Below are positions 1-64,000 of a stretch of 64,000 bases of DNA, piece by piece. How positions within the stretch are numbered: position 1 is the first letter of the stretch; every line of letters begins with the position of its first letter. Source of the stretch: an uncultured bacterium (GTDB lineage Bacteria > Fidelibacterota > Marinisomatia > Marinisomatales > JACNKV01); contig CAYQZV010000004.1 in the NCBI GenBank assembly GCA_964422145.1, positions 53,323-117,322 of the forward strand. The letters are read 5' to 3'. Under the pieces are notes generated by a model. That model worked only from the letters and a program-made list of their open reading frames with translations. It did no database searches and was not told the origin of the DNA. Both the position numbers and the translations under genes were made by a program.

Positions 1-344
1 TACCGCATTTCGGGAATGTATTGACTTAGCTTTGGAGATTGAAGGATCACAACACTGTCAATATGTTGAATATCAAATTCTGCTTGTCTTAGTTTTTGAA
101 TCGCTTCAGATAAGAAATACGTGCTTTCTTTATCCTTCCACTCAGAATCACTGCTGGGGAAATAAAAACCGATATCCCCTAAATTCGCTGCACCAAGCAT
201 GGCATCCACAATGGCGTGAATCAATGCATCTCCGTCAGAGTGCCCGACCGACCCCAGATCGCTTGGAATGTCCACACCGCCAACGACTAAAGATTCCTCT
301 TCGGCTAATGCGTGAGCATCATACCCCATTCCGACTTTTATCAT
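1..344 (-). CDS. ispF: 2-C-methyl-D-erythritol 2,4-cyclodiphosphate synthase (3' end outside window)
   Basis: Not in ORF track. Manual translation MIKVGMGYDAH...GHSDGDALIHAIVDAMLGAANLGDIGFYFP has the IspF motifs; its ATG overlaps the ispD stop (ATGA). Confidence 0.95.
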   Translation of the reverse strand, partial: MIKVGMGYDAHALAEEESLVVGGVDIPSDLGSVGHSDGDALIHAIVDAMLGAANLGDIGFYFPSSDSEWKDKESTYFLSEAIQKLRQAEFDIQHIDSVVILQSPKLSQYIPEMR

Positions 345-1051
345 ACTCTGTCCTCGTTCTTATTCATGACCGCTTCTGCGATGATCCAGTCTTCCGGCGC
401 GGTGATTTTCATGTTCAATGGAGACCCTTCCACAACCGAAATTTGAAAACCGGATTCCTCCATGATGGCAGATTCGTCCGTGGCTAAAACAGATGTATTC
501 ACCATCGACAGAATCGCTTTTTCAAACGACGTTCTTCTGAAAACCTGCGGTGTTTGTGCAAGCCAAATTGTTTCTCGCGGAATCGTTCGTTTGATCCGGT
601 CACTTTCGACTTGTTTTACGGTGTCTTTTGCCGGGACGGCAAGGATCGCGCCATCCGCATTTCTGCCAGATTCGATGGTGTTGAGAATCTGATCGTGAGT
701 GATAAACGGGCGAACCGCATCGTGGATACACACAAAACGGCAAGCATCGCTTAATGCCTTGACGCCATTGTAAACAGAATCTTGCCGCCGTGCTCCTCCG
801 GGAACAGCTCGAACGGATTTAGCTGTAGTGACCGACCTCAATTCCCTGTCCGCCTGTGCAATCGCATCTTCGGGCATTACCACAACAATTTCAGACACGG
901 CTTCGATGTCCAAAAAAGGGAGCAAGGCATGATAATAGATCGGACGGCCGCTTAAAAGCTTAAATTGTTTTTTCTCCCCGAACCGGACCCCTGATCCGGC
1001 TGCAGGGATAACAACACCAACATCGCTTTTTATGGACTTGTTTTTGATCAT
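341..1051 (-). CDS. ispD: 2-C-methyl-D-erythritol 4-phosphate cytidylyltransferase
   Basis: PAAGSGVRFG..KQF, GGARRQDSV, IHDAVRP, AQTPQVF, NMKITAPED; adjacent to ispF. Confidence 0.96.
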   Translation of the reverse strand: MIKNKSIKSDVGVVIPAAGSGVRFGEKKQFKLLSGRPIYYHALLPFLDIEAVSEIVVVMPEDAIAQADRELRSVTTAKSVRAVPGGARRQDSVYNGVKALSDACRFVCIHDAVRPFITHDQILNTIESGRNADGAILAVPAKDTVKQVESDRIKRTIPRETIWLAQTPQVFRRTSFEKAILSMVNTSVLATDESAIMEESGFQISVVEGSPLNMKITAPEDWIIAEAVMNKNEDRV

Positions 1052-1152
1052 TTATTTTAATGTACTCATCAGGGTTCCGCATCCCCCAAAATATGAAGTC
1101 TGGTTCAGGTCGAAACGCACATCTCGGAGTGTGTCGCTCCTTTGATCCTGAA

Positions 1153-2208
1153 CTAGATCAGCAGCATCGCATCCCCGTAACTGAGGAAACGATATTCATG
1201 TTTTTTCGCTTCTCGATAAGCTTTCATCATAAAATCACGATCAGCGAAAGCTGATACCATCATCATTAACGTACTTTTCGGTTGATGGAAATTGGTGACT
1301 AATCCGTCAACCATCTTGAATTCATAAGGTGGATAGATAAATTTGTCTGTCCATCCACGTTTCGGTGTCACCTGAAACCCGGAGACCACCACCGTTTCGA
1401 TCGCACGTACGGTGGATGTCCCGACCGTCACAACTTTTCGACGTTTTTTCTTGGCGCGGTTGATCGCCATGGCCGTTGCAGGAGACACTTCAAAATATTC
1501 TGAATCCATCTGATGCCGATTTAAATCTTCAACCTGAACCGGACGGAATGTGCCCAGTCCGATGTGGAGGGTAACATACTCAATCGAAACTCCTTTTTTA
1601 CGAAGTTTCTTCAATAACCCTTCGGTAAAATGTAGCCCGGCAGTCGGTGCGGCAACCGCACCTCGCTTATCAGCATAGACGGTTTGGTAACGGGTTTTAT
1701 CCTTGGGTTCAGCTTTCCGTTTGATATACGGCGGCAGCGGTGAATTCCCGACGCGATCAATGATATCATAAAGATCTTTTTCCTTATCATATTCAAACCG
1801 AACAACCCGTCCTCCTGAAATCGTGTTGTCAATCACATCACAATGAACGGATTTTGAAAAGATCAGTTTATTTCCGATTCGTACTTTTCTTGCCGGCTTG
1901 ACCATCACTTCCCATAAGTCATTTCCAAGTTCCCGTAACAGGAAAACTTCAACAATGGCATCGGTTTTATCTTTTTCTGCATAGAGTCTGGCCGGGAATA
2001 CTTTTGTATTGTTTAGTAGGAGCAAATCTCCTTTTCGCATATAGTCAACGATATTAAAGAATTTCCGATGCTCGATGGTTTTTTCTTTTCGGTTCACGAC
2101 CATGAGTTTTGAAAAATCTCTGCGTTGAGCTGGATATTCAGCAATATACTTGTCCGGTAACGGATAATCAAAATCGGCTAGTTTATATTTTTTCTTTTTA
2201 GTAATCAT
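1153..2208 (-). CDS. queA: S-adenosylmethionine:tRNA ribosyltransferase-isomerase
   Basis: [47 protein letters not shown]. Confidence 0.97.
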
Positions 2209-3229
2209 TAAACAGTCCTTGTTGAAGTTGAGTTGGAGTTTTCCCCAATAATGTATAGGCTTTTTCTAGAGCAATTCTTCCCCGGGTCGTCCGCTGGACA
2301 AATCCCTCTTTAATGAGGAAGGGCTCATAAACATCTTCTACGGTGGTTGGATCTTCGCTTACCGCGACGGCCAGTGAACTTACGCCCACCGGACCACCGT
2401 TAAATTTATCAATCAGCACGGATAAGATCTTCCGATCCATGCTGTCCAGACCATTTTTATCAATTCCGAGTGTGTCCATAGAGGCAATTGCCACATCACG
2501 GTTGATCACGCCATTGGCTTTTACATCTGCATAATCTCTTGCACGTCTGAGAATGCGGTTGGCGATTCTGGGTGTTCCGCGGGATCTTCCGGCAATTTCC
2601 ATTGCTCCGTTATCGGTAATCTTTACCTCTAAGATTTCTGCAGATCGAGTTACGATATGAAATAAGTCTTTCGCATCATAATAATCCACTCGAAGCACAA
2701 TTCCAAACCGATCCCGCAACGGTGACGTTAAATTTCCCATCCGGGTTGTAGCGCCAATCAGTGTAAACGGCTCAACGCTTAACTGAACACTGCGCGCACT
2801 TGGACCTTTATCGATCATGATGTCAATACTGTAGTCTTCCATTGCAGAATACAGATATTCTTCGACCACACTGTTCAGGCGATGAATCTCATCAATGAAA
2901 AACACATCTCTGCTTTTTAGGTTGGTCAACATCCCGGCAAGGTCCCCGGCTCGATCAATTACAGGTCCGGAAGAGGGTTTGATATTCACGATCAGTTCTT
3001 TTGCAATGATGTTAGCCAACGTGGTTTTTCCCAGTCCGGGAGGGCCGAATAAAAGAACATGATCCAAAGAATCACCGCGTTGATTTGCAGCTTTGATATA
3101 TAGTTTTAAATTATCCACCAGCTCTTTTTGTCCAATAAAATCATCAAAATGAGATGGTCGCAAAGAGCGTTCGATGACGATATCTTCATCGAACGGAGTT
3201 GGGTCTGTAATATGTATTTCTGTTGTCAT
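2198..3229 (-). CDS. ruvB: Holliday junction branch migration helicase RuvB
   Basis: [46 protein letters not shown]. Confidence 0.98.
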
Positions 3230-3366
3230 TCGTCAAAACAAAAAAAATTGCCGCAAAATCAGGGTTGAAGATAAGAATCCAATCGAGGGGTTTCCAAACA
3301 GTTAATGGTTTTTCTTGTACTTCCATTGCAGATAATCTATATTTCCGCCCTTAATCAGGAGTAAAT

Positions 3367-4152
3367 ATGAAAGAATGGGTTCTTATTTTAGGATGTTCAA
3401 CCGGACACGGCGGAGCAACAGCAAAACGTTTAGCTGAGGATGGCTATGGTATTCTTGGGTTTCATTTTGATCGAAGTGAAGTTCGTAGAAAAGCTCAAGC
3501 ATTTAAAGAAGAATTAGAAGAAATCAACGGCGGACGTGTACATTTTTGGAATGTGAATGCGGCTGCGATCGAAACAATGGATGAGTATATTCCGATCATT
3601 AAAGACATTATTGGAGATTCTACATTAAAGCTGCTACTGCATTCCATCGCCTTCGGTACAACCATGGATCTGCTGGGAGAAAAACACGTATCCCGCAAAC
3701 AAATGGACATGACCGTTCATGTTATGGGAACATCCTTATTATATTGGACTCAAAAACTTCATGATGCCGGAATGCTCGGCGATGGCTCCCGTGTGATGGG
3801 ATTCACCAGTGAAGGAAACTATGTTGCCATGGAGGGTTACGGCCCGGTTTCAGTAGCAAAAGTTGCGATGGAAGCGATCATCCGGCAAATCGGTTGGGAA
3901 CTCGGACGGTTCGGAATCACGGCCAATTCCATTCAGGCGGGTGTAACACCTACGCGTGCGCTGACAAAAATATCCGATCGATGGGAAGACTGGGTTGAGC
4001 GAACTGAATATCGTAATCCGATGAGACGGACAACTACTCCTGAAGATGTTGCGGGAACGGTATCTCTGCTTTTACGCAAGGAAGCTGATTTTATCAACTG
4101 TTCAACGATTTACTGTGACGGCGGCGAACACCGATCCGGGAGAATTTATTAA
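3367..4152 (+). CDS. SDR-family oxidoreductase, enoyl-ACP reductase (FabL/FabI)-like
   Basis: LILGCSTGHG nucleotide-binding motif; YGPVSVAK (YxxxxxxK); NPMRR.TTPEDVA; DGG end; AGGAG ribosome-binding site. Confidence 0.8.
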   Translation: MKEWVLILGCSTGHGGATAKRLAEDGYGILGFHFDRSEVRRKAQAFKEELEEINGGRVHFWNVNAAAIETMDEYIPIIKDIIGDSTLKLLLHSIAFGTTMDLLGEKHVSRKQMDMTVHVMGTSLLYWTQKLHDAGMLGDGSRVMGFTSEGNYVAMEGYGPVSVAKVAMEAIIRQIGWELGRFGITANSIQAGVTPTRALTKISDRWEDWVERTEYRNPMRRTTTPEDVAGTVSLLLRKEADFINCSTIYCDGGEHRSGRIY

Positions 4153-4165
4153 AAGCGTTTTCTCG

Positions 4166-4789
4166 TTATTTTCCGTGGACTAAGAATCCGCCGTAATGAC
4201 CAATCGTTGAGATAATTCCCAACGATGCGATTTGCAACACTACATATAACGAGTAGACCGCTGAGAATCCCGGTTCTGCAAAAATTCTCAATCCAATAGC
4301 AACAGACAGAACAATAAAAAGAGCGAAAGATAATCGTATCTTTTTCGTGATGATTGTATACGTTCTACCTCTATACTTACGCTTCCAGTCTACCAATCCC
4401 GTTAAGAACGTTGCCAATCCGCCGATAAAGGAAATCAGAAGCAGCCAGTAGCCGATCCATTCAAACTCAGCCGCTTTTAACGACCAGGTGTTCTGCTGAT
4501 ACAGATAAAAGAAAAAGGCGATCACGTTTGAAAGGAATGCCAACGGCAGTAATCCAATGGAAAAATGCGTTGCGATTGTATGGAGGCGAAACATCGGTTG
4601 CGGACGTTTAATCTCTACATTATGCACAATCGGGATTTTATGCCCGTTTGATTCCGTCACTTCCAAAACTGCGCCGCAAAGCGGGCACACAACCAATCCA
4701 TTCTCATCTACATCGTGCATATGGAGTTCCAAATGACAGATGGGACACACAAATCGGTTTTTTCTGGCTTTCAGTTTTCGGTTATTCAT
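4166..4789 (-). CDS. Membrane protein with N-terminal CxxC-x16-CxxC metal ribbon and DUF2231-like 4-TM domain
   Basis: CPIC...CPLC; HTIATHF; TGLVDW; GHYGGFLVHG; four hydrophobic segments. Confidence 0.7.
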   Translation of the reverse strand: MNNRKLKARKNRFVCPICHLELHMHDVDENGLVVCPLCGAVLEVTESNGHKIPIVHNVEIKRPQPMFRLHTIATHFSIGLLPLAFLSNVIAFFFYLYQQNTWSLKAAEFEWIGYWLLLISFIGGLATFLTGLVDWKRKYRGRTYTIITKKIRLSFALFIVLSVAIGLRIFAEPGFSAVYSLYVVLQIASLGIISTIGHYGGFLVHGK

Positions 4790-5919
4790 CGCATCCTCAT
4801 TAAACTGGCGACAATGATTGTGCGTTGAATTTCGCTTGTACCTTCATATATTTGGAAGATCTTGGCATCCCGCATCAGTTTTTCCATCGGGACTTCCATT
4901 GAATATCCGTATCCGCCCATAATTTGAACAGCATCCACGGTGGCTTTCATACAATAATCGGCTGCATAAGCTTTTGCCATCGCAGATTCTTTTGTATTTG
5001 GTAGTCCATTGTCATACAACCATGCGGATTTCCATGTGAGTAAACGCGCGGTTTCAACATGCATGGCGATGTCAGCCAGTTTAAAACTAACACCTTGATA
5101 CTTTATGATCTTTTTGTTAAAACATTTCCGGCGTTTTGCGTAAGCCAGTGCATGTTCTAGTGCTGCGCGGGCGACACCCACTGCGGCAGCGGCCACCAAC
5201 GGACGCGAGTAATCAAATGTTTTCATGGCGATCTTAAATCCGTCCCCTTCTTTCCAAAGAACATTTTTGGCCGGGACATGCACATCTTCGAACGCAACAC
5301 GAACCGTATTGGATGCGTGTTGTCCCAAATTCTCTTCCTTCGGGCCGCGAATGACTCCCGGAGAATCTGCATCAACAATAAATCCGGTAGGGCCGTTTTC
5401 TGTCTTGGCTAGAACAAAATACCAGCTGGCAACACCGCCGCCGGTTATCCACCATTTTAATCCGTTAATGACATAGGTGTCATCATTGATCTTTGTAGCG
5501 GTTGTTGAAAGCCGAGAGACATCCGATCCTGCATCCGGCTCGGTGACGGCATAAGATGCAAACATCGGTTTTTCCGCCATCGGTTGAAGGAATCGTCGTT
5601 TTTGATCTTCATTCCCTGCAATAATTACCGGTCCTTGAGCCAGTGAGTTGGCATCTAAAGCGATTCCGATCCCGCTGCAGGCTGCAGCAATTTCTTCTGC
5701 GATAATACAGGTTTCAAGACTTCCTCGCCCGGGACCGCCGAATTCTTTGGGAATATGAGAATTTAAAAATCCTTCTTTCCATGCCTGTTTCGCAATTTCA
5801 TACGGAAATTCTCCCGTGCGGTCATGTTCGGCAGCAGCCGGAGCAACTATATCTTTGGCGAATTTTTTTGCCCGCGATTGTAATTCCAGGTGTTCGGGTG
5901 ATAAACTAAAATCAATCAT
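4786..5919 (-). CDS. Acyl-CoA dehydrogenase (MCAD-like)
   Basis: YAVTEPDAGSD, NGLKWWITGG, QIMGGYGY, RDAKIFQIYEGTSEIQR. Confidence 0.95.
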   Translation of the reverse strand: MIDFSLSPEHLELQSRAKKFAKDIVAPAAAEHDRTGEFPYEIAKQAWKEGFLNSHIPKEFGGPGRGSLETCIIAEEIAAACSGIGIALDANSLAQGPVIIAGNEDQKRRFLQPMAEKPMFASYAVTEPDAGSDVSRLSTTATKINDDTYVINGLKWWITGGGVASWYFVLAKTENGPTGFIVDADSPGVIRGPKEENLGQHASNTVRVAFEDVHVPAKNVLWKEGDGFKIAMKTFDYSRPLVAAAAVGVARAALEHALAYAKRRKCFNKKIIKYQGVSFKLADIAMHVETARLLTWKSAWLYDNGLPNTKESAMAKAYAADYCMKATVDAVQIMGGYGYSMEVPMEKLMRDAKIFQIYEGTSEIQRTIIVASLMRMR

Positions 5920-6415
5920 TGTCTTCTACCTCTTTTAATGTTTGAAGGGTTTGAGAAAGAATGTCAAAATCAGGCTGGTTCTCTTCGTTTTTCGCATAGG
6001 ATAATTTCCCGCCGTACCGACCTTGGGTTGAAATCAAGCCGATTACCATAATCCATGCAACGAGAACAGGTTGAAGAACCCAGATGGATAGGTTGACCGT
6101 TAAAGAATACGGCAATGGTAAAAACAGATTCGGGAGAGTGGTTATCAGACTGGCTATCAACAATGCGGAGAGGAGTAACTTCCGTTTAAAAGACGGAAAC
6201 CAGTTCGCATGCTTTTTCTTGCGCTCCAGAACTCCGGTTCCCAGCGAGATCAACGATGTCACCAATGAAACGATGACTAAATAGATCACTGCGGTCTGAT
6301 AAACCGGATTACCCTTAAACCAAAATAACGCATAGGTTATTGCAGCCAAAGGAATTGTAGCACAGGGGGCATGGACAACCATCGAATGTAAATGGAGTTT
6401 GCTTTTATTCATCAT
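5912..6415 (-). CDS. DUF2231-like 4-TM membrane protein
   Basis: HSMVVHAP motif, TGVLE, four hydrophobic segments; resembles the membrane part of 4166..4789. Confidence 0.6.
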   Translation of the reverse strand: MMNKSKLHLHSMVVHAPCATIPLAAITYALFWFKGNPVYQTAVIYLVIVSLVTSLISLGTGVLERKKKHANWFPSFKRKLLLSALLIASLITTLPNLFLPLPYSLTVNLSIWVLQPVLVAWIMVIGLISTQGRYGGKLSYAKNEENQPDFDILSQTLQTLKEVEDND

Positions 6416-6472
6416 AAAAATTGATCGTGCTGTTTGGGTTATTGAAAGGAAAGATTAAAATGAAATTGAAAC

Positions 6473-6859
6473 TCAAGAGTCCACAGGAAGAGAGTTCAGG
6501 ATGATCCGTTTTTGGATCAGCTCTAAGAGTTCAAAGTGTTCTTGAGTCGGCTGGAGATCAAAACAAAGTTCCGCTTCATCCAGTGCGGCTTTCCACCAGC
6601 CTTTTTTTGTATACACAATGGCCATGTTATAATGAGCACTGCTCAGAATACGAAATTGCTCACGTGTCATGGATTGATGATTTGATGAAGAAAGTCGGAT
6701 CACTTCGCGGAATTCAAGAACGGCTTCGCTCCATAATCCTTTTTGAGCATACCATTTCCCCAGCTCCAGATGCCGTTCGGGATTCTCATTACAGCCGATC
6801 AGAAAAAACAGGATCGGTAAAACGAGAATGAAGTGCTTGATTTTTCTTTTGATTTTCAT
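6473..6859 (-). CDS. TPR-repeat lipoprotein
   Basis: Lipobox LIGC after a basic/hydrophobic signal; TPR-like HLELGKWY...A..EF and AHYNMAIVY..KG. Confidence 0.7.
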   Translation of the reverse strand: MKIKRKIKHFILVLPILFFLIGCNENPERHLELGKWYAQKGLWSEAVLEFREVIRLSSSNHQSMTREQFRILSSAHYNMAIVYTKKGWWKAALDEAELCFDLQPTQEHFELLELIQKRIILNSLPVDS

Positions 6860-6936
6860 TAGAAGCTAGTCGGAAGTTTCATCAAATCACCGTCTACATG
6901 CAAGTAAAAGATTGTATGAAAACGGAGTCATTTGGT

Positions 6937-7371
6937 CTAAACCGCGAGGAGTTTCATCATTTTAAAATGGCTTTCGGTCTCCTCATACGTTTCAAAGCCG
7001 TACCGTTCATACAGTGCTTTTGCAGGATTGGTAATAAAAACTTCTAAATATAACCCATTGAATCCGTTTTTTATGCTGATGCTTTCACAGTGATTTAGAA
7101 TGCGGCTGCCAATCCCCTTCATTTGATAATCAGGTAAAATTTGAATGTTGGCGATATGGGCTTTTTTCGATTGATGAAGAACAAAAAATCCGGCTTTTTT
7201 CCCGTCAAATAAAATGATCCATGTTGAGCTTGGATTAAAATCGCGTTGAAATATTTCTGAGTTCCATCCACCCCAATACTGATCAATATATGAGATCATA
7301 TTCTCGCGATGCAAGTCATGAACGAAGAGGTAATCATCTTCGGTGGAAGGTACGAATTCAATCCGTCGCAT
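6937..7371 (-). CDS. GNAT-family N-acetyltransferase
   Basis: YQMKGIGS (Q/RxxGxG) and NPAKALYERYGF. Confidence 0.85.
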   Translation of the reverse strand: MRRIEFVPSTEDDYLFVHDLHRENMISYIDQYWGGWNSEIFQRDFNPSSTWIILFDGKKAGFFVLHQSKKAHIANIQILPDYQMKGIGSRILNHCESISIKNGFNGLYLEVFITNPAKALYERYGFETYEETESHFKMMKLLAV

Positions 7372-7378
7372 AATTATA

Positions 7379-8644
7379 CTATCCGCTGAACTTGGGGTCG
7401 TGCGGATAGAGTTTTGGATCCTTCACAACAAACAGCAATAAGAGGAGCCCGATCAACATCATTAACGCAATCAAAGAAAAGATCATAACGGTTGAAACGG
7501 TTTCAGCCATAATCCCAACCACCAAAATGGCTATCAGCGTAAACGGAGCTAATGAAGTGTCAATGATCGCCATATAGAGTTTATTATCACCGTTTTCCCC
7601 GGTAAAATCATAAACAAGGTTCATGGCTGAAGGCATAAATGCTCCCTGTGCTATTCCTAAAAATAAGAAAATCCCATACACCCACAGCATGGATTGAGCG
7701 GTAATGGCCGTTATGACAGCGAGAAAATGAGCAGAAAAAGCGATGGCCAACGAAAGTTTATGCCCGAAACGATCACCAATCTTCCCGGATACATAACTGG
7801 CTATTCCATAAGCGACGGCGGTTAGCACAGTGAATATCCCCGCCTCACTGATTTCAAAATTGAACTTATCTTGACTATACACAGCATAAAGGCTCATTGC
7901 CGGATAACTGAAAGTAAAGAATATCCTTGCCAGAAGATATTTTCTAAAATTGACATGGGTTTTAAAAATGGTAATCACTTCATCGAAGAATTGTTTTGCC
8001 GTTCGGTGGGGTTGAACTTCGGTTGGTGTATCCAGTTTATACCAAATAAATGCCAAAGCTCCGATCGTCATTGACGCAGCAAAAATAAGGAAACCCCATC
8101 CAAAGTTATTGGGAAAAGGAATGCTGCTGCTCAGCAATATCTTGACAAGGATACCTCCGACAAATCCGCCGATACTGTTAAAAGCAAAAGAAATCCCGAA
8201 AAACGAACCTCGCGTTTTGTCCGTGGTTGCATGGCGGAGAAAGCCTGTCCAAATCGGGATAATAAGACCGAGTGACAGTCCGTACAAGATGAAGCAAATA
8301 TAGTAGAAAATCCACGCATTCGGTCCCAGTGGGGTCATAAATGCAAAAACAAATCCTGCAATAAAAATAGGAGGAATAGCAAACCCGTGAACGCCGATCG
8401 CAGCCCAGCGAATATTTTTAATGTTCCGTCCCATGAAAGCGGCAAAAAACTGCGGGATGGACATCAGGATGTAGAAAAGCCCGGCGATTGATGCGACGAT
8501 GGCATCCGGTGCCCCGAGTTTATTCATGAAAAGCGGAATGACCGCATAAGCTGTATTAAACGCTAATCCCAATCCCCACGAGAATTCGTGAAGACAATTT
8601 AATGATAGATTATTACGGAGATCCTTAGGTGTCAGCTTGGGCAT
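7379..8644 (-). CDS. MFS transporter
   Basis: About 12 TM segments; motif A-like GKIGDRFGHK. Confidence 0.85.
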   Translation of the reverse strand: MPKLTPKDLRNNLSLNCLHEFSWGLGLAFNTAYAVIPLFMNKLGAPDAIVASIAGLFYILMSIPQFFAAFMGRNIKNIRWAAIGVHGFAIPPIFIAGFVFAFMTPLGPNAWIFYYICFILYGLSLGLIIPIWTGFLRHATTDKTRGSFFGISFAFNSIGGFVGGILVKILLSSSIPFPNNFGWGFLIFAASMTIGALAFIWYKLDTPTEVQPHRTAKQFFDEVITIFKTHVNFRKYLLARIFFTFSYPAMSLYAVYSQDKFNFEISEAGIFTVLTAVAYGIASYVSGKIGDRFGHKLSLAIAFSAHFLAVITAITAQSMLWVYGIFLFLGIAQGAFMPSAMNLVYDFTGENGDNKLYMAIIDTSLAPFTLIAILVVGIMAETVSTVMIFSLIALMMLIGLLLLLFVVKDPKLYPHDPKFSG

Positions 8645-9539
8645 TCAGATCCTTGTTTTCACGCGTGAGCAGAATGATAGCCGTCAGCAGGATTCCGCCG
8701 CCGATCATCTGTGAAACAGAAAATACTCTTCCGCGAATAAACCAATCGATCGCTATCGCAGCTAAAGGCCAAAACAGTTCATAGATCGTTGCATGGGATG
8801 CAGGCAAATGGGTCAGTCCGTAATAGTAGATGAACAAAGCGATTGACCCCGATGACAAAACAATGAATATAATCGCCATCCACTGATTTTTCGTAAGATC
8901 GAGTGTAAATGAATCCGGTTGAGTGGATAAGATCACCGCAAATGCCACCACGGCTGTGATCGTGAGACGCAATGCCGTGACCACCGGAAAAGACAGTTTT
9001 TTCAATGCGTGTTTCCCAAGCACGGTGGAACTTCCCCACGCAAAAGCTGCCAAAAGTGCCAACAGAGAAGCGATCAATGTTTTATCATCCGTTTCTGTGA
9101 TGGGATTGATCCCGAAGGTTACAAGATATCCGCCTGCAAAGGCTACACCCGCTAAGAGAAGAAACCGCTTGGTCAGTTTCTCTTTTAATACAACCGATGC
9201 CAATGAAATGGCAAAGATCGGCTGGAATTTTTGAAGCAGCACCACAACGGATAAATCAATATACTGGATATAGCTGAGGGCTTTCGTGTAGAAAAAGGTG
9301 CCCAAAATCCCGCCGCAAATGGATATCCATAAAACTGATGACCAACTTCGCTGGTTCATGCTGGATATTTCCTTCCAACCGCGGATCAGGAACACTAAAA
9401 ATATGAGTGCTCCAAATGCGTGTTCCAGCGTCACGATCAGAAAAGACGGCAGCGCATACAGCTCTTGTCGGAGAAACCCATCTAAGCTCCAAAGGATGGC
9501 TGCAAAGATGATGGCTAAAGCAGGTAGGTATTTTTTCAT
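8625..9539 (-). CDS. DMT/EamA-family transporter
   Basis: 304 aa, about 10 TMs, two EamA repeats (QPIF...LKEKL). Confidence 0.85.
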   Translation of the reverse strand: MKKYLPALAIIFAAILWSLDGFLRQELYALPSFLIVTLEHAFGALIFLVFLIRGWKEISSMNQRSWSSVLWISICGGILGTFFYTKALSYIQYIDLSVVVLLQKFQPIFAISLASVVLKEKLTKRFLLLAGVAFAGGYLVTFGINPITETDDKTLIASLLALLAAFAWGSSTVLGKHALKKLSFPVVTALRLTITAVVAFAVILSTQPDSFTLDLTKNQWMAIIFIVLSSGSIALFIYYYGLTHLPASHATIYELFWPLAAIAIDWFIRGRVFSVSQMIGGGILLTAIILLTRENKDLNAQADT

Positions 9540-9602
9540 ACCCGAAATTACGGAGAATCTTCTATCAAGGAATGGTTAATTATGGAGTAAAATATAGGTT
9601 GG
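9500..9602. repeat. Direct repeat copy 1 (~103 bp): promoter and first codons of the EamA gene 8625..9539
   Basis: Near-identical to 11273..11376 (about 6 differences including one indel). Confidence 0.95.
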
Positions 9603-9676
9603 CGTTAACGTCAAGTTAACGCGAAACCGGGTAACGAAACCAAGATTAGGTTTTCTCGTACAACGATTTGTTAAAT
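9603..9676 (-). other. attC-like recombination site 1
   Basis: Minus strand ATTTAAC-AAATC-GTTGTAC-GAGAAAACC...GGTTTCGC-GTTAAC-TTGAC-GTT, matching the R''/L''/L'/R' layout. Confidence 0.75.
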
Positions 9677-9705
9677 GGCCATTACTTCTGTAACCTTGAA
9701 GCTTG

Positions 9706-10617
9706 TTATAACGCTTTCTTACTGATCTTACTTTTCTTAATTTGAACGAGAACTGCTCCTATTGCCGCAATTACCATCCCCACACCTTCCTGGAATGAGA
9801 TGCTTTCACCAAGGAAATACCAAGCCAAAACAGCAATTTGAATCAACATTGTTCCATTAATGATACTTGATCCAATTGCTGTAAGCGTACGAAGGGTCAG
9901 ATTCCATAACGTAAATGCAAAGGCGGTATTTACAGCGGCCAACCAAATCAAAAATATCCAAACCTTAAAACTTATTTCAGGTAATCCGCTCGCCAAGATA
10001 CCAATTGTAATTAAGATTATTGCTCCCACACCCATACTGATAAAAGTAACTACCAATGGGCTAATATCTTTATTCCTATTAATATCTCGCCCAATTATTG
10101 CAGAACCAGCGTTTGCTAAAATGCCAACAAACATTATTGCCAGTCCAATGCCTTGATTGCCAACAAATGAAATTGGAAAGAAATAGGTAATAATTCCAAC
10201 AACGAATAAAACTGAACCAAACCATTGAAGCATTGAGGGCTTTTCACTGAGTAAGAATATTCCCATTATGGCAACAATTAAAGGAGTAAAGTTGAGCATT
10301 AAACTTACTGTAACTGAAGGAAGCAGCGATAAACCCAAAAATTGAGTGCCTTGTGTAAGAGTATAAAAAACAAAACCTAAAAGAATCAGCTTTTTCCATT
10401 GAATTATTTTCAAATTTTTAATTTCATTGATATATTTTTTTCTTGCAACGAACGGGACAAAGCAGAAAAAAGCGATTATATAGCGCAGCCCTGCATACGT
10501 TATTGGCGGAATTTCAATTAACCCCCACTTAATGATTATGAAGGAAGTTGACCATAATAATGTTACAAACAACGCCTGTAAAATTGAAAGAATGTGTGCG
10601 GATTTACTTTGTGTCAT
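9706..10617 (-). CDS. DMT/EamA-family transporter (cassette-borne, AT-rich)
   Basis: 303 aa, about 10 TMs, LWSTSF, PLIVAI...LLSEK; stop codon lies within TTATAAC. Confidence 0.88.
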   Translation of the reverse strand: MTQSKSAHILSILQALFVTLLWSTSFIIIKWGLIEIPPITYAGLRYIIAFFCFVPFVARKKYINEIKNLKIIQWKKLILLGFVFYTLTQGTQFLGLSLLPSVTVSLMLNFTPLIVAIMGIFLLSEKPSMLQWFGSVLFVVGIITYFFPISFVGNQGIGLAIMFVGILANAGSAIIGRDINRNKDISPLVVTFISMGVGAIILITIGILASGLPEISFKVWIFLIWLAAVNTAFAFTLWNLTLRTLTAIGSSIINGTMLIQIAVLAWYFLGESISFQEGVGMVIAAIGAVLVQIKKSKISKKAL

Positions 10618-10708
10618 TTTTATTTATTTTGATTATTTGTGAACCCCAAAATTGACTTTTCATCAATCAGTTTCTTGCTAGTGAAATGTGTGTTAACTTC
10701 AACCAACC

Positions 10709-10781
10709 ATATCACACCAGCCATCACCGGACCTCTGGAGCTGCAGGCAGAAGAGGTTCAGTGTGAACGGCTTTGTTAGGT
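10709..10781 (-). other. attC-like recombination site 2 (degenerate R')
   Basis: ACCTAAC-AAAGC-CGTTCAC-ACTGAACCTCT...AGAGGTCCG-GTGATGGC-TGGT-GTGATAT; imperfect palindrome with GTT changed to GTG. Confidence 0.7.
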
Positions 10782-11233
10782 AAAGTTATTTTATATAAAG
10801 ATTTGTTATGACCGACGGGTTCAACTGTTGGAGAATATTTTAACCATAACCGCAATGAAGGAATATTTGAATTGGCAATTAAAGCCGATGCCAAAGAAAA
10901 ATGCTTTGATGATGCCAATGAAAGCAGTTGAGCAAACATTTGTGAACCAAAGCCTTGATTCCAAAATGTAGAACCCAACCAATAGCCAATACTGCAGTGT
11001 GTTGGAGCTGAGGAATCCGAAACAATAGATGCAAGACCAATGCTTACATTTTGATGTAGGACAGAATAGGTAAAAGATGATTTCTTACTTATCCAATTTA
11101 TTGTTTCTTTGTGAAAAATACTTTCTGGCCCGGAAAAGGTGGAGCTTATTTGATCTTTAAGAATATTATCGGCAGCTAGTATGTGAGATAAATCAGCTGC
11201 ATGATGTTGTGAATATTCTTCAAGATTTATCAT
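10724..11233 (-). CDS. RimJ/RimL-type GNAT acetyltransferase
   Basis: IGYWLGSTFWNQGFGS and NIPSLRL. ATG 11233 is preferred over the track TTG at 11278, which lies inside the duplicated segment. Confidence 0.75.
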   Translation of the reverse strand: MINLEEYSQHHAADLSHILAADNILKDQISSTFSGPESIFHKETINWISKKSSFTYSVLHQNVSIGLASIVSDSSAPTHCSIGYWLGSTFWNQGFGSQMFAQLLSLASSKHFSLASALIANSNIPSLRLWLKYSPTVEPVGHNKSLYKITLPNKAVHTEPLLPAAPEVR

Positions 11234-11261
11234 TGTGTTATTACCTATCCGAATAAACTTA

Positions 11262-11313
11262 CCAGAGGACAACTGCAAAGATGATGGCTAAAGCAGGAAA
11301 AGTATTTTTTCAT
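11262..11313 (-). pseudogene. Frameshifted 5' fragment (~17 codons) of the EamA gene 8625..9539
   Basis: ATGAAAAAATAC, then a +1 insertion, then a PALAIIFAVVLW-like sequence versus PALAIIFAAILW in the intact gene. Confidence 0.8.
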
Positions 11314-11376
11314 GCCGGAAATTACGGAGAATCTTCTATCAAGGAATGGTTAATTATGGAGTAAACTATAGGTTGG
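11273..11376. repeat. Direct repeat copy 2 (~104 bp)
   Basis: Matches 9500..9602. Confidence 0.95.
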
Positions 11377-11455
11377 GGCTAAGCGGGTGATTCAAGCGCT
11401 CGGTAGCAATGGCGTGCGGCGGAATTGCTATTCTGAGTTGATGCGGTTGTTATGT
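11377..11455 (-). other. attC-like site 3 (left arm intact, right arm degenerate)
   Basis: ACATAAC (contains the stop codon)-AACCG-CATCAAC...TAGCAAT-N13-ATTGCTA; matching cassette start GTTATGA at 11825..11819. Confidence 0.65.
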
Positions 11456-11728
11456 ATTCGTTTCATTGTTCTTAGATATCAATACAATCCCTGTGCCAAA
11501 CAGAATGAGCACAACAGATAAAGAAAGTGGGTATTTCAACGGGATAGCAACCCCTCCATAAGATCTTCTAAGAATTGGATCATACTCTCCTCTGACGAGC
11601 ACGTTCTTCATTCGAGGTATATTGCCTATTAAGCCTCGCTTGGAGTCGTACCCAGATGAGAAGAAAATGCTTATGAATAGTAGACCAACTCCGACAAGAA
11701 TAACTATGATGCCCTTAGTTCTTTTCAT
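11450..11728 (-). CDS. Hypothetical 2-TM membrane protein (cassette)
   Basis: AAGGAG ribosome-binding site; two hydrophobic helices; stop codon inside attC R''. Confidence 0.7.
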   Translation of the reverse strand: MKRTKGIIVILVGVGLLFISIFFSSGYDSKRGLIGNIPRMKNVLVRGEYDPILRRSYGGVAIPLKYPLSLSVVLILFGTGIVLISKNNETNT

Positions 11729-11847
11729 TATTTATCTCCTTAACCTATGTATATAGCTTTGTCTATAGGTGTATTTTACACTCAAACCACGGTATAAGCA
11801 TTTGCTTGTAAGTTCTTGTCATAACGGCACACTGTGAACTCCCAAAA

Positions 11848-12243
11848 TTAATTATCCAATGAACCAACATGCTCAAATCTCAACGAGTCGGTATCAACGG
11901 AAATTATTTGATATCTAATTTCAAGATCACCGATCCAATCATTATAAATATGAATGTCAACGATATCATCGGTTAATTCCCAGGTTCCTTCGTTATTTTC
12001 GTATGATACCGGAGGTGTCCCGCAAGGACCTGAAATCATTCTCACAATCGCATCCCCGGTCTCACTGAAATGAAATCCCGGTTTATCAAAGCTGAAATTT
12101 TCGGATTTATAATATACATTTATACCATAATCATCGTGGTCATAAACCCATGTTCCTTGAATAAGTTCACTCGTGTCATTTTCGGGTAGTGTAGAATCAT
12201 CACAACCCATAAATAAAACCAATAATAAAATGAATAGTCTCAT
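11848..12243 (-). CDS. Hypothetical lipoprotein (lipocalin-like beta fold possible)
   Basis: Lipobox FMGC; LIQGTW and GTWEL motifs. Confidence 0.7.
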   Translation of the reverse strand: MRLFILLLVLFMGCDDSTLPENDTSELIQGTWVYDHDDYGINVYYKSENFSFDKPGFHFSETGDAIVRMISGPCGTPPVSYENNEGTWELTDDIVDIHIYNDWIGDLEIRYQIISVDTDSLRFEHVGSLDN

Positions 12244-12249
12244 TTGACT

Positions 12250-12314
12250 GCCTAATTCTGTATAAACGATTTATCTTCAGTACTCGTACTGAACCGTTTA
12301 TACTTATTTTAGTA
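12250..12314 (-). other. attC-like site 4 (degenerate cores)
   Basis: Palindrome GTATAAACG-G-TTCAGTAC-GA-GTACTGAA...CGTTTATAC flanked by TACTAAA and ATTAGGC; next ATG follows 6 nt later. Confidence 0.5.
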
Positions 12315-12409
12315 TTAACGGTGGTTATACCTATAATTCTCAATAAACCAGCCAGCAGAAGTTTACACCCAACTCGGGTTTGGTACAAGGATTTTAACAG
12401 ATAACTGTT

Positions 12410-13024
12410 TTAGTTTTCTGAAAGATATTTCCGAACGACAATCGTATCTTCATCCTCTTTATATTGAGTAAATCCATGATTTAAGTAAAGAGATAACGGT
12501 CCGAAATGATGCTCTTTTTCACATTTTGCATCTTTCAGAGGATAACCTTCAATAATTTGAAATCCTTCTTGTTGTAATCCCATACACGCTTCGATGAGCA
12601 GTCTTTTTGCAATGCCTTTACGACGATACTTTTTCTGTATTACGAAACAGACAATTGAGCCTGTTTTTTCTTCATCCGGTTCAATATATTCCGGTAGAGT
12701 AGTCATTTCTTTTCTCGGACCGGCGTTGCACCATCCAACCGCATTTCCTTCAACATAGGCTAAATAACCATTCATTTTGCCTTTATTAATTAATTGGCAG
12801 ACACTCGCTCTGTTTTCTTCTCCTTTTTGGTGTTTCCAAACTTTATAGTCATGAGGAAATTGATTAAAATAGCAATAACAGAATGACCAATCAGGGTTAT
12901 CGCTAAATGCTGTGTTGTCGAAAAATGACAGAAAATCATTTATTATCGCCGGTGTTAATCGTTTAATGACTATTTCCATAGATTTCCAGTTGTCCTTCCC
13001 CGCTGCCTTTTTTACATGAATCAT
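12410..13024 (-). CDS. GNAT-family acetyltransferase
   Basis: CYCY, VGWCNAGP, IVCFVI..KYRRKGIA, IEGYP, LY..HGF; true start may be ATG 12979. Confidence 0.85.
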   Translation of the reverse strand: MIHVKKAAGKDNWKSMEIVIKRLTPAIINDFLSFFDNTAFSDNPDWSFCYCYFNQFPHDYKVWKHQKGEENRASVCQLINKGKMNGYLAYVEGNAVGWCNAGPRKEMTTLPEYIEPDEEKTGSIVCFVIQKKYRRKGIAKRLLIEACMGLQQEGFQIIEGYPLKDAKCEKEHHFGPLSLYLNHGFTQYKEDEDTIVVRKYLSEN

Positions 13025-14803
13025 TTACCAGAGAATCTGCGCCCCGATTTTTAATGTACGCGGGGTTACAATCGATTCTGAAATGATTGCCGTTAATCTA
13101 AACCTCTCTTTGTACCGAATTGAAAATCCCGCATTGAAACAGAATTGATTTGTGAAACGATGATCCCCGGGTAAGATATGTCCGTCAACATAGGCAGAAT
13201 CACTTTCAACGGTAACACTCCCGTCCACGCTGGTCGTTGTTGAATCCTGATATACAACAAGATCATATCGTTCCTCAAGATCAAGCTGCTGGAGTTCTTT
13301 GGTCAGCCCGAATTGAAATTCAAAATTCTCATGCAGCCTGACAAAGGCTCCTACAGGGATGGCAAGTGTTGTTTGTGTTTTTTGATAATCCCACACATAT
13401 TTTTTGTCGTCCAAACTATGTGTAATCTTGTCATCAAAGTTTGCCCAACTCACGTTTTCGTAATGCGTTTCTGCATATTTTTCTCCGACAAAAGGTTCTT
13501 CGGCTGTTTGTTGTTCATTTTTATATTCAAGGACAAACCCACCCAAGAACCGTACCGCGGAACTAATCTTCCAGTCCGCCCCCAGACTGAATCGGTGTGA
13601 AGCTTTTGTTATGTTTCCCCTTCCGATTCGATCTAAGACTGCCCATGATTCAGATTCATAGGTCCGGTCGGAATAGTGATAGTAGTAACTCCGGCTTTTA
13701 GTATATTGTTCTGAGCCTGTATAATCTGCTTCTACTTGTTCAGAATGAATCGAAAACCGCAGGGTAAGATCATTAAACAGTGTAAAGTCCCCGTGGGTTG
13801 TTATCCAAGCAGAATGTCCGTCATAATTCCATTCTTTTTCATTATCGGTTTGAGAACTGCTGAGATAAACAGAGGAATCCGGTGCATCATAATAATAAAC
13901 GGTTCGATACCGTGAAGAATCATTTACGGAATATGAGCGGTCAATCGATCCCGGAACATATCCTGCCGCCATCCCAAATGATGCAGATTTATGCGGAGAC
14001 CAAACCAGTCCGGCACGAAACTCTTTTTGCTGGAAATCCTGAGTTCGGCTTCGTTTATTGTCGGAAAATCTGAGGTAGTCGTCCGTATAGTCACTATCAT
14101 CTCTAAAATCATAATTAGTGTAATCGCCTTCCGTCACTTCACCATGAATGGTTGCTCCCACCCCAAGTGTAAATCCCGGAAAAACAGGGAAAGCCAAAAA
14201 CCCATTGAATCTGACTCCCATATTTGTATCTGTATTTTCATTGGATTCAACAATCGTATAGTCTTCATACGGATCGATCATTTCATCATCATAGGCGTCC
14301 CCGGCAGCATCTTCATACCAACCGCCCCAATACCAGTACGGACGATAGAATTCCTCTTCATTGTAATATACTTCTCCAGATAAACCAAATCGAAGCGGCA
14401 GAGCAGGGGTTTTGCCAAAAGAAACAATCCGAAATATCGGGTCTTTTTCCTTTGATGGTTCTAATACGTTATAAGGAGACCAATAATAGGGATCCCCGTA
14501 TCCATACACAGGATAAGTGTAATTTGGTGATTGGTATTCATCCCCGGCCAAATCCATATAGATGAAATGATCCGTTTCAGATCCCAAATAAGCCGGATTC
14601 TGAAAAACATCATCCAGCGGACTTTGATAAATGCCAACGAAATGCCTGCCTAAACCAAGCATCCCGACAGAATGAATGCGGGTTGGGGTCAGGAAATCAT
14701 CCCTAAGTTTAAAATCTGTGGCTAAAATCGTGTAATCCGGATACCACCCGAAAAGCGTTGACACACTTACCGTAAATAGAAAAATGAGTGAATATTTTTT
14801 CAT
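13025..14803 (-). CDS. Exported probable outer-membrane beta-barrel protein (FadL/PorV-like N-terminus)
   Basis: Signal peptide; GMLGLG...VFQNPAYL; alternating amphipathic strands; C-terminal Trp. Confidence 0.55.
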   Translation of the reverse strand: MKKYSLIFLFTVSVSTLFGWYPDYTILATDFKLRDDFLTPTRIHSVGMLGLGRHFVGIYQSPLDDVFQNPAYLGSETDHFIYMDLAGDEYQSPNYTYPVYGYGDPYYWSPYNVLEPSKEKDPIFRIVSFGKTPALPLRFGLSGEVYYNEEEFYRPYWYWGGWYEDAAGDAYDDEMIDPYEDYTIVESNENTDTNMGVRFNGFLAFPVFPGFTLGVGATIHGEVTEGDYTNYDFRDDSDYTDDYLRFSDNKRSRTQDFQQKEFRAGLVWSPHKSASFGMAAGYVPGSIDRSYSVNDSSRYRTVYYYDAPDSSVYLSSSQTDNEKEWNYDGHSAWITTHGDFTLFNDLTLRFSIHSEQVEADYTGSEQYTKSRSYYYHYSDRTYESESWAVLDRIGRGNITKASHRFSLGADWKISSAVRFLGGFVLEYKNEQQTAEEPFVGEKYAETHYENVSWANFDDKITHSLDDKKYVWDYQKTQTTLAIPVGAFVRLHENFEFQFGLTKELQQLDLEERYDLVVYQDSTTTSVDGSVTVESDSAYVDGHILPGDHRFTNQFCFNAGFSIRYKERFRLTAIISESIVTPRTLKIGAQILW

Positions 14804-14844
14804 ATTCTCCCCCCTTACTTATTTCAATTAAAATGAAAAATGAG

Positions 14845-15402
14845 TTATGCCTGGCCGCCATGCCCGGAGATCTGCGCAAAATCCGTATCGAACTGACGGG
14901 CTGCCTGATCCCACACTTTTTGATCATCCATATGAAAAATAAATTCAGGATTCGAATCCAACATCAGCCAATCCCCGTTTTTAATTTCCCGCTCCAGCTG
15001 CCCTTTTCCCCACCCGGCATGTCCCAGCATGAGTTTATAGTGAGTCGGTCCTATCTCTTTGTGGATCTTTTTCAGGATATTTTTTTGACTGGTCAGTGAA
15101 AAAAGGTCGGAAATTTTCATCGTCCCTTCAGATGTATACTCCGAAGAATGTAGCACAATTCCCCGTTCGATCATGACCGGTCCGCCAAAATAGATAGTCG
15201 GTACAATATCAAGTATTTTATCATTCTCCTCATAGATCTCAGAGATCAGTCCTCGGAGCCCCGGTTCTTCAAACGGTCGATTCACGATCAGTCCCATTGC
15301 GCCCTCTTCCGTATGATCGCAAATGAGGACAACCGACTTAGCAAAATACGGATCCAGCAAATGCGGCATGGCAACGATCAACTTATTTTTCAGTGAACTC
15401 AT
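14845..15402 (-). CDS. YqgE/AlgH-family protein
   Basis: AMPHLLDPYFAKSVVLIC, GAMGLIVNRP, GGPV, GHAGWGKGQLERE. Confidence 0.93.
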   Translation of the reverse strand: MSSLKNKLIVAMPHLLDPYFAKSVVLICDHTEEGAMGLIVNRPFEEPGLRGLISEIYEENDKILDIVPTIYFGGPVMIERGIVLHSSEYTSEGTMKISDLFSLTSQKNILKKIHKEIGPTHYKLMLGHAGWGKGQLEREIKNGDWLMLDSNPEFIFHMDDQKVWDQAARQFDTDFAQISGHGGQA

Positions 15403-15572
15403 GCAGAAAACTACATTAAATCCCGGTATATGAACAATGGATTTGAGCCGATATTCTTGGAAAGGATACCTTCCGAAAAAATCTTGAAAAAAGTGTAAAT
15501 CGTTTTTTGAACGGGTTTAAAAATAGAGGTAAATTAGTCGTTCGTGATGAAGCGAAGAGAGAAATCAATCTG

Positions 15573-18425
15573 ATGTCGAAAAAAGTGAAAACATCCAATG
15601 CCAGCCCCGCAAAGCACATTTGCATTCGCGGTGCTCGTCAGCATAACCTGAAAAATATCGATCTGGATATTCCGCGGGATCAGCTGGTCGTCGTCACCGG
15701 ACTCTCCGGATCAGGAAAATCATCTTTGGCCTTTGACACCATCTACGCGGAAGGTCAGCGGCGGTACGTTGAATCCTTATCATCCTATGCACGGCAATTC
15801 CTCGGACTGATGGAAAAACCGGATATGGATTATATCGAAGGACTTTCTCCTGCGATTTCCATTGAACAAAAATCCACGGCAAGAAATCCGCGTTCTACCG
15901 TCGGAACCGTGACCGAGATCCATGATTATTTGAGACTTCTCTATGCTCACGTTGGAAGACCCCATTGCTGGATCTGCGGACGTCCAATCCAAAAACAGAC
16001 GGTTCAGCAGATTGTAGACACGGTGAAACGGTTCGGTGCCGGATCACGGATTTACATCCTTGCTCCTGTAGTTCGCGGTAGAAAAGGTGAGCATAAAGGC
16101 GTGTTTGACGAGATCAAAAAAGAAGGGTTCCTTCGTGCGCGCGTTGACGGCGAAATCCTTTCAGTTCACAATAAGATCAGCTTGAAAAAAAATATCAAAC
16201 ACACCATCGAAGTTGTGATTGACCGTTTGGTTTTAGAGGGCGATTTTCAGGATCGGCTCACCGAGTCGGTGGAATTGGCTCTAAAAATTGGTTCGGGATT
16301 GATCTTCGTCCACGAATTACCGAACAAAGATCATTTATTCAGCGAACATTTTGCCTGCCCGCATTGCGAAGTGTCAATGGAAGAACTCTCTCCGCGGATG
16401 TTCTCGTTTAACTCTCCCTACGGTGCCTGTAAAAAATGCGACGGTCTTGGCTCACACATGGAAGTCGATCCTGAGCTGGTGGTTCCGGATAAGATGAAAT
16501 CGTTAATTCAAGGTGCGATCGCTCCATTAGGTGAGCAGCCTCGCGGAAACTGGTACGGTAATATTTTAAAAAGCATGTCAAGACATTACGGATTTGCCTT
16601 TTCAACCCCGTGGGTCAAACTCGATCCGAGAATTCGTGAAGTGCTTCTCTTTGGAACCGGAAAAGACAAACTGACCATGTCCTATCATTCTGATCGATGG
16701 TCAGGAACATACACCGGCGGGTGGGAAGGGACGATCCACAATTTAACGCGACGATACAAACAGACGAAATCATCCGGCGTGCGTGCGTGGATTGAACAGT
16801 ACATGAGCATGCGTCCCTGCTCAGATTGCCAAGGCACCCGCTTAAGACCAGAAAGTACTGCCGTGACGATCGGTGATAAAAGTTTAGGCGATGTCTCTAA
16901 ATTGTCGATCAAAGATTTACTCACATTTTTCAGTACACTCAACCTCACAAAAACCGAAACCGCCATCGCCGAACAAATTTTAAAAGAAGTGATTGAACGG
17001 CTTAATTTTTTAGCCAATGTCGGACTCGAATATCTCACGCTGGACCGCTCAGCCGCGACGCTCTCCGGCGGGGAAGCTCAGCGCATCCGTCTGGCAACTC
17101 AGATCGGTTCTCAACTCATGGGTGTTCTGTACATTTTAGATGAACCGTCCATTGGGCTGCATCCCAGGGACAACACCCGTTTGTTGAATACGTTAAAACA
17201 TTTGCGGGATCTCGGAAATTCTATTCTCGTCGTTGAACACGACCGCGAAACGATGGAAGAAGCCGACCATATCATCGATCTCGGCCCGGGTGCAGGTGAG
17301 CACGGCGGTGAAGTCGTCTATTCTGGTGTCCCTGAAAAAATTACCGAACACGCCAAATCAGTTACCGGAAAATATCTGTCCGGGAAGCGTACGATCAAAC
17401 ATCCGGTGTCGCGGCGAAAAGGGTATCAAAAATCCCTGGTATTAAAAGGGGCAAAAGGAAATAACCTGAAAGAGATTGACATTCACATCCCGCTCGGCAC
17501 CTTTACGCTGGTGACCGGTGTATCGGGCAGCGGAAAAAGTACGCTGATCAACGAAACGCTGTATCCGATCCTTGCCCGTGACCTTCACAGAGCGAGAGCC
17601 TACCCGCTGCATTATAAAACGATTAAAGGCATTGAGCATTTGGATAAGGTGGTCGAGATTGATCAAAAGCCCATCGGAAGAACGCCCCGATCGAATCCAG
17701 CAACGTATACCGGTGTTTTTACTCACATTCGTGATCTGTTCTCGCAGTTGCCGGAATCTAAACTTCGGGGCTATAAACCCGGACGATTCTCCTTTAACGT
17801 AAAAGGCGGGCGATGCGAAGCCTGCAGCGGTGACGGGATCATCAAGATTGAAATGAACTTCCTCCCGGATGTGTATGTTACCTGTGAAGTCTGTAAAGGC
17901 GGGCGGTATAACCGTGAAACCCTGGAAGTTAAATACAAAGGTAAAACCATCACGGACGTGCTGAACATGTCCGTGGAAGAAGCGCTGGACTTCTTTAAAA
18001 ATATTCCGTCGATTTGGAAAAAACTCACCACACTGAATGAAGTCGGTCTCGGATACATCCGGCTCGGACAGCAAGCCACGACGCTTTCCGGTGGAGAAGC
18101 TCAGCGGGTGAAACTGGCGTCGGAACTCTCACGGCAGAGCAATGACCGTACACTCTACATTTTAGACGAACCCACAACCGGACTGCATTTTGAGGACGTC
18201 CGAATGCTGCTGAGCGTATTACAGCGGTTGGTAGAAAAAGGAAATACTGTCATTGTGATCGAACATAATCTTGATGTCATTAAAACGGCAGACTGGATTG
18301 TTGACTTAGGTCCTGAAGGCGGTGACGACGGCGGACAAGTTTTGTTTGAAGGCACGCCGGAAGAGATTGTTAAACACCCGACGTCTTATACCGGTCAATT
18401 CTTACGCCCCCTGCTGAAAAAATAA
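15573..18425 (+). CDS. uvrA: Excinuclease ABC subunit A
   Basis: GARQHNLKN, two Walker A motifs Gx[14 protein letters not shown] twice, zinc fingers. ATG 15573 preferred over TTG 15507. Confidence 0.99.
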
Positions 18426-18610
18426 ATTATTTCTTACTGCGGTTACCCAAAATTTCTTGTTTTTATTTTCTTTTTAAAAGGCTTCGTTCGGATAGAAATA
18501 ACTCCCTAATTTCTTAGATCAACGCCGTGGAAAATATTTTTATTTTGTTCATGAAACAGAGGAATGTTTCCGGTGTTTTTTAACAAAAACTATTGTTAAA
18601 AGGTGTTTTT

Positions 18611-19801
18611 ATGAGAATAAGTCTGCTCGGACGGTCTGTCGGCGAATCAACCACGCTGAAAATCGACGCCAAAGCCAAAGCCCTAAAGGCTGAGGGCAAG
18701 AATGTCATCTCCTATGCGGCGGGTGAACCAGACTTTTCAACCCCTGGGCACATCGTCGAGGCGGCGGTAATCGCGGCTCGTGATCCCAAGAATCACCGCT
18801 ATACACCGGCTGCGGGTTTGCCCGAGCTAAAAGAGGCGATCGTTACCAAAACCAAGCAGGATTCCGGCACCGAAGTCACTCCCGCCCAAGTGGTTGTAAC
18901 AAACGGAGGCAAGCAGGCCGTCTACCAAGCATTTTCGATTTTACTGGACCCGCAAGATGAGGTCTTGGTTCCTACTCCCTACTGGACAACCTATCCTAAG
19001 GCAATCAAGTTGGCCGGCGGCAAACAGGTCGATGTTTTTGCCGGGAGCGATCAAGACTACAAAGTTACGGTGGAGCAGCTTGAAGCGGCCTATACCCCAA
19101 AGACAAAAGCACTGCTGCTGTGTTCCCCGTCCAACCCAACCGGTGCGGTCTACACCCAAGAAGAGCTCACTGCTATCGGCAACTGGGTTGCATCGAAAGA
19201 AAATCTTTGGGTGGTATCCGATGAGATTTACCAGAACCTTACCTACGACGGCATCATTGCGCACTCAATCACCGAATTGGTACCTGATCTTGCCGATCGA
19301 ACCATCATGGTCAACGGCGTTGCCAAGATCTATGCAATGACGGGATGGAGACTCGGCTGGATGGTGGCTCCGTTGGATGCTGCAAAAGCCGCCTCCAATC
19401 TGCAATCACATTTGACCTCTAATGTTTCAAACATTTCACAACGCGCTGCAATCGCAGCCTTAACCGGTGACCAACGTCCTTTTCAAGATATGCTTGCTGC
19501 ATTTGATCGCCGCCGCAAAGTGGCAGTTGCGGAAATGAATAAGATATCCGGTGTGGTTACCCCAACCCCAAAGGGCGCTTTCTACATTTACAGTGATGTT
19601 TCCGGCCTTCTTGGAAAGAGCTGGGGAGACAAGAAAATCAATAACTCGCTAGAGCTGTGTGACTATGCGCTTGATGCTGCCGAGGTTGCCATGGTTCCCG
19701 GTGAGGCCTTTGGCCCTAGCGGCTACGTCCGTCTGAGCTATGCCCTCGGGGATGATCAACTGGTTGAAGGAATTCAAAGGTTACAAAAACTCTTCAGTTA
19801 A
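18611..19801 (+). CDS. PLP-dependent class I/II aminotransferase (aspartate aminotransferase subgroup Ib)
   Basis: GEPDF, SPSNPTG, SDEIY, NGVAKIYAMTGWRLGW, VRLSYA; ATG 18611 follows AGGTG. Confidence 0.93.
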   Translation: MRISLLGRSVGESTTLKIDAKAKALKAEGKNVISYAAGEPDFSTPGHIVEAAVIAARDPKNHRYTPAAGLPELKEAIVTKTKQDSGTEVTPAQVVVTNGGKQAVYQAFSILLDPQDEVLVPTPYWTTYPKAIKLAGGKQVDVFAGSDQDYKVTVEQLEAAYTPKTKALLLCSPSNPTGAVYTQEELTAIGNWVASKENLWVVSDEIYQNLTYDGIIAHSITELVPDLADRTIMVNGVAKIYAMTGWRLGWMVAPLDAAKAASNLQSHLTSNVSNISQRAAIAALTGDQRPFQDMLAAFDRRRKVAVAEMNKISGVVTPTPKGAFYIYSDVSGLLGKSWGDKKINNSLELCDYALDAAEVAMVPGEAFGPSGYVRLSYALGDDQLVEGIQRLQKLFS

Positions 19802-19900
19802 ACCTTCACTTCCGTGCGATGTTACGATATTCAATGAAACGGACTTGTTCCAATAAATTATTCAAATAATTATTCATGATTATTTGATCTTCTGTAAAAG

Positions 19901-19928
19901 AAAAGCCCCGGGAAACCGGGGCTTTTTT
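19901..19928. terminator. Bidirectional intrinsic terminator
   Basis: AAAAGCCCCGG-GAAA-CCGGGGCTTTTTT between convergent genes. Confidence 0.9.
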
Positions 19929-19946
19929 CAGCATTGTGAGTGTGGA

Positions 19947-20963
19947 TCAAATACTATGCTGTTTTTGATGGAATTCAGGGCTGTTGAATTTATCATCATC
20001 TGAATCCCCATCAACATCTGGTTTTTTCTTCGGAGCTTTTTTCTTCGGTTTCCGTTTCCGTTCAACGGGCTGCTCTTCTAAATCAAACTCCTCTGAAAAC
20101 ATTTTTCGACTGGTTTCTTTTTTCCGCTGGAAGAAAATCCGTTTCTTCGGTTTCGGAACTTCCTCTGCTCCGACAGCTTCAAGATCTTCATCTGTCTCTT
20201 TGATTTCTTCTGGTTCTTCTTTTTTCACGCTTTTCTTCAACGAGTCTTCATCAAAACTGAACACTTCCGGATTCACCATCCCATAGATCGTTCCGTATCC
20301 GCGGGTGATCCCGTTTCCGACTCCGATGTAATTCGGCAACATAAAGTTTGTCCGAAATTCCCCGAAGAACGATCCCCAGTTATTTTCATCCACCGGTTTC
20401 GGGAATAAAGACGTCAGCGCTAATTTTGTGTAAATTTTGTCTTCGATGTCTATTCCCATCTCCCGTGCTAAAAACACAATGTTTTGCCCGAGCAGACGGT
20501 TTAAGTACGTGATCCGTTCAGTATTATTCAAGAATCTGTATCGGTTTCCAGTCGTTTGGTTCAACGCTACCCAAGGGGTGATAAATCGATAGCGGATCAA
20601 TCGATCAACCGGCTTGAATCGGTCGTCAATCTCTTCAATATCGACATCCATGACCTGAAACGTAATGTTCCCGAAGTCGAGTACATCCAGTTTCTTGGCT
20701 AATGACAAAACCGGCTCGACACCTTCATGAACCCCGATGATGTAAATTTGCTCATTCAGAATTTTAACCTGAACCCGGGGATACAAAAAATGTTCTCTGT
20801 ATCGTCCGTCCAAAAGTGGGACAATATGTTCTTCGGGGAAATGGCTGATGAAAACACCTTTGACTTGGTAAGGCGTTTTTCTCACCGGTTTATCCGTAAT
20901 GACTCTTACAATTACGGTTTTTATGATTCTCTCTTCTATATTCGGAGATAGCTGTTCATTCAT
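19947..20963 (-). CDS. cas6: Stand-alone Cas6b-like RAMP protein with charged C-terminal tail
   Basis: YPRVQVK, YRFITPWVALNQ, FFGEFRTNFMLPNYIGVGNGITRGYGTI (Cas6 G-rich loop GhGxxxxxGhG). Confidence 0.82.
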   Translation of the reverse strand: MNEQLSPNIEERIIKTVIVRVITDKPVRKTPYQVKGVFISHFPEEHIVPLLDGRYREHFLYPRVQVKILNEQIYIIGVHEGVEPVLSLAKKLDVLDFGNITFQVMDVDIEEIDDRFKPVDRLIRYRFITPWVALNQTTGNRYRFLNNTERITYLNRLLGQNIVFLAREMGIDIEDKIYTKLALTSLFPKPVDENNWGSFFGEFRTNFMLPNYIGVGNGITRGYGTIYGMVNPEVFSFDEDSLKKSVKKEEPEEIKETDEDLEAVGAEEVPKPKKRIFFQRKKETSRKMFSEEFDLEEQPVERKRKPKKKAPKKKPDVDGDSDDDKFNSPEFHQKQHSI

Positions 20964-21020
20964 ATATACCTCATAAATAAATAGATTATTTACTACACCA
21001 ATGCTGGAATATAGGACTTT

Positions 21021-22268
21021 TTATCTTCCCATAGTATTTAAAAATTCTTCATTGTCTTTTGTGCGTCTCATCTTATCCAACATGAATTCCATCGCTTCAA
21101 TCGTATTCATTTCATCGAGCAGTTTCCGTAAAATCCACATCCGGCCGGTTCCCAGCTTGGAGAGAAGCAGTTCTTCTTTTCGCGTCCCGGAACGGATAAT
21201 ATCAAATGCAGGGAACAAGCGGCGGTCGCTGAGTTTCCGGTCCAGAACCAGTTCCATATTTCCCGTTCCTTTGAACTCTTCAAAGATGACATCATCCATC
21301 CGGCTGCCAGTGTCGACCAATGCGGTTGCGATGATGGTCAGACTTCCGCCTTCTTCCGTATTCCGTGCGGCACCGAAAAACTGTTTTGGTTTTTTCAACG
21401 CGTTGGCATCCACACCACCGGACAGAATCTTTCCGCTATGCGGGATGACGGCATTATGCGCACGTCCCAGCCGGGTAAGACTGTCAAGCAGGATCACAAC
21501 ATCCTCTCCGTATTCGACCATTCGTTTTGCTTTTTGAAGCACCATATCGGTCACGGCAACGTGGCGTTCCGGCGGCTCATCAAACGTTGAGCTGACAACT
21601 TCAGCGTCCACATTGCGTTTCATATCTGTGACTTCTTCCGGTCGTTCATCGATCAGTAAGATCAGCATTTTTGTATCAGGATGATTTTTCCTGATCGCGT
21701 TGGCGATTTTCTGCAGCAGAACGGTTTTCCCGGTTTTTGGCTGGGCAACGATCATACCCCGCTGCCCTTTTCCGATCGGTGAGATCAGGTCCATGATCCG
21801 CATGGACATGTTTTTCTGATCGGTATCCAGATTGAATTTTTCATCCGGATGAAGCGGGGTGTAATTATCAAACATAATGGCTTTTTTCATGTCTTCTATC
21901 GGCCGGTCATTCACCATTTCTGTTTTTAATAACGCATAAAATCGTTCTTTGGCTTTCGGCGGACGTATCTGCCCATAAACCGAATGACCGGTTCGCAATC
22001 CGAGGCGTTTAATTTGCGACGGGCTGACATAAATATCATCCGGTCCGGGGAGATAGTTAAAATCTGCACTGCGAAGGAATCCGTACCCGTCTGACATGAC
22101 TTCCAAGACACCTTTTGCATACAGTGTATTGTCTTTATCGTCCCGTTCCTGAAGAATACGCATGATCAGCGCTTGTTTATTCAGTCCCGAGTACCCTTTA
22201 ATATTCAATTCTTGAGCAAGCTTCGTCAATTCCTTGATTTTGAGGGAATGGAGCTTATTCACATCCAT
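21021..22268 (-). CDS. rho: Transcription termination factor Rho
   Basis: [57 protein letters not shown]. Confidence 0.99.
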
Positions 22269-22363
22269 AATAGATAGTCCTTTAATTATTGATTTTTCCG
22301 GGGGAAAAGAGATTTATATAAAACCTTGCGGTAAATCGGTTACATCCGACGCGACAAGTTACA

Positions 22364-23638
22364 TTAAATGATCCCTTTGTCAAAGAAAAAACCGAAACGC
22401 TCATAAACAGCAGTTGCAATATAATGACTGCCGAAAATCAGCCCCGGTTTATCGTCTGAAATTGTCTCTTCTAATCGTTGAATGGCATGGATAAATTCAT
22501 CGTCTCGAATCGTGGGAATTCTCACTTGACTCATCGATGCTTCCAGTGCATCAGCACTCATCAATCCGGTTTCGGGGCACGATGTCACAATCAGGGATGA
22601 AAATCCTTCTGACAAAATGGAATGCATTTTCTGCAATTCTTTGTCAGCTTTCAGCACAAAAACACCGACCGGTTTTTCTGTGTATTGATTTTTCAGCCAG
22701 CGTAAAACGGCTTGAATTCCGTGTTCATTATGAGCCACATCATAATAAATCGGACGGTCAGAACTTAGACGTTGTATCCGCCCCGGCCATTGTGTTTTTT
22801 GCAGGCCGGCATTGATCGTTTCTGAGGCGATATCGGGTATAAACTCACGAACCGTTGAAATAGCTGTCGCTGTGTTCAGGGCTTGATATTCCCCCAACAA
22901 TGGAGTGACAAATGTCTCGTTTTGATATAAAAATTCTGTTCCGTTTAATCCGGTTTGTATAATACGAAGGTCTTTCTGTTTCACCTGGTGAATCGGGGCG
23001 AATCTTTCTTTGGCCGTTTTCAGGATCACATGTTCTGCTTCCCGCTGTTGTTCCGCTAAAATCAACGGCGTGGACGGTTTGATGATTCCGGCTTTTTCAC
23101 CGGAAATTGATGTCAGTGTATCGCCTAAAAACTCCGTGTGGTCCATTCCGATCGGTGTGATCACCGTGATCTCAGGAACAATGACATTTGTTGAATCCAA
23201 TCTCCCCCCGAGTCCTGTCTCAATAACGGCAACATCCACCCGGCATTGTTTGAAATAACTGAATGCCATCGCCGTCGTCGTTTCAAAAAATGTGGATTGA
23301 ATTTCTTCGATATCGTGCTGATGCTGCTGAACAAAGTCAATAATATCATTGTCTGAAATTGGAATGCCGTTTACACGGATTCGCTCATTAAACTTGATCA
23401 AATGCGGCGATGTATAAAGTCCGACCGTCAATCCCTGCTCTCGAAGCATAGATGCGATCATGGTGCAAGTGGAGCCTTTTCCGTTTGTTCCGGCAACGTG
23501 AATAGCGCGAAACGTATCCTCTGGATGTTGGCATCGTTTTAATAATTCTTTTGTGTGACCGAGGCCGACCTTGATCCCCTTTCGCTCTAAACCGAAAAGA
23601 TATTGAAGAAGGGGATCAATCGATTTATCAGTGACCAA
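22364..23638 (-). CDS. folC: Folylpolyglutamate/dihydrofolate synthase
   Basis: HVAGTNGKGS, YTSPHL, ETGLGGRLDSTN, WPGR, DVAHN. Confidence 0.96.
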   Translation of the reverse strand: MVTDKSIDPLLQYLFGLERKGIKVGLGHTKELLKRCQHPEDTFRAIHVAGTNGKGSTCTMIASMLREQGLTVGLYTSPHLIKFNERIRVNGIPISDNDIIDFVQQHQHDIEEIQSTFFETTTAMAFSYFKQCRVDVAVIETGLGGRLDSTNVIVPEITVITPIGMDHTEFLGDTLTSISGEKAGIIKPSTPLILAEQQREAEHVILKTAKERFAPIHQVKQKDLRIIQTGLNGTEFLYQNETFVTPLLGEYQALNTATAISTVREFIPDIASETINAGLQKTQWPGRIQRLSSDRPIYYDVAHNEHGIQAVLRWLKNQYTEKPVGVFVLKADKELQKMHSILSEGFSSLIVTSCPETGLMSADALEASMSQVRIPTIRDDEFIHAIQRLEETISDDKPGLIFGSHYIATAVYERFGFFFDKGII

Positions 23639-23672
23639 AGGGGTTATCTCGAAAATAAATTAAAGCGGAAAG

Positions 23673-24476
23673 TTATGGAAGATGTACGGTCTGAGCTTCA
23701 TGAATCGTTTCACCGAGAAACCGTTCCGCAACCACTTGAAACCGAGCCGGTAAGTCTGTCACAAAACACTGTAAGGCTCCGCTTTCACTTCGTTCTGAAA
23801 ACAGTTGATTCTCTTTTAAAATATCATCTGTCTTTTCTGCGACGACATCTGCGGAATCGACCAACGTAACCTGATTGTCAAGAGCACGGCGAATGGACGG
23901 TTTTAATAACGGATAATGCGTACATCCAAGGATCAGTGTATCAATGGATTTATTTTTCATCTCATCCAAATACTCATGAACGATTAAATCCGTGGCAGGC
24001 TCGTTTAACCATCCTTCTTCGACAAGCGGAACAAACAGCGGGCAGTCCTTACTTTCCACCTGAATTGCTTCATCCTGCTGAAGAAGACCATTCTGATAAG
24101 CACCGGAGGAAATGGTGGCAATGGTGCCGATCACACCGACATGCCGGTTTTTCGTCACGCGTAGAGCCGCATCCACACCGGGTTCAATTACGCCGATCAA
24201 TGGAACTGAAATAGATTGCTGCAGTACATCCAGCGCTAAAGCGGAGGCCGTATTGCAGGCAACCACAATCATTTTTGCGCCTTTTTCTATCAGAAACTCA
24301 GCGATCTGAAGTGAATATTCCTGAATGAGTTTTTGGCTTTTGTTTCCGTACGGGACCCGCGCGGTATCACCTAAATACACGACCGATTCATTCGGAAGGA
24401 TTTTCCGAATGGCTTTGACAACTGTTAATCCGCCTAAGCCGGAATCAAATACACCAATGGGTTGATCATTTAACAT
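23673..24476 (-). CDS. murI: Glutamate racemase
   Basis: FDSGLGGLTV, VACNTAS, LGCTHYP. Confidence 0.97.
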   Translation of the reverse strand: MLNDQPIGVFDSGLGGLTVVKAIRKILPNESVVYLGDTARVPYGNKSQKLIQEYSLQIAEFLIEKGAKMIVVACNTASALALDVLQQSISVPLIGVIEPGVDAALRVTKNRHVGVIGTIATISSGAYQNGLLQQDEAIQVESKDCPLFVPLVEEGWLNEPATDLIVHEYLDEMKNKSIDTLILGCTHYPLLKPSIRRALDNQVTLVDSADVVAEKTDDILKENQLFSERSESGALQCFVTDLPARFQVVAERFLGETIHEAQTVHLP

Positions 24477-24491
24477 CGTTTTCCTAATAGA

Positions 24492-25973
24492 CTATCCTTC
24501 TGCCAATACTTTTTCCCGCGATTTTTTAAATTGAACTATCGCTTTGTAAATGCCTTCTGCTACCTGCTGACGATAAGCTGCTTTTTTCAGTTTCCTTTCT
24601 TCACTCGGATTAGATAAAAACCCAACTTCAACCAAAACATTCGGCATGCTTGCCCCGATCAGCACATAAAACCCCGCCTGCTTCACACCGCGGTTTTTTG
24701 ACGTAATCTTTTTCGATAATTCTGATTGAACAATGGCAGCAAAATCTTCACTTTCTTTCATAAACATGGCTTGGGCCATTGTCGCCATGATCAAATTTTC
24801 TCCGGTAAGGGATTCGTATTTCTTTTTCCCGGTTTTTTCCAAACTGATCACCGCATTTTCCCGAGAGGATACTTCGATGGCATCATCCGTTTTACCCGGA
24901 CGCAGTAAATAAGTTTCATAGCCCTTCACATTACGATTCGGATTCGCATTGACATGGATACTGACAAATAATTTTCCGTCATTTTCGTTCGCTATTTTTG
25001 TTCGCTTCCACAATGGGATGAACACATCTTCATCTCGGGTATACACCACTTTTGTCCGCGTATTTTTTTCGAGCATCATTCCGACACGCTTCGTGATATC
25101 GAGCGTAATGTCTTTCTCTTTAGTACCATATTTCCCGACGGTTCCGCCGTCTTTCCCGCCATGCCCTGCATCAAGGATAACCGTATCCATTCTCCAGCGG
25201 TTTTTAACGGAATTGATTCGAGCTGCACTTTTTGACAACGGACTGCGCAATGTCACTACGATCTCATTCGGATCATGGCTTTGGTAAAACTCATACCCTT
25301 CAATGTCTGATCGGAGTTTTAACGCCAGCTGAACGGATTCATCCATTTGATCATAGGTAACTAACTGAACCACACCACGGGTTTCAGTCCTCTGCAGCTC
25401 AGCCGCATCAACAAGTCCGCCGTTAATCGTCACATAAAACCACCCGTTTTGATGCTTAAAAACGCTGATGTCCCCCTCGTTAAAAAATTTGCTTGTCTTG
25501 ATCCTCAGAATCGTTCCGTTGGCTTTTTCATCAATAGCCAAGGAGTTGATATTGAATCGGGTCAATTGAAATTCAAGGATCTGTTTGTAAGAATCGTAAT
25601 GAATCCCCGGTAACGCAGTTGACCGCAAGATGGCAAAAAAAGCTTCAGCGGGGAGAAAAATATCATCCGATTTTTTGATGGCTGAAACGGGCATTTGAAA
25701 AACGGTTCCGTCAACAATCACATATCCGGATTCCGCAGAAATTTTAATGCGATGGTCACCGATATACAGAACGATTTTTTCCCGCTCTTCATTTTTATAC
25801 AAATGCGTCGATAAAATACGCGCCAAATCATTGACGGAAACATACGTTCCGGTCATTTTCGACAGGGTGCGAAGTTCATCTTCGAGTTGTTCTGTACGGT
25901 TCACGACTTGGATTGAAGCAGCCGCCGTGCTCACAAACATCAGGATAAAAAGAATATATCTGCGGATATTCAT
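24492..25973 (-). CDS. N-acetylmuramoyl-L-alanine amidase (Amidase_3) with N-terminal AMIN-like domains
   Basis: Signal peptide; DAGHGGKD, EKDITL, FVSIHVN, LVEVGFLSN. Confidence 0.93.
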   Translation of the reverse strand: MNIRRYILFILMFVSTAAASIQVVNRTEQLEDELRTLSKMTGTYVSVNDLARILSTHLYKNEEREKIVLYIGDHRIKISAESGYVIVDGTVFQMPVSAIKKSDDIFLPAEAFFAILRSTALPGIHYDSYKQILEFQLTRFNINSLAIDEKANGTILRIKTSKFFNEGDISVFKHQNGWFYVTINGGLVDAAELQRTETRGVVQLVTYDQMDESVQLALKLRSDIEGYEFYQSHDPNEIVVTLRSPLSKSAARINSVKNRWRMDTVILDAGHGGKDGGTVGKYGTKEKDITLDITKRVGMMLEKNTRTKVVYTRDEDVFIPLWKRTKIANENDGKLFVSIHVNANPNRNVKGYETYLLRPGKTDDAIEVSSRENAVISLEKTGKKKYESLTGENLIMATMAQAMFMKESEDFAAIVQSELSKKITSKNRGVKQAGFYVLIGASMPNVLVEVGFLSNPSEERKLKKAAYRQQVAEGIYKAIVQFKKSREKVLAEG

Positions 25974-26026
25974 AGCATGTAATTTATCTTTTCGAATGTT
26001 TCAGGAGCAAGGTCAGAACCAACGAA

Positions 26027-27847
26027 TTACAAATTCGCTTCCACCATCAACGCATAGTCATATAAATCCAGTGTAAACGATTCTGTTGATTGCATTGAAA
26101 AACGTATCCCAAAGCAATAACGTGGTCGATCAATCATCACCTTCCCGGACAGCGAAACACCTGTCTTTGCATACATTCGGCTCATCATTTCTCCCGGAAG
26201 ATTCAAATTCCAAATGTATATTCTTGAAGGGTAACCCTCTACCTTTGTGATCACGGATTGAGCCCAAATTGAAAGCCATTGTTGTTTATACCCTGTTTGT
26301 ACTTCTGTGCCGTATCCTTTTTCACCGCAGGATGCTGTCGCGACCCACTGTCCCTTCAAATTCCAACCGTTTTCCCATTTTCTTTTGATCCAAATTTTGA
26401 TGGTCTCTCTTTTTATAGATGAAGGATTGGTTTCGGTCCAATTTCCTCCGTCTTCCGCTGATTTATCTTCTGCTTTCCATTGAAATCGTAATTCAGTTTG
26501 GTTTTTCTTCCAATCCGCACGAATCCCGTTTTCATACCCAAATCTCGGTGCGGTGTTCACCTCCGAAAACCAGTCACCGAATGCTGTGATCTTTATTTTT
26601 CCTGCGGATAGTTTCAATCCCTGATAAAGGCCGTTTTCTCCATGAGGAACACCCGACCACTCGGCCACCGGGTTGGATCGCAGTCCTGTATAACCATTGG
26701 GATAATATCGAGCAGAAAAAATATAGCTGAGACCTTTTTGCTTGAAGATTACTCCGGACATCATTCCGATTGTTTCATTTATTTTGCATACTTCGCTAAA
26801 TAATTTGCCTGAATCTGACAATCTTCTTTCACCAAATACGGATACCGAATAGGTTGATTCAACAGTACTCTGTGTCTCCCATTTTCCGTAGGAACTAACA
26901 ACTCCAAAATAGGATGTCGAACGAGAGGCGGTCCACATCCCTGCAAATGTTGCCTCTTTAATCTGGTTTTTTCTTGAAACGGAAAGGTCTGTATCGTGAT
27001 AACCAGTATGACTCAAATGAATCCCAGTTTCATCAGTATAACCGTCATGAAAATTAGTTCCGGCAGAGACTGTCCACTGCCCAAAATCAGTTAATGTTGA
27101 AACCCCGATTCCGCGAAATGCCCAAGACTCGTGACTCGAACGGTATGCCAATAATCCTTTTCCGTGTCGATGCAAGATATTAATCGTTTCAAATCCTTTC
27201 TGCTTCGGAAATCCTCCCCAAAGGTTTAATCCGTACCCCGCCTTGATTTGATGGTCGCCAATAATCCAACGATGTTTTTTTGTTGATCCTGTTATATAGG
27301 CGGAACCAAAATCGATAATATTATTCTCCCCGGGATCACGCTCCGCAATCAATCCTGCTTGAAGTGATTCGCTTTTCCCCCGCATGCGCCATTGGTATTT
27401 TGTGTCATCGCGACTCACCATCATTTGTCTGATCCAAATCGCATTGGATGTGTTTATTGTTTTACTCCCGATGATAAGGAGAAGCGCCTTACACGGTTCA
27501 GATAAATGAGGAAGGTTCGCTAAATCTTTAAGAGTGTTAATCTCATAATGCTGATCCAGAATAGTAATGTCTTCATCCGTGATAAAAGATAACGATTCCA
27601 CCAGCGGAAACCATATCTCCTTTTCATAAATATAGGGCAGCTGTTCGATAATAATTTGTTCATCTTCAGAAATTTGATCTTCAGGATCAAGCCCCAAATC
27701 GGATATCAAAATTTCCGTCGAACCACGTAACCCAATATTAATGATGCAAAGACATACCCACGCTGACCTGATGAGATAGTTGATTGATGTTTTGATTAAG
27801 TGCTGCTGCATATTCAATGTACAGTTCATGTCGGTTAAAAACCACAC
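26027..27847 (-). CDS. ComEA/helix-hairpin-helix-associated outer-membrane protein of FCB type (start uncertain, probably downstream of 27847)
   Basis: Degenerate HhH-like N-terminus; IIGDHQIKAGYGLNLW; beta-strand-rich C-terminal part. Confidence 0.5.
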   Translation of the reverse strand: MWFLTDMNCTLNMQQHLIKTSINYLIRSAWVCLCIINIGLRGSTEILISDLGLDPEDQISEDEQIIIEQLPYIYEKEIWFPLVESLSFITDEDITILDQHYEINTLKDLANLPHLSEPCKALLLIIGSKTINTSNAIWIRQMMVSRDDTKYQWRMRGKSESLQAGLIAERDPGENNIIDFGSAYITGSTKKHRWIIGDHQIKAGYGLNLWGGFPKQKGFETINILHRHGKGLLAYRSSHESWAFRGIGVSTLTDFGQWTVSAGTNFHDGYTDETGIHLSHTGYHDTDLSVSRKNQIKEATFAGMWTASRSTSYFGVVSSYGKWETQSTVESTYSVSVFGERRLSDSGKLFSEVCKINETIGMMSGVIFKQKGLSYIFSARYYPNGYTGLRSNPVAEWSGVPHGENGLYQGLKLSAGKIKITAFGDWFSEVNTAPRFGYENGIRADWKKNQTELRFQWKAEDKSAEDGGNWTETNPSSIKRETIKIWIKRKWENGWNLKGQWVATASCGEKGYGTEVQTGYKQQWLSIWAQSVITKVEGYPSRIYIWNLNLPGEMMSRMYAKTGVSLSGKVMIDRPRYCFGIRFSMQSTESFTLDLYDYALMVEANL

Positions 27848-28559
27848 CGCAGGTTAATTCTGCGGGATCTGAACAAAATCCGGATGAAATTCCAAGTCCA
27901 TCAATTGGGAAATATATCACGCCAAAACTAAATCGTTTTTGATAGTCCAGCTCATGCATCCATTGGATGGATGCAAATAACCCCTCATATAATTCTTTGC
28001 TGATCCCCGTGATCATTCCCTGTGACAATGACTCTTTGTCTTCACCTACAGTCGGGGCGTTGATGTTTTGGAGAGCCGTTGTCCAGTAAAGTCCGTCCAT
28101 AATCTGAAAGCGCCAAGAGAGATTGAGTCCGGCGGTTATGTCAGACCCATAATGTTTAATGTAAAGTTGATACAAATTGATTGAAGCACCGACCACTAAT
28201 TTTTCATTCCAAGCATGCCCAAAAGAGATACCTAAAATCGTTTCCCGACAAATTGGGTTCCCAAAGGTTCCACCCACTATTCCGATATTCACATTTTTTA
28301 AATGTAATGTCCCGGCACCATATCCGTATTGCAAGTCCGGCTGATTAAACAAACGCCCCCATGAAACTTCAGCCGTTTTGTTTGACTGCATCACTAGTGC
28401 GGGATGTGTGAGTATATCCAATGGGTGTACAATCGGTAACTCAATGCTTCGCCCGGTACTCATTCTCATGGTTGAATAGGGTTTATGTTCGAATGCTCCA
28501 AAGCATTGCGAGATGAGTGTGATCCATAACATCACACATAAAGTCCATTTATGTTTCAT
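27738..28559 (-). CDS. Exported PorV/PorQ-like beta-barrel protein
   Basis: Signal peptide; HPA at the NPA-motif position; alternating strands. Confidence 0.5.
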   Translation of the reverse strand: MKHKWTLCVMLWITLISQCFGAFEHKPYSTMRMSTGRSIELPIVHPLDILTHPALVMQSNKTAEVSWGRLFNQPDLQYGYGAGTLHLKNVNIGIVGGTFGNPICRETILGISFGHAWNEKLVVGASINLYQLYIKHYGSDITAGLNLSWRFQIMDGLYWTTALQNINAPTVGEDKESLSQGMITGISKELYEGLFASIQWMHELDYQKRFSFGVIYFPIDGLGISSGFCSDPAELTCGVVFNRHELYIEYAAALNQNINQLSHQVSVGMSLHH

Positions 28560-28580
28560 ATAGTTTACAGGTTAAAGAAT

Positions 28581-28616
28581 AAAAAAATAGCGCCCCTATT
28601 TCAGAGGCGCTATTTT
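28581..28616 (-). terminator. Intrinsic terminator after the small-protein pair
   Basis: AAAATAGCGCC...GGCGCTATTTT stem followed by a U-tract on the minus strand. Confidence 0.85.
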
Positions 28617-28630
28617 CAGGTGTGTTTGGC

Positions 28631-28858
28631 TTACTTCTTCTGATACCACATTGCTATGATGATCAACGCCAGTAATCCAGCCAATCCGCCTTCACCGAAT
28701 TGACCAACTACTCGTCCAATACCGGCTATTACTCCGAAGTAGTCATCGAAAAGAATTCCGACGATTACGCCGACGACGATTAGCGTTTTTAGTAATTCCA
28801 CTAAATCACCGAGCCATTTATTAACGAATTCTAAAGCGTTTTTCATTTGTTCCTCCAT
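28631..28858 (-). CDS. Small hydrophobic protein (75 aa; or 71 aa from the second ATG after GGAGG)
   Basis: Amphipathic helix-TM-amphipathic helix-TM; GGLAGLLAL. Confidence 0.85.
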   Translation of the reverse strand: MEEQMKNALEFVNKWLGDLVELLKTLIVVGVIVGILFDDYFGVIAGIGRVVGQFGEGGLAGLLALIIIAMWYQKK

Positions 28859-28890
28859 TAATCTGTAATTAACAGATTTATCTTATGTGG

Positions 28891-29100
28891 TTAGTCCAGA
28901 AAAGAAATAAAGAACAGCAGGGCTAATAAGCCCGGGAATCCTCCATCAAGAAATGCATTGACTAAGTCAACGATTCCACCAATAGGATCAAACCCTGTTG
29001 CGTAAATGATGTTCGCAAAAACAAAGAGTACTACTAACCCTTTGATTAAGCTTACAATTCCTTGGACTACGTTTTGCACTGTTGCACTTACGTCAGCCAT
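28891..29100 (-). CDS. Small hydrophobic protein (69 aa), paralog of 28631..28858
   Basis: Strong AAGGAGG ribosome-binding site; same layout; GGFPGLLAL. Confidence 0.85.
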   Translation of the reverse strand: MADVSATVQNVVQGIVSLIKGLVVLFVFANIIYATGFDPIGGIVDLVNAFLDGGFPGLLALLFFISFLD

Positions 29101-29127
29101 AATTACCTCCTTGGTTTGTTTATCAAC

Positions 29128-29157
29128 AAAAATGGGGGCACTTCATTCCCCCATTTT
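29128..29157 (-). promoter_or_regulatory. Terminator-like hairpin in the leader of the small-protein operon
   Basis: AAAATGGGGG-N9-CCCCCATTTT followed by TGTT, about 18 nt upstream of the ribosome-binding site. Confidence 0.65.
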
Positions 29158-29252
29158 AACAAGTCTTTATGAATTATGTAATTTTTGCTGTGTTTTAATC
29201 ATTCAATAAACGGAATTTACACAAAATTCAAGATATTACAACATTTTTTATA

Positions 29253-30377
29253 TTAAACATGATTTTGAGGATAAATCTTGTCTAATAATAATCTGATATT
29301 CGTTTGATTAGAGTACCGTCTTTCTAAAACACTTTTTCTTTTTTGTAATAATGTTTCAGAGAATTCTTGTTTCATACATTTCAAAACAGCCTGTTTCATT
29401 TCGTCAGCAGAATCAGCAATAACACAGCACGAATCCAAATCAGAATCAGTTACCATATTTGTATTGACTATACAGTGTCTGCCGTTATACAAAGCGTTGA
29501 TCACTTTTAATTTAATTCCCGTAGCTTGAAATGTGGGTAGAATATTGACTTGAGCATTGATCACTAAATTCTGTAATTCTTCTGGAGAAACATCTCTCAT
29601 CACAACAATATTCGGCAGTTTATCCGCAGCGGAAATCAATGCTTTTGAGGGCTTGCGACCAGCAATAATGAGTTGAATTTCTAGATCATTAAAAATCTCT
29701 TTCATTAAAAACATGGCTGCTTTTTCATTTTCACTGACAGAAAGATTCCCATGATACAATGCATAATTACCGATGCTTTTAGCTACGCTTACCATTGTGT
29801 TTCCGTGAAATATCGGTAAATGAAAAACAGAAGGATATTTCGTTGAAAGATACTGCGTGTCATTCTCTGAGATTGCCGCAATAAAGTCTGCCTTTAACAA
29901 GATGTTTTCAAACGCTTCCAGTTTTTTACTCTCGGAATTGAAGTAAAATTTTTTCCATTGATCCGACACAGCCTTTGATAATTGATCGTAATAGTGGTGT
30001 TCAATATTATGTGTGCGTACGATTTTGATCCGGTCTTTCAATCGATGATCATTCAAATAGTAACAGGAATGAAGTCCTTCAAACAGAATCGGATCATCGT
30101 TTTTCAATAAATTGTTGATCACAGATCTGTTTGATCGAGATGCAACAACAAATGGTTTCCGACATAAATATAAAAACGGATTTCTGAATCGGCGGTAGTA
30201 GTAAACATTGGCACAGATATCATTCAGTTCTTTGGGCTGATATCTTCCGTAATGAAAGCAATGCATATCAATCTCAACGCCCATTTTGTGGAGAGACTTT
30301 AGTTTAAAATAGACATCGATCGCTCCGCCGTAATCCGGAGGATAAGGGACATCAAATGAAACAACATTCAATCTCAT
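29253..30377 (-). CDS. GT-B glycosyltransferase (GT4-like)
   Basis: SFDVPYPPDYGG, VRTHNIEH, TGIKLKVINAL. Confidence 0.85.
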   Translation of the reverse strand: MRLNVVSFDVPYPPDYGGAIDVYFKLKSLHKMGVEIDMHCFHYGRYQPKELNDICANVYYYRRFRNPFLYLCRKPFVVASRSNRSVINNLLKNDDPILFEGLHSCYYLNDHRLKDRIKIVRTHNIEHHYYDQLSKAVSDQWKKFYFNSESKKLEAFENILLKADFIAAISENDTQYLSTKYPSVFHLPIFHGNTMVSVAKSIGNYALYHGNLSVSENEKAAMFLMKEIFNDLEIQLIIAGRKPSKALISAADKLPNIVVMRDVSPEELQNLVINAQVNILPTFQATGIKLKVINALYNGRHCIVNTNMVTDSDLDSCCVIADSADEMKQAVLKCMKQEFSETLLQKRKSVLERRYSNQTNIRLLLDKIYPQNHV

Positions 30378-31471
30378 GATATGCTGAGTCCGGTTAGTTT
30401 TTCATAATGTCGATAAAGTGTTTCAGCAACATTATGGAGGTTGTGATACTGCTCCACCCATGCTGCCGATCGCTTTTTCATTTCTCGTAACAATTCAGTG
30501 TTATTTACAAGTGCGGTTAATTCAGTATAAAGATTGTTTTCATTGATATTAACAAATGGATGATCGGGGATGAACTCCTCATAATCCGGAATTAATTCCG
30601 TTGCACAGCAGAGTCCCAAAGACAGCGCTTCGATTGAATTCATGCCGTAACCCCAGCCGCCCCGATTATAGATTTGATCCACTAAAATATCACTGGTTTG
30701 TTTAATGTGAATCGTTTCTTCATGCGGTGTGTTTTCAATCAGTGAAAACTCCACATGATCGTTTTCTTCGGCAATTTGTTCACAAACAGGGATGATCGTT
30801 TCACTCCCTTTATAATATCGATTTGTAGGACTGTGACATATCCTGATCGTTTCACTCACATTGGTTCGCGGTGAAAACTGACTTGTGTCGTACGGTAAGA
30901 ACAGGTACTGAATACTCGGGTGTTTTTGCAGAAGGTCGAGTTCACTCGTCAAATTCAGAATGCTTAAACGGTCAACGGCAGGGATGACTCCGCGCGATCT
31001 CATGTCCTGACCGTGGTATGTACATATGATCGGTTTCCCGGCTTTGGCTAATCTTTCAACAAATCTTCCGTCACGGTATAATCCCATTCCCCATTCGAAG
31101 TGATATACATCGTAGTTCATTAAACCATATTGTTCGATGGCCGGCTCAATTTTGAAATGCCAAATCCAGTCGCGAAATTGAAAATAGAGCTGTTCAAGAA
31201 AACTGTTTGGCTTCCATGTGGGCGGAAAACCTTCTCTTTCTTGTTGATCCCCGTGCTGACCCCGATAATGTTGATAATAGCGATGTCGCCCTTTTAAATA
31301 CCAAGACTGTGTGTTGATAAGAGGAAGATCCAAACAAATTCCCGGATCATATTGATGTTTTGATCGGTACAGCGTAATAAAATCGCAAGTGTTTCCTCTC
31401 GCCTCATGGGCTTTTTTCCATGTGCTTAGGGTGCCGACCGTATTTTCCGGAGATATATAAAGTATTTTCAT
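30374..31471 (-). CDS. GT-B glycosyltransferase
   Basis: TYHGQD, HSPTNRYYKGS, DQI..GWGYGMNSIEALSLG. Confidence 0.8.
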   Translation of the reverse strand: MKILYISPENTVGTLSTWKKAHEARGNTCDFITLYRSKHQYDPGICLDLPLINTQSWYLKGRHRYYQHYRGQHGDQQEREGFPPTWKPNSFLEQLYFQFRDWIWHFKIEPAIEQYGLMNYDVYHFEWGMGLYRDGRFVERLAKAGKPIICTYHGQDMRSRGVIPAVDRLSILNLTSELDLLQKHPSIQYLFLPYDTSQFSPRTNVSETIRICHSPTNRYYKGSETIIPVCEQIAEENDHVEFSLIENTPHEETIHIKQTSDILVDQIYNRGGWGYGMNSIEALSLGLCCATELIPDYEEFIPDHPFVNINENNLYTELTALVNNTELLREMKKRSAAWVEQYHNLHNVAETLYRHYEKLTGLSIS

Positions 31472-31642
31472 CGTTGAAATTTTTATTTAACCCACCATGA
31501 TTTAAGTATTAAACTTGCATAACCAAATTGGAGATTTTGCTTCTGTATCATTCTTGCAGCGATTATCTGAATCCATGCACAAATTGAAAACGGACTGTTT
31601 TCAATCTTCCATAATCATGAATTTAAAACATATTATCCTTTT

Positions 31643-32809
31643 ATGAATCTATTTGTTGTTCCATCGTGGTATCCAACGAAAATCCATCCGGAGGGCGGAA
31701 CCTTTTTCCGTGAACGGGCACATATTCTATCGCGTAATGGATTAAACATCACCGTTATTTCTCCGGTTTTTCATTCATTCCGGGATCTTTTCCAACGAAA
31801 CAAAATGACTGAAACATGGAAACAAGATCAGGCTCTTGCATTTGCTCAGAAAGAAAAAATTAACTTATTCCCGAAATGTGAACAACTCGCTTTTCGCTCA
31901 TACAAATCTCTAACGCTTCGACTGGTAAAGAAGGGAATAGAAAAATTCGGAAAACCCGATGGTGTGTTTATTCATTCATCCCTTTGGGCCGGAGCGGCGT
32001 TAAGTTCGTGGTTAAATCAGGAAAAAATACCATTTGCCGTATCCGAGCATTTGATGGGCTTCATGCGGAAAAACGGTCTTTCCACCTTTCAAAAAAAGAT
32101 GATAACCAGAACCTATCAACGTGCACAAGCTGTGGTTGCCACAAGCTCAACTTTAAAGACCAATATTGTATCACAGTTCCCCGAAGCTGAATCCAAAATT
32201 CGAATCATTCCAAATCCTGCTGATGTGCAATCTTTTCACGCGAGGAAAAGCTCTGGCTGCCCCTCTCCTTTTCGTTTTATTTATGTCGGTTTATTCCGCC
32301 CTGAAAAACGATTGGACCTGCTGTTGGATGCTTTTTCAAAAGTCAAAGCAACACACTCCGAATGTAAATTGACTCTTATCGGTGACGGTTCTTTACGAAA
32401 ACCCATTGAGAACCAAATTAAGACTTTAGGACTTGGTTCTTCAGTTACACTAACGGGATATTTAAAGAAACACCAAATCGCTGATCAATTACAAAACCAT
32501 GATGCTCTCGTTCTATCCAGCGATGTTGAAACGTTCGGAGTTGCGCCTATAGAAGCTATGGCCAGCGGGTTGCCCGTCATCGCGACAGAGTGCGGCGGAC
32601 CATCAGATTATATCACACCGGAAACCGGGCTGCTCGTGCCTAAAAATGATATTCAAAAGTTAGCTGATGGAATGGTTTATTTGATGAATAATTATCATCA
32701 ATACTCAACTGAAAAGATTCGATCGTTTGTTGAATCGAGGTTTGGAGATGAAGCTTATTCAGATCTTGTTCGATCTATGTTCAATGATCTGAAACAAACA
32801 ACTTTTTAA
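31643..32809 (+). CDS. GT4 glycosyltransferase
   Basis: PSWYP, EKRLD, ETFGVAPIEAMASGLPVIAT (Ex7E). Confidence 0.92.
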   Translation: MNLFVVPSWYPTKIHPEGGTFFRERAHILSRNGLNITVISPVFHSFRDLFQRNKMTETWKQDQALAFAQKEKINLFPKCEQLAFRSYKSLTLRLVKKGIEKFGKPDGVFIHSSLWAGAALSSWLNQEKIPFAVSEHLMGFMRKNGLSTFQKKMITRTYQRAQAVVATSSTLKTNIVSQFPEAESKIRIIPNPADVQSFHARKSSGCPSPFRFIYVGLFRPEKRLDLLLDAFSKVKATHSECKLTLIGDGSLRKPIENQIKTLGLGSSVTLTGYLKKHQIADQLQNHDALVLSSDVETFGVAPIEAMASGLPVIATECGGPSDYITPETGLLVPKNDIQKLADGMVYLMNNYHQYSTEKIRSFVESRFGDEAYSDLVRSMFNDLKQTTF

Positions 32810-34223
32810 ACTTCGAAATTTCCTCCGAAGTAAACATACCGCTTAAAATCGTCACCACCGGAAAGGCCGCTGTTAAAGCAAATTTCAATCCAATGGTGAG
32901 TGTATAGTTCATTGCGATGATCCCAATGACCAAGAGACTAAGGCCGATTCGAAGCAGTTTTGCCCACTCATAGTTAATCGGGTAAATCTTTCTGTTCATA
33001 ATAAAGAGAAACACCGCCATGATTCCAAAGGATGCGCAGGTTGCAAACGCTGCTCCCATCGCTCCAAATTGAGGAATGAGCAGAATGTTGAGTCCGATAT
33101 TTACTCCCGCTCCCAATGCTCGCGTCCAAGCAACTATCCCTGATTTATTTGTGAGAAACGGTCCCGGAAGTTGTAACAAATACATCGCATCAAAGTAGTA
33201 GCCCAAAGCAATCCAAAAAACAATGGATGTCGAAGACCAGAATTCTTCGCCGTAAAATGTAAAGCCGCCAAAATCAAATTGGATTAATGTATCAACCCAA
33301 ATGATCAACATCACCCAAATGAAACCCAATATCCATAACACATAGGATGTCACACGGCTGAACAGCTTTTTCTTTTCGTCCCAATCACCATCTTTTAAGA
33401 AAAACGGCTGCCATCCCATATTAAATCCCATCACGACCAATAGCATGAACATACCTAATTTATATCCCGCACTGTAAAACCCAACGGCTTCAAGATTTGT
33501 CATCCAGCTCAGCAGATAGCGATCCGCCAATTCCATCATCATTGCAAAGATACCGGACAGTAAAAACGGTAGTCCGAATCTCATCAGTTTTTGCCAAACT
33601 GGAAAGGACAGCATCTTTGCTGAAACTCTCGGAATAATGATCGGTAATGTTAACAACCAAAGAACGCCCGACGTAATCAAGTTGCTGAGGAAAACGCCTT
33701 CAATCCCCATTTTCACGGATAAGACAAAATACAGATTTAGAGACAGGGATAAACCGACATTCATCAAACTCATTGTGATAAAATAGTATGGTTTTTCTTC
33801 CGATCTTAAAATCAGCATCGGAACAGACCATAGTATGTCTAAGGCTAAAATCCCTGCGAGATACGGAATATAATCAGCATGCCCGTCACCTAAAATAACT
33901 GGAGCTAAGATCGACCGAAATGCCAAAAGGATCATAAAGAAGACACCAGACGTCACCAAATAGGATGCATAGGTGTTCGATAAATATTTTTTTCGATCTT
34001 GTTGATCCGCGGGGACATAGTGTTTCATCAGCGACGCATCCAAGCCGTAATGAAGAACCACACCCATAAACCCAAGGAAAGCGTACGCGAGAGATACAAC
34101 GCCGTATTCTTCCGCGGAAAAAACATTTGTGTAAAGAGGCAGCAATAAAAACGAGACTAAACGGGCAAGAATATGTCCGGCTCCATAAATCAGCGTGTGT
34201 TTTCCTAAAGATTTAATCAACAA
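32781..34223 (-). CDS. Wzx-type oligosaccharide flippase
   Basis: About 14 TMs; LLLPLYT..FSAEEYG, DRYLL, GFYSAGYKLG, LIPQFGAMGAA. Confidence 0.9.
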   Translation of the reverse strand: MLIKSLGKHTLIYGAGHILARLVSFLLLPLYTNVFSAEEYGVVSLAYAFLGFMGVVLHYGLDASLMKHYVPADQQDRKKYLSNTYASYLVTSGVFFMILLAFRSILAPVILGDGHADYIPYLAGILALDILWSVPMLILRSEEKPYYFITMSLMNVGLSLSLNLYFVLSVKMGIEGVFLSNLITSGVLWLLTLPIIIPRVSAKMLSFPVWQKLMRFGLPFLLSGIFAMMMELADRYLLSWMTNLEAVGFYSAGYKLGMFMLLVVMGFNMGWQPFFLKDGDWDEKKKLFSRVTSYVLWILGFIWVMLIIWVDTLIQFDFGGFTFYGEEFWSSTSIVFWIALGYYFDAMYLLQLPGPFLTNKSGIVAWTRALGAGVNIGLNILLIPQFGAMGAAFATCASFGIMAVFLFIMNRKIYPINYEWAKLLRIGLSLLVIGIIAMNYTLTIGLKFALTAAFPVVTILSGMFTSEEISKFKKLFVSDH

Positions 34224-34282
34224 GAATACACCTGATACAAGACGGGATTTGTTATATTAATCATTGTGAAGTACAAACTTGA

Positions 34283-35281
34283 TTAAAACGTTTTTCGGAA
34301 GACCTTTCTGATCATTCCGAGCGATCCGAATTCCTCTTTAAACCGAATAAGTGAAGGAGACGGTGTCAGCGGATCTTCTGCCTTTGGGTTTTGTGACACG
34401 CCGAAATCCAAATAAGAAAATCCGTTTTGTTTTGCCCATTTGATTGTTTCAATAATTTGCAGTGTTGCCGGCTGAGCACCTAAATGATCGTAATCGATCA
34501 TATTATAAAAAATGATGGCGACATTATCATTGGCAACAAAATTCAACGTCCCCCCGATGGGTTTGCCGTTTGAGTACATCATCAACAGATGAAGCCGGTT
34601 TGGGAGCAGCTGGTTCAGTTTCTCAAGCTCCTCGATTGAATGCGTCGGTTTGGACTGAAACTTCATTTTGTTTTTTAATAAAATCGGATAAAACTCATCG
34701 AACTTGTGATTCCATTCAGTTGTGATAGCGTGTTCTTGAATAATCTTCTCAAAATACGTTTTTGATCTGTGTTTCAATCTGCAAACGTGATTGACTAAAT
34801 CGTCTTCACTTTTCATCAATGGGATAACGCTCGAGATATAAATTTCATCGACTTGATATTTATTCCACAGCATCACATACTCGAAGGATTCATTCTGCTG
34901 AGTGTGGTAAATCCATGGGGGCGGAATCATAACAACTTCGTGAATGTTCTCTTCTTGGCAATAACACTTAAATTGTTCCAAGATGTCAGAGGCTAAAGCA
35001 AAAGACGGATCGTTAATGGCAAATCCGCCATAGCTTGCCCCAGGATGAGAAAACAGTACTTTCTTCCCATCCTCTTCAATAATTGATCCTGGGAAAACGG
35101 CGACGATCTTTTCCCCTTTTTTACATAAAATCGAATGATCTTCAAAAACACGATCAATATGGTACGTCAAAAAGTTTCTGAGATGAAACAAGGTACCATT
35201 GTTTGAGTTTTTTACAAAGTCATCCCAGCTTTGTTTGTCATTCTCAGTATATCGGTAAATGTTGATTTTCATTTGACTCAA
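34283..35281 (-). CDS. FemAB-like GNAT protein linked to polysaccharide modification
   Basis: NGTLFH.RNFL.YH, SHPGASYGG, YLDFGVS, LIRFKEEFG. Confidence 0.8.
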   Translation of the reverse strand: MSQMKINIYRYTENDKQSWDDFVKNSNNGTLFHLRNFLTYHIDRVFEDHSILCKKGEKIVAVFPGSIIEEDGKKVLFSHPGASYGGFAINDPSFALASDILEQFKCYCQEENIHEVVMIPPPWIYHTQQNESFEYVMLWNKYQVDEIYISSVIPLMKSEDDLVNHVCRLKHRSKTYFEKIIQEHAITTEWNHKFDEFYPILLKNKMKFQSKPTHSIEELEKLNQLLPNRLHLLMMYSNGKPIGGTLNFVANDNVAIIFYNMIDYDHLGAQPATLQIIETIKWAKQNGFSYLDFGVSQNPKAEDPLTPSPSLIRFKEEFGSLGMIRKVFRKTF

Positions 35282-35448
35282 ACATCAGTTAATTAAGTAT
35301 TATTGATTAAAGAAACTTACTTGAATACGCAGAAGTTCCCTCATCTCTTTTTTGACCGCATGCCACATCCTTGGAAATTAGGGGAGAATACATCTATTAG
35401 GAAACCTGTTTGTAACTCCGAAAAAGCATCTCTAATTTTCTACCCTAA

Positions 35449-37106
<1,658 letters not shown>

Positions 37107-37138
37107 CGCAGTTCTTCATTAAACCATTAAATTACAGG

Positions 37139-38617
37139 TTGTTCATGTCAAAAGGAATTACACCGCAAAAACACGATTACGCCGCTTGGTACACAGATAT
37201 TGTCGTTAAGGCTAAGCTGGCTGACTACAGTCCCGTTCGAGGATCTATGGTTATCCGTCCATACGGATTTGCTCTATGGGAGCATCTCAGGGATGCCCTC
37301 GATAAAATGATCAAAGATACCGGGCACGTGAATGCTTATTTCCCATTGTTTATCCCGAAATCATTTTTGTCAAAAGAAGCTCAGCACGTCGAGGGTTTTG
37401 CAAAAGAATGTGCAGTTGTTACTCACCATCGTCTTCGCACAACTGAAGATGGAAAAGGCGTGGAAGTTGACCCTGCGTCCAAACTGGAAGAAGAGCTGAT
37501 CGTTCGCCCAACGAGTGAGACCATCATTTGGTCGATGTACAAAAAATGGATCAACTCATACAGGGATCTTCCTTTGCTGGTTAACCAATGGGCAAACGTC
37601 GTCCGATGGGAAATGCGAACTCGACTCTTTTTACGGACAACTGAGTTCCTGTGGCAAGAAGGACATACGGCTCACGCGAGTGCAGACGAAGCCCGCGAAG
37701 AAGCATTAAAAATGCTGGGAGTTTATCGTCAATTAGCCGAGGATTATTTAGCGCTGCCTGTTCTCACCGGATTAAAATCAGAGTCGGAGAAATTTGCCGG
37801 GGCAGAACAAACCTACTGCATCGAGGCTATGATGGGTGATAAACGTGCGCTTCAAGCCGGAACATCGCATGACCTCGGGCAAAATTTTGCCAAAGCTTTT
37901 GAAGTCACTTTCCAGACAAAAGATAATAAAGAAGAGTTTGTTTATGCCACAAGTTGGGGTGTCACAACCCGGTTAATTGGTGCGGTCATTATGACTCATG
38001 GTGATGACAAGGGTCTGCGCCTTCCGCCACAAATTGCTCCGACTCAAGTGATTGTCATTCCGATCACACGAACCGAAGAAGATAAAGCAATAGTAGAAAA
38101 CTATTTAGATTCGACAATGTCCGAATTAAAAAAACTCGGCGTTCGAGCTCAAATTGATTGGACAGATGCGTCTCCCGGATTCAAATTCAATGAATGGGAA
38201 ATGAAGGGTGTACCGATTCGACTGGAAGTCGGTCCGAGAGATATCAAAAACAATGAAGTCGTCGTAGCTCGTCGGGATACCGGTGAAAAGACATCCATGG
38301 GCGTCAATGAGTTAACCACACGGCTGCCGGAATTGCTAGAAGAGATCCAAACTGAACTTTTCAATCAGGCAAAAGTTTTCCGCAAAACAAACACACATAC
38401 CGTCTCCTCTTATGATGAGTTCAAAGATGTCCTTCAAAATCAAGGCGGATTCATTCGATGCGGCTGGGACGGAACCGAAGGAACCGAAACCGCCATCAAA
38501 GAAGAGACAAAAGCCACAATCCGGGTTATCCCGTTTGATGAAAAACCGGAAGGGTTAACCTGTGTCTATTCCGGGAAACCTGCGAAACACGAGGTTATTT
38601 TTGCCAAAGCTTATTAA
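37139..38617 (+). CDS. proS: Proline--tRNA ligase (archaeal/eukaryote type)
   Basis: [42 protein letters not shown]-terminal FAKAY; start is TTG 37139 or ATG 37145. Confidence 0.98.
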
Positions 38618-38629
38618 GCCAATCTAAAT

Positions 38630-39316
38630 ATGATTGTTCAATCTCCTGCGGTTGTACTAAAAAGCTTTCCATATGGGGATACCAGCCTAATTGCCCGCTG
38701 CTTGACGCGTGATTTAGGAAAAATAAGTGTAATGGTTCGGGGTGCCCGCAGGAAAAAGAATCCAATGGGTGCCTATTTTCAGCCGTTAAGTTTTATCGAT
38801 TTAATTTTTTATTACAAGCAAACCCGGGAAATTCAAACCATATCCAAAGCGTCTTTTGCTGAACCCTGGCTGAATATCCAAAACGATCTGAAATCCCTTG
38901 CCATCGGATTATCATTAATTGAACTGACTGAACGGGCCGTGACTGATCACGATCCGCATGCAGAGCTTTTTGATGAACTCGTCATGTGCATCCGGGCATT
39001 GGATCAACAATCGCGACCGGTGAACATCATCTACTGGTATTATGAAATGCAGCTGTTAACCCTGCTTGGTTTCAAACCTGATCTTGCCATGGATGAGTTC
39101 CCGGGAATGAGCCTTCCTCCGCTTCATACAACACCGAACAGTTTGAAGATTTTATCGGCACTTCAATCCTCCTCGCTTTCCGCAATCCCTGATTTTCTGG
39201 TTACATCTGAGGATAAAACAGTGGTTAACCGATATCTTTTATCTCAAATCCATTATCATTTTGAGGGAATTAAATCCTTGAAATCATTAGAAGTAATTAA
39301 GAAAATTCTCTCATGA
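38630..39316 (+). CDS. recO: DNA repair protein RecO
   Basis: VLKSFPYGDTSLI...TRDLGKI..MVRGARR, LLGFKP. Confidence 0.9.
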   Translation: MIVQSPAVVLKSFPYGDTSLIARCLTRDLGKISVMVRGARRKKNPMGAYFQPLSFIDLIFYYKQTREIQTISKASFAEPWLNIQNDLKSLAIGLSLIELTERAVTDHDPHAELFDELVMCIRALDQQSRPVNIIYWYYEMQLLTLLGFKPDLAMDEFPGMSLPPLHTTPNSLKILSALQSSSLSAIPDFLVTSEDKTVVNRYLLSQIHYHFEGIKSLKSLEVIKKILS

Positions 39317-40170
39317 CAAATCAGACCGTTAAGGGAATTCTCACTCAATCGAACAGTTCAACCTTCCTGCTGGATGAGAACGGTACCCGATATTTTGAAG
39401 GTAAAAGAATATGGGATGGGTATGTCCATCATTGGTTAGGTCAAAAGGTGTGCGGCCGAATTCTCCCGCAAAAAGATTATGAAACTGATTCTCCGATTAT
39501 CATTCTCTGGCCGGATGACCCGCCGGCTCCCGCTCCTTTTGTTGAATTCTATTATAATGAAAGTCTTGTCAAATACATCGCCTCGACGTTTGGACATAAT
39601 GCGATCAATGTCAACGGCGAGATTTTCAATTTTTCACATTTGATCAATGAAAATGAAGTGATGGCTAAGGAAGAATATTTCTATCGTCCGGCTTTGGGTG
39701 AATTTGCTCCGTCACCGAATAATGACATGTTTGAAATTCTCGAAGACGGCCGCGCCTACTTCGATAAATTCGGGCGGAATTTCATGCGGACTATCCATGT
39801 GATCCGGATTGAAGGTATTGATACTAAAAAACTATCCGCTATTTATCATGAAGAGCTTGATGCGATCCATGCCTGCGAACCCAGTAAAAAGAATCCTGAG
39901 AAATATAAGGATTTTAATTTTCTCAAACGCAGTTGCAGTACGATCATTCGAGACGGGTTAAACCGGTACGGGTTCTCGAAAATAAAGGGCATTTTTCCTT
40001 ATGATCTTTTTGTCAACATGGCTTACTCGCTACAGAATGAATCTGACGTAACCATCAGGATTTTCAAGATGCCTCAGCTGATGGTCCCGGAAGCACCTCC
40101 AAGCCGAATGACACCGTTGTTAAATCTTAAAAATCGTTTCCGTGTTCGTGCTGTTCAATACGAAAATTAA
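39313..40170 (+). CDS. Hypothetical protein with permuted papain-like (His before Cys) motifs
   Basis: FGHNAINVNGEIFNF ... FNFLKRSCSTII. Confidence 0.55.
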   Translation: MTNQTVKGILTQSNSSTFLLDENGTRYFEGKRIWDGYVHHWLGQKVCGRILPQKDYETDSPIIILWPDDPPAPAPFVEFYYNESLVKYIASTFGHNAINVNGEIFNFSHLINENEVMAKEEYFYRPALGEFAPSPNNDMFEILEDGRAYFDKFGRNFMRTIHVIRIEGIDTKKLSAIYHEELDAIHACEPSKKNPEKYKDFNFLKRSCSTIIRDGLNRYGFSKIKGIFPYDLFVNMAYSLQNESDVTIRIFKMPQLMVPEAPPSRMTPLLNLKNRFRVRAVQYEN

Positions 40171-40989
40171 ATGAGATATCAATTTCAGTCTCAGCACGGC
40201 CAAATTTCCTGGAGGCCAAAATATTTCACCGAGGCTATCAAAATTCTGATCGGTGTTAATGCTGCCCTATTCTTTTTTGATGCTTTATTGTCTTTAAATT
40301 TGTCTTCGCTGTTTGGTTTGTCTCCAAAGACGGTGATTCCGATGATCTGGCAGCCGTTTTCCTACCTGTTTATTCATGGGGGTGTTTGGCATCTGTTAAT
40401 TAATATGCTCGTTCTTTGGATGTTTGGTTCAGAGCTTGAATCCATTTGGGGGAAATCTCAGTTTATAAAATATTATCTCATCACCGGGGTTGGGTCCGGG
40501 TTGGTTTGGCTGCTGTTCAACTTATCTCATTCTAATATGATTCTCATTGGTGCAAGCGGTGCGATTTACGGAATCCTTTTGGCTTACGGAATGATGTTTC
40601 CAAACCGCACTGTGCTGCTGTATTTTGTTGTTCCGGTAAAAGTGAAGTGGTTTGTCCTTTTCATCGGGGTTCTCGCATTTTATTCATCCTTAGGTGCACA
40701 TTCAAACATCAGTCATTTAACTCATTTATCAGGGATGATTATCGGATACTTTTACCTCAGATCAAACGGGAAATGGAAACACACGACGTTCTCACTAAGA
40801 AAATTATTCTTCGGGCTGAAACATCAGTGGGATGAAAAACGACATCAAAACAATTTGGATCGTGAAGAAACATTTTCTCAACTCTTAGAAAAAATCAATG
40901 AGAACGGTTTTGAGAATCTGACCGAAAATGAAAAATCGATGTTTGATTCATTAAATCAGCATTTTTCAAAAACACAGACGAAAAACTGA
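40171..40989 (+). CDS. Rhomboid intramembrane serine protease
   Basis: WQPFSYLFIH, HLLINM, GASG, HLTHLSG. Confidence 0.93.
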   Translation: MRYQFQSQHGQISWRPKYFTEAIKILIGVNAALFFFDALLSLNLSSLFGLSPKTVIPMIWQPFSYLFIHGGVWHLLINMLVLWMFGSELESIWGKSQFIKYYLITGVGSGLVWLLFNLSHSNMILIGASGAIYGILLAYGMMFPNRTVLLYFVVPVKVKWFVLFIGVLAFYSSLGAHSNISHLTHLSGMIIGYFYLRSNGKWKHTTFSLRKLFFGLKHQWDEKRHQNNLDREETFSQLLEKINENGFENLTENEKSMFDSLNQHFSKTQTKN

Positions 40990-41080
40990 CCCTTTTTTAT
41001 CTTTTCCGTCGAATCGAAAAAGAAGTGTTTTCATCCGGCAGAATCCCTTATATTGCATTGAAACAACTACATCTGTTCCA

Positions 41081-42067
41081 ATGAAAATCTTACGATTTAT
41101 ATCTCTGATGCTCTGTTTTTCCCTTGCTGGTGAAGTGGACCACTATATGGCTTGGGATCATCTGCCCAAAGATGAATCGAAGATGTTAAATCAATTATAC
41201 AATAAAGAAATCCAGGTCGCGCTGAACACGATTAATAAAAAAAACGGCGATTGTGATTGCGAAGATGTCGCCGGTGATATTTTAAGACATTTTGGAGTGT
41301 CATTAAACTCCCCCATGGAAAAACACTTAAAAGAATCGAACGAATTTGACAAATATCCTCGGCCGGACACACCTTTAAATGAACGTTATAAACACAGTAT
41401 TTACCGCAGAGATTTACCCTTAAAAAACTTAAATAATTTTCAGGATTTAAGTTTACATCTTCAAATTGATGAAATTATCAACATCGGCGGAGTTTATATT
41501 GGTGTCGATAAACTAACACATTTTACGGCATCCGGATATTTATATTATGAAATATACCGACGTATTCTAAGTAAAACCGATTCAGAAGAAACCGCTAAAA
41601 ACACTGCGGTAGAAGCCGGCGTTTTTGGAGAGAAAAATCTTTTGGGTAAAATACCGTCCGGTGTTTTTTCCTATGCAGATTTAGAAAGCAACTATCAGGG
41701 GTTTATGTTCGCCTTGGATTTATGCCGTGACAGTCCGATCAAATTAATTCGGGCAGACAGCGGATGGAAGCTCTCAGGTGAATTTGACCTGCGAAATTAT
41801 GTGAATCCGCTTTGGGATGAATCATATAATCCATCCTACTACTATGAAAACCAAAACTTGACGTTAACGCCAAAATCATCTGCGGTGTTAGAAAATATCC
41901 CTGATTATTGTTTGATGTATCAAAGTGATAAAATCCAGAGTCTGTTTGCTTATTATGATCAAATTGCAAACCCGAGTTATTCCGACGTCTATGTGAAAAG
42001 CTTGATCAAATCCGGGGTGCTTCCAAATCCCGACCCTTTTAATATTCGAATTTTGTGTGGAGATTAG
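41081..42067 (+). CDS. Secreted hypothetical protein
   Basis: Signal peptide; IGVDKLTHF; FSYADLESNYQG. Confidence 0.75.
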   Translation: MKILRFISLMLCFSLAGEVDHYMAWDHLPKDESKMLNQLYNKEIQVALNTINKKNGDCDCEDVAGDILRHFGVSLNSPMEKHLKESNEFDKYPRPDTPLNERYKHSIYRRDLPLKNLNNFQDLSLHLQIDEIINIGGVYIGVDKLTHFTASGYLYYEIYRRILSKTDSEETAKNTAVEAGVFGEKNLLGKIPSGVFSYADLESNYQGFMFALDLCRDSPIKLIRADSGWKLSGEFDLRNYVNPLWDESYNPSYYYENQNLTLTPKSSAVLENIPDYCLMYQSDKIQSLFAYYDQIANPSYSDVYVKSLIKSGVLPNPDPFNIRILCGD

Positions 42068-42070
42068 CTT

Positions 42071-43435
42071 ATGTTATATGCCTTAGTTAAGGGGATGGCA
42101 GTAACATCCGTCAAAACATTTTTCAACACGATTCAGGCTGAACATGTTGATACGATTCCAAAGGATGAACCAATCATTTTTACATCGAATCACCCCAATA
42201 CGATGATGGATCCGATTGTCATTGGGTACACCTGCCGGAAAAAACTGTACTTTTTTGCAAAAAGCACCTTATTTAAGAATCCGATAGCGGGATGGTTTCT
42301 TAAGCGGATGAATATTGTACCTGTTTATCGAAAACAGGACGATCCGAAGAAGATGCATCGGAATGAAGAAACCTTCAGGAAGGGATTTGATATCTTAAAA
42401 CAAAACAAGTCCTTTCTTATCTTCCCGGAAGGGGTATCAACGGGAGATCGCGTTCTGAGCGAGATCAAAACCGGAGCGGCTCGAATCGGTTTAGGTTCGG
42501 AAAAAGAAAACGGATGGAATCTCGGTGTAAAAATCATCCCGGTAGGATTAAACTATTCTCATGCCGTTCAATTCCGCAGCGATGTGTTGGTTCGGTACGG
42601 AAAGCCCATTGTCTTAGCTGATTATCGGGACTTGTATGAAGCAGATGAAATGGAAGCAGTTCACCAACTCACAACCCAGATCGAAACCGCATTGTCCAAG
42701 CTGACAATAACGGTGAAAGACCTTGAAATGCAGGAAATTGTTGAAGCCCTTGAAACCATTTACAAACAGGAGCTCGCATCGGATCTTGGGATGGAGATCA
42801 AAGACAAATCTGAAGATTTTTCAGTCACAAAAGGATTAATCAATGCTGTGGAATGGTATTACTCAAATCAGCCGAAAAAGACTGAAATCTTCACCAAAAT
42901 GCTGCATAAATATCAGCGTATCTTGTATCGGCTAAAAATAAAAGATGAGTTCTTAGATCCGAATCAAGCGAGCATTTCTTTTGCTAAGAGAGTTTGGGTT
43001 CTCTCTTATTTCGTTTTGCTTTCCCCGGTGTTCTTGTTTGGCGTGATCGCCAATATTATTCCGTATAAGTTTCCCCGATGGTATGCTGAGCATTTTGTAA
43101 AATACAAAGCCGAAATTGCTTCATGGAAAATGGTAACCGGGACGAGTGTGTTCTTGATTTTCTACTCAATAGAAATTTTACTTTTTTACTTATTATCGCA
43201 AAGCGTTTTATGGACGATATTATTCATTTTTTCTCTCATTCCCAGCGGGAATTTTGTTTTGAAATACAATCAAAAAGTCAGAGATTACCGGCAACATTTG
43301 CGATTCATATCTGTTTTTTACCGAAAACGTAATTTGATTTACGAATTGATTAAACAGCGTCAAGAGTTGATCGATTTCTTGAATACGTGTAAAAAAGAGT
43401 ATATGGATGCAGTGATATTACCTGAATCCAAGTAA
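42071..43435 (+). CDS. PlsC-family lysophospholipid acyltransferase with C-terminal TMs
   Basis: NHPNTMMD (HxxxxD), PVYR, FPEG, KTGAAR. Confidence 0.9.
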   Translation: MLYALVKGMAVTSVKTFFNTIQAEHVDTIPKDEPIIFTSNHPNTMMDPIVIGYTCRKKLYFFAKSTLFKNPIAGWFLKRMNIVPVYRKQDDPKKMHRNEETFRKGFDILKQNKSFLIFPEGVSTGDRVLSEIKTGAARIGLGSEKENGWNLGVKIIPVGLNYSHAVQFRSDVLVRYGKPIVLADYRDLYEADEMEAVHQLTTQIETALSKLTITVKDLEMQEIVEALETIYKQELASDLGMEIKDKSEDFSVTKGLINAVEWYYSNQPKKTEIFTKMLHKYQRILYRLKIKDEFLDPNQASISFAKRVWVLSYFVLLSPVFLFGVIANIIPYKFPRWYAEHFVKYKAEIASWKMVTGTSVFLIFYSIEILLFYLLSQSVLWTILFIFSLIPSGNFVLKYNQKVRDYRQHLRFISVFYRKRNLIYELIKQRQELIDFLNTCKKEYMDAVILPESK

Positions 43436-43492
43436 TTACATAGTTATTCATTTACTGATAAGTAAGAATTGATCAATTCATAGGAGAATCAA

Positions 43493-44317
43493 ATGGTCAT
43501 TGCCACAATTGTTGGGTTGATTGTAGGTTTAATCTTAATCGGGCTAGGAATGTTTGACAGTACAAATGGCGGAGTTCCTTCTACTTTTTTTCAATTACAG
43601 GGGTTGGCTATTGTTTTCGGCGGTACGTTTGCGGCAACGCTTGTTAATTATCGTTTTTCTCATGTAACCCAAATGTTTAAAATCGCCGGACAGGCTTTTT
43701 TCGGCAAAAACCAGCAGGATTCTGCTTCTTTAATTAAACATTTTGTACATCTCAGTCAGCTCGCCAGAAAAAAAGGCCTTACTGAGTTAGAAAAAAAATT
43801 ACCGCATATTGATGGAAATTATATGAAGATCGGTTTAGAATATGCCATCATCGAAAAAGACAAAGATAGGCTCGAAAAATTCTTGGATAATGAACTGGCG
43901 AACATGGTAAAACGACATCAGTACGGACATGAACTGTTTTTTAACATGGGTTCCTATGCCCCGGCATTTGGATTATTGGGGACAGTTATGGGGCTTATCT
44001 TAATGATGCACGGACAAGCCACCACCAGTTCCGTTGCAGATTTTGCCAACCAATTTGGTGATCCTTTGCAGGGGTTATTAAAGAATATGGGGGTTGCACT
44101 TGTCACCACATTTTATGGTGTGTTATTGTCTAACTTATTTTTTATTCCCATTGCGGGTAAGCTGCAAAATCGAACCCATGAGGAGGTTCATATCTGTGAA
44201 ATGATCAAAACCGGAATTATCGGTATTCACCAAAAAGAACATTGGCTGATGATCCAAGAGAAGTTGATCACATTTGTGGATAAAGAATCGAGAGAGACTA
44301 TTCGAAATACAGCATGA
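43493..44317 (+). CDS. motA: MotA/PomA-type stator A subunit
   Basis: IVFGGT, ARKKGLTELE, APAFGLLGTVMGLI, MGVALVTTFYG...PIAGKL. Confidence 0.88.
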   Translation: MVIATIVGLIVGLILIGLGMFDSTNGGVPSTFFQLQGLAIVFGGTFAATLVNYRFSHVTQMFKIAGQAFFGKNQQDSASLIKHFVHLSQLARKKGLTELEKKLPHIDGNYMKIGLEYAIIEKDKDRLEKFLDNELANMVKRHQYGHELFFNMGSYAPAFGLLGTVMGLILMMHGQATTSSVADFANQFGDPLQGLLKNMGVALVTTFYGVLLSNLFFIPIAGKLQNRTHEEVHICEMIKTGIIGIHQKEHWLMIQEKLITFVDKESRETIRNTA

Positions 44318-45021
44318 CTCCCCCTCCTGTTAAACAGTCTAATAAAAATCACCGATGGATGCTGACTTATGCTTCTCTCATTACAGCCTTATTGGCTTTC
44401 TTTATCTTTTTTGTATTCCGTGCAGAAAAAGCGGTTCAGTCAAAATTCCGAATTGCAGATCAGTTAAAAAACAGTATTTATGAACAGGTTATTTGGGAAA
44501 AAACTCAAAATAATTTAACCTGGCTACATGTTGAAAATACCGGAAGTAAAGGCGTAAAACTTCTCATTCCATCAACCATTACTGATCCATCAGCTTTAGA
44601 AAATAATATTTCGATGTTTAACTCGGGCGATGATGATATCAGAACAGACTTTGCCCCTTATATCAACTCAGTTGTGGATATCATTGGAAAATTAGAATTG
44701 GATCAAGTCCAAATTAAATATTCAAATGAGATAACATATTTACAAACCTCAAATAAAGATTTAAGAATGGATATTGTTATAGAGGGACACACTGATCGAA
44801 GACCTATTATGAATGACCATTTCAAGAATAACTGGGAATTAAGTATTGCGCGTGCTAACAATGTGATGATGACATTACGGGAAAAACTTCAACTGCCTTA
44901 TCGGTTGTTTTCTATTGCGGGATACGGTCCGTTTCATCCTTTGCGTGACCATGATAATTTTGAAGAAAACAGGCGGGTGGAAATCTATATCAACGCACAG
45001 CTGGTTTCTTTAAATGGGTAG
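44314..45021 (+). CDS. motB: MotB-like subunit 1 (conserved TM Asp replaced by Ser)
   Basis: WMLTYASLITALLAFF; OmpA-like domain IEGHTD, NWELSIARA, AGYG, NRRVEI. Confidence 0.82.
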   Translation: MTPPPVKQSNKNHRWMLTYASLITALLAFFIFFVFRAEKAVQSKFRIADQLKNSIYEQVIWEKTQNNLTWLHVENTGSKGVKLLIPSTITDPSALENNISMFNSGDDDIRTDFAPYINSVVDIIGKLELDQVQIKYSNEITYLQTSNKDLRMDIVIEGHTDRRPIMNDHFKNNWELSIARANNVMMTLREKLQLPYRLFSIAGYGPFHPLRDHDNFEENRRVEIYINAQLVSLNG

Positions 45022-45706
45022 CACAAAATTACGATCGTCGTCTGAGCGGGCTCGCGGTTCCTGGCTTTTATCATATGGAGATGTTGCGACCCTTTTGATA
45101 TGCTTTTTCATCATGACGCTTATATCAAGATCCGGTGATATATCGAGGGTTCATCAATGGGTCTACAACTGTTTGGAGGAAAGTTCGATCGAATTAAACC
45201 GCGTTGTATCTCAAACAAATGATCACACTTATACGGTATCACACGATACAAAAGGGATTCGTCTTACCCTTAGAAATCCCAATATGTTCGATCTCGGAAA
45301 AGCAGACCCTCTTCCTCTCTTTCGTTCTCAGTTACAATCATTGGCACGCGGAATTTCAGAATTGAATATTTTTCACCTGGAAGCCGTCCCCGAATATGAC
45401 ACATGGATTGAAAACTATGATCGGATCGGACTTGAGTGGAATGTGGAAATACGAATCGAAGGGCACACAGATAATATCCCGTTAATCGCGGGATCTGACT
45501 ACCGAAACAATTGGGAGTTAAGTGCCGCAAGGGCGCAATCGATCATGCGAATTCTGTATGAATTCAGTGATTTGCCTGAATCACAATTTGCCATCGCAGG
45601 ATTCGGTGAGCACCGACCGATCACTAAAAATATCAGCATATCTGATCGTGAAATCAATCGAAGGGTAGAAATTTTTATCAATGCTTCATTGGTGGAAAAA
45701 TCATAA
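45014..45706 (+). CDS. motB: MotB-like subunit 2 (TM Asp retained)
   Basis: WLLSYGDVATLLICFF; IEGHTD, NWELSAARA, AGFGE, NRRVEI. Confidence 0.85.
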   Translation: MGSTKLRSSSERARGSWLLSYGDVATLLICFFIMTLISRSGDISRVHQWVYNCLEESSIELNRVVSQTNDHTYTVSHDTKGIRLTLRNPNMFDLGKADPLPLFRSQLQSLARGISELNIFHLEAVPEYDTWIENYDRIGLEWNVEIRIEGHTDNIPLIAGSDYRNNWELSAARAQSIMRILYEFSDLPESQFAIAGFGEHRPITKNISISDREINRRVEIFINASLVEKS

Positions 45707-45732
45707 AATATTGCTGCCGTCCATAATATAAA

Positions 45733-47301
45733 ATGGTTTCTTCTGATAAAATATTATTTACAAATTGTTCGGTTTATAACCTTCCAAATGTCAATTCTAT
45801 TCTTTGCAGCAATGGTCTGATCGAAGAATTCGGATTTAATTTATCTTCAGGCAGTGCCAAAACTATTGATCTAAAAAATGGAGTTGTCTATCCCGGTTTT
45901 ATCGATGCTCATCTTCATTTGGTCGGATTTGGCTGGTCGCTGGATATTCTCAATTTAACCGATTCAAACTCTGTTGGTGATGTCCTAAAGAAACTTTCCG
46001 GCGTAAAGGAAAATCATTCAAAATCACAGTGGATTCACGGGCGTGGTTGGGATCAGAACAAATGGGGAACCACCGATTTCCCAACAAAAGAGATGCTGGA
46101 TTCGGTGATTAAAGATCGCCCGATATTTCTTCGCCGCGTTGACGGTCACGCTGCATGGGTAAATTCAAAAGCGTTTGAAGTAACAAATATCACTGAAACA
46201 ACAGATGATCCAGACGGCGGAAAAATTCAGCGACATAATGATGGAACACCTTCGGGTGTTCTCATCGATAAAGCGATGGACTTAGTTTCGAAACACATCC
46301 CGCCTTCGACATACGGCGATAAAAAACGGTATATCAACAACGCCATGTCGCAGCTTAACGCAAATGGGATTACCAGTGTCCACGATGCCGGAACTGACAG
46401 TGAGACAATTCATTTGTTGAAAGAGTTTATTCAACAAGACTCTTTAACCCTACGCGTTTATACGATGTTAAACGATACGCCTGAAGATGCTAAACATTAT
46501 TACGCAATCGGACCGGAGTTTTCCGATCCTTGGTTAAAAGTACAAGCGGTTAAATTTTATATGGATGGTGCACTGGGATCTAAGGGCGCAGCAATGCTGG
46601 AACCCTATGCTGACGACCCAAATAACTCCGGGTTACTGCTCATGGACCCAAAGCAAATCAGAAAAAAAATCCATCAAGCAAATTCAGCTGGGTTCCAATC
46701 CTGTGTTCATTGTATTGGAGATCACGCAAACCGTATCCTGTTAGATGCCTATGAAAAATCTGGAATAAAGGAATTACGAAACCGGATTGAACACGCACAG
46801 ATCGTTCATCAAGATGACTTACCTCGGTTTGCACAATTAGGTGTGTTGCCGTCTATGCAACCGACGCACTGCACATCAGATATGGGTTGGATAGAAGACA
46901 GGGTCGGTGAAAACCGATTGGACTCGTGTTATCCCTGGCAATCGTTGATCAAAGCCGGATCGATCATTCCCGGCGGTTCAGATGCTCCGATTGAATATCC
47001 GTCCCCTCTTGAAGGAATCTATGCCGCTGTCACACGACAAGATAAGTCCGGGCATCCGATATCGGGATGGCAGTCTGCGGAAGCTGTTTCCATACATCAG
47101 GCAATTTCGATGATGACGTCCTGGGCGGCTTTTGCTTCATTTGAAGAGGATATTAAAGGAAAATTAGAACCAGGATTTTATGCAGATTTTACCGTGCTGG
47201 ACAAACGGTTGGAATCCATTCACCCTCAAGATATTTTGACAACAAAAGTTTTACACACTATCGTTAATGGAAAGATCGTATATTCTTCCAACCATGTCTA
47301 A
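45733..47301 (+). CDS. Amidohydrolase 3 (YtcJ-like)
   Basis: PGFIDAHLH, DGALGSKGA, HCIGD, RIEHAQ, GGSDAP. Confidence 0.92.
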   Translation: MVSSDKILFTNCSVYNLPNVNSILCSNGLIEEFGFNLSSGSAKTIDLKNGVVYPGFIDAHLHLVGFGWSLDILNLTDSNSVGDVLKKLSGVKENHSKSQWIHGRGWDQNKWGTTDFPTKEMLDSVIKDRPIFLRRVDGHAAWVNSKAFEVTNITETTDDPDGGKIQRHNDGTPSGVLIDKAMDLVSKHIPPSTYGDKKRYINNAMSQLNANGITSVHDAGTDSETIHLLKEFIQQDSLTLRVYTMLNDTPEDAKHYYAIGPEFSDPWLKVQAVKFYMDGALGSKGAAMLEPYADDPNNSGLLLMDPKQIRKKIHQANSAGFQSCVHCIGDHANRILLDAYEKSGIKELRNRIEHAQIVHQDDLPRFAQLGVLPSMQPTHCTSDMGWIEDRVGENRLDSCYPWQSLIKAGSIIPGGSDAPIEYPSPLEGIYAAVTRQDKSGHPISGWQSAEAVSIHQAISMMTSWAAFASFEEDIKGKLEPGFYADFTVLDKRLESIHPQDILTTKVLHTIVNGKIVYSSNHV

Positions 47302-48070
47302 TGTTATGCTAACTCAAGCTGAAAAAAAACGAATTCGATCTCTTCAGGTTAAAAAATACCGACAACAACATAGAGAGTATTTTATTGAGGGGTTTAGACT
47401 CGTTTCCTCTGCAATTGAAACTAATCCTCAAAGCCTTAAATGTATTTATGTTACAAAAGATTTTCTTTTGGTTTCATCTCATCAAACTTTCATCGAAACT
47501 CTGGATGCCAACAGTATTTCCTGCTCAATCATATCTGATTCTGATATGGGTGAAATTGCAAATACAGTTCAGTCATCCGGAATAGCAGCCGTTTGTCATT
47601 TTCCGCAGGGACTTGATCCTGCCGCACTTCAATCATCGAATTTTCTATATTTAGATCGAGTTAGTGATCCGGGGAATTTAGGAACTCTGCTGCGAACATC
47701 GTTGTGGTTCGGAGTTCGCCATGTCATTTTATCTGAAGATTGTGTTGATCCGTTCAATCCGAAAGTTGTTCGTGCCGGCATGGGTGCTCATTTCTCCGTC
47801 TCGATATTTCATGATCTAAACTTAGCAAGATTCAAAAACACTCATTCGATTTTAGGCGGAGACATCAATGGCATTTCAATCTCAGAGATACCCGACTTAC
47901 ACCAGCCGTGGGGACTCGTCATCGGCAGTGAAGCACATGGAATCTCTGTAAAAATATCAGACTTGTTAACGCACACCGTGTCGATCACTAAACGCGGAGA
48001 TGGCGAATCATTAAATGCTGCGATTGCCGGGAGTATTCTGTTGTATGAACTAACTGCTCAACATTCTTAA
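47267..48070 (+). CDS. TrmH/SpoU-family RNA methyltransferase
   Basis: DPGNLGTLLRT, PKVVRAGMGA, IGSEAHGI, ESLNAAIA; true start probably slightly downstream. Confidence 0.92.
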   Translation: MERSYILPTMSNVMLTQAEKKRIRSLQVKKYRQQHREYFIEGFRLVSSAIETNPQSLKCIYVTKDFLLVSSHQTFIETLDANSISCSIISDSDMGEIANTVQSSGIAAVCHFPQGLDPAALQSSNFLYLDRVSDPGNLGTLLRTSLWFGVRHVILSEDCVDPFNPKVVRAGMGAHFSVSIFHDLNLARFKNTHSILGGDINGISISEIPDLHQPWGLVIGSEAHGISVKISDLLTHTVSITKRGDGESLNAAIAGSILLYELTAQHS

Positions 48071-48104
48071 ATTTAGTCTATGGTTTTCAAGGATACAGAC
48101 CCCC

Positions 48105-48896
48105 ATGACCCGGACCCTTACAGTTTCTCTCGTAGTGAGAATTGTTTTGGTTTCTGTCCTATCTGCATTCGCGGTAGGAGGAATCATCCTTGGGTATGGT
48201 CTGAAATATTATCCTGATCAACAAGTTTATTATACCCAATTATCCCTGTTTATCGGTCAGGGACTGATTGTCATACCTGCGTTAATTTTTTTAAAACTTC
48301 GTAAAGAAAATCTTCGGGCGCGATTTCGCCTACATCCAATCTCGTTGCGAGTTGCTCTGTCCGTCATAGTTCTATCCCTTGGAGTAATTATCTTATCGGA
48401 TGAAATGGATAAAATTGCCAATCTTATTTACCCGTTGCCGAACTCAATGGAAAAAGTAGGTGATGTAATTCAGTTAAATTCATTTACGTCAATTTTTCTA
48501 GTCCTCCCGACGATTGTCCTCATCGCACCGTTGGGCGAAGAATTACTCTTTCGGGGATTTTTACAAAAGTTTTTAGAAGATCATTGGCAAGACATAACAA
48601 AAGCTGTGTTGGTCACAGGAATGTTTTTTGCCTTGATTCACTTGAATCCGTACTGGATCATTCAAATTTATTTTCTGGGTGTAATCTTGGGTTATCTTGC
48701 CTGGCGTACGGGATCAATTATCTCTAGCGTTATATTACACGGAATGAATAACGGGATTGCTTTGTTGTTTGTCAACTGGGAAAATATTGATTTATACTAT
48801 AGTGGACATGTTTCCCCTATTTTACTTGTTTTTGCTGCAATCTTTGTTTATTTTGGTTTCAAATGGCTTCATAAATCATTGGAGATTGAACAATGA
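48105..48896 (+). CDS. CPBP/CAAX-family intramembrane metalloprotease
   Basis: EELLFRG, FALIH, HGMNN. Confidence 0.92.
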   Translation: MTRTLTVSLVVRIVLVSVLSAFAVGGIILGYGLKYYPDQQVYYTQLSLFIGQGLIVIPALIFLKLRKENLRARFRLHPISLRVALSVIVLSLGVIILSDEMDKIANLIYPLPNSMEKVGDVIQLNSFTSIFLVLPTIVLIAPLGEELLFRGFLQKFLEDHWQDITKAVLVTGMFFALIHLNPYWIIQIYFLGVILGYLAWRTGSIISSVILHGMNNGIALLFVNWENIDLYYSGHVSPILLVFAAIFVYFGFKWLHKSLEIEQ

Positions 48897-50263
48897 AAAA
48901 AGAAATGTTCGTTCATGAGATCACGGTTTTGCGGGATACGTTCAGACGGTTACTCCGCCGGCACGCAAAAACCAATCTGATCAAATTGATTCAAAAAACT
49001 CACCCGGCTGATCTGGCTGTTCTCTTTCGATATTTCACGGATACCGAACAACTCACATTGTTCTCATATATGGTTGAGGACGAACATACCGCAGAAGTGA
49101 TGGCCGAACTTGATGAATCCATTTTATTGAATTTATTAGAGAATGAAGATCCGGTGCGAATTGTACGGATTTTCCAACAGCTTGGATCAAATGATCAAGC
49201 CAACATCTTGAACTTGCTCTCGGAGGAAAAAGTACAATCTATTTTGGATTTGATGAAGGAAGAAGAGCAGGAAGAAGTCGAGGAAATTCTTGGATACCCC
49301 GAAGACAGTGCTGGGAGCATTATGTCAACGGATGTATTCACACTCCATGAGGAAACAACCGCTGAAGAAGCCATCCATTCTCTTCAGTATCAAGATGATG
49401 CTGAAATGGTCTTTTATCTTTACATCACAGATGATGACGGATGTTTATCCGGTGTGATCTCTTTGCGTGATCTGGTGACGACTCCGCCTGAAGTTCTTTT
49501 AAAAGACATTATGACAAAACATGTTCACTATGTTCGTGCCGAAACAGATCAAGAAGAAGTTGCGAGTATTGTTTCGTTGTATAACTATTTGGCTCTGCCT
49601 GTCGTGGATTCTGAGAATACGATTCTGGGAATTGTTACTGTTGATGATGTCGTGGATGTTATCCGCGAAGAGGCAACGGAAGATTTTCTTCAGATGGCTG
49701 GTGCCGGTAAAGACCGGGAAATTTTATTGAAAAACTCCTGGGAAAATGCACGATCCCGACTGCCCTGGTTATTTGCAAGCTGGGTCGGGGGTGTGGTTGC
49801 CGCATCGATCATCGGTGCATTTGAACACATTCTGGAAGTCACAATGGCGCTGACGGCTTTCATCCCTGTCATCATTGGTATGGGCGGTAATATCGGGACA
49901 CAAAGTTCAACCATTGTTGTACGAGGTTTGGCCACCGGACGTGTCAATATCGGTGATGATTTTAAACTGATCCTAAAAGAGACAAGTGTCGGATTGATTT
50001 TAGGTGTCCTGTATGGTTTGATGCTTGGATTATTTGCGATATTCAAATTTATTGATGCTCCGCCGATGTTAGGTCTTGTGGTTGGATTAAGCATTTGTCT
50101 CTCCATGTTGATAGCTACATTCATCGGAACGCTCGTTCCGCTGCTGCTTCGAAAAATGGATATCGATCCTGCCATTGCCACCGGACCTTTTGTTACAACC
50201 AGCATTGATATTCTTGGGGTTGCCGCTTACTTCTTAATTGCGACATCGCTTCTTCCTATTTAA
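48893..50263 (+). CDS. mgtE: Magnesium transporter MgtE
   Basis: MgtE_N and CBS pair, RLPWL, GMGGNIGTQ, DPAIATGPFVTTSIDI. Confidence 0.97.
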   Translation: MKKEMFVHEITVLRDTFRRLLRRHAKTNLIKLIQKTHPADLAVLFRYFTDTEQLTLFSYMVEDEHTAEVMAELDESILLNLLENEDPVRIVRIFQQLGSNDQANILNLLSEEKVQSILDLMKEEEQEEVEEILGYPEDSAGSIMSTDVFTLHEETTAEEAIHSLQYQDDAEMVFYLYITDDDGCLSGVISLRDLVTTPPEVLLKDIMTKHVHYVRAETDQEEVASIVSLYNYLALPVVDSENTILGIVTVDDVVDVIREEATEDFLQMAGAGKDREILLKNSWENARSRLPWLFASWVGGVVAASIIGAFEHILEVTMALTAFIPVIIGMGGNIGTQSSTIVVRGLATGRVNIGDDFKLILKETSVGLILGVLYGLMLGLFAIFKFIDAPPMLGLVVGLSICLSMLIATFIGTLVPLLLRKMDIDPAIATGPFVTTSIDILGVAAYFLIATSLLPI

Positions 50264-50279
50264 ATAAATAAACTCTCAG

Positions 50280-51386
50280 ATGAGTTTACTTTTATCACTT
50301 CTGGTCGGATCTCTTTCGATCTATGTTTTGTTTATGATTCTGATCGCTGTTGGGCTTTGGCGTCTTCGTATCCAACACATTCCGATTAATCATTTTCCCA
50401 AAGTGTCGGTCGTCATCGCAGCAAGAAACGAGGAAAACAATCTGTCGAATTTATTGGATGATTTGACCAAACAGGATTATCTTGCCGACCGATGTGAGGT
50501 TATTATTGCAGATGATCGGTCAACAGATAATACTTGGGCGATCATCCAAGAATATTCTTCAAAGCATCCCACTATTAAAGGTGTGAAAATCTCAACATTC
50601 TCTTCGGCAATGACGCCAAAGAAAAATGCGTTGACGGCTGCCATAAAAACATCATCAGGCGGAGAGTTTATTCTATCCACAGATGCAGACTGTCGTGTAC
50701 CCAAATCCTGGGTTTCGAGTATGGTTCGATGTTTCACGTCTGAAACCGGAGTTGTCGTCGGGTTATCTACAGTAAAACGATCTTCCGGAATCTTATCCAA
50801 ATACCAGTTTGTTGATTTTTTCGCTTTAATGACAGCCAATGCCGGGGCGATCGGATGGAAAAGGGCATGGTCCGGATCGGGTCAAAACCTGGCTTATCGC
50901 CGATCTTATTTTGATAAAATCGAGGGATTCTCAAAGGCTGCACAAGAACTTTCCGGTGATGATATGTTTTTAGTCCAGAAAATTGGTCGACACAGTTCGA
51001 TTAAATTTAATTGTGATCCAAAAAGTTTTGTGACGACTGCCTCGGTTCAATCTTTGCATCAATTTTTCAGTCAGCAAATCCGTTGGGCATCCAACACTAA
51101 AAAACTGATGAAAAATCAGAAGTTTGATTTCCTGCTGTTTTTATTATCTACATTTTTTACAAACGCATTACTCTTGGTTTTTCTCATGTTTCCATATTTG
51201 CATGTATATTTTTTACAAGCTCTGTTTATCAAGATCGTTACTGACCTATTCGTATTTAAGGCCGGGGCGGTGAAATTCCGTTTTTCATTAAATTTCCTTT
51301 ATGTTGCGCTGTGGGAGACAGCTCAGTTGATTTACATTCCGTTCACAGGGATTCTTGGACTAATCGGACGATTCAAATGGAAATAA
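50280..51386 (+). CDS. GT2 glycosyltransferase
   Basis: IAARNEE, DDRSTD, TDADC, SGDD, QQIRW. Confidence 0.92.
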   Translation: MSLLLSLLVGSLSIYVLFMILIAVGLWRLRIQHIPINHFPKVSVVIAARNEENNLSNLLDDLTKQDYLADRCEVIIADDRSTDNTWAIIQEYSSKHPTIKGVKISTFSSAMTPKKNALTAAIKTSSGGEFILSTDADCRVPKSWVSSMVRCFTSETGVVVGLSTVKRSSGILSKYQFVDFFALMTANAGAIGWKRAWSGSGQNLAYRRSYFDKIEGFSKAAQELSGDDMFLVQKIGRHSSIKFNCDPKSFVTTASVQSLHQFFSQQIRWASNTKKLMKNQKFDFLLFLLSTFFTNALLLVFLMFPYLHVYFLQALFIKIVTDLFVFKAGAVKFRFSLNFLYVALWETAQLIYIPFTGILGLIGRFKWK

Positions 51387-52096
51387 CAATTACTCGCTTT
51401 GCATTACGTTTGGGCTTTGTTTCCCTGTTGTCGTCATTTACCATGTCGCAAAACTATGTACTGTCCGTTTGGGGTTTTCCGATTGGGGAAGTTCAAATCC
51501 AAACCCCGTCACCCGATTCGATGAAAGTGTATGCAAAATCCACCGGGCTTGTGGATTTGCTCTTTCCGTTTAATAATGAGTATATCACTAGGTTTGATAC
51601 CGTATCTTATCAATGTTTGTCCTATAACAAATCGATCAAACAAGGTTCGTTTACTCAAAAGCTTCGCGGTAAATGGAATGAAACTGCCAAACAATTTGAA
51701 TACAAAAAGCTGGGTTTTGTTTTAAGAGACGAAGCTCATCACAGTATTTTTTCATTCTTAGCACGTACCAAAACCGAACCATCTGAACAGTTGGATACAA
51801 AATGGTTTTTCCTGGAACACGAAGGGACGTCTTATCGTGTTCGATTATTGCTGGCAGGCTCAGCCAACATCCCTGTGAGCGGTGATTCTGTATCCTGTGA
51901 TCATTATCGGCTTGATATGATACGATCTGAAAATCCGTCTGTAAAAATACTTGACCAAACAGACTATTTCAGTCGTAATATTACACATCAAAATGGCGTG
52001 CGGCAGGTTTGGGTTGATCAACAAAAATCTCAAGAGATCATTCAGGCTTCACTGATACTGTCCGGCATCCCGATACAACTTCGGAAAACAAAATGA
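51377..52096 (+). CDS. Exported DUF3108-like protein
   Basis: Signal peptide from ATG 51377; Y..SVWGFPIG, AKSTGLVDLLF, QVWVD. Confidence 0.55.
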   Translation: MEITITRFALRLGFVSLLSSFTMSQNYVLSVWGFPIGEVQIQTPSPDSMKVYAKSTGLVDLLFPFNNEYITRFDTVSYQCLSYNKSIKQGSFTQKLRGKWNETAKQFEYKKLGFVLRDEAHHSIFSFLARTKTEPSEQLDTKWFFLEHEGTSYRVRLLLAGSANIPVSGDSVSCDHYRLDMIRSENPSVKILDQTDYFSRNITHQNGVRQVWVDQQKSQEIIQASLILSGIPIQLRKTK

Positions 52097-52470
52097 GTAA
52101 AATTTGGAAAGACTATAAACACCATTTCTTCATTTGGGGAATCGTTTTAATCCTGATCGTGTTAGCCCTCCGCTTGGGGATCGATGAAAAGATCGTCGTG
52201 TTTTTCACCCTAGCGCTTGGTTTGTTCACCCAGGTATTCTCCGGATTGGGAGCGTTAATCACGATGATTCCGTGGATCGGTCCGATCATTGTGAAAGTGT
52301 TTACCATTCCGTTCTTTTGGGTGGTCAACGGTTTAGGGTATTTCATCTCTGTGGTCGCCATAAAAAAAGGATATACAAAATCTGTTACAAGTTCTCGAAT
52401 TTTAACCGTCGCAGTGCTGACCGGGATAATCCTTGGATATATTCTCGGCCATGTACTGCCGTTGAGATAA
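52093..52470 (+). CDS. Hypothetical membrane protein
   Basis: 125 aa, largely hydrophobic; ATGA-coupled to the upstream gene. Confidence 0.75.
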   Translation: MSKIWKDYKHHFFIWGIVLILIVLALRLGIDEKIVVFFTLALGLFTQVFSGLGALITMIPWIGPIIVKVFTIPFFWVVNGLGYFISVVAIKKGYTKSVTSSRILTVAVLTGIILGYILGHVLPLR

Positions 52471-52480
52471 AAGTAAAGCT

Positions 52481-52924
52481 ATGAATATTTTAATCCTACA
52501 GGGACCTAATTTAAATTTGCTTGGACTGAAATCGTCAAAAACTGGAAACCAGTTAACGTTGGACAAAGTGAATCGCGGTTTGCGTTACCATGTCCGCAAC
52601 ACGGACATTGAATTAAAAATCTTTCAAACCCACAAACTGGAAAAGGTCATCACGCTCATTCAGCGAAATCGTAATTGGGCTGATGGAATTTTGATCGCAC
52701 CGATGGCTTGGGCGCACTACGAATATGTGCTGAAAGAAACGTTAGATTTGATTGACCTTCCTTTTATTGAAATCCATTTTGACGGGGATTTTCATATGGG
52801 GACATCTGCAGATGATTCCATCTTATCTACTCTACGTACTGATGTTATCACCAATACACCCGATCAGGCATTTATTGATGGAATGGATGTGCTTGTCAAA
52901 GTCATAGAAAAACACGAGAAATAA
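52481..52924 (+). CDS. aroQ: Type II 3-dehydroquinate dehydratase-like protein with degenerate active site
   Basis: ILQGPNLNLLG, FQT, PFIEIH; lacks the RExxxYG lid, the NP motif and the SN...R...R motif. Confidence 0.7.
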   Translation: MNILILQGPNLNLLGLKSSKTGNQLTLDKVNRGLRYHVRNTDIELKIFQTHKLEKVITLIQRNRNWADGILIAPMAWAHYEYVLKETLDLIDLPFIEIHFDGDFHMGTSADDSILSTLRTDVITNTPDQAFIDGMDVLVKVIEKHEK

Positions 52925-53989
52925 TTGACTGCTGTCTTTCGTTCGTTTTCTCTTGGGGTAATTCTTTTCCTGCTCACAGGATGTTCTCAGAATCCTCAAC
53001 CTAAGCCGGATGCGTTGGTATTTCCGCCGATAACCCATACCTTTGGACAGGATTCCCTTCATGTCTTCATTTCAGGACACAAAACTCATTTTGTAAACCC
53101 AATTCATCAAGACAGTCTTTTGTTCTCAGCGGGTGCAGAAATATTGAACCATAAGCTTTTGGGTTTTGAAGATACATCATTAAGACAATTTATCCGTGAA
53201 GAACTTCGTCCGGAAGATGTTACCCATTTAGCGTGGTTGGAACTATCAACCGTTATACATGATAAATCAATCCTCACGCTTGATTACCTGATCAATTATT
53301 CATCGATAGATAAGTTTATTTCCGCTGCGGTCGATAAACATTATCATAATGCTTCTTTGCCTATTGAACCCTTATTTGCCAACTCGACTCAACTGCCAAT
53401 GGTAAACGATTTCCAAAACACTCAGCTATTATTGCCGTGTGATTCAATCCCTGTTCCATTAAATCCATTGTTTTTACCAAATTCACCCCGGAATTACCGC
53501 AACGGCATCCATCGCGGGATTGATTTTCAGGCTAATTGGGGAACACCGATTCGCGCCGTGGCAGACGGAATTATAATTCGTGCAGATCAGCATTACGAAG
53601 AAATATCTCCTTCGTTTTTAGAAACCATTTTAGATCATGCTGAACTAACCGGACATACACCGTCAGATTTGTTTAACCACATACTTCTCGGGCGGGCGGT
53701 GATCATCGACCATGGATTTAATGTCGTCCCCGGATATCGTTCTATTTCTATTCATGCTCACCTCTCGGAAATTTATCCGTATATTACTCGCGGATATGAA
53801 ATCAAAAAGGGGGATTACTTCGGTAAAGTCGGAAACTCCGGTTTAATGAGCGCCACAAAAGGAAATCAAGGTGGGACTCATCTTCATTTTGAATTCATTA
53901 TACAAAACAAAGACGGAGAATATTATCTTGGGCAAACTCTCGAATATTCTCCTCTAATCGAATTACTACAATCTATTTTTATAAATTAG
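52925..53989 (+). CDS. M23-family metallopeptidase lipoprotein
   Basis: Lipobox LTGC; HRGIDF, HAHLS, HLHFE. Confidence 0.9.
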   Translation: MTAVFRSFSLGVILFLLTGCSQNPQPKPDALVFPPITHTFGQDSLHVFISGHKTHFVNPIHQDSLLFSAGAEILNHKLLGFEDTSLRQFIREELRPEDVTHLAWLELSTVIHDKSILTLDYLINYSSIDKFISAAVDKHYHNASLPIEPLFANSTQLPMVNDFQNTQLLLPCDSIPVPLNPLFLPNSPRNYRNGIHRGIDFQANWGTPIRAVADGIIIRADQHYEEISPSFLETILDHAELTGHTPSDLFNHILLGRAVIIDHGFNVVPGYRSISIHAHLSEIYPYITRGYEIKKGDYFGKVGNSGLMSATKGNQGGTHLHFEFIIQNKDGEYYLGQTLEYSPLIELLQSIFIN

Positions 53990-53998
53990 CTTTGTAAT

Positions 53999-54030
53999 AA
54001 AAAAGGGGTCTTGGATAAGACCCCTTTTTT
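53999..54030. terminator. Bidirectional intrinsic terminator
   Basis: AAAAAAGGGGTCTT-GGAT-AAGACCCCTTTTTT between convergent operons. Confidence 0.92.
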
Positions 54031-54038
54031 ATTTATTC

Positions 54039-55391
54039 TTAATCAAGAAACCATTCACCTGATAAAAAACTATTCAATGTTTCAAGATAATTTATATAGT
54101 CTGTTGTTTGGACACAGTCAATTAAGTAACTCCCATATTTATAAGAAATGAGATATTCATCGCCGTCACTGCTTTCTGATGGTAAATTAACCATATTATA
54201 ATGATATGGAATACCATTAACTGTATCCGCTGGGGCATCGGTATCGGGATCTACTGGTGTCCAAAGACTGCTCTCTATATCAGTGAACACCTCTTCTTCT
54301 GACAATACAGAGAAAAAATAACCTGTTCCATCATCTTCATAAACCCCGTCGGCAAGAGTTGTATCATTATTGGCATCAACATAGTACCACGTCGTAACCT
54401 CTTCAACAGAGATCTTTTGAACACTCTCTATTTGAAAGACACCTTTTTTCCCAAGGTTTAGCACAACAAAGTCGCGTGAAGCAGACCCCGGCTGTGCATG
54501 AGACACCGTTTGGGCAAATATTCTTTCTTCATTAGAAACAAAAGAATATTCGGAATTAAGTTCAACAATATTGTGGTTTAACAGATAATCAAACAACTCT
54601 CCTTTCACAGAAGCATTATCATTATTAATGTCTTTGATATCATCCACAATAATAGTATAACCAGAAGGAATATTTAATGAAACGGGCTCATCAAGTTCGT
54701 TTAAATTAAATCCTTGTATAACCTCTTCTGTATTCACCCACGGACTAATTTCAATGCTCGTGGGTTCAGTTATTACCCAAATATTAAATACCGGGAGAAT
54801 ATGTTCTAATGCGTCTTGAAATCGACTTACATTGAAATAGGTTTGAGCCAATGCGACATGGATTTCTTCAAAGGTGAAATCCGGGTCATGTGATGTGGAA
54901 TAGTCTTCATCATAAACAAAAACCTTCTCACCCATTTCGATGATTTGATTATTTAATGCAGCAAGATCATCTTCAGTAGGATTTTGTTCCGGATCAGTCT
55001 GGGCTGAGAATCTATTGTCCAATGCAATCAAGAAAAGGCCCGCATAAGCATCTGCCATAGACGCATTATCATTGCTTTCATTAGCTAAATTCAATACAAC
55101 ATTGAATTCCACCATTGAATGCTGTGCATAGCCTAATCGTAGATAGGTCCATCCTTTCCCGATATAGCCTTCTATTGCTTGTGCATTACGCTCTGATGTT
55201 AATTGAAACGCATCTAGCGCCAACTCATAATCTCCTCCTAAATAGTACTCCCAACCGTCACTAATCAATGACTCAACCGTATTATATGAATTTGGAGTGT
55301 CTGAGCTTAAATCTTTCCGGCAACTTGTGAGTACGAGTAAACCAAGTAATCCGAAAACGATAGGTTGAAATATTGTTTTGCTTCTATTCAT
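54039..55391 (-). CDS. Acidic lipoprotein with N-terminal TPR repeats
   Basis: Lipobox LTSC; GWEYY.GGDYELAL..F, GYIGKGWTYLRLG. Confidence 0.75.
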   Translation of the reverse strand: MNRSKTIFQPIVFGLLGLLVLTSCRKDLSSDTPNSYNTVESLISDGWEYYLGGDYELALDAFQLTSERNAQAIEGYIGKGWTYLRLGYAQHSMVEFNVVLNLANESNDNASMADAYAGLFLIALDNRFSAQTDPEQNPTEDDLAALNNQIIEMGEKVFVYDEDYSTSHDPDFTFEEIHVALAQTYFNVSRFQDALEHILPVFNIWVITEPTSIEISPWVNTEEVIQGFNLNELDEPVSLNIPSGYTIIVDDIKDINNDNASVKGELFDYLLNHNIVELNSEYSFVSNEERIFAQTVSHAQPGSASRDFVVLNLGKKGVFQIESVQKISVEEVTTWYYVDANNDTTLADGVYEDDGTGYFFSVLSEEEVFTDIESSLWTPVDPDTDAPADTVNGIPYHYNMVNLPSESSDGDEYLISYKYGSYLIDCVQTTDYINYLETLNSFLSGEWFLD

Positions 55392-58300
55392 TATTTCACC
55401 ATTATCATTTTATATGTTTTTGAAAATTGTTCAGTCTCAAGCCTATAAAAATATACACCTGAGGAAACCTTGTTTCCTGTATGGTCCATTCCCATCCATT
55501 GTACTGAGTACTTGCCTGCCGGCTGATACTCATTGACCAATGTTTTTACGTTTCTTCCCAAAAGATTATATACAGTCAACGACACATTCGTTGGTTCAGG
55601 AATATCATATTTAATCATTGTGCTCGGGTTAAACGGATTTGGATGGTTTTGATACAATGAATACCTATTGGGTAACTCATCTGTTAATTTGTTCGAATTA
55701 ATCACAAGTTGAATGTCACCGCATTGATTTAATTCTGCTGTTACAGAATTGCTTGCTATATCAACATGTGTATTGAGAATATGGTATTCTCCGTTCAATT
55801 CATAACAAATATCAAGTTTCCTCTTTTCGCTTTCAGATAGGTTGAGCGAAGAAATATCAAAACCAATTGTAATAGGTTTATTGATTTGAACTGTTGAATT
55901 CCCTACAGCAAAGGCATTGCCAACCGACGTGTATAGTCCATTCGCAACATCCTGATTTGTTCGAATAACAGTAAGCAAATCACCTTCATCTATTGCTTCT
56001 GGAGGAATCGTCATTGTAATTCGTGTCAAAGCACTCGCAAAAACCCGACCGGATTGAGGGTCGTTTTTAATTGCTACAATGAAGACGCTATCTGATGCAA
56101 CAGTATTTCCACCGATGCTTTCGGCATGCCCGATAAACCAATATTCCGATATCGTCGTAGGCAAGAATGATCTGAGATCAAACGGTTTACTGTAGACAAA
56201 ACCGTTGCCGGCATCGTAAGACTGTGGAACAATAAAGGATGTTACAATGCTTTCTCCATTGCTCACTTCCACAAGCGGCCCTTCCAGATCACTGTCTGTG
56301 CTTGATGCCCCGTCTCCATAGATCGCTACGTCACTAAAGGCAAATATATCCAAGTAATTAACCAGATCAGCATTTTGATTTATTTGCAGATCAAAGATGG
56401 CAGGAGAGTCCGTTTCGTCATCAACCACAAAAGATCCGCCCGCGTCATTTCCAGATTCTTTGCACACGACAATCAATGCAAAATATTGAAACTCGTTGAT
56501 CTCAGAGCTGTCACTAACTGACTCAACACTTGATCCAAAGTCGCTCCAGTCTGTGTAAACAACTCGTTTTTGATTATCATCTAAGCTTAAAAGCTCAACA
56601 TACGCCGTAGAGTCTTTTTGTGATTTATTTTGCTGCTTAATCAGGAACACATCAAAATCTCCTTGATCAGAAGCATTTAAGACCAATGTTTCCTGATTAA
56701 AATCAACAGCTTTGTTTAGCCAGTTCCCATTGTTGTCCACCCATTTTTCGGTCTGAATAAACTTAACAGACCAATTTTTAATGGTTTCGGAGTAGGGTGA
56801 AAAACCAGAGGACACACCCCAAGGATACGTAGACGCTGCAATCCCTACGTCAATATTTTCAAATCCATATAAACCGCCGTAAAGCGATTGATCCGGATTG
56901 TCAAAATGGATAGCCAGTGCCCAATCAGCATAAACTTCGGCAAATGTTTTCTCTGAGCCGGTCGATGAAATGGCTGTGTTAAGCCCTTCGGTTCCATTCC
57001 CTTCTTCCTGAACAATGGCTGAAATTAATTTTCCGCTGTTTTCTTCAAATGGAGATTCGTAGAAATATTTTTCATACAAATACTCTATTAATAAAAACAG
57101 CTGGTCAAATTCAGTTTGTGTCGCATAATCACCAAACATTAAACTATTATTATTTGACAACGAGAATACATCACCGTCCGGCATGGTTTTATGTCCTGTC
57201 AAATATGCCGCAAAATGCTCTAATCCGGTTAATACCCATTCTTCTTCATCATTGTCATAATTATGTGCAATCAATCGACCAAGCGCTCTGGCTATGCCTT
57301 CCTGTGCATCACCCGGATCCTGAGGATCACTATCAATATAGATCATATCTAACGCATTGCTGTTTAAGTTTGTTGGGTCTTGATCAGCCGGATTGAAGTA
57401 TCCCTGGATAATCAGGTCGCTTGTTGAGTTATAAGCATTATCATCCATATCCGCGATTAAAATGTTCATTTTTTCGGAATTATCAACATCCGGAATCTGA
57501 CCGAAATATCCTATCACAAAATCATAAATACCCATTTGCTCATTTGTAACCGTGGTTGAATCTACAGCTTGAAGAATGCTCTGCACATCTTCTGGACTTG
57601 AGGATCGATGTGTTAATCCGATGTTAATTGGTACCCATGTGCTTCCACCATCATAAGATGCCAATACTCCTCCAGTACGGTAAGTCACGGTTCTCGGATC
57701 ATCAAATTGATTATTACCACAACTTACAAATAATGTGTCTTCACTCATAACTACAACAGATGTAATAACATATGAGATTTGATCTTCGGTATTCAACATC
57801 CCAATTTGTGGTGTGATCTCTGTCCAGCCGGATTCTCCAATAACATGTTTTTGAAGTCCTTCTGAAGTTGCTGCAAATAAAACATCTTCATTTGCAGAGA
57901 GTTTAACATCATTCACTATGCTTTCAAAGACACCAAGTGTTTCACCGGAAAGGGACTTGATTTCGCTCCCTGTTGAGTAAAACAGATTACCTGCAGAATC
58001 CATGTCAATATCATAGATCGGTTCCGTTCCAGTTAAATGTACAACTAAATTAGAAGGATCATAATCAGCGTAATCCAACAGATCGGGGTCTAACAAACCT
58101 TCCTGATAAATATAGTCGTTCTTTAACTCAACAACACCACTTGCACTGATTTTACTCTTCCATTTTGTTTGATTGACCGTGTCTGCAATATTTACATACT
58201 GTCCGATATGGTTTGCGCCATCCACATCAAGTCCTAAGTGCCAGGAAAGCGTATCTAACGTATTAAAGTAATCATAAACCCATACGGTATCTCCGGTAGC

Positions 58301-59191
58301 CCAATCTAAAGTGAATTGATTCGTTTGGGTTGAGTCTATACCCTCTTCTACAACATAGATTAAATCATGGGAAAGAATATCAACCGTGCCATTACCAATC
58401 GGAAGGGCATCAACCAATGTTTGATCAATTGAACCACAGAACATTCCATATTCAGATGCAAAATAAATTTTCCCATCATGTGCCTGCAAATCATAGGTTG
58501 GAACACTTGGCCAATCAGTTGTAGATGGATCGGGAAGGGCATGTCCAACATTCTGAAAACGAGAGCCAGATTTGTAAAAAAGACCACCTATGGTTGCAGC
58601 ATACGGTTTATCGATCCCTGGAGCAAAATACATTTTGTTCACAGTAGGATTATGTCCGTCAAACGTTGGAACCCCTGTGGATTTCTTCTTCCACGTGTCA
58701 CCGGCATTTGTTGTTCGATATACTGTTTTTGTATCATCGGTTCCCTTCAATCCAACCCACCATGTTTCTTCATCTTCAAAGGCGATCGAGTTCACCGATT
58801 CTTTATGCTGGCTTGCAATAGAATCAATGTTAGCCAGGTTGTTCGCCGGTTGATCCGGAAGCGCATTAGATTCAGATGTCCCGTGTGAAGCAACCCATGT
58901 GTCTCCCCGGTCTGTTGAAATAAACACACCGGAATTTGTTGTGGCTACCAGTATGGAATCATTGTAAGGTGAAAAGGCTAAATCGCGTACTAAAGCATCT
59001 TCAGTAAACACAAATGCATTGTCACCTTCTGCATTTAATGTAGCGCTAGCCTGATAATATCCTGAGAAAAAGCCCTGCCCTAGAACCCAAAACATATAAT
59101 TGTTTCCAATTTCAGCTTGATCTGCTCCGGCAGAGATAATTTGAGAATTTATCAGAGCAAATGTTAATATTATTTTTTCAAGATGTTTCAT
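55391..59191 (-). CDS. Large secreted protein: BNR beta-propeller, inactive M30-like peptidase domain and FlgD/T9SS-type C-terminal domain
   Basis: Asp-boxes STDRGDTW, TTNAGDTW, SYDGGSTW; C-terminus YSLYQNHPNPFNPST...SSGVYFYRL...KMIMVK. Confidence 0.8.
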   Translation of the reverse strand: MKHLEKIILTFALINSQIISAGADQAEIGNNYMFWVLGQGFFSGYYQASATLNAEGDNAFVFTEDALVRDLAFSPYNDSILVATTNSGVFISTDRGDTWVASHGTSESNALPDQPANNLANIDSIASQHKESVNSIAFEDEETWWVGLKGTDDTKTVYRTTNAGDTWKKKSTGVPTFDGHNPTVNKMYFAPGIDKPYAATIGGLFYKSGSRFQNVGHALPDPSTTDWPSVPTYDLQAHDGKIYFASEYGMFCGSIDQTLVDALPIGNGTVDILSHDLIYVVEEGIDSTQTNQFTLDWATGDTVWVYDYFNTLDTLSWHLGLDVDGANHIGQYVNIADTVNQTKWKSKISASGVVELKNDYIYQEGLLDPDLLDYADYDPSNLVVHLTGTEPIYDIDMDSAGNLFYSTGSEIKSLSGETLGVFESIVNDVKLSANEDVLFAATSEGLQKHVIGESGWTEITPQIGMLNTEDQISYVITSVVVMSEDTLFVSCGNNQFDDPRTVTYRTGGVLASYDGGSTWVPINIGLTHRSSSPEDVQSILQAVDSTTVTNEQMGIYDFVIGYFGQIPDVDNSEKMNILIADMDDNAYNSTSDLIIQGYFNPADQDPTNLNSNALDMIYIDSDPQDPGDAQEGIARALGRLIAHNYDNDEEEWVLTGLEHFAAYLTGHKTMPDGDVFSLSNNNSLMFGDYATQTEFDQLFLLIEYLYEKYFYESPFEENSGKLISAIVQEEGNGTEGLNTAISSTGSEKTFAEVYADWALAIHFDNPDQSLYGGLYGFENIDVGIAASTYPWGVSSGFSPYSETIKNWSVKFIQTEKWVDNNGNWLNKAVDFNQETLVLNASDQGDFDVFLIKQQNKSQKDSTAYVELLSLDDNQKRVVYTDWSDFGSSVESVSDSSEINEFQYFALIVVCKESGNDAGGSFVVDDETDSPAIFDLQINQNADLVNYLDIFAFSDVAIYGDGASSTDSDLEGPLVEVSNGESIVTSFIVPQSYDAGNGFVYSKPFDLRSFLPTTISEYWFIGHAESIGGNTVASDSVFIVAIKNDPQSGRVFASALTRITMTIPPEAIDEGDLLTVIRTNQDVANGLYTSVGNAFAVGNSTVQINKPITIGFDISSLNLSESEKRKLDICYELNGEYHILNTHVDIASNSVTAELNQCGDIQLVINSNKLTDELPNRYSLYQNHPNPFNPSTMIKYDIPEPTNVSLTVYNLLGRNVKTLVNEYQPAGKYSVQWMGMDHTGNKVSSGVYFYRLETEQFSKTYKMIMVK

Positions 59192-59206
59192 ATTATGCTC
59201 TTAAAG

Positions 59207-60277
59207 TTAAATTTGAATTCCAAATGATGCAAGGTATGTAGGATCAAATAACCTGTAATCTGTCATACCAATATCAATGTTCACTCTTCCAAAATTAGCA
59301 ATTGGATAGTTCTTGACTCCTACGCCGATCGATGCACCCCTTGAGTCATCATTAAACACGTATCCAGCTCTCCAAACAAAGAACTTATAGAAGGTATATT
59401 CCGTTCCCAGGTTGATTCTTTCATGGTTGTCGGCAGGATGTTCTGCAACAACTGAAAGAACTACTTTATGATTTTGGATATCATAGGGTGTCGCTGCAAC
59501 TCCAAACCTGAATGTCAGAGGTAATCCGTAAGGACGGAATGTGTTTTCTTCCGGTTCGCCGTCATCACCTAGAATTGGTTCACCGTTATTATAATCAACA
59601 AAACTACCATCAAGTTGTAAATCCGGTCCGAAGTTTCGAATGGACATTCCCAACTTTAACGTTTTATAGTTTGTGTCATACAATGTCCCAACATCAAAAG
59701 CCCAAGTGTTGCCGGCACCAAAACCTTCTTCTTCACCCGATAAGCCTTTTGCAAAAGCCTCGTGAATGAATTTTACATGAGCACCAAAACTGAATTTATC
59801 TGAAATGCTGGTACCATATCCAAGTCCGATTGCATAGCTTCCGGCACTGAACGTTTCGCCATTGATGCTTCCATCTTGGTCTTCAATGGTTGTAACCGAC
59901 ATATCACCGCTTGATAATGACACCATGCTGACAGCAAGGGTTCCTCTTATTTGCGGTACTTTTATTGAGTATGCTGCGGCGATAAGATCAATATCAGCGA
60001 ACCATTTCGTTTTAGATGCAAAAACATATTGTTTTGGAGCCGTAGCAAGTCCCGCTGGGTTCCAAAATACTGATGAGGCATCCTGTAACAGGGGGTCCAT
60101 TGCTGCACCCATTGCAAATCCTCTTGCGCCAATATCAAGCTTAAGGAATTGGGCACCAACAAAACCGACTTTCGCAGTTTTTGAACCTTCAGAGTCCGAA
60201 TCGCTTGCAAGGGCAATGCCTATAGAGATTAACAGAAAACCTAATGTTTTCCATGTTGTATTTATTTTCTTAATCAT
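59207..60277 (-). CDS. PorV/PorQ-family outer-membrane protein
   Basis: AQFLKLDIGARGFAMG, VFWNPAGLA, DVGTLY, LPLTFRFG. Confidence 0.85.
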   Translation of the reverse strand: MIKKINTTWKTLGFLLISIGIALASDSDSEGSKTAKVGFVGAQFLKLDIGARGFAMGAAMDPLLQDASSVFWNPAGLATAPKQYVFASKTKWFADIDLIAAAYSIKVPQIRGTLAVSMVSLSSGDMSVTTIEDQDGSINGETFSAGSYAIGLGYGTSISDKFSFGAHVKFIHEAFAKGLSGEEEGFGAGNTWAFDVGTLYDTNYKTLKLGMSIRNFGPDLQLDGSFVDYNNGEPILGDDGEPEENTFRPYGLPLTFRFGVAATPYDIQNHKVVLSVVAEHPADNHERINLGTEYTFYKFFVWRAGYVFNDDSRGASIGVGVKNYPIANFGRVNIDIGMTDYRLFDPTYLASFGIQI

Positions 60278-62607
60278 TAGTTACCCCTCAGAATAACGAA
60301 TTTTCCAATTTGTTTAGATGGGAATGTTTTCAGGGCTGTTTCAACCACATAAACATACATACCGCTTACAACATCTAAATCTGATTTTGACGATAAGTCC
60401 CATGCATCATCAGTGGAGCTGTCATTGTGGTAAATTTCTTGAATGACATCTCCTGTGATACTTAAGATCGTAATTTTACACGCGGGCGGCAAATTGGTAA
60501 AGTTTATTTTGTTCTCATATTGTGCCTCAAGCAGCGAAGCGCCTTTATATGGATTGGGATATACCGAAACACGCTTGCCATTCCATTCTTCTCCTTCTCC
60601 GTAAAACTTCCGTGGATAGACAGGTTCAGGAGCTCCGGTTGATGCGTCCGTCTTATAGTTGACTTTCGCTGATTCGATGGGCGGAAATTCAGGTTTCCCA
60701 TGTGCTGACGGGTTATCATAGGCTGTTACCACATAATAATATGGGAGATTGTTGGTCGGGCGATCAATCTCTGTAATCATATCTACCTCATTGCCATCTG
60801 CATCTGCAGCACGGAAGACTGAAGACGTATCAAAGAAACTGTGTGTCAACGCCGGTAAATCAAATTGCTGTTTGTTGAACAATGTGTCTCCTGTTTCAAA
60901 ATCCGTCACATAAACAGGGCCATCTACATTATCAAAGGCGCCGAGCAGTTCCCATTCTCCCGGGACGAATTTTGAACGATACACTCTATATCCTTCAAAA
61001 TCTGCTGCGCCGACCAATGGATCTACTTCTAATTCAGAAGAGTTATCCCAAGACATCATAACTCCTTGGTCCAACGGACTGTAGGCCAACACAGGGACAG
61101 GAGGAGGAATCGGCAATAGATAATGGATATCTTCATCCGGGGCTGACGGTTCATAAGGGCTAGAGGAACTTCCTGCAAAATATGCTATTAAAGCATTATC
61201 AGCATTGACTCGCAGATCCCTTATACCTTTTCCAACAATTGCCGCATAGACAAAATGTAAAGTGTCTCCCACCTCAAAATTATTAAACGGACCCGTTGTT
61301 AACATAAATCGGTAATCAAATGTTGGAGCGCCTACATTAAACGGATGGGGCATAAATTTATTTCCGCGACTTTCAATATGTGTCCCTGTTGCGTAGTCAA
61401 ATTTATCTCTGTCGGTCGCCGGATCTGATTCCCAATTCCACCACTGGTGACTAAAAACACGCATGAGTGTATCATCCTCTGTATCCATATAAGGGCCGTA
61501 TTTCCACATATCTGTATAGATCAGCCGACCGCCGATGAACCCGGGGACATCTCCACCCTCATTGGTATCATCTTCAGGTGTTGTTGGATCATCAGCATCA
61601 TACATAAAAGACATGTTCCTTGGGACAACATATCCTCTCAGTGTTACACCGTTAATAACAGCAACCTCGCCTGCGGTAGCAGTATAATCGGGGTTTACCG
61701 CATCAAGCTGCCATCTGATTTCCGGAGCATTGCTGTCATCAGAAATGAATACCGTGTATTCATCATAGAAACCATCGGGGTAAGCTAAGGTGGGTTCAAA
61801 ATCCGGCTGGTTGGATGATGGGCTTCCTACATTTTTCCAACCAAATGGAACACCGGCTTCACTGTATCCTTCAATAACGTCATCGCCATCCAAGTCACCA
61901 TTTTCAACCAGGTCTACTCTATATGTAATTTGGTTTTCCGGATTGTTACCATCCCAACCGTCAAAATCAACTGCATCATCAATATGGGGGTTTGTCGGAT
62001 CATTTCCTGTTCCGACATCGCAATCATATACCCAGCTGATGTACAGTTCGTTTAACTCATCTCCACTGTAGTCATCTCCGCTACGTTCCTTGATCACATC
62101 CAGTTCATAAATAACAAAGTCATCATAATCCGGAGTACTCCAGGTTAAACCTCTTTGTTTCATTTTAAGGCCAAGGGATGTTGTGGTATGCGGTCCGACA
62201 AAATCATCAAAGGTCGCATAACTGTCTTCAACTGATTTTCCCGGATAAGCCGGAAGATCAAAACTGCTTCCTTCTGTAGGATGAAATTCATACTGCCCGT
62301 AGTCAGCATGACTGCAGCGTTTTTCTCCATCGACCAATGCAGAAATCCACAATCGTCCTTCCCACAAATGATGTGTCCCACTTCCTCCTGGCCATTCCAT
62401 GGATGGAAGTCCCTCCGGCACATTGGGGTCACCATAGTTTCCAAAGTTGCTGGTTGCTGTCCACACTTTACCAACATTGTGGACCTTATATTCATCGACC
62501 GCCATATTTCTCGGAGACATTGGGTAATCAGTAACATTGATGTTTTTCCCAATTATCATGGAAAGTGAGAGTCCGATGACAATTATTGTTTTGTAGTATG
62601 TATTCAT
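60277..62607 (-). CDS. Secreted acidic protein with T9SS-like C-terminal domain
   Basis: SMEWPGGSGTHHLW, DFEGYRVYRS, YYYVVTAYD, VYPNPY...FTNLP...WDL...SGMYVYVV. Confidence 0.75.
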   Translation of the reverse strand: MNTYYKTIIVIGLSLSMIIGKNINVTDYPMSPRNMAVDEYKVHNVGKVWTATSNFGNYGDPNVPEGLPSMEWPGGSGTHHLWEGRLWISALVDGEKRCSHADYGQYEFHPTEGSSFDLPAYPGKSVEDSYATFDDFVGPHTTTSLGLKMKQRGLTWSTPDYDDFVIYELDVIKERSGDDYSGDELNELYISWVYDCDVGTGNDPTNPHIDDAVDFDGWDGNNPENQITYRVDLVENGDLDGDDVIEGYSEAGVPFGWKNVGSPSSNQPDFEPTLAYPDGFYDEYTVFISDDSNAPEIRWQLDAVNPDYTATAGEVAVINGVTLRGYVVPRNMSFMYDADDPTTPEDDTNEGGDVPGFIGGRLIYTDMWKYGPYMDTEDDTLMRVFSHQWWNWESDPATDRDKFDYATGTHIESRGNKFMPHPFNVGAPTFDYRFMLTTGPFNNFEVGDTLHFVYAAIVGKGIRDLRVNADNALIAYFAGSSSSPYEPSAPDEDIHYLLPIPPPVPVLAYSPLDQGVMMSWDNSSELEVDPLVGAADFEGYRVYRSKFVPGEWELLGAFDNVDGPVYVTDFETGDTLFNKQQFDLPALTHSFFDTSSVFRAADADGNEVDMITEIDRPTNNLPYYYVVTAYDNPSAHGKPEFPPIESAKVNYKTDASTGAPEPVYPRKFYGEGEEWNGKRVSVYPNPYKGASLLEAQYENKINFTNLPPACKITILSITGDVIQEIYHNDSSTDDAWDLSSKSDLDVVSGMYVYVVETALKTFPSKQIGKFVILRGN

Positions 62608-62623
62608 ATTTGTCTTCTATGTA

Positions 62624-64000
62624 TTAAAATTTTACTGAAATACCTAGCTTGATCGTTCTTTCTTGTGAAAGATATCCGGGGATACCATATACACCACCGG
62701 CAGGATACTTTTTATTATAATCAATTTTGCCGTCACCATCAGTATCCATGATCCACATATATTCATCTTTGAACGTTTCATCAATGTAACCGTCACCGTC
62801 ATCATCTATGCCATTGTGATCGTCTTCAGACGGGAAGACAGCTTTATCCTTATCTTCATAAGCTTTTTGGTAATTTGTATACAAGTGATACCATTCTGCA
62901 TCATAAACATCGGTAATGTTCTGGTTGTTGAACAAATTATCAACCCAAAGGAAGACAGATGCTTTTGTGTCTCTTCCAAATCCGGGAATAATGAAGCTCT
63001 TGCTGGCATACAAATCCACATTAAATGTGCTTGGTAAGCGCTCGGTATTAATTTCAACCTCTAAAGACCTACTGGGCGGAGAATAGGGTAATCCGCTTCC
63101 GTAATTGAGGGTGGTGTTCAAATCCACATCAATATACGGTACCATTGTTTTTAATGTTGCATTAATGGTGTGTCTTTGATCCCAATCCAGGTAGTTCTCA
63201 TTTCCGGGGATGATCTGACTTGCCCATGTAAATCGATAGTTCTGAAGCGCCGAAGAGCTTTTTCCCTTGGCAATAGAATATGTGTAGTTGATATTACCAC
63301 CAAAGTACTTGGTGAATTGACGGAACAAGTCAATCTCCAATCCTTTTACATTACCATAGTCACCGTTAATGTGGCGGGTATAGTATTGATTTGCCTTGAT
63401 CCAAATCTGTTTCGTATCAACTAATCCCTGAATATCTTTGTAGAAACCTTTGACTTCCAGTCTCCAGAAGTTTCCAATTTGATGTCTTAACCCAAGTTCA
63501 TAACTGGTTGTTGTTTCAGGTAAGATATCCGGGTTTCCCACAATTGGGAAAGCGCCTGAGAAATCCCAGTTAATATTTCTGTACATAAATTGGAATTGCG
63601 GAATCTGGAAAGTCTGTCCATAATTGAAGTAAAATGCATCCCGGTTTGTGATTGGATAAGATACACCAATCCTCGGACTCCAGTACCATTTAGAAGGAAC
63701 GGTCGTTGGATCTTTTACTTCCCCTCCTGTTGTCAGGTCGACAGTTGGATCATTTATATCAGACGGGTAATTGTCAAATCTCGGGTCAAAGTAATCTACC
63801 CGGATACCGCTGACAATTACCAGAGATTTAAATTCCATTTTATCTTCAAGGAAGACTCCCCACCAAACGGGGTCCAGTTTCTTTTGTTTTTGACCCCAAG
63901 TTTGATCACTGTATAGGTCTTCAAACGGTTCATGTAATTCATTATAATTGACCTTACCATCACCTTCGCCTACATCCGGAGGAAGATCAATAAAGTCATC
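62624..64000 (-). CDS. TonB-dependent receptor (C-terminal barrel; 5' end outside window)
   Basis: SPRIGVSYPI, GNPDILPETTTSYELG, NVKGLE, WDQRHT, NLFN, C-terminal Phe; by coordinate the frame continues to 64000. Confidence 0.92.
   Translation of the reverse strand, partial: DDFIDLPPDVGEGDGKVNYNELHEPFEDLYSDQTWGQKQKKLDPVWWGVFLEDKMEFKSLVIVSGIRVDYFDPRFDNYPSDINDPTVDLTTGGEVKDPTTVPSKWYWSPRIGVSYPITNRDAFYFNYGQTFQIPQFQFMYRNINWDFSGAFPIVGNPDILPETTTSYELGLRHQIGNFWRLEVKGFYKDIQGLVDTKQIWIKANQYYTRHINGDYGNVKGLEIDLFRQFTKYFGGNINYTYSIAKGKSSSALQNYRFTWASQIIPGNENYLDWDQRHTINATLKTMVPYIDVDLNTTLNYGSGLPYSPPSRSLEVEINTERLPSTFNVDLYASKSFIIPGFGRDTKASVFLWVDNLFNNQNITDVYDAEWYHLYTNYQKAYEDKDKAVFPSEDDHNGIDDDGDGYIDETFKDEYMWIMDTDGDGKIDYNKKYPAGGVYGIPGYLSQERTIKLGISVKF

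Follow-up and report, generated by a model that had tools for sequence, protein, structure and literature searches.

What is a protein with the fold of a CRISPR RNA-processing enzyme doing directly behind the gene for transcription termination factor Rho, amid housekeeping genes of an uncultured bacterium of the marine phylum Marinimicrobia? The question arose from a 64-kb stretch of one genome, here called the window. A first-pass annotation, made from the letters of the window alone, had paired rho with a 338-aa open reading frame on the same strand, 57 bp apart, and had proposed that the latter encodes a solitary Cas6b-like protein that lost its catalytic residues and was domesticated as a partner or regulator of Rho. 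The arrangement is borne out by the coordinates: rho (415 aa; Pfam Rho_N, Rho_RNA_bind, and ATP-synt_ab) occupies positions 21021..22268 of the minus strand and, after an interval of 57 bp (20964..21020), is followed on that strand by the second gene, which starts with ATG and is designated cas6L (19947..20963). Rho itself is 65-95% identical across the phylum. The surrounding genes encode housekeeping proteins, namely, UvrA, a class I/II aminotransferase, a FolC-type Mur ligase, an Asp/Glu racemase, and an amidase, and cas6L resembles them in GC content (0.424 versus 0.418 for the window) and codon usage (cosine of 0.89 to its neighbors, which themselves score 0.91-0.94 against their own pool), in agreement with the housekeeping context and host-like codon style noted earlier.

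A Cas6b fold without the catalytic histidines

The product of cas6L is a genuine Cas6b-fold protein, with the double ferredoxin/RRM fold. Both Pfam domains of the family were detected above their curated cut-offs, Cas6b_C (PF17262) with an E value of 5.9e-25 (88.1 bits; cut-off, 39.4) and Cas6b_N (PF17955) with an E value of 1.5e-9 (38.3 bits; cut-off, 25), and PADLOC assigned the protein to Cas6/Cas6b (8e-42) and Cas6b (1.9e-40). The profile of the cas6L family matched the Cas6b structure 4z7k with an E value of 2.9e-41, aligning with residues 21-217 of the latter, which was also the top Foldseek match (4z7k_A; E value of 4.2e-18; TM score of 0.78 on the target) of an AlphaFold model with a mean pLDDT of 82 that exceeds 90 over about aa 10-230. 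Judging by the limits of the Pfam matches (aa 14-110 and 120-226) and by pLDDT, the Cas6b core spans aa 14-227 (20283..20924, minus strand) and consists of two RRM-like halves. Thus, the HMM searches and the structure prediction that the first-pass annotation had suggested as checks both led to Cas6b, and the three motifs on which it had relied, YPRVQVK, YRFITPWVALNQ, and IGVGNGITRGYG, are all present in the translation.

The active site is another matter. In the HMMER alignment with 4z7k, the two histidines of Methanococcus maripaludis Cas6b, H38 and H40, fall on P49 and L51 of the cas6L protein, so that the former catalytic triplet P49-L50-L51 (20811..20819, minus strand) lies opposite the canonical H-N-H, and the pairing of EEIVHNH with EEHIVPLL, given in the first-pass annotation, proved correct. 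The loss of the histidine pair extends beyond this protein: none of the 122 distinct rho-linked proteins has a histidine in either catalytic column. By contrast, H-N-H is retained in all 16 CRISPR-linked Cas6b proteins of the same phylum (loci L143-L161 minus four f22 loci), among which a Cas1 match occurs within about 8 kb in six and an array in three, the remaining nine being classed as CRISPR-type from sequence only. Both histidines are also present in 101 of the 138 cluster representatives that reach 195 aa or more among the 150 listed. Conversely, the rho-linked forms have acquired nearly invariant residues of their own, namely, G53 (119/122), R56 (115/122), R63 (114/122), and G197 (120/122). 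Across 40 aligned members with identity down to 29%, 18 columns are invariant, and no histidine occurs in the invariant or nearly invariant columns. Column counts further show that the glycine-rich loop, G216-N-G-I-T-R-G-Y-G224 (20292..20318, minus strand), was kept with a distinct signature: G216, G222, and G224 occur without exception in the 122 rho-linked proteins, and the loop reads G-N-G-I-T-R-G-Y-G compared with G-K-Q-V-A-R-G-F-G in the CRISPR-linked forms. In M. maripaludis Cas6b, H38 and H40 are important for cleavage, which is nearly abolished by the double mutation, according to the relevant passages of PMC3479195. Nevertheless, a Sulfolobus Cas6 devoid of the canonical histidine is described as still cutting RNA (PMC3652601), and therefore, the loss of these residues does not prove the loss of cleavage.

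In the order to which the window belongs, and only there, the core is extended by a tail rich in K, E, and D (aa 228-338; 19950..20282, minus strand; K21, E18, and D11 among 111 residues) that has no Pfam match. The 96 distinct long forms are 291-363 aa in length, compared with 198-263 aa for the relatives in other orders. Most of the tail is modeled with pLDDT below 70, the segment at about aa 250-280 reaching 77-89, and its extreme C terminus, DDKFNSPEFHQKQHSI (19950..19997, minus strand), is conserved over the 96 distinct long proteins with the consensus F-N-x-x-E-[YFH]-H-x-K-Q-H. When a protein atlas was queried with the tail by itself, it yielded nothing but fragments of this family, with scores of at most 0.85.

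cas6L is probably made from one transcript with Rho, because a promoter-like element precedes rho, the spacer is free of terminators, and a single terminator follows cas6L. The putative promoter, TTTG-N19-TAACTT (22356..22384, minus strand), overlaps the stop codon of the preceding FolC-type gene and bears what we take to be a resemblance to the Bacteroidetes-type -33/-7 consensus; GTAAYTT recurs in the matching stretch of 61 of the 89 distinct rho leaders of the order. RNAalifold yielded no consensus pairs for 24 rho leaders, and a leader hairpin drawn by eye outscored slid controls, although it had been derived from those very rows. The 57-bp spacer (20964..21020, minus strand) carries GAGG 7 nt ahead of the cas6L ATG, folds unremarkably (-6 kcal/mol; z of +0.28), and contains no terminator-like site by pattern scan; over 138 rho-cas6L loci, spacers have a median length of 47 bp (10-409). 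Downstream of cas6L, sequence and folding together reveal an intrinsic terminator (19896..19928; stem at 19905..19922, U-tract to 19896, A-tract to 19928) that was missed by the pattern scan and folds at -20 kcal/mol (z of -4.4; equaled by 0 of 200 shuffles). Its sequence has the features of a terminator in both orientations, so that it ends the rho-cas6L unit as well as the aminotransferase gene that converges on it. The earlier description of an uninterrupted pair with a shared terminator at its end agrees with these results.

Distribution, rho adjacency, and origin of cas6L

Matches to cas6L were found in 92 of 201 sampled Marinimicrobia genomes, 79 of which are of the rho type by score and context. 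In the order of the window, every one of the 50 genomes that do not belong to family f12 has the gene, whereas it was found in 0 of 13 genomes of f12, a reduced-genome family; it was likewise not found in f17, f30, and most of f24, f26, and f28, lineages that differ in genome size. Among the best 80 of the 166 loci recovered by a scan of genome contigs, all belong to Marinimicrobia or carry no taxon name.

The first-pass annotation had made its case depend on linkage to rho beyond this one genome. Such linkage was found wherever it could be checked, in 85 genomes (61 from the loci compared and 24 more by coordinates) and in all 69 metagenome contigs with at least 400 bp of upstream sequence. 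Specifically, rho lies directly upstream of cas6L on the same strand in 138 of the 157 loci compared; the other 19 comprise the 16 CRISPR-linked Cas6b genes, none of which has rho within the stretch examined, two genes at a contig start, and one separated by a gap of 537 bp. The rho-cas6L pair is kept even in five loci (L051-L053, L058, and L060) with neither folC nor aat nearby. Conversely, the folC-rho-aat block is syntenic also in lineages lacking cas6L, where aat directly follows rho (with a 4-nt gap in f12), and hence the adjacency may reflect inherited gene order rather than functional coupling.

A tree built from 167 rows unites its 18 rho-linked rows with 22 histidine-less cluster representatives in a single clade of 40, with SH-like support of 98 and zero histidine-bearing members. 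Three further histidine-less representatives, P0152, P0227, and P0245, fall outside this clade. For three divergent ones, P0131, P0137, and P0138, a metagenome scan yielded no close relatives (best identity, 37%). Identity to the protein of the window falls along with that of Rho (Spearman 0.66 over 131 loci, a descriptive value given that the loci are related). Relative to the closest homolog, the core has a dN of 0.048, reported without dS as saturation of synonymous sites extends to comparisons within the genus, and the reading frames of the rho-type matches examined are intact and free of internal stops, with the exception of one split copy (G076). Domestication of cas6L within Marinimicrobia is well supported, given the breadth of its occurrence in the phylum, the monophyly of the rho-linked forms, and the strong constraint; this part of the original proposal has held up.

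CRISPR, Rho, and the candidate roles of cas6L

The presence of cas6L does not track CRISPR. A k-mer scan of the whole genome placed no array in the window, and domain searches for Cas1, RAMP, DevR/Cas7, Cas5d, and Cas3_HD gave no match there, in line with what had been reported for the 64 kb. Elsewhere in the genome, these searches gave only a Cas1 match on another contig, although at 94.5% completeness such genes could have been missed. The sole array of the genome belongs to a type V-A locus with Cas12a, Cas1, Cas2, and 36-nt repeats, in which a 189-aa open reading frame that takes the place of cas4 is not matched by any Pfam family. Type V-A Cas12a processes its own crRNA. The description of cas6L as solitary is thus accurate with respect to class 1 systems, and instead of a type I-B or III locus deprived of its own cas6, the genome carries the type V-A locus only. 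Cas1 is found in 10 of the 81 genomes of the order, and where a genome does have a type I-B locus, a separate Cas6b of the H-N-H form is encoded next to it. In genus g67 (G078 and G122), a complete, unrelated type I operon, with classical Cas6 (PF01881), DevR, Cas5, HNH, and Cas3, lies directly behind rho, indicating that this site does receive cas operons.

The connection to Rho was approached from both proteins. Prediction of a cas6L-Rho complex gave a median score of 0.50 (runs of 0.55, 0.34, and 0.50) compared with 0.00 for the best control, which was graded as weak support: of 80 solved complexes, 58 attain the mark used, as do 2 of 110 mismatched pairs, and scores up to 0.60, a band that holds 7 of the 80 solved complexes and both of these mismatches, are wrong more frequently than they are right. 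Between runs, at least 46% of contacts were shared, with a partner pLDDT of at least 70, and no interface was reported. No Rho column separates 40 carriers of cas6L from 20 noncarriers, with one weak flag at Q7, which argues against an obligate, conserved interface on Rho. Domestication stands, and the binding of RNA hairpins and the Rho partnership envisaged in the first-pass annotation are hypotheses. As for RNA targets, no Rfam family was detected in the 64-kb window at the gathering score. The spacer motif AGGTGTAG(CA) occurs in 26-31 of 92 distinct order-level spacers; a corresponding regulon in the genome of the window was rejected, as AGGTGTAG is not enriched and its 28 copies, six of them intergenic, keep no consistent distance from gene starts. 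Words from the type I-B repeats of relatives (one 13-mer and three 9- to 10-mers, with up to two mismatches) gave 142 matches compared with ~49 expected under uniform composition, and the candidate solitary repeat-like target was dropped because no word match pointed to the locus and the search was judged uninformative in this AT-rich genome.

That cas6L is a decaying, functionless remnant might be suspected from its solitude and missing catalytic residues, but this idea is refuted by conservation, namely, the intact frames (apart from the split copy), the low dN of the core at saturated dS, the 18 invariant columns over 40 members, and the retention through the depth of the phylum, and it retains next to no credibility. 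Scarcely more credible, and largely refuted, is that cas6L encodes an orphan crRNA endonuclease that serves arrays elsewhere in the genome by means of residues other than histidine. Some members are indeed named 'CRISPR-associated endonuclease Cas6' at NCBI, the active sites of Cas6 are plastic, as exemplified by the histidine-less Cas6 that cuts (PMC3652601), and the genome of the window does have an array. However, that array has Cas12a-type repeats, next to cas12a, whose product is established to process crRNA by itself; class 1 effector genes were not found in the nearly complete genome; cas6L occurs in every sampled genome of the order outside f12 even though Cas1 is rare there; and type I-B genomes have a separate H-N-H Cas6b.

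The Cas6 fold might have become a protein-binding scaffold, with RNA binding secondary or lost, making the protein a direct regulator of Rho akin to Rof/YaeO or phage Psu. The conserved adjacency to rho, the complex prediction (0.50 versus 0.00, weak given that its band contains 7 of 80 solved complexes and both passing mismatches), and the C-terminal motif, which could be a docking peptide, fit this idea, but the best-conserved parts are the glycine-rich loop and the RNA-facing core, Rho does not covary with cas6L, the prediction came with no reported interface, and the tail with its motif is confined to one order although the linkage is phylum-wide, so that we consider it unlikely. A better, if still minority, chance belongs to a housekeeping RNA chaperone or processing factor unrelated to Rho. 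A type I-B operon that decayed behind rho would have left cas6b only, with a surviving task such as the maturation or protection of a stable RNA, and the position would be inherited gene order. Such a history would fit the folC-rho-aat block that persists without cas6L, the type I operon found right behind rho in g67 today, the lack of a Rho column that follows cas6L, and the absence of the gene from many lineages. It sits less easily with the survival of the pair in the five loci from which folC and aat have moved away, with a spacer that stays short across the depth of the phylum, and with the complex prediction, weak as its support is.

On balance, we lean toward the view that cas6L is a domesticated Cas6b that functions as an RNA-binding accessory factor in a Rho-tied process. 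Under this scenario, a type I-B crRNA endoribonuclease would have lost its catalytic H-x-H pair and its link to CRISPR in an ancestor within Marinimicrobia, settled directly behind rho, and from then on been inherited vertically as an accessory housekeeping gene. The protein, which retains the RNA-holding scaffold and the glycine-rich loop of Cas6b and would have gained R56, R63, and G53 beside the old active site, may bind RNA in a sequence- or shape-specific manner without cleaving it. It would probably act on RNAs of the cell within some Rho-linked process, most likely by marking or shielding particular transcripts such that loading of Rho on them is altered; in the order of the window, the charged tail and its conserved terminal motif could provide a second contact surface. 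More speculatively, and with a rather low probability in our view, the protein might be a CRISPR-derived specificity subunit that recognizes a defined RNA element, contacts Rho directly, and loads Rho on, or bars it from, chosen transcripts. The latter would amount to sequence-addressed control of Rho in a bacterial phylum, built from a part of an immune system.

If the favored scenario is valid, cas6L would be a clear example of an RNA-handling protein of immunity that became an RNA-binding factor of the cell, as a core gene of a large marine phylum, and its place behind rho is a concrete, testable starting point in the search for new accessory factors in Rho-dependent termination, a process for which, to our knowledge, few protein modulators are known and which has hardly been studied outside model bacteria. 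The label 'CRISPR-associated endonuclease Cas6', which some records bear, in turn causes CRISPR to be overcounted in Marinimicrobia genomes and obscures the actual biology of these genes. A natural Cas6 that binds tightly without cleaving could, along with its RNA site, also be put to use for tethering RNA, a purpose for which engineered dead Cas6 is already in use (PMC12475213 and PMC13478208).

Comparison with known Cas6 proteins, CRISPR derivatives, and Rho modulators

The closest characterized counterpart of the cas6L protein is the type I-B crRNA endoribonuclease Cas6b of M. maripaludis (PDB 4z7k/4z7l), with which it has in common the two-domain fold, the Pfam families, the Y-P motif (Y49 there, Y61 here), the F-x-T-P-W block, and the glycine-rich loop. 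It differs from that enzyme in the replacement of H38 and H40 by P and L and of Y47 by F, in the addition of the 111-aa charged tail, and in the genomic setting, a housekeeping operon behind rho without an array or a Cas5/7/8/3 partner. The CRISPR-linked Cas6b of the same phylum, although only about 25-30% identical to the cas6L protein, have the same core length and conserved blocks, keep H-N-H and the G-K-Q-V-A-R-G-F-G form of the loop, fall outside the rho-linked clade, and, where arrays are present, are accompanied by 37-nt repeats starting with GTTTCAATCC.

Functional analogues of cas6L might be sought among the protein modulators of Rho, such as NusG, Rof/YaeO, Psu, and Hfq, small proteins that shift where Rho acts; none of them resembles the cas6L protein in sequence or fold, for which Pfam recognizes Cas6b domains only. 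Transposons, plasmids, and other defense modules are known to recruit Cas proteins. Our literature searches turned up no description of a Cas6 that is linked to rho or acts as a housekeeping protein, with the proviso that gene-neighborhood tables in supplements may bear on novelty. The absence of the canonical catalytic histidine is shared with Cas6 of Sulfolobus solfataricus (Sso1437), for which RNA recognition and chaperone-like action are argued to be as important as catalysis (PMC3652601); however, Sso1437 remains a crRNA-producing CRISPR enzyme, from another family of Cas6. Recruitment of Cas proteins away from adaptive immunity is exemplified by type IV systems, CRISPR-associated transposons, the Streptomyces I-E/STAND module, and haloarchaeal HRAMP (PMC8730458); the passages of that source on Cas6 or Rho contain no rho link and no solitary Cas6, and none of the derivatives is described there as a single Cas6 fixed in a core operon. 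These derivatives are multi-gene effector modules, mostly in mobile-element or defense contexts, whereas cas6L is a single gene.

Gene unit and predicted fold of cas6L

The Cas6b-like gene cas6L (19947..20963, minus strand) encodes 338 amino acids from an ATG start, and a 57-bp spacer separates it from the upstream rho (21021..22268, minus strand; 415 aa). The first-pass annotation had described this ORF with three characteristic motifs, no terminator between it and rho, a shared terminator beyond it, and a housekeeping context with host-like codon style, all of which were confirmed upon reanalysis. In particular, the rho-cas6L spacer (20964-21020), in which GAGG is located 7 nt ahead of the cas6L start, contains no terminator-like site and no notable fold (z +0.28). 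Located 18 nt past the cas6L stop codon, a hairpin bordered by A and U tracts (19896-19928; stem 19905-19922) is highly stable (-20 kcal/mol, z -4.4; 0 of 200 shuffles as stable) and, judging from its sequence, can act as a terminator for the rho-cas6L unit as well as for the convergent aminotransferase gene. The neighborhood encodes UvrA, an aminotransferase, a FolC-type ligase, an Asp/Glu racemase, and an amidase, and the base composition and codon use of cas6L resemble those of these neighbors.

Ahead of rho, a conserved promoter-like element, TTTG-N19-TAAYTT (22356-22384, minus strand), overlaps the stop codon of the FolC-type gene and is followed on its 3' side by a leader of about 90 nt (22269-22355, minus strand); GTAAYTT was found in 61 of 89 distinct leaders. 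The rho leaders of many relatives contain a short GC stem, a C-rich loop, and a U-run, and a 5-pair helix of our own choosing paired in 66.7% of cells, compared with at most 46% in slid controls; the window's own leader folds no better than shuffled sequences (z -0.13). Separately, of 92 distinct rho-cas6L spacers, 26-31, spread over several families, share the word AGGTGTAG(CA), which lies either roughly 25-40 nt ahead of the cas6L start or over the ribosome-binding site and could represent a processing or autoregulation site; its version in the window's spacer is GGTGTAGTA.

Both Pfam domains expected for a Cas6b protein were matched, Cas6b_C at 5.9e-25 (aa 120-226) and Cas6b_N at 1.5e-9 (aa 14-110), with no other family, and the PADLOC Cas6/Cas6b models matched at about 1e-41; NCBIfam yielded no match. 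A profile built from 15 family members matched Cas6b of Methanococcus maripaludis (PDB 4z7k) at 2.9e-41. In the AlphaFold model, computed with 40 relatives, pLDDT exceeds 90 across approximately aa 10-230; the top PDB match of the model was 4z7k_A (Foldseek E 4.2e-18, TM 0.78 on the target), ahead of other Cas6 enzymes. The remaining residues (aa 228-338) form a K/E/D-rich tail without any family match, which ends in the conserved motif F-N-x-x-E-[YFH]-H-x-K-Q-H.

The claimed loss of the catalytic histidine pair likewise holds: in the HMMER alignment, H38 and H40 of 4z7k correspond to P49 and L51 of cas6L. Among 138 distinct proteins from the stored loci, H-N-H was present in all 16 Cas6b that lie away from rho and were assigned to the CRISPR type (6 with a Cas1 match no more than about 8 kb away and 3 with a CRISPR array; the remaining 9 of the 16 assigned by sequence and the absence of rho), and a histidine at either catalytic column in none of the 122 proteins encoded behind rho, which mostly carry P/S and L/I/M. 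Beside the old active site, G53 (119/122), R56 (115/122), and R63 (114/122) are nearly invariant in the rho-linked set, and the glycine loop reads G-N-G-I-T-R-G-Y-G, as opposed to G-K-Q-V-A-R-G-F-G in the CRISPR-linked forms. In an alignment of 40 members, none of the columns that are invariant or nearly so holds a histidine.

Distribution and descent

By record titles among the best 80 of 166 loci, the family belongs to Marinimicrobia (also Neomarinimicrobiota or Fidelibacterota), where members, if labelled, are named 'CRISPR-associated endonuclease Cas6' or 'hypothetical protein'. The gene is present in 37 of 40 relatives within the window's order, and a phylum-wide sample gave matches in 92 of 201 genomes, with profile scores split into two groups; based on scores and examined contexts, 79 genomes carry the His-less, rho-linked form (rho type) and 13 only a CRISPR-type Cas6b. 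The rho type occurs in all 50 sampled genomes of the window's order outside f12, a family with genomes of about 1 Mb, and in none of 13 within it. In other orders of the class, it was found in families f19 (5/5) and f21 (5/6), and not in f17 (0/6), f18 (0/1), or f20 (0/1); in other classes, it was found in f22 (4/6), f24 (3/26), f26 (5/33), f29 (4/4), and f31 (2/2), with none in f28 and f30. The f12 loci (L162-L164) encode a longer Rho (439-452 aa), whose N-terminal 45-50 residues are unalignable with the window's Rho in two of the three, and aat lies 4 nt past rho. In one genome (G076:C3:24546-25147), the rho-linked gene seems split into two adjacent matches (profile positions 8-175 and 185-225), which may reflect a frameshift or a decaying copy.

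A whole-library profile search with an E cut-off of 0.001 returned 1503 proteins, and a FastTree phylogeny was built from 167 rows, namely, 18 rho-linked proteins, 16 CRISPR-linked proteins, and 133 cluster representatives (length 195 aa or more, minus five gapped at the catalytic site). A single 40-member clade (SH-like support 98) unites all 18 rho-linked rows with 22 His-less representatives and contains no His-bearing member; three further His-less representatives fall outside. Across 131 related loci, cas6L identity to the window copy drops along with Rho identity (Spearman 0.66, a descriptive value only). Compared with the nearest species, dN is 0.048 for the core and 0.151 for the tail, with synonymous sites saturated.

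In genus g67 of f28 (G078 and G122), a different, classical Cas6 (PF01881, Cas6_I-A) is encoded directly behind rho (in L212, G078:C1:93500-103459, rho at 504-1763 and cas6 at 1891-2721; same arrangement in G122), with two ORFs lacking a Pfam match (200 and 471 aa) next in line, then DevR/Cas7, Cas5, an HNH protein, and Cas3. Ten other genomes encode orthologues of this Cas6, on contigs that carry no rho. A 50-nt unit is present in seven tandem copies (L212:2703-3124; spacing 50, 50, 86, 50, 86, 50), which begin within the final codons of the classical cas6 and do not constitute a normal CRISPR array. Given the cas operon in g67, the site behind rho receives such operons and seems to have taken them up repeatedly; cas6L may be the remainder of an ancient type I-B operon once inserted at this position.

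Independence from CRISPR and linkage to rho

As the first-pass annotation had noted, the 64 kb contain no CRISPR array. The sole array of the genome (2.21 Mb, 94.5% complete) is on another contig and comprises at least 29 repeats of 36 nt, with the reverse complement of the repeat ending in a Cas12a-type stem. It belongs to a type V-A locus (contig C2, about 82116-89800; L003:18100-20000 and L004:158-5804), the array being interrupted by an N run, with the order cas2, cas1, a 189-aa ORF in the cas4 position (no Pfam match), and Cas12a (1280 aa); the opposite flank of the array carries an AbiEii-family toxin gene. Cas12a matures its own crRNA. RAMP, DevR/Cas7, Cas5d, and Cas3_HD had no match in this 94.5% complete genome, where no class 1 locus in need of cas6L was found. 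Cas1 is found in only 10 of 81 genomes of the order, and genomes with a type I-B locus have a separate H-N-H Cas6b at that locus. Collectively, the single clade of rho-linked forms, the breadth across the phylum, the constraint, and this independence from CRISPR strongly support the proposed domestication, and cas6L is very probably a CRISPR-derived protein recruited to another role. The literature searched contained no description of a rho-linked or housekeeping Cas6.

Linkage to rho extends far beyond this genome. In 138 of 157 stored loci, drawn from two collections whose genomes may overlap, rho is directly upstream on the same strand (median spacer 47 bp), the other 19 being CRISPR-linked (16), starting at a contig end (2), or having a 537-bp gap (1). 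Counted per genome, adjacency was seen in 61 genomes by locus and 24 more by coordinate comparison, as well as in 69 of 69 independent metagenome contigs with at least 400 bp upstream; no rho-type gene away from rho was seen among the loci and genomes examined.

The adjacency and short spacer are conserved down to 24-30% protein identity, and the promoter-like element before rho and the one terminator past cas6L also argue for a link to Rho. Inherited gene order alone could, however, hold the pair together, since the folC-rho-aat block persists in 20 genomes without cas6L, and in f12, f17, and f20, all without it, rho is followed at once by aat; yet the pair survives at five loci (L051-L053, L058, L060) where the neighboring folC and aat no longer adjoin. 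Also against a link, several lineages whose genomes differ in size gave no match to cas6L, and no column of the Rho alignment separates 40 cas6L carriers from 20 noncarriers. Complex prediction from family alignments, proposed in the first-pass annotation, gave weak support to a cas6L-Rho pair (median 0.50; runs 0.55, 0.34, and 0.50) relative to the best of three controls (0.00), with at least 46% of contacts in common and partner pLDDT of at least 70. A passing score of 0.60 or less was seen for only 7 of 80 solved complexes, as well as for the two mismatched pairs that passed, and such a pass is false more often than true unless the pairing was probable a priori; no interface is given. A function of cas6L tied to Rho is a tentative proposition, at slightly less than even chances, and direct binding to Rho is a less likely, weakly supported possibility.

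Comparison with known Cas6 enzymes

According to Richter et al. (PMC3479195), H38 and H40 of M. maripaludis Cas6b are interchangeable, and cleavage is nearly lost in the double mutant. The loss of the histidines in cas6L is no proof of lost cutting, because a Sulfolobus Cas6 without the canonical histidine is active, as stated in PMC3652601, where the authors emphasize the RNA-recognition and chaperone side of Cas6. We consider it likely that cas6L acts as an RNA binder rather than as an H-x-H nuclease. The cas6L product resembles M. maripaludis Cas6b in fold but has P49/L51 in place of H38/H40, and it shares with the Sulfolobus enzyme the absence of the canonical catalytic histidine.

Follow-up and report, generated by a model that had tools for sequence, protein, structure and literature searches.

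A conserved operon of one motA and two unlike motB genes, the first of which usually lacks the channel aspartate, in Fidelibacterota and Gammaproteobacteria

An operon located in the window, the 64,000-nucleotide stretch of an uncultured Fidelibacterota genome analysed here, encodes one MotA and two different MotB proteins, of which MotB2 carries the channel aspartate and MotB1 has a serine at the corresponding position. The trio represents a separate and ancient branch of flagellar-type (PomA/MotP-like) stators, and we see about an even chance that its two MotB proteins form a B1/B2 heterodimer in one MotA ring, with conduction by MotB2 only, the unit probably acting on a FliG encoded on contig 1 of the same genome. 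The features of the locus are as follows:

43483-43486, forward strand: GGAG, Shine-Dalgarno-like, 6 nt 5' of the motA ATG, read directly
43493-44317, forward strand: motA, 274 aa, PomA/MotP-like stator A subunit of the triad lineage
43766-43792, forward strand: codons of MotA R92-E100 (R-x7-E stretch)
44314-45021, forward strand: motB1, 235 aa, MotB paralogue with Ser at the channel-Asp position
44374-44376, forward strand: codon TCT of MotB1 Ser21, at the ion-binding Asp position
45014-45706, forward strand: motB2, 230 aa, MotB paralogue with channel Asp23
45080-45082, forward strand: codon GAT of MotB2 Asp23, the channel aspartate

The exact ORF coordinates bore out the overlapping stop and start codons described for motA-motB1-motB2 in the sequence-only reading: motA and motB1 share 4 nt (ATGA), motB1 and motB2 share 8 nt (ATGGGTAG), and the genes form a single operon with translational coupling. 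Between 38.6 and 51.4 kb the neighbouring genes encode RecO, a rhomboid protein, a PF01553 acyltransferase, an Amidohydro_3 protein, a SpoU methylase, a CAAX protease, MgtE and a GT2 protein. Across the loci compared, no accessory gene was conserved beside the trio, the flanks being housekeeping genes that vary by lineage.

MotA gave a Pfam match to MotA_ExbB (PF01618) at 4e-23 and showed full-length similarity to the solved MotA/PomA proteins of C. sporogenes (6ysf/8ucs), B. subtilis (6ysl) and Vibrio (PomAB, 8bri), with E-values ranging from about 3e-34 for 8ucs_C/6ysf_E (residues 7-268) to 1.7e-26 for PomA of 8bri. Two prolines, P157 and P219, which we take to be equivalent to the TM3 and TM4 prolines P173 and P222 of E. 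coli MotA, are present in at least 95% of 67 aligned MotAs, and the trio MotA also keeps T205, T206 and Y208. Residues D22, N151, Q175 and E236 are a signature of the trio lineage. The TM3-TM4 loop measures approximately 31 residues in the trio MotA versus 17 in the MotAs of flagellar clusters of relatives, but this insertion was rejected as a trio-only trait, as it is common to a single-MotB sister lineage ('type X'). The stretch A-R-K-K-G-L-T-E-L-E contains R92 and E100, presumably corresponding to R90 and E98 of E. coli MotA, which contact FliG. Retention of this R-x7-E pair, as claimed from the window, holds for the window MotA itself and, as regards E100, for 35/35 triad MotAs; position 92, however, is R or K in the Fidelibacterota trios and is replaced by K (10), Q (8) or H (6) in the gammaproteobacterial ones. 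None of the three proteins reached the NCBIfam equivalog cut-offs for MotA, MotP, PomA, MotB, MotS or MotD, the best matches being MotP for MotA (188.7 bits versus a cut-off of 394), 85 versus 301 for MotB1 and 100.2 versus 283 for MotB2.

Both MotB1 and MotB2 gave MotB_plug and OmpA Pfam matches above cut-off, the OmpA-like domain spanning residues ∼142-221 in MotB1 and ∼144-216 in MotB2, and the peptidoglycan-anchor domain is thus kept in both proteins as previously proposed. The two are 33% identical overall and ∼30% identical in their periplasmic regions. The TM helix of MotB1 reads R-W-M-L-T-Y-A-S-L and that of MotB2 S-W-L-L-S-Y-G-D-V. In HMMER alignments Ser21 of MotB1 fell under the D of W-L-V-P-Y-A-D in the 6ysl B chain and under the D of W-L-A-T-F-S-D in 6ysf/8ucs, which we take to be the channel aspartates of these structures. 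A mid-membrane Asp of the kind represented by E. coli D32 is hence found in MotB2 only, and the direct reading of both codons together with the alignment to solved MotB chains settles the earlier claim of one Asp-less and one Asp-bearing MotB. Apart from this position, the B1 TM helix is strongly conserved: W15, L22, T24, L27, A28, F29 and F30 are invariant, Y19 is present in at least 90% of the sequences, and the pattern W-x3-Y-x-[SAGD]-L-x-T-x2-L-A-F-F extends across two phyla. The motifs G-H-T-D and N-R-R-V-E are likewise invariant within the B1 family.

The residue at the Asp site was read in 73 B1 orthologues and found to be Ser in 40, Ala in 10, Gly in 4 and Asp in 19, the Asp-bearing B1s all coming from a single family, designated f24. 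The sequence-only reading had asked whether the D-to-S change is conserved in relatives and had counted Asp-bearing motB1 orthologues against itself; loss of the Asp is seen in 54/73, but the 19 members of f24 speak in part against that reading, which indicates that the site toggles, that a two-site unit works in the lineage and that the asymmetry is not obligatory. One ancient loss of the Asp is not tenable given the f24 sequences; both regain and retention of Asp in f24 are compatible with an AU test (p = 0.219 for the alternative). Among related species the Ser is encoded by two codon families. As Ser, Ala and Gly interchange at this position, Ser is unlikely to serve as a replacement ion ligand, and no compensating acidic residue was seen in the B1 helix. 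The lineage-specific acid (D/E) at MotA position 22 was also rejected as a compensation, because it is kept whatever the state of B1 and does not track the loss of the Asp.

Phylogenetic analysis placed B1 (35 rows, support 100/100) and B2 (34 rows, 100/98) in sister clades (94/85) with topologies that mirror each other, each dividing into Fidelibacterota and Gammaproteobacteria, and the MotA tree, in which the triad MotAs form a group of 36 rows with an SH-aLRT support of 97, was congruent with the MotB trees. The hosts of the trio are Fidelibacterota and flagellated sulfur-oxidising Gammaproteobacteria. The complete MotA-B1-B2 order was found in 72/76 loci, the remaining four ending at a contig edge, and an Asp-bearing B2 lay directly 3' of B1 in 8/9, 26/28 and 38/39 loci in three sets; a B1 without B2 was not seen among the 76 loci. 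In the sole pair with unsaturated synonymous sites, dN/dS was 0.022 for motA, 0.066 for motB1 and 0.049 for motB2. The other pairs were pS-saturated and gave pN values of 0.12-0.27 for motB1, near the 0.12-0.22 of motB2, and in the FlhA-less genus to which the window belongs all three genes were intact, with a pN of 0.11-0.27 and saturated pS. Selection on motB1 is thus not relaxed, in agreement with the sequence-only reading, and the value of 0.066 together with conservation in two phyla led us to reject MotB1 as a decaying duplicate.

In the reading that we prefer, and for which we infer the heterodimer, the stoichiometry, the single-site conduction and the target, MotB1 and MotB2 together would form a heterodimeric axle within a single MotA pentamer, both would be anchored to peptidoglycan via their OmpA-like domains, and the ion path would run via the site that MotB2 Asp23 provides. 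The MotB1 Ser21 site would be dispensable, because across B1 orthologues the residue varies between Ser, Ala and Gly, with Asp in a single family, and a unit would then have just one site essential for ion binding where canonical stators have two. Retention of the MotB TM signature in B1 fits a subunit still seated in the MotA ring. A point against this reading comes from E. coli MotB, in which Asp32 mutants lack function and are dominant-negative; a mixed dimer would accordingly seem not to work in a canonical stator.

A rather unlikely alternative is that two homodimeric stators share one MotA, namely an A5-B2(2) motor and a non-conducting A5-B1(2) brake, placeholder or static anchor that competes for rotor sites or peptidoglycan; an Asp-bearing B1 would in that case give a second functional stator that differs in its periplasmic domain, which is the usual view of MotB1 and MotB2 in Aquifex. 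Such an arrangement is straightforward for the 19/73 loci with an Asp-bearing B1, it would suit the low identity of the B1 and B2 periplasmic regions, and the Aquifex motA/motB1/motB2 genes were assayed as two distinct MotA/MotB pairs in work that used chimeric B subunits carrying the E. coli periplasmic domain (PMC4525482). However, there is no known route by which an Asp-free unit could exploit ion flow, and B1 is held under purifying selection just as B2 is, with retention of a TM signature suited to the MotA pore. The stop/start overlaps moreover hold the B1:B2 ratio near constant, which is ill-suited to a regulated brake, and B1 was never found without B2. Fold modelling also supported the B1-B2 pairing, with a passing score of 0.68 for the complex against 0.00 for the best of three controls, although the pass may reflect structures already familiar to the model, since C-terminal MotB/PomB fragments have been solved (3cyp, 3s02 and 3wpw). 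These fragments presumably homodimerise via the same OmpA-domain interface as that modelled between B1 and B2. The runs of the B1-B2 model agreed in at least 78% of contacts, with a partner pLDDT of at least 76; the mark applied to such models was reached by 58/80 solved complexes and 2/110 mismatched pairs, counts that apply only roughly here, because own alignments were used. The model thus supports a predicted pairing of B1 with B2, and homodimers are equally compatible with it.

It is improbable that MotB1 stands outside the MotA ring as an accessory inner-membrane peptidoglycan binder that positions or stabilizes MotA-MotB2 as periplasmic stator helpers do. Such a role would be in keeping with the absent Asp and with the B1 of Thiomicrorhabdus arctica, which is below the MotB_plug Pfam threshold and gave an OmpA match only, but the MotB-specific TM pattern across two phyla and the position of B1 as the sister clade of B2 argue against it, and the recurrence of Asp at the site is sensible only with the helix in the MotB position. 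Still further down, the view of the trio as an auxiliary stator of flagella, present here as a functionless leftover or with MotB1 as a degenerating duplicate, is a very remote prospect and largely refuted by the selection data: although a canonical-length FliG was found in 10/10 gammaproteobacterial carriers tested and FlhA in 17/46 carriers of the phylum sample described below, no FlhA match was obtained in 29/46, the FlhA-less genus has kept all three genes intact, dN/dS is 0.02-0.07 where measurable, and the Asp-less state is maintained in two phyla.

A profile search of the genome, which is 94.5% complete, gave no match for FHIPEP/FlhA, YscJ_FliF, Flg_bbr_C or Flagellin_N. On contig 1, and thus on a different contig from the trio, a three-domain FliG was found together with a second MotA/MotB pair, the order of the cluster being CarboxypepD_reg protein, TPR protein, MotA, MotB and then FliG. 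The earlier description of the trio as an orphan stator therefore stands with respect to flagellar export, MS-ring, rod and flagellin, but has to be amended for this FliG and its own MotAB. The trio also occurs in flagellated Gammaproteobacteria and in flagellated relatives, and a non-flagellar job, possible in this genome, is therefore not intrinsic to it.

The phylum sample comprised 301 genomes from 104 genera, with 46 trio carriers that belong to 14 genera and are phylogenetically clustered. FliG was present in 43/46 carriers versus 173/255 non-carriers, and the association of trio and FliG across the phylum is weak, because FliG is common anyway (216/301 overall), the carriers are clustered and all three FliG-negative carriers are incomplete MAGs. 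The carriers without an FlhA match include a single-contig genome in which a distance of ∼7 kb separates the trio from the FliG cassette, both being on the same strand. In the Gammaproteobacteria, where 4-5 MotB_plug matches were counted in each of five carriers and 5-7 MotA_ExbB matches in each of the other five, the trio may simply be one extra flagellar stator. In the window genome, the cytoplasmic target of MotA is likely the stand-alone FliG on contig 1, for whose flagellum-independent rotor the trio would be a second stator type. It was noted, against FliG as the target, that this FliG is already adjoined by its own MotAB and that the trio is on another contig.

Current models of 5:2 motors (MotAB, PomAB, ExbBD and TolQR) have the two B-chain aspartates alternate in ion binding, and a selected lineage in which one B chain is usually carboxylate-free is a natural experiment on these alternating aspartates, for which family f24 supplies the same B1 chain with a carboxylate. 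The full proposal, a single-site rotary ion motor in which a MotA pentamer round a one-carboxylate B1/B2 heterodimer would drive a non-swimming FliG rotor in flagellum-less SAR406-type bacteria, is offered tentatively, as a possibility on the doubtful side. If true, such a motor would use ∼5 ions per turn versus 10, or act as a ratchet, and close relatives that differ in having Asp, Ser, Ala or Gly at this position of B1 would represent an allelic series for the alternating-site model of 5:2 motors. The presence of the trio in cultured, non-pathogenic Thiomicrorhabdus and Hydrogenovibrio, with T. arctica DSM 13458 and H. halophilus DSM 15072 among the carriers, makes it amenable to testing at the bench, and the data strengthen the case that abundant marine bacteria lacking flagella retain flagellar-type stators and FliG for another mechanical task. 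We found neither a natural MotB paralogue without the Asp nor a MotA-B1-B2 trio described in the literature, although supplements such as that of a 205-genome MotAB survey (PMC12505986) could list such genes; a preprint (10.1101/2025.10.28.684902) searched for heterodimeric or tandem arrangements and for D32 likewise gave nothing.

When compared with known systems, the trio resembles the canonical MotA5MotB2/PomA5PomB2 stators in its TM3/TM4 prolines and Thr/Tyr residues, the MotB TM, the plug and the OmpA-like anchor, and differs from them by two unlike B genes, one of them Asp-less. Zorya ZorAB was rejected: the ZorA match of MotA (E = 0.005) covers 78 residues, MotA with its 274 aa lacks the ZorA tail (the PADLOC ZorA profile has 648 positions), the ZorB matches of the MotBs (1e-16) reflect general MotB likeness, and the genes alongside encode an acyltransferase and an amidohydrolase instead of ZorC/ZorD-type effectors. 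A TolQR/ExbBD type was likewise rejected on account of the OmpA domains of both B proteins and of weak MotA matches to TolQ (E = 0.0019) and ExbB (E = 0.0075), which fall well short of the cut-offs. Aquifex aeolicus (PMC4525482) likewise carries an operon in which two motB genes follow a single motA, with MotBs that differ strongly in the periplasmic region and a MotA that keeps the R/E rotor-contact pair; the TM/N-terminal regions of its MotB1 and MotB2 are 97% identical, whereas in the trio the two TM helices are dissimilar and the Asp is missing from B1. Unlike the window genome with its lack of export, MS-ring, rod and flagellin matches, Aquifex has flagella, and the likeness is one of gene arrangement, the present trees leaving out the Aquifex proteins. 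The Myxococcus AglR-AglQ-AglS system resembles the trio in combining one A-type with two unlike B-type subunits and has been modelled by AlphaFold as AglR5-AglQ1-AglS1, with a heterodimeric axle, a pentameric ring and a non-flagellar output (PMC11761067; reviewed in PMC9389320). It differs from the trio in being TolQR-like ('generic' branch), with B domains that are TolR-like and not OmpA-like, and both of its B subunits carry the conserved aspartate, according to the review (PMC9389320).

The ORFs found in the window matched exactly the positions that the sequence-only reading had given for a stator operon:

43493-44317, motA, 274 aa
44314-45021, motB1, 235 aa
45014-45706, motB2, 230 aa

With stop and start codons overlapping in ATGA (motA/motB1) and ATGGGTAG (motB1/motB2) and a GGAG motif upstream of motA, this trio is a real operon. 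Pfam assigned MotA_ExbB to MotA, and MotB_plug and OmpA to both MotB1 (B1) and MotB2 (B2); none of the proteins reached an NCBIfam equivalog cut-off, the best model for MotA being MotP (188.7 bits, cut-off 394). An Asp-less MotB1 beside an Asp-bearing MotB2 was confirmed, as the transmembrane stretch of MotB1 reads W-M-L-T-Y-A-S-L, with Ser21 encoded by TCT (44374-44376), and that of MotB2 W-L-L-S-Y-G-D-V, with Asp23 encoded by GAT (45080-45082). HMMER aligned Ser21 with the D of W-L-V-P-Y-A-D in the B chain of 6ysl and of W-L-A-T-F-S-D in 6ysf and 8ucs, which we take to be the channel Asp. MotA aligned over its full length with solved MotA/PomA chains and carries R92 and E100.

The neighbours of the trio in the window are RecO, a rhomboid protein, a PF01553 acyltransferase, an amidohydrolase, a SpoU methylase, a CAAX protease, MgtE and GT2. 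The acyltransferase (42071-43435) lies directly upstream of the trio, as it does in Thiomicrorhabdus arctica (L083:2298-3017); it is found ∼6 kb upstream in the single-contig genome G077 (L107:7513-8337), and in G002 and G003, two genomes of the same genus, it does not adjoin the trio. Its position is probably a coincidence. MgtE, with an MgtE_N domain (48893-50263), lies 3 kb downstream, also in G003, an adjacency not kept in other families.

MotB1 orthologues were present in 9 of the 41 genomes of the same order (E 6e-59 or better, 47-75% identity). The Asp site is Ser in all nine, and in eight an Asp-bearing MotB2 follows directly downstream, the ninth locus ending at a contig edge. Throughout the phylum, orthologues (E 1e-35 or better) were detected in 46 of 301 genomes and 14 of 104 genera. 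Reading of 39 phylum loci (the 37 remaining carrier loci and two fetched earlier) gave Asp in 19, Ser in 18 and Ala in one, with one lacking a readable motif; an Asp-bearing B2 follows B1 in 38 of them. All 19 Asp-bearing B1s belong to family f24, 18 to genus g76 and one to g84.

When MotB1 was scored against 1.84 billion cluster representatives, 9232 matches were obtained at E 1e-3 and only 9 at 1e-30. Motif reading of the best 150 matches gave Asp in 119, Ser in nine, Ala in three, Gly in two and no motif in 17, three of which were by eye also Ser or Ala; the top matches were the non-Asp sequences. A genome-collection scan with six non-Asp MotBs yielded 28 loci, all from the Thiomicrospira group of the Gammaproteobacteria, including the cultured Thiomicrorhabdus arctica DSM 13458, Hydrogenovibrio halophilus DSM 15072 and Thiomicrospira microaerophila ASL8-2. 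The gene order MotA, Asp-less MotB, Asp-bearing MotB was found in 26 of these loci, the other two ending at contig edges, and the 26 Asp-less MotBs read have Ser (13), Ala (9) or Gly (4). The trio is here surrounded by housekeeping genes and an MCP. Canonical-length FliG was present in all ten gammaproteobacterial trio genomes tested, with 4-5 MotB_plug matches per genome in five carriers and 5-7 MotA_ExbB matches in the other five, indicating that these carriers are flagellated and possess several stators. A non-flagellar setting is thus not inherent to the operon. The cultured carriers also contain, at sites apart from the flagellar FliG, tandem pairs of FliG_C-like matches within open frames 154-179 aa long (G042:C1:1729478-1730225, G045:C330:136540-137295, G044:C1:2013921-2014678 and G041:C3:50150-50882). 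The trio further occurs in MAG records titled Francisella (L062, L064-L066, L069, L085), one of them F. tularensis subsp. holarctica; the five searched (L064-L066, L069, L085) have canonical-length FliG and several MotA genes, and the genes of these records group with Thiomicrospira-type records in trees. The records seem to be mistitled.

Among the 73 B1s read in total, the Asp site is Ser in 40, Ala in 10, Gly in 4 and Asp in 19, so that the Asp-to-Ser change was conserved in part: 54 B1s are Asp-less, but 19, all of f24, carry Asp. In a 95-row tree the latter and three Ser-bearing B1s formed a 22-row clade (support 99) nested within Asp-less lineages and with an Ala-bearing sister, for which parsimony gave two changes. 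Ser is encoded by TCN in 37 of 40 cases and by AGT/AGC in the three within the Asp clade, codons that would fit a path from Ser (TCN) through Ala (GCN) and Asp (GAY) to Ser (AGY). A basal f24 clade with ancestral Asp was not rejected by the AU test (log-likelihood difference 7.57, p-AU 0.219). Under regain and retention alike, Asp was lost from B1 at least twice, and Asp and non-Asp states coexist within one genus.

IQ-TREE analysis of 102 MotBs resolved B1 (35 rows, 100/100) and B2 (34 rows, 100/98) as sister clades (94/85), each divided by phylum with mirrored topologies. Their sister (99/96) was type X, our name for an Asp-bearing lineage with a single MotB, and the MotBs of flagellar clusters and those linked to FliG fell on the opposite side of the tree. 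The MotA tree agreed, the trio MotAs (36 rows, SH-aLRT 97) being sister to type X. Type X (loci L019-L037, e.g. L061:7850-9364 and L056:12206-13746) occurs in most of the other genomes of the order and in most of its FlhA-less genomes, directly adjoins the trio in family f13 and is absent from the window's genome; an unannotatable ORF of 194-201 aa often lies downstream of the pair. For G029/G015, the only genome pair with unsaturated synonymous sites, dN/dS was 0.022 for motA, 0.066 for motB1 and 0.049 for motB2, which answers the question of selection on motB1 raised by the sequence-only reading; in the saturated pairs, pN of motB1 (0.12-0.27) was close to that of motB2 (0.12-0.22). Judged from these phylogenies, the trio is an old three-gene stator lineage of two phyla, in which B1 is strictly co-inherited with B2 and, by its alignments, is a paralogue that tolerates different residues at the Asp site but is otherwise conserved.

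P157, P219, T205, T206 and Y208 are kept in at least 95% of 67 aligned MotAs, and E100 in all 35 trio MotAs. Position 92 is R (5) or K (4) in the order-level set and K (10), Q (8) or H (6) in Gammaproteobacteria. Lineage-specific residues of the trio are M20, D22, N151 and E236 (35/35 each) and Q175 (32/35); the acidic residue 22, N151 and Q175 did not track the B1 Asp-site state. The TM3-TM4 loop measures ∼31 residues (versus 17-22), a long form common to trio and type X MotA.

The source genome (2.21 Mb, 94.5% complete), of which the window is part of contig 4, gave no match in family searches for FlhA, FliF, the rod/hook C-terminal domain or the flagellin N-domain. To this extent the stator is 'orphan' as had been claimed, but contig 1 holds a FliG separated by few genes from another MotA/MotB pair, at ∼166.9-175.1 kb (L005:16897-19786 and L006:151-5081), outside the window:

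CarboxypepD_reg protein, 388 aa
TPR protein, 461 aa
MotA, 262 aa
MotB with Asp, 251 aa
opposite-strand ORF after MotB, 223 aa
ORF, 145 aa
three-domain FliG, 311 aa

This FliG shares 54-72% identity with its counterparts among relatives and 22-23% with flagellar FliGs from those relatives that have flagella. Behind its N domain ∼26 residues are missing and, compared with relatives' flagellar FliGs, there is a 3-residue gap in the R-D-E-L-Q stretch of its C-terminal domain. This stretch presumably corresponds to the ridge of charges that meets MotA in E. coli, and the gap is still flanked by charged residues (K-K, E, K-R). The FliG also matches the Pfam MgtE_N model. Among all 41 genomes of the order searched, FliG_C exceeded the cut-off in 36, mostly as the 308-313-aa type, and FlhA in six. 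Contig 1 carries in addition, at ∼153.7-155.2 kb (L005:3744-5188), a third gene of the MotA_ExbB family (206-aa ORF) followed by ORFs of 133 and 136 aa. The three resemble an ExbB with a pair of ExbD-like genes, again one A with two Bs.

In the 301 phylum genomes FlhA was found in 17 and not found in 29 trio carriers, including G077, and found in 48 and not found in 207 of those in which the trio was not found; many trio genomes thus lack flagellar export genes. FliG (E 1e-10 or better) was detected in 43 of 46 carriers, the other three being MAGs 87, 72 and 63% complete, and in 173 of 255 non-carriers. FliG is scarce in family f26 (7/33), yet present in all four of its trio carriers, which belong to one genus. 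The flagellum-free FliG cassette of G077 (three TPR proteins, MotA, MotB, a FliF_C-like protein and FliG) lies ∼7 kb from the trio; the two share a strand and are separated by eight unrelated genes. A GAF plus HD/HD_5 (HD-GYP-like) protein encoded between them (L107:10617-12305) could hint at cyclic-nucleotide control. The associations of the trio with FliG and with flagella are phylogenetically clustered and suggestive.

A B1-B2 complex model, built from alignments of 26 MotB1 and 27 MotB2 rows, scored 0.68, and the best of three controls 0.00; the mark applied was passed by 58 of 80 solved complexes, as against 2 of 110 mismatched pairs, counts that are only rough because the alignments were self-made. 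Contact agreement between runs was at least 78% and partner pLDDT at least 76. The modelled interface joins the OmpA-like domains (B1 174-185 and 196-204, B2 164-179 and 189-201). C-terminal MotB/PomB fragments are among the solved structures; we take these to be homodimers formed through this same interface, so that the pass may reflect structures already known to the fold model. The model supports B1-B2 binding, short of demonstrating it, and does not distinguish a B1-B2 heterodimer from homodimers.

The sequence-only reading had proposed an asymmetric A5-B1-B2 motor with one conducting channel and possibly a non-flagellar job. An Asp-less B1 that is conserved, selected and always found with B2 speaks for it, but the Asp of the 19 f24 B1s, the flagellated carriers and the FliG in the genome speak against it. 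We favour an arrangement in which B1 and B2 would share one MotA ring, only the Asp of B2 would be needed, and the target in the window's genome would be the stand-alone FliG. Its main rival is a pair of homodimeric complexes that draw on one shared MotA.

Our literature search found no description of an Asp-less MotB paralogue or of the trio, and Asp-less B subunits are not mentioned in the accessible part of a 205-genome MotAB survey (PMC12505986). The trio represents a variation on a motor type already known, one that is testable in cultured, harmless bacteria. Aquifex also has motA/motB1/motB2, but unlike in the trio its two MotBs are 97% identical in their TM and N-terminal regions (PMC4525482), and AglRQS has been modelled as R5-Q-S but, unlike the trio, is TolQR-like with an aspartate in both B subunits (PMC11761067, PMC9389320).
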